Shown: positions 1 to 12,096 of the stretch, piece after piece
Layout: each line of letters begins with the position of its first letter
Position numbering within the stretch: the first letter of the stretch is position 1
Assembly (NCBI RefSeq): GCF_006345805.1
Contig: NW_021826724.1
Location: 1 to 12,096 of the forward strand
Direction: 5' to 3'
Length of the DNA: 12,096 nt
Source of the DNA: Octopus sinensis
Lineage: Eukaryota
The notes under the pieces: generated by a model
The model's database searches: none
Told to the model about the DNA's origin: nothing
What the model saw: the letters and a program-made list of their open reading frames with translations, nothing else
Made by a program: the position numbers and the translations under genes

Positions 1-24
1 AGAAAGAGAAAGAGAGAGGGAGAG
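1..24. repeat. (AG)n-rich microsatellite, truncated by window edge
   Basis: agaaagagaaagagagagggagag. Confidence 0.8.
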
Positions 25-236
25 CAGTCTGTATACCATACATAAAGCATATGTATCAATGAAAACCTGATTTACTGTGGTATTTTTTCTGAGATAATAT
101 TTTGTATAGGCGTATAGACGTACAGTGTTAAAAATACACAGAAATATATCACTAGCAGATGAAATTCCTTCAGCCGCGGTGAAGGCATTGCTAAATATGA
201 ATTTCTACCTCTTTGGGCTTCGTCAATAGCAATTAT

Positions 237-302
237 GCACATACACACAGACACACACACAGACACACAAGCAGGCACACACACACACGCCACACACACT
301 CA
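237..302. repeat. Imperfect (CA)n microsatellite
   Basis: cacacagacacacacacagacacac... read directly. Confidence 0.9.
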
Positions 303-445
303 CGAACAGCAGTATGCAGTTTTTATAAAAGTATTAATGAAATATCCATCAGATCATACCGTCGCTTCTTCAAAATGGAAGAAATTCACGTGATAATATA
401 AAGAACGGCCTTATTCATAACTCTTCCGAAACGGGGCGGACGATT

Positions 446-507
446 AAACAACAACAACAACAACAAATATTTTTCAACAACAACAATAACAAAAACAAAA
501 AAAAACA
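446..507. repeat. (AAC)n / A-rich microsatellite
   Basis: Two aacaacaac runs followed by an A-run. Confidence 0.85.
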
Positions 508-709
508 GCAACCCTATCATAATTCCGCTTTCGTCCATGCATCCTGCAACGTTTATTTTCCGTGTACAAAATTGAAACCTTTCAAAATGGTGCGTAAAGT
601 AACAGGGAAAACAAAAATATATTAATAAATAACAAGAAAAAATGGATAAAAAATAAACACTTTTTCTTTCAAAACCTTTACCATTTCATCCTAATAACGA
701 TGAAATACC

Positions 710-731
710 TTCTAATTAGGTTCTAATTAGG
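710..731. repeat. 11-bp perfect tandem duplication
   Basis: ttctaattagg at 710-720 and 721-731. Confidence 0.9.
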
Positions 732-754
732 ACCTGTAATAATTCTGTTAATTA

Positions 755-878
755 TGTACACACACACACACACACATACGCATATCTATGTACATGTATG
801 TGTAAATATATGCACATGTATAACAACGTACGTATATACACACACACATATACTCCCTTTTATACTATATATGTACAT

Positions 879-945
<67 letters not shown>

Positions 946-986
946 ATATATATACATACGTATATAAGTCTTTATATATATATTTA

Positions 987-1065
<79 letters not shown>

Positions 1066-1117
1066 GTGTATATATGTGTATATGTATGTATGTGTGTATG
1101 TATGTATGTATATATAT
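755..1117. repeat. Compound (CA)n/(TA)n/(TATG)n microsatellite
   Basis: Long TA runs at about 891-941 and 994-1056, with CA and TATG flanks; source of the YIYIYI ORFs. Confidence 0.97.
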
Positions 1118-1210
1118 GCGAATTTGAAGCAAACATGAATTAATTATTGACGCAATGCGTTAATTCCAGAGTTCAATTCATTTTCATGTTTATCAATAAC
1201 TGCATAGGAG

Positions 1211-1430
1211 GGCGGAGAGTTAACAGAATCATGAGAGTGCCCGGCAAAATGCTTAGCGGCACTTCGTCTGTCTTCAGTTTCTGAGTTCAAATTCCGCCGA
1301 GGCCGGCTTTGCCTTTTACCCTTTCGGTGTCTGTAAAATGAGTACAAGTTGAGCACTAGGGTCGGTGTAATCGTTTGCCACAACCATCGAAATTGCTGGC
1401 CTCGTGCACAAATTTGAAACCAATAATAAC
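1211..1430 (+). mobile_element. tRNA-derived SINE, family A (copy 1)
   Basis: Aligns by eye with 10030-10233 and 10984-11173. Pol III B-box-like GAGTTCAAATTCC at 1283-1295. Ends aaatttgaaacc plus a short (AAT) tail. Confidence 0.85.
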
Positions 1431-1617
1431 TGAGTATCGCATATTCAATTTACAACTGGAAGTCTTGCAATGTTATGGGATCTCAGTTTAATTGACAGGA
1501 ATAAATGATATCCAGATATTAATAAACACGAATTGCTACTTCGGCGTGGTTGCGGGACCCGCCTCATTGCGTAGTGTCTTGGGCGAGCCATAACCACGTA
1601 TCTCCTAATGCCTTGAG

Positions 1618-1796
1618 ATACATACATACAAACATACATAGATACATACATACATATCTACCTTCATACATACATAGATCTGACATAGTTACATACACAC
1701 ATACATATATATGCATATATATATATATGCATGTTTTCGTGCATACATACATACATACATACATACATACATACATACATACAAACATACTTACAT
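1618..1796. repeat. (CATA)n microsatellite
   Basis: Repeated catacatacata with interruptions. Confidence 0.95.
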
Positions 1797-2277
1797 AGAC
1801 CTGACATAGTGATTTGAGATAAGGAAGAGAAACTGTTTACAGTTGTGGAAGTCAGCTGCTCAGTGGGAGTTAAAGCTAAAGGTCAGCGAGAAAGAAAATA
1901 CCTATTTTGAACAAGTCCAGGTAATAATTGTAATTATTGGGGCGCTGGGATATGTAACACACCTAAATATCAATCTTGAAAAATCAGGCTTCTGAAAACC
2001 AGAAAAGGGAGAAAGGTGATTCGAAGACTACAGATCTAAGCTGTCACTAGAACTGTAAAAATCTGTAAAACTTTCCAGAAGTGTATCATTTAAATATATA
2101 TGAGCGTGTATAGACATGCAACTATATGCATGAGAATATATACCTAAATCTGCAGATATACATACATACAAAAATACCCTGTCGCTATTGTTGAAATTCC
2201 ATTGAATGAGCTTTGGATAGCTTAGAAACCGTCTCTCTCCCTATTGGCAAGAAATCTTGAAATAACACTGAATAATG
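1797..2277 (+). mobile_element. 5'-truncated, decayed non-LTR retrotransposon 3' end with restriction-like endonuclease (RLE) domain, R4/Dong-like, plus 3' UTR
   Basis: Manual translation from 1797: RPDIVI*DKEEKLFTVVEVSC ... KLKVSEKENTY ... IIGALGYV (1933 onward) ... IRRLQI*AVTRTVKICKTF...* (stop 2091-2093). This matches the RPD..D/E..K..Y..GALG order of RLE C-termini. Contains stops and frameshifts. Ends actgaataat, then catacatac. Confidence 0.8.
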
Positions 2278-2297
2278 ACATACATACGTATGTATGT

Positions 2298-2514
2298 GAA
2301 GGCGTATGGCTTAGTGGTTAGGGGCATTCGGCTCATGATCGTAAGGTCGTGAGTTCAATTCCCGGCGGCGCATTGTGTCCTTCAGCAAGACATTTTATTT
2401 CATGTTGCTCCAGTTCACTCAGCTGGCAAAAATGAGTAGTATCTGTATTTCAAAGTGCCAACCTTATCACACTCTGTGTCACGCTGAATCTCCCCGAGAA
2501 CTACGTTAACGGTA

Positions 2515-2553
<39 letters not shown>

Positions 2554-2650
2554 AGTGCTCAGCCACTTGCACATTAATTTCACGAGCAAAGCTCTTCCGT
2601 TGATCGTATCAGCTGGGACCCTCGTCGTCGCAACCGACGGAGTGCTCCTT
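2298..2650 (+). mobile_element. tRNA-derived SINE, family C, with CORE-like central region and internal (TG)n
   Basis: A-box TGGCTTAGTGG 2307-2317 and B-box GAGTTCAATTCC 2351-2362. gtgtccttcagcaagaca...cagctggcaaaaatgagt resembles the CORE domain. (TG)n at about 2518-2552. Possible TSD tatgtatgt at 2289-2297 and 2651-2659. Confidence 0.85.
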
Positions 2651-2699
2651 TATGTATGTTCACTCGCAACCAAGGAAGACCATCACTGATCATTGCCAT

Positions 2700-3070
2700 G
2701 CAAAATTGCCAGCAAATCCCGTGCATGAGGTATTGCATTCACGGTCGCCTTCAGCCGGGTTCGCGCCCGCGGCTTGCACGCTCTCTCTGGCGGCTACCAA
2801 TTCGACCGAGCACCGGAAAGTCGCTTCGCCGCCATTTGCACAGCCTAAAATTTTAAGTAGGTCCAATAAGGCTTGCACAGCATCTCACATACCCTCTCCA
2901 CTCCACTGAATTTATCTAGAGACAAGCCAGGTCAAGATACTTAGTGCCAATATGGGACGCAGACTCAGATGTGTGAGTGCACTATGATCGCAGAAGCAAA
3001 AGACCCTCAAAATGTTCGTTCCCTCTATATCTGGTTTTATATCAGAGTGACCTGCTCCAAGACAAATGCC
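2700..3070 (+). mobile_element. Possible third, heavily decayed RLE non-LTR 3' end plus UTR
   Basis: With frameshifts: LHALSG (2774-2791), EHRKVA (2808-2825), CTA/KILSRS (2837-2864). This resembles the LxxLPG..ELQKxALLGTAxILR C-terminus seen at 3582-3972. GC-rich island that runs into (CATA)n. Confidence 0.4.
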
Positions 3071-3480
3071 GTATACATGCGTACATGCATACATGCATAC
3101 ATATATAAATATGTACATACATACATGAGTACATACATGCAAACATACATACTTACATGCATACATAGTAACAAGCATACATACATGCACACACATACAT
3201 GTGTACATAGATACATACATACAAGCATATATACACACATACATACAAGCATACATACACACATACATACATGCATGCAAACAGACATACATACATGCAT
3301 GCAAACATATATATATACATACTTACAAACATACATACATACAAGCATACATGCATACATACACACACATACGTACATTAAAACATACAAGCACACACAC
3401 ATACACACACATGTGTATGCATTCATACACACACAAACGCCCACATGCACATATACATATATACACTATACATACGTGTG
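3071..3480. repeat. Degenerate (CATA)n/(CA)n microsatellite array
   Basis: catacatg/catacata/cacacata units; source of the HTYIH and MYVCM ORFs. Confidence 0.95.
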
Positions 3481-3581
3481 TCTGAATGTGGAGCTCTATA
3501 TTTGTATCTATGAAAACATGTATATATTTGTACACTTTGTGTATTTTTCTATTATCAAGAACAAGAAAAATCCAACGCAAA

Positions 3582-4066
3582 GGAATAACAACAGAAAAAG
3601 ATGGAATAGGCAAACGCCAGAAAAGGTTCCAGAAAATGAGAAAGTAACCATACTCTGGGATATGCCAATACACACAGAGAAATTTAAGGTCAATAGACTG
3701 GATATAGTTGTCAAAAATCATGAAGGATAAAGAATGCTTTCTAATCGATGTATCAATACTAACAGATGACAATGTTTCTATAAAAGAAACGGAGAACTTT
3801 CAAAATACAAAAACCTGGAAATACGCACAGTAGGCACATTAGGTATGATAAAAAAAATACTCAGACAAATACATAACAAAAACACCTGGACTAACAAGTA
3901 TATGTAACCATACAAAAAATAGGACTACTAGGCACCGCACACATCCTATGCAAAACACTTTCAATACGGTAAGAATAAGGGGATCACGACAAACCACAGC
4001 ACATACCCGAGGCACACAGAGCTGCGCTCGGTAGTGCAGTGAAAGCAAGTGATAAAAATAAGACTA

Positions 4067-4070
<4 letters not shown>
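3582..4070 (+). mobile_element. 5'-truncated R4/Dong-like non-LTR retrotransposon 3' end (RLE domain pseudogene plus 3' UTR)
   Basis: Manual translation across frameshifts: RWNRQTPEKVPENEKVTILWDMPIHTEKFKVNRLDIVVKNHE / DKECFLIDVSILTDDNVSIKETE / LSKYKNLEI / VGTLGMIKK / YSDKYITKTPGLTSICN / IQKIGLLGTAHILCKTLSIR* (stop 3970-3972). Followed by a ~100-bp UTR and a (TAA)n tail. Confidence 0.9.
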
Positions 4071-4118
<48 letters not shown>

Positions 4119-4128
4119 TAATATAATA
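4070..4128. repeat. (TAA)n tail or target microsatellite of the upstream LINE
   Basis: Perfect aataataat run directly after ctactg. Confidence 0.95.
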
Positions 4129-4132
4129 AAAT

Positions 4133-4163
4133 GAGGAGGAGGAGATGAGGAGGGGAGGAGGAG
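4133..4163. repeat. (GAG)n microsatellite
   Basis: gaggaggaggagatgaggaggggaggaggag. Confidence 0.9.
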
Positions 4164-4857
4164 TAATTACGCTAGTTAGTTAGATAAAACCATTGAGATT
4201 TCTGACGGCAAATCTATAGAGTCTAAGTTTTGGACACCGATCAGGTTTAAATGACAACTAGGAAAGTGTACGACATTAAGAGGCTCAGTTCAGTGATTAA
4301 ATGTATAATTTAGTGAAAATAATTAAAACTCTGGCTAATGATTTTTGAACAAAAAACAAAAACATGAATGTCACTTTTTCTTTTTAAATAAAATGGTTTC
4401 ATATAGTGTGTTTGATATCATACAACTCAAAAATAAAAAAAAAACAAAAAGACTCAAAAAATTACCCCGGGTTCTATATACGCAGCTGGACTTGCCCTGA
4501 GATAATATTGCAATAAGCTAACTCTTTTTTTTTTTTTTCAATACGCGCTGCAAAAGTGTGGATGTGCCTAATATATCCGTGAGGCTTTTAATGACTTGAA
4601 ATGCGTTACTTTAGTTTCGCATAGATTAAATAAAATTCAGAACAAAGTCTTAGGGGACACTTATCTTTAGCTAAAGAATATATAACATTATAGACAGGAA
4701 GTAGAAGTAAATGTATTTAGTGTGAAAGATATGAAGAAATTAATCACTGAAAGATATCCATAAATGGCGTCAAATTACATAATATAATTTAGTTTTGAGT
4801 GAAATAAATACTATCTGGAATGGAGTTCAAGAGTTCAATGAATACACTTGCTAAATG

Positions 4858-4888
<31 letters not shown>

Positions 4889-4961
4889 ATATATAATATC
4901 TAGTATATCTATATATTATATATATAATAATATATGTAATATATTATATATATATTAATAC

Positions 4962-4992
<31 letters not shown>

Positions 4993-5032
4993 CTATATAA
5001 TATTATTAATATATATTATATATTAATATTAT
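4858..5032. repeat. Degenerate (TA)n tract
   Basis: Almost pure A/T alternation. Confidence 0.95.
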
Positions 5033-5228
5033 ACCATAAAATGCGAGAATACTTTAATTTAGTGTAAAAAAATGGTGAGAAATACTATATTGGATTTTTA
5101 GCTACGGAAATTATAATGTAATTAAAGCGTGTAGATAAAGTAGAAGAGTGGATGTATTAAGGGGAATAACTAAGGAACACTTGTGATTAAAAAATATCAT
5201 AGGCAACGATATGAAAAGAGTCTAACGA

Positions 5229-5378
5229 ATACACACCTATATATATATATAAAACTATATACATATACATACATATATATACATACACACACACACATAT
5301 ATATATCTATATATATTTATATGCATGTATTTATATTCGCATACAGACACATACACACATACACACAACAACACAGGC
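5229..5378. repeat. Mixed (TA)n/(CA)n microsatellite
   Basis: Read directly. Confidence 0.85.
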
Positions 5379-5502
5379 ATATAACCTCATAAATATGAGA
5401 ATAAGTACAGTTAGCCAATATAACGATACAGAAGGAAATTAATAATTGTATTCAGGACTTGTAACTTTGAGAAAAAAAAGCAGAAATGCAATTACAGTCT
5501 AC

Positions 5503-5519
5503 ATATATATATTATATAG

Positions 5520-5570
<51 letters not shown>

Positions 5571-5627
5571 TATATACTATATATATTAATACATAATTAT
5601 ATACATATATATCTTATATATATATTA
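5503..5627. repeat. (TA)n tract
   Basis: Read directly. Confidence 0.95.
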
Positions 5628-5773
5628 TGATACAAATAAGATGATCTTTTATCGAACGCTGAGTTGCGGTTGAGGAGCAGAAATATTGGGTAAATTACCC
5701 TTACAATGTGCAAAATTTTGCTGGTCTAACGGTAACTCTACGTTCCAAAAATATCATCTCCTTATTTATATCG
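5628..5773. mobile_element. ~146-bp fold-back MITE with TA flanks (Tc1/mariner-type)
   Basis: Left end tgatacaaataag---atgatcttttatcgaacgctgagttgcggttgaggagcag aligns with the reverse complement of the right end, cgatataaataaggagatgatatttttggaacgtagagttaccgttagaccagca. TA at 5626-5627 and 5774-5775. Confidence 0.65.
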
Positions 5774-5813
5774 TACACAAACGCGCTAACAAAATGACAA
5801 ATATTTGTTTGTT

Positions 5814-5847
5814 TACACACACATTCACACACGCACACGTATATACA

Positions 5848-5915
<68 letters not shown>

Positions 5916-5955
5916 ATATTATATATAATATATATATATATATATATTATATATA
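5814..5955. repeat. (CA)n/(TA)n microsatellite
   Basis: Read directly. Confidence 0.95.
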
Positions 5956-5956
5956 A

Positions 5957-6110
5957 AATATTATTGAGACAAAACCACTATTTTGCAAAACAACAAGGAA
6001 AGACTTAATCAATACATAAAATTTAATAAATAGTCAAAAAACCGCCACTACAATCGTTTCTTGTCTTGATCGACAATCTTCAGGTGGACTTCCAATAATT
6101 CAGTTACAAA
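5957..6110 (-). mobile_element. Probable Penelope-like element terminal repeat (pLTR) fragment inserted in (TA)n
   Basis: Non-repetitive island between TA tracts carrying a minimal hammerhead fold. Minimal type I hammerheads are an established feature of Penelope-like pLTRs. No RT or GIY-YIG coding sequence is visible. Confidence 0.6.
6045..6087 (-). ncRNA. Minimal type I hammerhead ribozyme
   Basis: Minus strand reads CCAC-CUGAAGA-UUGUC-gaucaa-GACAA-GAAA-CGAUUG-UA-GUGG. Stem I CCAC/GUGG, core CUGANGA, 5-bp stem II, GAAA, 2-bp stem III with a near-palindromic loop, cleavage triplet GUA. Confidence 0.85.
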
Positions 6111-6159
6111 TTATATATATATATAATATATAATATATATATATAGATAGATAGATATA

Positions 6160-6526
6160 TCTTATATAAAATCCATTTTGTGTGTGTGTGTGTGTGGCTT
6201 CTAGGATCTCGGGCATCCTCCATCCGATTGCGCTCAAATTTGATATGTAGATACCGACGGCATCAGGACGTGTATAAGTCTTGAAAAAATTACAAAAACC
6301 GATTCCAGGTGAGAATGCGATCGATAATGCCGTGGGAAATCGTTTTTCTTTGGAATAGAAAAAAGTCTATCTTTATTTCTTCTTTTGCTGGTGTCTCAAA
6401 TTTCGGTTAGATCAGTGTTTCTCAAAGGGGAGGACTATGGGACGGTCGGACACGTAGTGTTGAGAAAATTTGGTTTAAAGTTTTGGCAACTCAGCACCGT
6501 TCATTGGACGGGGGGCGTTTTGCTCG
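6160..6526 (+). mobile_element. Probable non-autonomous Helitron
   Basis: Starts A|TCTTATATAAAA, followed by a (TG)n tract and ccgatt...aaatttg, the layout of Lep1/DINE-like 5' ends. 3' hairpin CCGTTC-ATT-GGACGG (6497-6511) lies 11 nt before CTCG (6523-6526), one change from CTAG. Confidence 0.55.
6413..6472. mobile_element. Possible 60-bp decayed hAT/Charlie-type MITE
   Basis: cagtgtttctcaa (6413-6425) ... ttgagaaaatttg (6460-6472), with inner TTTCTCAA/TTGAGAAA perfectly inverted. The 8-bp flanks ggttagat and gtttaaag match at 5 of 8 positions. Confidence 0.35.
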
Positions 6527-6548
6527 AATATATATATATATATATATA

Positions 6549-6966
6549 CTCTTTTACTTGTTTCAGTCATTTGACTGCGGCTATGCTGGAGCACCGCCTT
6601 TAGTCGATCAAATTGACCCCATGACTTATTCTTTGTAAGCCCATTACTTATTCTATCGGTCTCTTTTGCCGAACCGTTAGGTGACGGGGACGTAAAACAC
6701 CAGCATCGTTTGTCAAGCAATGCTAAGGGGACAAACACAGACTCACAAACACACAAACACACACACACTTCACATATATATATATATATATATAATACAT
6801 ATATATACGACAGGCTTCTTTCAGTTTCCGTCTACCAAATCCACTCACAAGGTATTGGTCGGCCGGGCTATAGCAGAAGACACTTGCCCAAGATGCCACG
6901 CAGTGGGACTAAACCCGGACCATGTGGTTGGTTAGCAAGCTACTACCACACAGCCACTCCTGCGCC
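6549..6966 (-). mobile_element. Full-length tRNA-derived SINE, family B, with internal (TA)/(TG) microsatellite
   Basis: Minus-strand head GGCGCAGGAG-TGGCTGTGTGG (A-box 6956-6946), GGTTTAGTCCC (B-box-like 6915-6905) and CORE-like cttgggcaagtgtcttct. The 3' part ends tgactgaaacaagtaaaagag and matches 7590-7735. Confidence 0.9.
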
Positions 6967-6973
6967 TATATAT

Positions 6974-7035
<62 letters not shown>

Positions 7036-7046
7036 ATTATTATATA
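6967..7046. repeat. (TA)n tract
   Basis: Read directly. Confidence 0.95.
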
Positions 7047-7250
7047 TATCTGTAAAATAATATGTGACAATTATTCGGTAGCCCAAGATAAACTGAGTTT
7101 CGGATGCCGAGGTAGAAATCCACAACACCATCTCTTCGGTTATCTGGTCAGATAACCGAAGAGATGGTGGTGTGGATTTCCACCTCGGCATCCGAAACTC
7201 AGAGTTTTATCTTGGCTATTGAATAATTGTCACGTATTATTTTACAGATA
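7047..7250. repeat. Long inverted repeat (arms 7047-7146 and 7149-7250, 2-nt spacer)
   Basis: Arms are reverse complements with about 5 substitutions and 3 small indels by manual alignment. Centre is ttcggttatctg-gt-cagataaccgaa. Confidence 0.97.
7150..7212 (+). ncRNA. Type I hammerhead ribozyme-like fold with variant core (CCGAAGA)
   Basis: Stem I AGAUAA (7150-7155)/UUAUCU (7207-7212). Core CCGAAGA 7156-7162. Stem II GAUG...CAUC(C) with inner GUGG/CCAC. GAAA 7194-7197. Stem III ACU-cag-AGU. Triplet GUU ending at 7206. Confidence 0.6.
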
Positions 7251-7314
7251 ATTTCCTCTATTTACATAATATTGTGGTCTCTTTCTTTCTTTTGTTATCT
7301 TACCGTTTTTTACC

Positions 7315-7337
7315 ATATATTATATTTATATATACCA

Positions 7338-7380
<43 letters not shown>

Positions 7381-7404
7381 TGTATGTATGTGTGTATATA
7401 TGCA
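7315..7404. repeat. (TA)n-(GA)n-(TATG)n compound microsatellite
   Basis: Read directly. Confidence 0.9.
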
Positions 7405-7421
7405 TATAAGTGCTTGTATGT

Positions 7422-7503
7422 ATTTTCTTCAGGTTGAGTAGCCCATCCCGCTCAAACGGTCCCTGAATAAGGGTTGTTTAAGGATGTTGAAAAACCCACC
7501 CAT
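7422..7503 (+). repeat. 82-bp near-exact copy of 10464-10546
   Basis: attttcttcaggttgagtagcccatcccgctcaaacgg...gaaaaacccacccat is identical apart from one T indel. Confidence 0.97.
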
Positions 7504-7589
7504 TCATATGTGTATACACACACATACACGTGTACGCAGAAATGACTATGAAAATATATGGATTGCTTTATAAGTGCTTGTAAGTGCGG

Positions 7590-7741
7590 TTACGTCCCCA
7601 TAACTTAGCGGTTCGGCTAAGAGGCCGATAGAATAAGTACTAGGCTTACAAAGAATAAGTCCTGCGGTCGATGTGTTCGACTAAAGGCGGTGCTCCAACA
7701 TGGCCGCAGTCAACATGACTGAAACAAATAAAAGAATAAAA
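7590..7741 (+). mobile_element. 5'-truncated SINE, family B (3' portion)
   Basis: Roughly 85-90% identical by eye to the reverse complement of 6549-6695. Confidence 0.9.
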
Positions 7742-7767
7742 TATAATAATATATAAACTAACATACT

Positions 7768-7803
7768 AAAACTCTGATTCGATTAAAAACTCTAGATTCG
7801 ATT
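7768..7803. repeat. ~18-bp tandem duplication
   Basis: aaaactctgattcgatt / aaaaactctagattcgatt. Confidence 0.85.
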
Positions 7804-9562
7804 AAAAATCGAAAGTACTGAATCAAAGTGAGGTTGTCAGTATCTGCATAGATATTTGGGTTCGGGTTAACTTCATGATCAGATTGTATTATATTTAATT
7901 ACTTAGTTCTACATATCCTTATATTCAAAGCGGAAGAAACGTGTACGGAAACGAAAGTTGTTTTGTCCCTCACAAATTATAACTCTACAACAATCATGTA
8001 AATACTGCAAAGGTCTACATCTGTTCTTGAAATATATTTGACGTTTCGCCATCATAAAGGCTAATCTTACGACAACTGCTTTCTTATAATATACATTAAA
8101 CCTTACTAATCCTCTGTGCTATCTGTATTGGAAACCTAAGAAAACAAAACTTCATGCAATAAGCATATTAATATTAACCTAGTTAAAAATATATCTCTTG
8201 GGCTTTCAAATATTTCTGCCATTAACTAAATCTGAATGATTCATCTGTTTATTACACTGACGTTCTTTTCAGATGAAGATATGAAGACGATCTAGGTCTG
8301 TTTATTGAAGACAGCATGAGAACTGGAAGCCACGGAAATTGGCAAAGGAACATTAATATGTATTGCTCTTTTAATTTTGAAAAACTTTCCTGAAAATTAC
8401 TGAAGAAACATTTCTCTTTTAGCTGGAGGACCTTAAAATCTTTAATAAAATTACTTGAAAATCTTTTCTCCTACTAATCTACCATTTCATAAATTATTGA
8501 CTCATAGAAACTTTCCAAACTTAACCAAGCCGCTGCTTACCTATCAATAATGACTACAAGGGCATTAAGCGCAAGAGGCAGTTCAAGGTCCAATTTCTAG
8601 TTAAAGATATCGTATTCCAATGTGTTGTAGAAATCAATACCTTACCAGAGGTATATCTTTATCTCACCTCCAATCCATTTATATTTCATTTGTACCAGCA
8701 CACACATATATTTTATAACGCAATCCGCTTATCTCATGAATTTTGAAACAAATATCAAACCAAATATCTTGGAACGCAACTTTCATTCCTAAACAAAATC
8801 ATAATCCGATAATAAAAGACCTTACAACATTTGCACGACTGAGAGCTTTGAAATACATATTTCTTTAAAGCTTTCATCCTCAACAGCTACTCAAAATGGA
8901 GTATTTAAAAATTGTAGACAATTTACATCTATCAGATATCCCATTAGATAACATAGCATTGCATATTCTATGACCTACCGTTTAACTAGTTTAACACGCC
9001 ACACCAACCATATTTTAGCACATGCCTATACCTCTATTTAATTTACATAGGATCTAAAACCTGACTTTATTTCTGCTATCTCGCTTACTTCTCGAATCTG
9101 CAGGTATATACCTTTATAGTTTTAGAATTAATCTTTCCAACCTCCATACGTTGTATTTCATATTTTCTTTTATCTTAATTCAATTGTTTTCAGATATCTG
9201 TGCAGATCATAGCTAAGTTCAGTCGTAATATTTTCCCATAAAGGTTTTTGAAGTTGAAATATTAAAATAGAAGGTAAAACAGTAAACATTTTTTTTTGTT
9301 TAGCAGTAATTTCCATTTCTTTATTCCCAACATGCATTGAAGCGGCTTCATAAAACTCTATTAAATGTATTTCCCAATATTTCATACAAACAATGTTATT
9401 CCCATATACATACATAAATACATAAATATACACACGCATACAGAGATATGGGTACCTTGTGTGTGTGTGCGTGCGTGTGCGTGTGTGTTTGGGTATTTCT
9501 GTATTTCTATACAGGAATAACAGCTTTCTTTTGTATCGAAAGCATGACTGGTTTCTAAGACT

Positions 9563-9610
9563 CAGTTTTGCTTTCCATAAAATGCCCAGTTTTGCTTTCT
9601 ATAAAACGCA
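9563..9610. repeat. 24-bp tandem duplication
   Basis: cagttttgctttccataaaatgcc / cagttttgctttctataaaacgca. Confidence 0.9.
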
Positions 9611-9783
9611 CAAAGATATCGATACGCACACGGACATTATGTCGTAAAAGAATTTACATAATAAACATGCATTTAACTGCGCTTTGTAAATAGGCAACAT
9701 GGCTAAAACCATACAGTTGTATTTGCATACAAGAATGAAGAACGGGTTCGCCTGGTTTCCGCAGTTCGTATTTGGTATTTATG

Positions 9784-9882
9784 AGTGTCAAACACTTATA
9801 AGTGTCAAACATTTATAAATGTCAAACACTTAGAAGTGTCAAACACTTATAAATGTCAAACACTTATAAGTGTCAAACACTT
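9784..9882. repeat. 17-bp minisatellite, about 5.8 copies (AGTGTCAAACACTTATA)
   Basis: Units start at 9784, 9801, 9818, 9835, 9852 and 9869, each with 0-2 substitutions. Confidence 0.97.
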
Positions 9883-10029
9883 TTGAGTGATTCAGCATCA
9901 TTTTGACAGTAGCAAAAAAAAAAAAAAAATGCATGTTATATGCTTATTGAAACTAAATACACTAATTTTCGTTTCTTCCTTGATTGTTTTTTTTCTTTCT
10001 GTTTTCGAATTTGGTATTTACATGTCTTA

Positions 10030-10233
10030 GGCGACGAGCTGACAGAATCGTTTGTAAAGTACTTTGCGAAATTTCATCCGTTCTGTACGTTCTGAGATCA
10101 AATTCCACCGAGGTTGACTTTGCATTTCATCCTCTCGGGATCGATAAAATAAGTTACCAGTTGATCACTGGGGTCGACGTAATCGATTCACCCTTACACC
10201 AATTTTGCTGGCTTTGTGCCAAAATTTGAAATC
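10030..10233 (+). mobile_element. tRNA-derived SINE, family A (copy 2)
   Basis: ggcgacgagctgacagaatcg...gagatcaaattcc...ggggtcgac...aaaatttgaaatc; aligns with 1211-1421. Followed by (ATC)n(ATT)n to 10279. Confidence 0.85.
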
Positions 10234-10279
10234 ATTCATCATCATCATCATCATCATCATTATTATTATTATTATTATT

Positions 10280-10869
10280 GAGTGAGAGAGCAGTTCATGC
10301 CATCAAAGTGACACTGGGGTAAAATATACGATGCCCAATATACCCATCATGACTACCCGTCTGATAAGGGCATACCAGGCACATGCTCACACCATATGTG
10401 CGCGGCATGGTGATCTCATATCAAGATAAACTGCACATGACCTTGCAGGTGGGCCCAGTTAGAATTTTCTTCAGGTTGAGTAGCCCATCCCGCTCAAACG
10501 GTCCCTGAATAAGGGTTGTTTTAAGGATGTTGAAAAACCCACCCATGTCTCCAGAGGTGAATTATTCAAACCCCAAAGAATCCCTCTCAACACATGGCTA
10601 TGATGCTCTCCCCCACTACTTCTGCTCGTGATCAGAGATGCACATTCGTCAGCCACTAAGGGACGTGCTCAACTGGTTAAAGTCAAACAACTGACAAGCA
10701 AATCTGTGGTATTGAGCAGAATATTTGCTGTAGCCCATCTTTTATACCAAGACAGAACAATGTACATGATAACACTCCCAATCAGTTAAGATCAGAAGCC
10801 ATCAGAGCCTCTGCCTGGTACTGCATCAGGGCATTCGATAACACTCCCAATCAGTTAAGATCAGAAGCC
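10280..10869. mobile_element. Unclassified ~590-bp interspersed element flanked by (TTA)n on both sides
   Basis: Higher-GC island between ATT tracts with no convincing ORF. An internal piece recurs at 7422-7503. On the minus strand it ends ...cactc-AATAATAAT, similar to the actg-AATAAT ends of the RLE elements. Confidence 0.6.
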
Positions 10870-10898
10870 TATTATTATTATTATTGTTGTTATTATTA

Positions 10899-10982
<84 letters not shown>
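10870..10982. repeat. (TTA)n microsatellite
   Basis: Long ATT run with a few GTT variants; source of the poly-N ORF. Confidence 0.97.
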
Positions 10983-10983
<1 letters not shown>

Positions 10984-11173
10984 GGCAGTGACCTGGCAGA
11001 AACTTTAGCACGCCGGGCAAAATGTTTAGCGGTATTTCTTCGTCCGTCTTTACGTTCTAAGTTCAAATTCAGCCAAGACCACTTTGTCTTTCATCCTTTC
11101 GGGGTCAATAAAATCAGTACCAGTTGAATACCGAGCTCGATGTTATCAACTTACTCACTCCTCTGAAATTGCC
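10984..11173 (+). mobile_element. tRNA-derived SINE, family A (copy 3, 3' end eroded)
   Basis: ggcagtgacctggcagaaactttagcacgccgggcaaaatgtttagcgg...aagttcaaattc...tttcatcctttcggggtc; aligns with copies 1 and 2. Confidence 0.85.
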
Positions 11174-11966
11174 GATCGATATTTACATTTCTTAGGTACT
11201 GACAACGTTCCTCAAAGAATATCGAGAACGCAGGCCATACGGAAGCCATGAAGGAAAGTATTAGACTCACGGTTGCTTACTCCTACACTAAACCTTACCT
11301 CTGTTAACAGAACGGGTGAAACTACAGACGTGGCGGCATTTTATTGTCGCTGATACACACCTTACACCGACCATTGCAACAAAAATTCCGTTGTTTGTTT
11401 GTGGTTTGAAAAATTTCGAGTCTTAAATGGTGTGGAGGCTTGAATCATAGATGAGTAGGAAACTGAGCATGACGGCTTACTTTAGTTTGTTGTATCTGAT
11501 TATCGGGACTAATAGCAAGATAGAGACTACAGAAAGCATAACGGAAGTTGCAGGAGAGTAACAAGAAGTATCTTCGCACCTCAACGTACGCTGAGGTACA
11601 TGCCCCGCCGTGAAGTAAACATCTCTCATACTTCTGTGAAATTTGAAGATTATTTGTTGAGTTTCCTTCGAACAGTCCTCCTTCATATGGAGTGCGTGAC
11701 AAGTTACTTGAGGGATTTCACCGAGAGTTTAAAACAGGCGTGTAACCCCTCACTTCGTTTAGCTGACCCGCCAATGCGTTAGTCAGGACGTGGAGCAGTA
11801 CCGTGGGGGAATCAATTCATGAATCCACAGGTGAGAGTGTGTGTCAGATGAGAGCTGGTAGCGGACGAATTGTCTTTCAATGGAATTAGTAGGTAACATA
11901 TCAAAAATACTGTCATTCCATGACATATCGTATCGGTGCCTTGACAGAATCGTTACAGTGTTGGAT

Positions 11967-12096
11967 GGAGGCGCAATGGCCCAGTGGTTAGGGCAGTGGA
12001 CTCGCGGTTTCGATTCCCAGACCGGGCATTGTGAGTGTTTATTGAGCGAAAACACCTAAAGCTCCACGAGCTCCGGCGGGTGGTGGTGGTGAACCC
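11967..12096 (+). mobile_element. tRNA-derived SINE, family D, 5' part (runs off window)
   Basis: A-box TGGCCCAGTGG 11977-11987 and B-box-like GGTTTCGATTCCC 12006-12018. No tRNA acceptor-stem closure, and it continues into non-tRNA sequence. Confidence 0.8.

What the first reader, a model, noticed from the sequence alone, without database searches (positions are those of the whole stretch)
7150..7212. Second hammerhead fold, unrelated in sequence, with non-canonical core CCGAAGA (U4C), bulged long stem II and GUU site
Seen: a perfect 6-bp stem I brackets CCGAAGA...GAAA...GUU in exact hammerhead register. The C at core position 4 is present in both arms of the palindrome (tcttcgg at 7133-7139), so it predates the inversion. 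Inference: it may be a family-wide natural core variant rather than decay. If so, two distinct ribozyme-bearing retroelement families lie about 1 kb apart.
Basis: partly seen in the sequence, partly recalled or inferred. Interest (0 to 1): 0.75.

Follow-up and report, generated by a model that had tools for sequence, protein, structure and literature searches.

The report
Altered hammerhead core in Penelope retrotransposon
This is the tail of a jumping gene with thousands of copies whose hammerhead-shaped RNA swapped a normally fixed core letter (U to C) partway through its history and kept multiplying, so it likely still cuts itself slowly, though cutting is untested.

Summary
The motif is real. 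It is the type I hammerhead in the terminal repeat of a Hydra-clade Penelope-like element, inserted here as a head-to-head pair of truncated ends between TA runs.

The C at core position 4 is inherited, not decay of this copy. Of 2,804 arms matching the window's subfamily pattern, 242 have T and 94 of the first 100 have C; 77 of 77 scorable arms found by downstream flank alone have C. It is not family-wide: older subfamilies carry canonical CUGAAGA (96/100 and 97/100), so U4C was fixed later, and younger subfamilies with intact ORFs descend from it. All subfamilies carry one extra base before GAAA, so the register is not exact.

An unrelated Penelope-type family (8,907 arms) is also mostly C4. 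Constraint on the fold is clear over the whole history, but only suggestive after U4C, and the youngest copies fold worse.

U4C is known from a viroid and allowed by CYGANGA descriptors; earlier scan notes report similar variants elsewhere in this genome. Best reading: a slow, dimer-dependent ribozyme (about 0.5); rival: a retired ribozyme (about 0.3). Cleavage is untested.

The parts
7044..7146 (-). Inverted, truncated copy of the element's 3' end; carries a second CCGAAGA core (7139-7133) with a 3-nt deletion in stem III
7149..7315 (+). Sense, 5'-truncated 3' end (pseudo-LTR) of a Hydra-clade Penelope-like element, subfamily called M1 here; about 60 nt longer at its 3' end than the inverted arm
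7150..7155 (+). Stem I, 5' strand; the longer bulged stem I of intact copies is cut off here by the inversion
7156..7162 (+). Hammerhead core C3-A9, with C in place of U at position 4 (7157); C3 and G8 can pair
7163..7192 (+). Long, interrupted stem II; the proximal 4 bp are the same in all subfamily majorities, the distal part varies
7193..7193 (+). Extra nucleotide between stem II and GAAA; C in older subfamilies, U in younger ones
7194..7206 (+). GAAA, palindromic stem III centred on 7201 (centre base varies), U16.1 = 7205, U17 = 7206; predicted cut 3' of 7206
   Evidence: cut position inferred from hammerhead numbering
7207..7223 (+). Stem I, 3' strand (7207-7212) and its extension
6967..7049 (.). 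(TA)n run, left flank (preferred target)
7315..7368 (.). (TA)n run, right flank
5955..6112 (-). Unrelated neighbouring repeat end with a canonical CTGAAGA hammerhead (core starts at 6083); context, not part of the element

Best explanation
The stretch is the type I hammerhead motif in the terminal repeat of a Hydra-clade Penelope-like retrotransposon, whose younger subfamilies fixed C in place of U at core position 4 and kept multiplying; it likely remains a slow ribozyme that would cut 3' of 7206 when two tandem repeats pair through the palindromic stem III. Shown: parent element, subfamily counts, U4 in older-looking and C4 in younger-looking subfamilies, and conservation of the fold across subfamily majorities. 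Inferred: order in time (from divergence), dimer folding, residual cleavage, and its role in releasing unit-length RNA from tandem transcripts. The window copy itself is probably inert, because its two arms form a long hairpin that buries both motifs.
For: Parent: the motif lies about 200 nt after the stop of an RT plus GIY-YIG ORF. L177 has motif-ORF-motif with two CCGAAGA cores 2,578 nt apart around a 717-codon open frame. The protein shows RWK, DKT, CxCX5C, CxxC and CxH and lacks CCHH, the Hydra traits listed in PMC8557442 section 11. C4 fixed: 242 T of 2,804 arms, first 100 = 94 C, 4 T, 1 A, 1 G; 77 C and 0 T among 77 scorable of 100 arms picked by downstream flank only. U4 in sisters: 96 of the first 100 of 1,126 arms and 97 of the first 100 of 346. 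Divergence to group majority: U4 group 7.6% (49 copies), C4 groups 6.4% (15), 3.5% (18), 1.6% (33). Constraint: 1 of 35 core and proximal-stem positions differs among 8 subfamily majorities (a pair-keeping G-C to G-U) against 49 of 163 elsewhere, p=0.0002; among C4 groups 0 of 35 against 21 of 163, p=0.013. Structure: 91% of cells paired, 6 pairs with two-sided change, reached by 12 of 500 shuffles. Predicted M1 dimer has the hammerhead arrangement, -64.0 against -52.4 kcal/mol for two monomers. Recurrence: an unrelated family has 70 C and 30 T in the first 100 of 8,907 arms, with the 28-nt motif shared by copies whose flanks are a median 77% and as little as 53% identical; a third motif family has 16 C, 10 T, 3 A, 2 G of 31. 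Precedent: U4C lowers activity in vitro yet supports viroid infectivity (PMC3088659 passage).
Against: No cleavage or expression data. In a mutational scan of a type III hammerhead, CUGA-turn mutants other than the C3-G8 swap had low activity (PMC9901934 passage), and this motif carries a second defect, the extra base before GAAA. With the pattern-fixed positions removed, constraint among C4 groups is not significant (0 of 21 against 21 of 157, p=0.06), and the 3' tail is nearly as invariant as the motif. Younger subfamilies fold worse: probability of proximal stem I is 0.81 for an M1 copy, 0.0 for an M2 copy and 0.15 for a Y copy, and their dimer minimum is not a hammerhead (one copy each). 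The family-3 motif identity is partly imposed by the search pattern. 5' ends at the predicted cut are few (2 to 4 independent of 100, p 0.015 to 0.07 for 4 or 3 events, with microhomology). Unchecked scan notes report other fixed core changes in this genome, which fits relaxed constraint as well as specific tolerance of C4.
Confidence: 0.5

Rival explanations
1. Retired ribozyme: U4C (on top of the extra base) switched cleavage off, the element transposes without it, and the fold is now slowly eroding.
For: Later subfamilies add C-to-U at 7193 and weaken distal stem I; predicted hammerhead folding falls in M2 and Y; post-U4C constraint is borderline once search bias is removed (p=0.06); PMC8557442 notes that Naiads proliferate without canonical hammerheads and that hammerheads may simply parasitize these elements (passage).
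Against: No second core position changed in any of five C4 subfamily majorities; the same substitution recurs in unrelated families and matches the one tolerated in a viroid.
Confidence: 0.3
2. The fold is kept for a non-catalytic job, such as a binding or priming signal for the element's reverse transcriptase, so position 4 is free while the stems are not.
For: Proximal stems are invariant across majorities while position 4 changed; 30 of 100 5' ends fall at 7131-7156, on the 5' side of stem I.
Against: Unpaired catalytic bases (G5, A6, G8, A9, G12, A13, A14) are as invariant as the stems; the end cluster can be explained by fold-back at a short self-complementary stretch near 7146-7150 (seen junctions).
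Confidence: 0.15
3. This copy alone is mutated, or the fold is chance.
For: C4 sits in a CpG and the copy is several percent diverged; Rfam gives no hammerhead hit.
Against: C fixed in thousands of arms; canonical sisters; 1 of 300 shuffles.
Confidence: 0.01

Closest known systems
Hammerheads of Hydra-clade Penelope-like elements, e.g. Hydra-1_Obim and Hydra-2_Amil (Craig et al. 2021, PMC8557442; section 11 and File S2 table read)
   Same: Type I fold near the 3' end; palindromic stem III with a one-base centre (Hydra-2_Amil has the same arms as the older subfamilies here); (TA)n targets; Hydra protein motifs
   Different: All 26 Hydra rows of File S2 have U4 (their search required it); this family's core-plus-flank words were not found in the supplement; here C4 plus one extra base only on the 3' side of stem II; by eye a different family from Hydra-1_Obim (no alignment run)
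Minimal type I hammerheads of metazoan Penelope-like elements (Cervera and de la Pena 2014, PMC4209133; parts 1-2 of 4 and supplement part 2 of 3 read)
   Same: Location in pseudo-LTRs, long stem II, palindromic stem III, proposed dimer action, low activity in vitro
   Different: Their consensus is CUGANGA with the extra base 5' of stem II; all 44 alignment rows seen have U4; the core change they report is U3-A8
Viroid U4C hammerhead (Ambros and Flores 1998, seen only as cited in PMC3088659)
   Same: Same substitution, described as much slower in vitro but sufficient in vivo
   Different: A viroid variant, not a fixed state of a high-copy animal retroelement; original paper not held
CYGANGA search descriptors (PMC13481778 passages)
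   Same: Position 4 is already allowed to be C or U, and C/T variation is reported among deep-sea viral candidates
   Different: The passages seen give no test of a C4 representative and do not concern retroelements

Membership tests
Type I hammerhead ribozyme | Core CUGANGA with U at position 4 | tested here: not met
   C at 7157, fixed in younger subfamilies; met in older subfamilies
Type I hammerhead ribozyme | C3-G8 pair, G5, A6, A9, GAAA, A15.1-U16.1 and a non-G base 17 | tested here: met
   unchanged in all 8 subfamily majorities
Type I hammerhead ribozyme | G10.1-C11.1 pair directly flanking the core | tested here: inconclusive
   Possible only with a one-base bulge next to it; becomes G-U or an inserted U in younger subfamilies
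Type I hammerhead ribozyme | Stems I, II and III in type I order, supported by variation | tested here: met
   91% of cells paired, 6 pairs with two-sided change, 12 of 500 shuffles as high; most proximal pairs never vary and so say nothing
Type I hammerhead ribozyme | Site-specific self-cleavage | not testable with these tools
   No raw RNA reads listed; genomic end pile-up weak
Minimal PLE hammerhead (Cervera 2014) | Short palindromic stem III for dimer action | tested here: met
   Palindrome 7195-7207 with a variable centre; hammerhead-type dimer predicted for OLD and M1 copies, not for M2 or Y
Minimal PLE hammerhead (Cervera 2014) | Extra base between A9 and G10.1 | tested here: not met
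   The extra base is on the 3' side
Hydra clade of Penelope-like elements | Single ORF under 3 kb, RT with C-terminal GIY-YIG endonuclease | tested here: met
   717-codon frame, 2,578-nt unit; GIY-YIG Pfam hit only weak, E=0.004 and below cut-off; whole protein has no Pfam hit
Hydra clade of Penelope-like elements | RWK and DKT motifs, CxCX5C linker, CxxC and CxH, no CCHH | tested here: met
   Read directly in P0003 against PMC8557442 section 11
Hydra clade of Penelope-like elements | Pseudo-LTR tandems, inverted truncated copies, (TA)n targets | tested here: met
Hydra clade of Penelope-like elements | Phylogenetic placement of the RT inside the clade | not tested
   No named reference proteins were available as loci; 835 unnamed homologs found, top 120 at 42-52% identity

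The most novel reading that the evidence does not exclude
Penelope-like elements of at least two clades in this octopus-like genome independently fixed C at the 'invariant' hammerhead position 4 and kept cutting with it, perhaps through a protonated C that mimics the U-turn, making C4 a recurrent working core in animals and giving matched natural U4/C4 pairs that show how little cleavage retrotransposition needs.
Probability: 0.35. Interest if true: 0.68.

Novelty: new variant of a known kind. Interest (0 to 1): 0.5.

Why it matters
Whether the hammerheads of Penelope-like elements must cut for the element to move is described as unresolved in the papers read (PMC4209133, PMC8557442). This family holds a natural before-and-after pair in one genome: older subfamilies with the canonical core, younger ones with C4, and intact elements carrying two C4 motifs. 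Either result is informative. If C4 cuts, an 'invariant' base is dispensable in animals and CUGANGA-only searches miss thousands of motifs per genome. If it does not, an element kept spreading after its ribozyme was silenced.

Tried and rejected
Rfam scan: no hammerhead hit, only microRNA-type hairpin matches below threshold.
Sequencing runs: no RNA holder listed; all 24 runs are contigs, so no RNA ends or expression level.
One search showed no variant at 7157 but also missed the other older-subfamily markers before about 7180, so it has no power there and was set aside. One search gave U4 shares of about 4.4%, 2.2%, 1.9% and 11% in X15, X16, X17 and X8; this shows only that C4 copies occur under four organism labels (the reference favours C4 groups). 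The higher share in the guessed-RNA run is no evidence of editing.
CpG decay as the sole source of T4 copies: rejected, 242 T against 92 mirror G5-to-A; some T copies carry older-subfamily markers, others sit on C4 backgrounds.
Metagenome search for relatives: 59 pattern hits, none confirmed.
First pair count used a mis-registered structure; replaced. One search used 29 hand-picked copies; 8 of 37 picked were left out (internal deletion or insertion, truncated 5' strand, or near-duplicate).
Generic CCGA descriptor: 1,461 hits against 461 control, but 11 of the first 100 rows are a different motif read out of register, and others are mutated family-3 copies, so the excess is not a count of C4 families.
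Cut-site pile-up: 5 of 100 ends at 7206-7210, two being one duplicated event and two having microhomology; not accepted as a footprint.
My early label 'Neptune/Nematis' was dropped.
Papers not held: Lunse et al. 2017, Ambros and Flores 1998. File 1 of the PMC4209133 supplement was not searchable.

Full report
Observation. The described bases are present: a 6-bp stem I (7150-7155 with 7207-7212) around CCGAAGA (7156-7162), a long interrupted stem II (7163-7192), GAAA (7194-7197), a palindromic stem III centred on 7201 and GTT at 7204-7206. One extra C sits between stem II and GAAA, so the register is off by one. A hammerhead descriptor with a 6-bp stem I hits only this site in the window and 1 of 300 shuffles. 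The motif is the right arm of a head-to-head pair spanning about 7044-7250, between TA runs. The pair folds as one hairpin of -155 kcal/mol in which neither motif forms, so this genomic copy is probably inert.

Parent element. The own genome (2.7 Gb; octopus-like, inferred from its repeats and from likeness to a published octopus element) gave 2,215 candidates for the right arm. Longer copies continue upstream into an ORF for a reverse transcriptase with a C-terminal endonuclease. L177 is complete: motif, 717-codon open frame, motif, the two CCGAAGA cores 2,578 nt apart. The protein has RWK, DKT, a CxCX5C linker, CxxC and CxH, and no CCHH. These are the traits that define the Hydra clade in PMC8557442 (section 11). 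Pfam gives only a sub-threshold GIY-YIG hit and nothing for the whole protein. No tree was built.

Is C4 fixed? With position 4 left open, the window's subfamily pattern finds 2,804 arms; the first 100 read 94 C, 4 T, 1 A, 1 G, and 242 of the 2,804 have T. To avoid selecting on the motif, I took the first 100 of 2,310 arms matched by a downstream flank of the younger subfamilies: 77 could be scored, all C; 23 were truncated or unmatched. Two sister patterns give the opposite: 96 T of the first 100 of 1,126 arms and 97 T of the first 100 of 346. Divergence from the group majority falls from 7.6% in the U4 group to 6.4%, 3.5% and 1.6% in the C4 groups (pattern-ordered copies only; the two oldest groups are mixed, so their order rests more on shared markers than on these figures). 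U4 is therefore inferred ancestral and C4 derived, with several later waves of amplification. The window copy belongs to the earliest C4 group. The extra base before GAAA is present in every subfamily, C in older and U in younger ones. C4 copies occur in public runs under four organism labels.

Is the fold under selection? Among eight subfamily majorities built from 256 arms (8 dropped as too short or unaligned), 1 of 35 core and proximal-stem positions varies, against 49 of 163 others after collapsing indel columns (p=0.0002; 0.012 with pattern-fixed positions removed). Among the five C4 groups the figures are 0 of 35 against 21 of 163 (p=0.013), and 0 of 21 against 21 of 157 (p=0.06) without the pattern-fixed positions. 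The 3' tail is also slow-changing, which weakens the test. On 29 copies the named structure has 91% of cells paired and 6 pairs with two-sided change, reached by 12 of 500 shuffles. Folding supports a hammerhead-shaped dimer for an older U4 copy and an M1 copy but not for one M2 and one youngest copy. So selection is clear over the family's history and only suggestive after U4C.

Recurrence. An unrelated repeat end seen in flanking DNA has 8,907 arms, 70 C and 30 T in the first 100. One locus runs into a Penelope-type reading frame with a DKG motif, that is, a different clade. Its C4 copies include subfamilies whose flanks are as little as 57% identical while the 28-nt motif matches exactly (identity imposed by the pattern, so the lineages that changed it are unseen). 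A third motif family has 16 C, 10 T, 3 A and 2 G of 31. Unchecked notes of this scan describe a U4C family and other fixed core changes elsewhere in the genome.

Footprint of cutting. Five lie at 7206-7210, of which two are one duplicated event and two have microhomology; expected about 0.9, p 0.015 for four events and 0.07 for three. This is a hint at most. No RNA run with raw reads was listed.

Mechanism. From PMC4209133 (parts 1-2 of 4) and PMC6765202 (passages): these motifs are thought to act as dimers in tandem transcripts, cut weakly in vitro, and perhaps release unit RNAs for circularisation. Applied here (inference): the two repeats flanking the ORF pair through the stem III palindrome and cut after U7206-equivalent. 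U4 contacts the A6-N7 phosphate (PMC3088659 section 8). A protonated C can replace U in a riboswitch U-turn (PMC4105743 abstract listing and passages; PMC6061696 listing only), which offers a route to residual activity, untested for hammerheads in what I read. Against this, CUGA-turn mutants were weak in a type III scan (PMC9901934 passages).

Novelty. Hammerheads in Penelope-like and Hydra elements, the inverted insertion layout and U4C itself are all known: U4C from a viroid (PMC3088659) and as CYGANGA in descriptors (PMC13481778 passages). I did not find C4 reported for these retroelements: all 44 rows seen in PMC4209133's supplement and all 26 Hydra rows in PMC8557442's File S2 have U4, though both searches required it. 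Searches for 'hammerhead' with 'U4C' gave one paper; 'octopus', 'Penelope', 'hammerhead' gave nothing on this. Lunse et al. 2017, the largest survey of variants, was not held and may already list it. Also seen without bearing on the verdict: bioRxiv 10.64898/2026.07.22.740005 part 1 of 5, PMC3907566 and PMC3884650 passages.

Verdict. A real, lineage-fixed core variant in a recently active Hydra element, with its canonical ancestors in the same genome. New variant of a known kind; interest 0.5. Identity of the element is near certain; residual cleavage is about even odds.

Noticed in passing
L151-L175 (centre 1501-1528): Unrelated Penelope-type family, 8,907 arms, minimal hammerhead with 70 C and 30 T at position 4 in the first 100; 8 of 9 T copies form one long-branched group in a flank tree.
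   Followed up: partly
L272, L281-L294: Old hammerhead family with a 6-nt palindromic stem III loop; 16 C, 10 T, 3 A, 2 G at position 4 of 31 exact matches. Parent element not sought.
   Followed up: partly
L269, L275 (around 1497-1525): Motif that reads as a core with C in place of A6 (CUGCCGA); 11 of the first 100 rows look like this family.
   Followed up: no
L086, L037, L054: Hammerhead-like motifs with a U3-A8 core.
   Followed up: no
L268: Motif with a CCGAGGA core seen in about 7 of 100 rows, in a GC-rich context; not checked for stems.
   Followed up: no
window 7131-7156 equivalent, L295-L394: 30 of 100 5' ends cluster just before the core, where fold-back junctions form; the window's palindrome centre is one of these.
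   Followed up: partly
L002-L006, L008: Six loci share identical flanks around this element, so they lie in a larger multiplied segment (or assembly duplicates); their flanks do not match the window's.
   Followed up: partly
L039, L049: Endonuclease fragments of other Hydra-like families beside the element.
   Followed up: no
window 6571-6665 and 7619-7713: Inverted pair of short-repeat copies, 89% complementary, bracketing the element.
   Followed up: no
window 9779-9882: 17-bp tandem array, 6 copies.
   Followed up: no

What the first reader, a model, noticed from the sequence alone, without database searches (positions are those of the whole stretch)
7047..7250. ~100-bp-arm palindrome pairs the ribozyme with its own antisense
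Seen: a back-to-back inverted duplication with a 2-nt spacer, whose centre lies immediately 5' of hammerhead stem I. The minus-strand copy has lost 3 nt around stem III and the cleavage site, breaking its register. On the + strand three substitutions become G-U wobbles and one is an A-C mismatch. Inference: read-through RNA would form a ~100-bp hairpin that sequesters the ribozyme and could be a Dicer or ADAR substrate. The DNA could extrude a cruciform. A likely origin is fold-back or template switching during Penelope-type insertion.
Basis: partly seen in the sequence, partly recalled or inferred. Interest (0 to 1): 0.7.

Follow-up and report, generated by a model that had tools for sequence, protein, structure and literature searches.

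The report
Back-to-back Penelope retrotransposon end fragments
This 100-base palindrome is a very short insertion of a Penelope-type retrotransposon, made of two copies of the element's ribozyme-bearing end joined back to back; many copies in this genome have the same layout, which likely comes from how the element inserts rather than from a device to control the ribozyme.

Summary
The palindrome is real: arms 7047-7146 and 7149-7250, RNA hairpin -155 kcal/mol, z -27. It is one insertion of a high-copy Hydra-clade Penelope-like retrotransposon (PLE) in a (TA)n tract. A near-full-length copy elsewhere has pLTR-hammerhead, tail, a 717-aa RT + GIY-YIG-type frame with all Hydra motifs, and a second pLTR. 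The '2-nt spacer' is the family's own TGGCCA with one C>T change. The layout is family-wide: 182 sites have arms within 30 nt, 36 share this exact centre, 117 of 121 pairs carry exactly one tail, and 29 of 30 tail-less ends sampled in genome order have an inverted tail upstream. Inverted pLTR plus tail is published PLE anatomy. The family data favour two primings, one per target strand, at two fixed RNA sites, over simple fold-back (inferred). The ribozyme has a family-wide U4C core, activity untested. Nothing here supports transcription, editing, Dicer processing or cruciform function. New member of a known kind; low interest for the locus, moderate for the family.

The parts
6967..7046 (.). 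(TA)n target tract, left
   Evidence: TRF array 6967-7049; tail-less family ends run into TA repeats
7047..7146 (-). Tail-less pLTR 3' end (the element's normal 3' terminus), 5'-truncated; holds a damaged hammerhead copy at about 7086-7145 (3 nt missing, 1 nt extra)
   Evidence: same end follows the ORF in L023 and L051
7145..7150 (.). Junction: the family's TGGCCA palindrome (here TGGTCA), at the outer base of extended stem I; a 5'-end hot spot
   Evidence: 36 sites with a 2-nt centre, 34 GC; 16 of 59 arms end at 7143-7146
7150..7212 (+). Type I hammerhead motif, U4C core (CCGAAGA), extra base before GAA, 4-bp stem III with 1-nt loop, GUU cleavage triplet (cut after 7206); activity untested
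   Evidence: sequence; Hydra-clade table in Craig 2021 File S2; C4 in 100 of 103 arms not chosen on the core
7149..7250 (+). Inverted, 5'-truncated pLTR copy (tail-bearing arm)
   Evidence: 97% identical to top family copies
7251..7315 (+). PLE tail: the ~65 nt that follow the pLTR and begin the 5' leader of a full element
   Evidence: in L051 the tail follows the 5' pLTR and ends 105 nt before the ATG
7315..7368 (.). (TA)n target tract, right
   Evidence: TRF

Best explanation
The feature is one short insertion of a Hydra-clade Penelope-like retrotransposon into a (TA)n tract, and its palindrome likely arose when two cDNAs, primed from opposite target strands at two fixed sites about 65 nt apart in the element RNA, broke off at the base of the ribozyme and were joined head to head at the TGGCCA microhomology. 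Shown here: family membership, link to an RT + GIY-YIG-type frame, fixed outer ends, one tail per insertion, a variable centre with a hot spot at 7143-7146. Inferred: both-strand nicking and two-site priming (by analogy with the anole element in vitro), duplication when the tail-primed cDNA runs past the second start site on the same or a second RNA copy, and joining by microhomology. The copy is most likely neutral debris.
For: Family size: 2116 first-look candidates and 2780 exact core 21-mers. L023 and L051 tie this end to the frame; L051 reads pLTR, tail, 717-aa frame, pLTR, (TA)n. Motifs RWK, DKT, YKDD, CxCx5C, CxxC..E and CxH are present, as described for Hydra (PMC8557442 section 11 passages). 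Among neighbouring core hits within 5 kb on C1 (first 100 listed), 21 pairs are back-to-back, 2 direct and 0 convergent. 117 of 121 back-to-back pairs have exactly one tail and none has two. 29 of 30 tail-less ends have an inverted tail end upstream, against 1 of 30 downstream and 0 of 29 for tail arms. 11 of those 30 have little or no duplicated pLTR. Arms usually share a subfamily: 0.71 differences against 3.77 +/- 0.21 when permuted, 105 pairs. 4 of 21 pairs still differ at a two-letter haplotype site, above a copy-error model (P 0.0007-0.02) and below random pairing (P 0.007). The anole PLE cuts and extends both strands and starts RT at two sites that bound the tail (PMC11167929).
Against: No biochemistry on this family. 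[quoted passage not shown] Arkhipova 2013 reads junction palindromes as self-priming, and symmetric centres like this one fit that too; L017 shows a short self-primed filler. The 4-of-21 discordance could be later gene conversion, and those pairs were read by hand from listings. mixes samples chosen in different ways and holds a few duplicated loci. No target-site duplication can be read inside (TA)n.
Confidence: 0.85

Rival explanations
1. Same element, but the palindrome comes from self-priming fold-back: one cDNA (or an antisense template) snaps back at TGGCCA and copies itself.
For: 36 sites centre exactly on this 6-mer. Other centres fall on native palindromes: AACGTT and stem III (L249). 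27 of 105 pairs have identical arms over 88 positions. Proposed for PLEs in PMC3846280. L017 has a self-copied filler.
Against: It cannot make the 11 of 30 insertions whose inverted piece is tail only. It does not explain a fixed outer end on the tail-less arm. About 10 of the 16 arms ending at 7143-7146 are not symmetric fold-backs (hand count). This copy's arms differ at 7170 and 7219-7220, sites that vary across the family.
Confidence: 0.2
2. A functional device: read-through RNA pairs the ribozyme with its antisense to silence it, or feeds Dicer or ADAR; or the DNA extrudes a cruciform.
For: Thermodynamically sound if transcribed: -155.2 kcal/mol against -81.0 with the hammerhead forced; DNA hairpin -100 kcal/mol. 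PLE copies give small RNAs in a rotifer (PMC3846280). Heavy A-to-I editing in cephalopods is recalled, from no call.
Against: The layout is the family default. The arms carry mismatches and indels, none of them a compensating pair. No host gene is evident in the 12-kb contig (by inspection). Hammerhead cleavage was dispensable for insertion in the anole element.
Confidence: 0.05
3. A fold-back or MITE-type DNA transposon with long terminal inverted repeats and TA target sites.
For: Palindromic, TA-flanked and high copy.
Against: The ends are asymmetric (one tail, 117 of 121), the spacer varies from 2 to 3063 nt, and long copies hold RT + GIY-YIG-type sequence between the arms.
Confidence: 0.01
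4. An assembly artefact (chimeric fold-back reads).
For: Small unplaced 12-kb contig. The left-arm indels sit in homopolymer or dinucleotide runs. No laid contig spans the whole element.
Against: The arms differ by 5 substitutions, 3 of them at family-variable sites. The tail asymmetry follows the family rule. The same centre occurs at 35 other places, all on chromosome-scale contigs. The individual indels could still be consensus errors.
Confidence: 0.03

Closest known systems
Hydra-clade PLEs, e.g. Hydra-1_Obim, Penelope-3_HM, Penelope-13_HM (Craig et al. 2021, PMC8557442)
   Same: Short element, single RT + C-terminal EN frame, RWK, DKT and CxCx5C motifs, (TA)n targets, type I hammerhead near the 3' end. 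Penelope-3_HM has the same stem III and cleavage base. Penelope-13_HM has an inverted 5'-truncated copy with a hammerhead on each strand.
   Different: A separate family from Hydra-1_Obim: protein roughly half identical by eye, different ribozyme sequence. Core is CCGA, where every Hydra row in File S2 has CUGA. Tail about 65 nt rather than 30-40.
Adineta vaga Penelope (Arkhipova et al. 2013, PMC3846280)
   Same: Adjacent inverted pLTR, tail on one inverted pLTR, palindromes at the inverted junction.
   Different: Low copy there, with readable target-site duplications; here thousands of copies in (TA)n and a near-obligate one-tail rule.
Poseidon PAc of Anolis (Frangieh et al. 2024, PMC11167929)
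   Same: Tail equals the stretch between two RT start sites; AT-rich target; both strands cut and extended; hammerhead in the pLTR.
   Different: Different clade. There the ORF starts inside the ribozyme; here the ATG lies about 270 nt after its start. That paper does not discuss inverted junctions (find).
Minimal hammerheads of metazoan PLEs (Cervera and de la Pena 2014, PMC4209133)
   Same: Hammerheads in pLTRs; paired motifs 100-700 bp apart on opposite strands already noted as truncated PLEs; palindromic stem III; low activity in vitro.
   Different: Here the extra base lies before GAA, and position 4 is C.
L1 twin priming (recalled, from no call)
   Same: Two target ends prime the RNA and give a 5' inversion joined by microhomology.
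   Different: Occasional in L1, with a variable internal site and no duplication; here near-obligate, at a fixed site and often with duplication.

Membership tests
EN+ Penelope-like element | Single frame with RT and C-terminal GIY-YIG endonuclease linked to this end | tested here: met
   L051 717-aa frame with YKDD and an IY..YVG nuclease-type motif between two pLTRs; 835 relatives, the best 120 at 42-52% identity. Pfam gave no hit for this protein and only a below-cutoff GIY-YIG hit in 1 of 5 relatives, so the domain names rest on motifs.
EN+ Penelope-like element | pLTRs, direct or inverted, with 5' truncation | tested here: met
   direct pLTRs in L051, inverted in L023 and many more
EN+ Penelope-like element | Tail at one end that continues into the 5' leader | tested here: met
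   117 of 121 pairs have one tail; tail leads towards the ATG in L051; about 65 nt, longer than the usual 30-40
Hydra clade | RWK motif, DKG changed to DKT, CxCx5C linker, CxxC and CxH in the nuclease | tested here: met
   all present in L051 and in 114-120 of 120 relatives; definition
Hydra clade | Under 3 kb, (TA)n insertion | tested here: met
   L051 about 2.8 kb, its 3' end runs into (TA)n; short copies lie in TA tracts at both ends
Hydra clade | Placement in the Hydra clade on an RT tree | not tested
   no tree built; published reference proteins were compared by eye only
Canonical type I hammerhead | Three stems around the core, NUH site | tested here: met
   stems and GUU triplet in the sequence; hammerhead fold -8.7 against MFE -18.0 kcal/mol for the isolated arm, so not the predicted ground state; Rfam no hit
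Canonical type I hammerhead | Core CUGANGA with stem II abutting GAA | tested here: not met
   C at position 4 in 100 of 103 arms and one extra base at 7193. U4C is reported as weakened but functional in viroid-type RNAs (PMC3088659; PMC9608096). It is a variant hammerhead, not a canonical one.
Canonical type I hammerhead | Self-cleavage | not testable with these tools
   needs in vitro transcription
Non-LTR retrozyme | Head-to-tail tandem units, each with a hammerhead | tested here: not met
   head-to-head single insertion; 2 direct against 21 inverted neighbour pairs; definition from bioRxiv 10.64898/2026.07.22.740005
MITE / fold-back DNA transposon | Symmetric termini, fixed length, no RT link | tested here: not met

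The most novel reading that the evidence does not exclude
This family inserts by obligate twin priming: each target strand is tied to its own fixed RNA start site (pLTR end or tail end), so nearly every insertion is born as an inverted pair. The hammerhead, weakened by a family-wide U4C change, shapes the products as a folded barrier where cDNAs break off rather than as a cutter. Thousands of copies would then be a natural read-out of the unsolved PLE insertion mechanism, and a factory of long hairpins in a genome rich in RNA editing.
Probability: 0.35. Interest if true: 0.55.

Novelty: new member of a known kind. Interest (0 to 1): 0.28.

Why it matters
The locus itself is ordinary transposon debris. 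The family matters somewhat more. How PLEs form inverted pLTRs and one-sided tails is named as open in PMC8557442. A young, high-copy family with a 29-of-30 one-tail rule and informative haplotypes can separate self-priming from two-strand priming by counting alone. It also shows a PLE that spread with a U4C hammerhead, which bears on whether these ribozymes need to cut. Such short palindromes could be mislabelled as MITEs or microRNA hairpins (Rfam gave sub-threshold microRNA matches here).

Tried and rejected
Rfam: no hammerhead family; microRNA matches at 7091-7204 are all below gathering score and reflect the hairpin. Pfam on the L023 and L051 proteins: 0 families. PDB sequence search: nothing meaningful. 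Protein atlas gave no answer. No RNA holder listed on record. Contigs laid on 7040-7320 (4 runs) are dominated by other family copies, none spans the element, and they cannot show editing. The single-copy flank 7780-8700 is covered by one DNA-type contig (X2) and by none of three guessed-RNA runs; this is no evidence either way on expression. C10:96.62 Mb shares the GT centre but has different flanks, so it is not a duplicate of this locus. Truncation at the ribozyme cut site: about 9 of 59 arms end at 7201-7210 by hand count, too weak to claim. A crossover between the arms could explain this copy's mixed haplotypes (7170 G with TT, 7170 T with CC); not testable with the copies held. Earlier scan notes: none by place or by sequence. 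A search for 'Penelope-like' + 'twin priming' + 'inverted' listed 2 papers, neither on PLE junctions by title and abstract start; subscription papers are not searched, so novelty of that idea is not established.

Full report
Observation. The window holds a near-perfect inverted duplication, arms 7047-7146 and 7149-7250, centre GT. It folds as one RNA hairpin of -155.2 kcal/mol, z -26.8 against 200 shuffles. The arms differ by five substitutions (three G-U, one A-C and one A-G on the + strand RNA), a 3-nt loss and a 1-nt gain in the left arm. (TA)n arrays flank it at 6967-7049 and 7315-7368. The + strand arm reads as a type I hammerhead: stem I 7150-55/7207-12, core CCGAAGA, stem II, one extra base, GAA, 4-bp stem III with a 1-nt loop, GUU cut site. 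Rfam did not detect it.

It is a repeat. A search of the own genome (2.72 Gb, 13,516 contigs) with 7150-7300 gave 2116 candidates, of which 40 were scored; 19 extra rows were inverted partners, mostly covering query 1-101 only. An exact 21-letter core pattern has 2780 matches, reversed control 0. Arms back to back within 30 nt occur at 182 sites, and with a 2-nt centre at 36 sites, 34 reading GC and 2 GT. So the 'spacer' is the family's TGGCCA with one change. The genome looks like an octopus by its repeat landscape (recalled, not tested), and the best-matching named element seen in the papers read is from an octopus.

It belongs to a Penelope-like retrotransposon. In L023 the two arms enclose 1.3 kb: a truncated nuclease-type frame, a 3' untranslated stretch and the tail-less arm running into (TA)n. 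A search with that frame gave 16,152 candidates, 150 scored. L051 is near full length, about 2.8 kb: pLTR with hammerhead, tail, 105 nt, ATG, a 717-aa open stretch, second pLTR, (TA)n. The protein has RWK, DKT, YKDD, CxCx5C, CxxC..E and CxH, each also in 113-120 of the 120 listed relatives. These are the marks of the Hydra clade in Craig et al. 2021 (PMC8557442; I saw passages, the outline, supplement part 2 and search hits in the supplement). Its File S2 lists Hydra hammerheads of the same build, one with the same stem III and cleavage base, and a family with an inverted copy carrying a hammerhead on each strand. Pfam and PDB gave no support for the domain names, and no tree was built. The window's left arm is thus the element's normal 3' end on the minus strand; the right arm plus 7251-7315 is the inverted 5' piece with its tail.

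The layout is the family rule. Of 121 back-to-back pairs in the loci held (mixed sampling, a few duplicates), 117 have exactly one tail, none has two and 4 have none, one of those being cut by the locus edge. For a less biased view I took the first 30 loci in genome order for each end type of the window's subfamily (323 and 245 matches in all; one duplicate dropped, 59 arms). 29 of 30 tail-less ends have an inverted tail end upstream, against 1 of 30 downstream; 0 of 29 tail arms have one. 18 of the 30 have a duplicated pLTR piece and 11 have a tail piece with little or no duplication. Tail arms are less strictly paired: 18 of 29 had a detected partner, and about 6 sit alone. On C1, neighbouring core hits within 5 kb are back-to-back 21 times, direct twice and never convergent, with spacers of 2 to 3063 nt (first 100 listed).

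The centre is a hot spot, not a design. 16 of 59 arms end at 7143-7146; a flat model over 7100-7218 (51 arms) expects about 1.7, P 6e-12. That figure is inflated somewhat, because symmetric junctions count twice and the flat model is crude. About 10 of the 16 are not symmetric fold-backs (hand count). The place is both the TGGCCA palindrome and the outer base of extended stem I. Centres also cluster there in a younger subfamily that has TAGCCA instead. Other junctions fall inside the ribozyme, for example on stem III.

Mechanism. Frangieh et al. 2024 (PMC11167929; parts 1-2 of 4 read and a find) show an anole PLE protein cutting and extending both strands of AT-rich DNA, starting at two RNA sites that bound the tail, with no need for hammerhead cleavage. 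The simplest reading here is that each nicked strand of (TA)n primes one site, the two cDNAs break off and join head to head by microhomology, and overlap beyond the second site makes the palindrome. Arms mostly share a subfamily (0.71 against 3.77 differences at 14 variable columns, 105 pairs), as expected from one source RNA. Yet 4 of 21 pairs differ at a two-letter haplotype site, as does this copy, pointing to two templates or later conversion in a minority. Against this reading: the anole assay saw no strand difference in start site, and Arkhipova et al. 2013 (PMC3846280; part 1 of 5 and passages) interpret such junction palindromes as self-priming. I put identity as a PLE insertion at about 0.95 and two-strand priming at about 0.6-0.7.

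Ribozyme. Position 4 is C in 100 of 103 arms not chosen on the core, including 46 of 48 beside long frames; read contigs show a T minority. U4C is reported as weakened yet functional in viroid-type RNAs (passages of PMC3088659 and PMC9608096). Metazoan PLE hammerheads cut poorly in vitro, and opposite-strand pairs were already noted (PMC4209133, parts 1-2 of 4). The left copy has lost register at stem III and the cut site; a 2-nt loss there recurs in other copies (L197, L198, L254), and the indels could also be consensus errors.

Function at this locus. If transcribed, the hairpin would win over the ribozyme by about 74 kcal/mol. Nothing shows transcription, editing, small RNAs or selection, and the data at hand cannot test them. 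A 2026 octopus repeat paper counts recent Penelope-like insertions but has no mention of hammerhead, Hydra or palindrome in its main text (PMC13282606, find only; supplements not seen). From the retrozyme preprint I read part 1 of 5.

Verdict. Real, explained, and a known architecture in a family that appears unnamed in the papers I saw. Interest 0.28; the family-level one-tail rule and break-off hot spot are the only parts worth following.

Noticed in passing
window 6571-6665 and 7619-7713: Two copies of a very abundant short interspersed repeat in inverted orientation (95 nt, 89% complementary, 953 nt apart) enclose the insertion, so a larger duplex could form in read-through RNA.
   Followed up: no
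window 6808-6966: Another interspersed repeat (SINE-like, recalled) ends in the (TA)n tract that was the target; many family copies sit beside the same repeat.
   Followed up: no
family position about 7272 (L014, L072, L123, L124, L179, L184): A few short arms end about 22 nt into the tail instead of at 7250, a possible third start site. All three ends read TTTAC plus 1-4 letters and then TA.
   Followed up: partly
L017 junction; L199/L231 junction: Complex joints: a short sense piece of the ribozyme 3' half copied between the arms (L017) and a tripled core start (L199), signs of occasional self-priming or template jumps.
   Followed up: partly
L023:1932-2993 (+): A 353-aa open stretch that looks like a coiled-coil host exon lies 250 nt from a family insertion; a candidate intronic copy for editing tests.
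   Followed up: no
L002-L006, L008: Six loci on different contigs share the same insertion and flanks, suggesting uncollapsed or segmental duplicates.
   Followed up: no
window 3590-4060: Decayed 3' piece resembling a non-LTR retrotransposon nuclease region followed by (AAT)n (family recalled, not tested).
   Followed up: no
window 9779-9882: Six tandem copies of a 17-nt unit, 89% alike.
   Followed up: no
window 7422-7503 and about 10460-10545: Two direct copies of another abundant repeat fragment.
   Followed up: no
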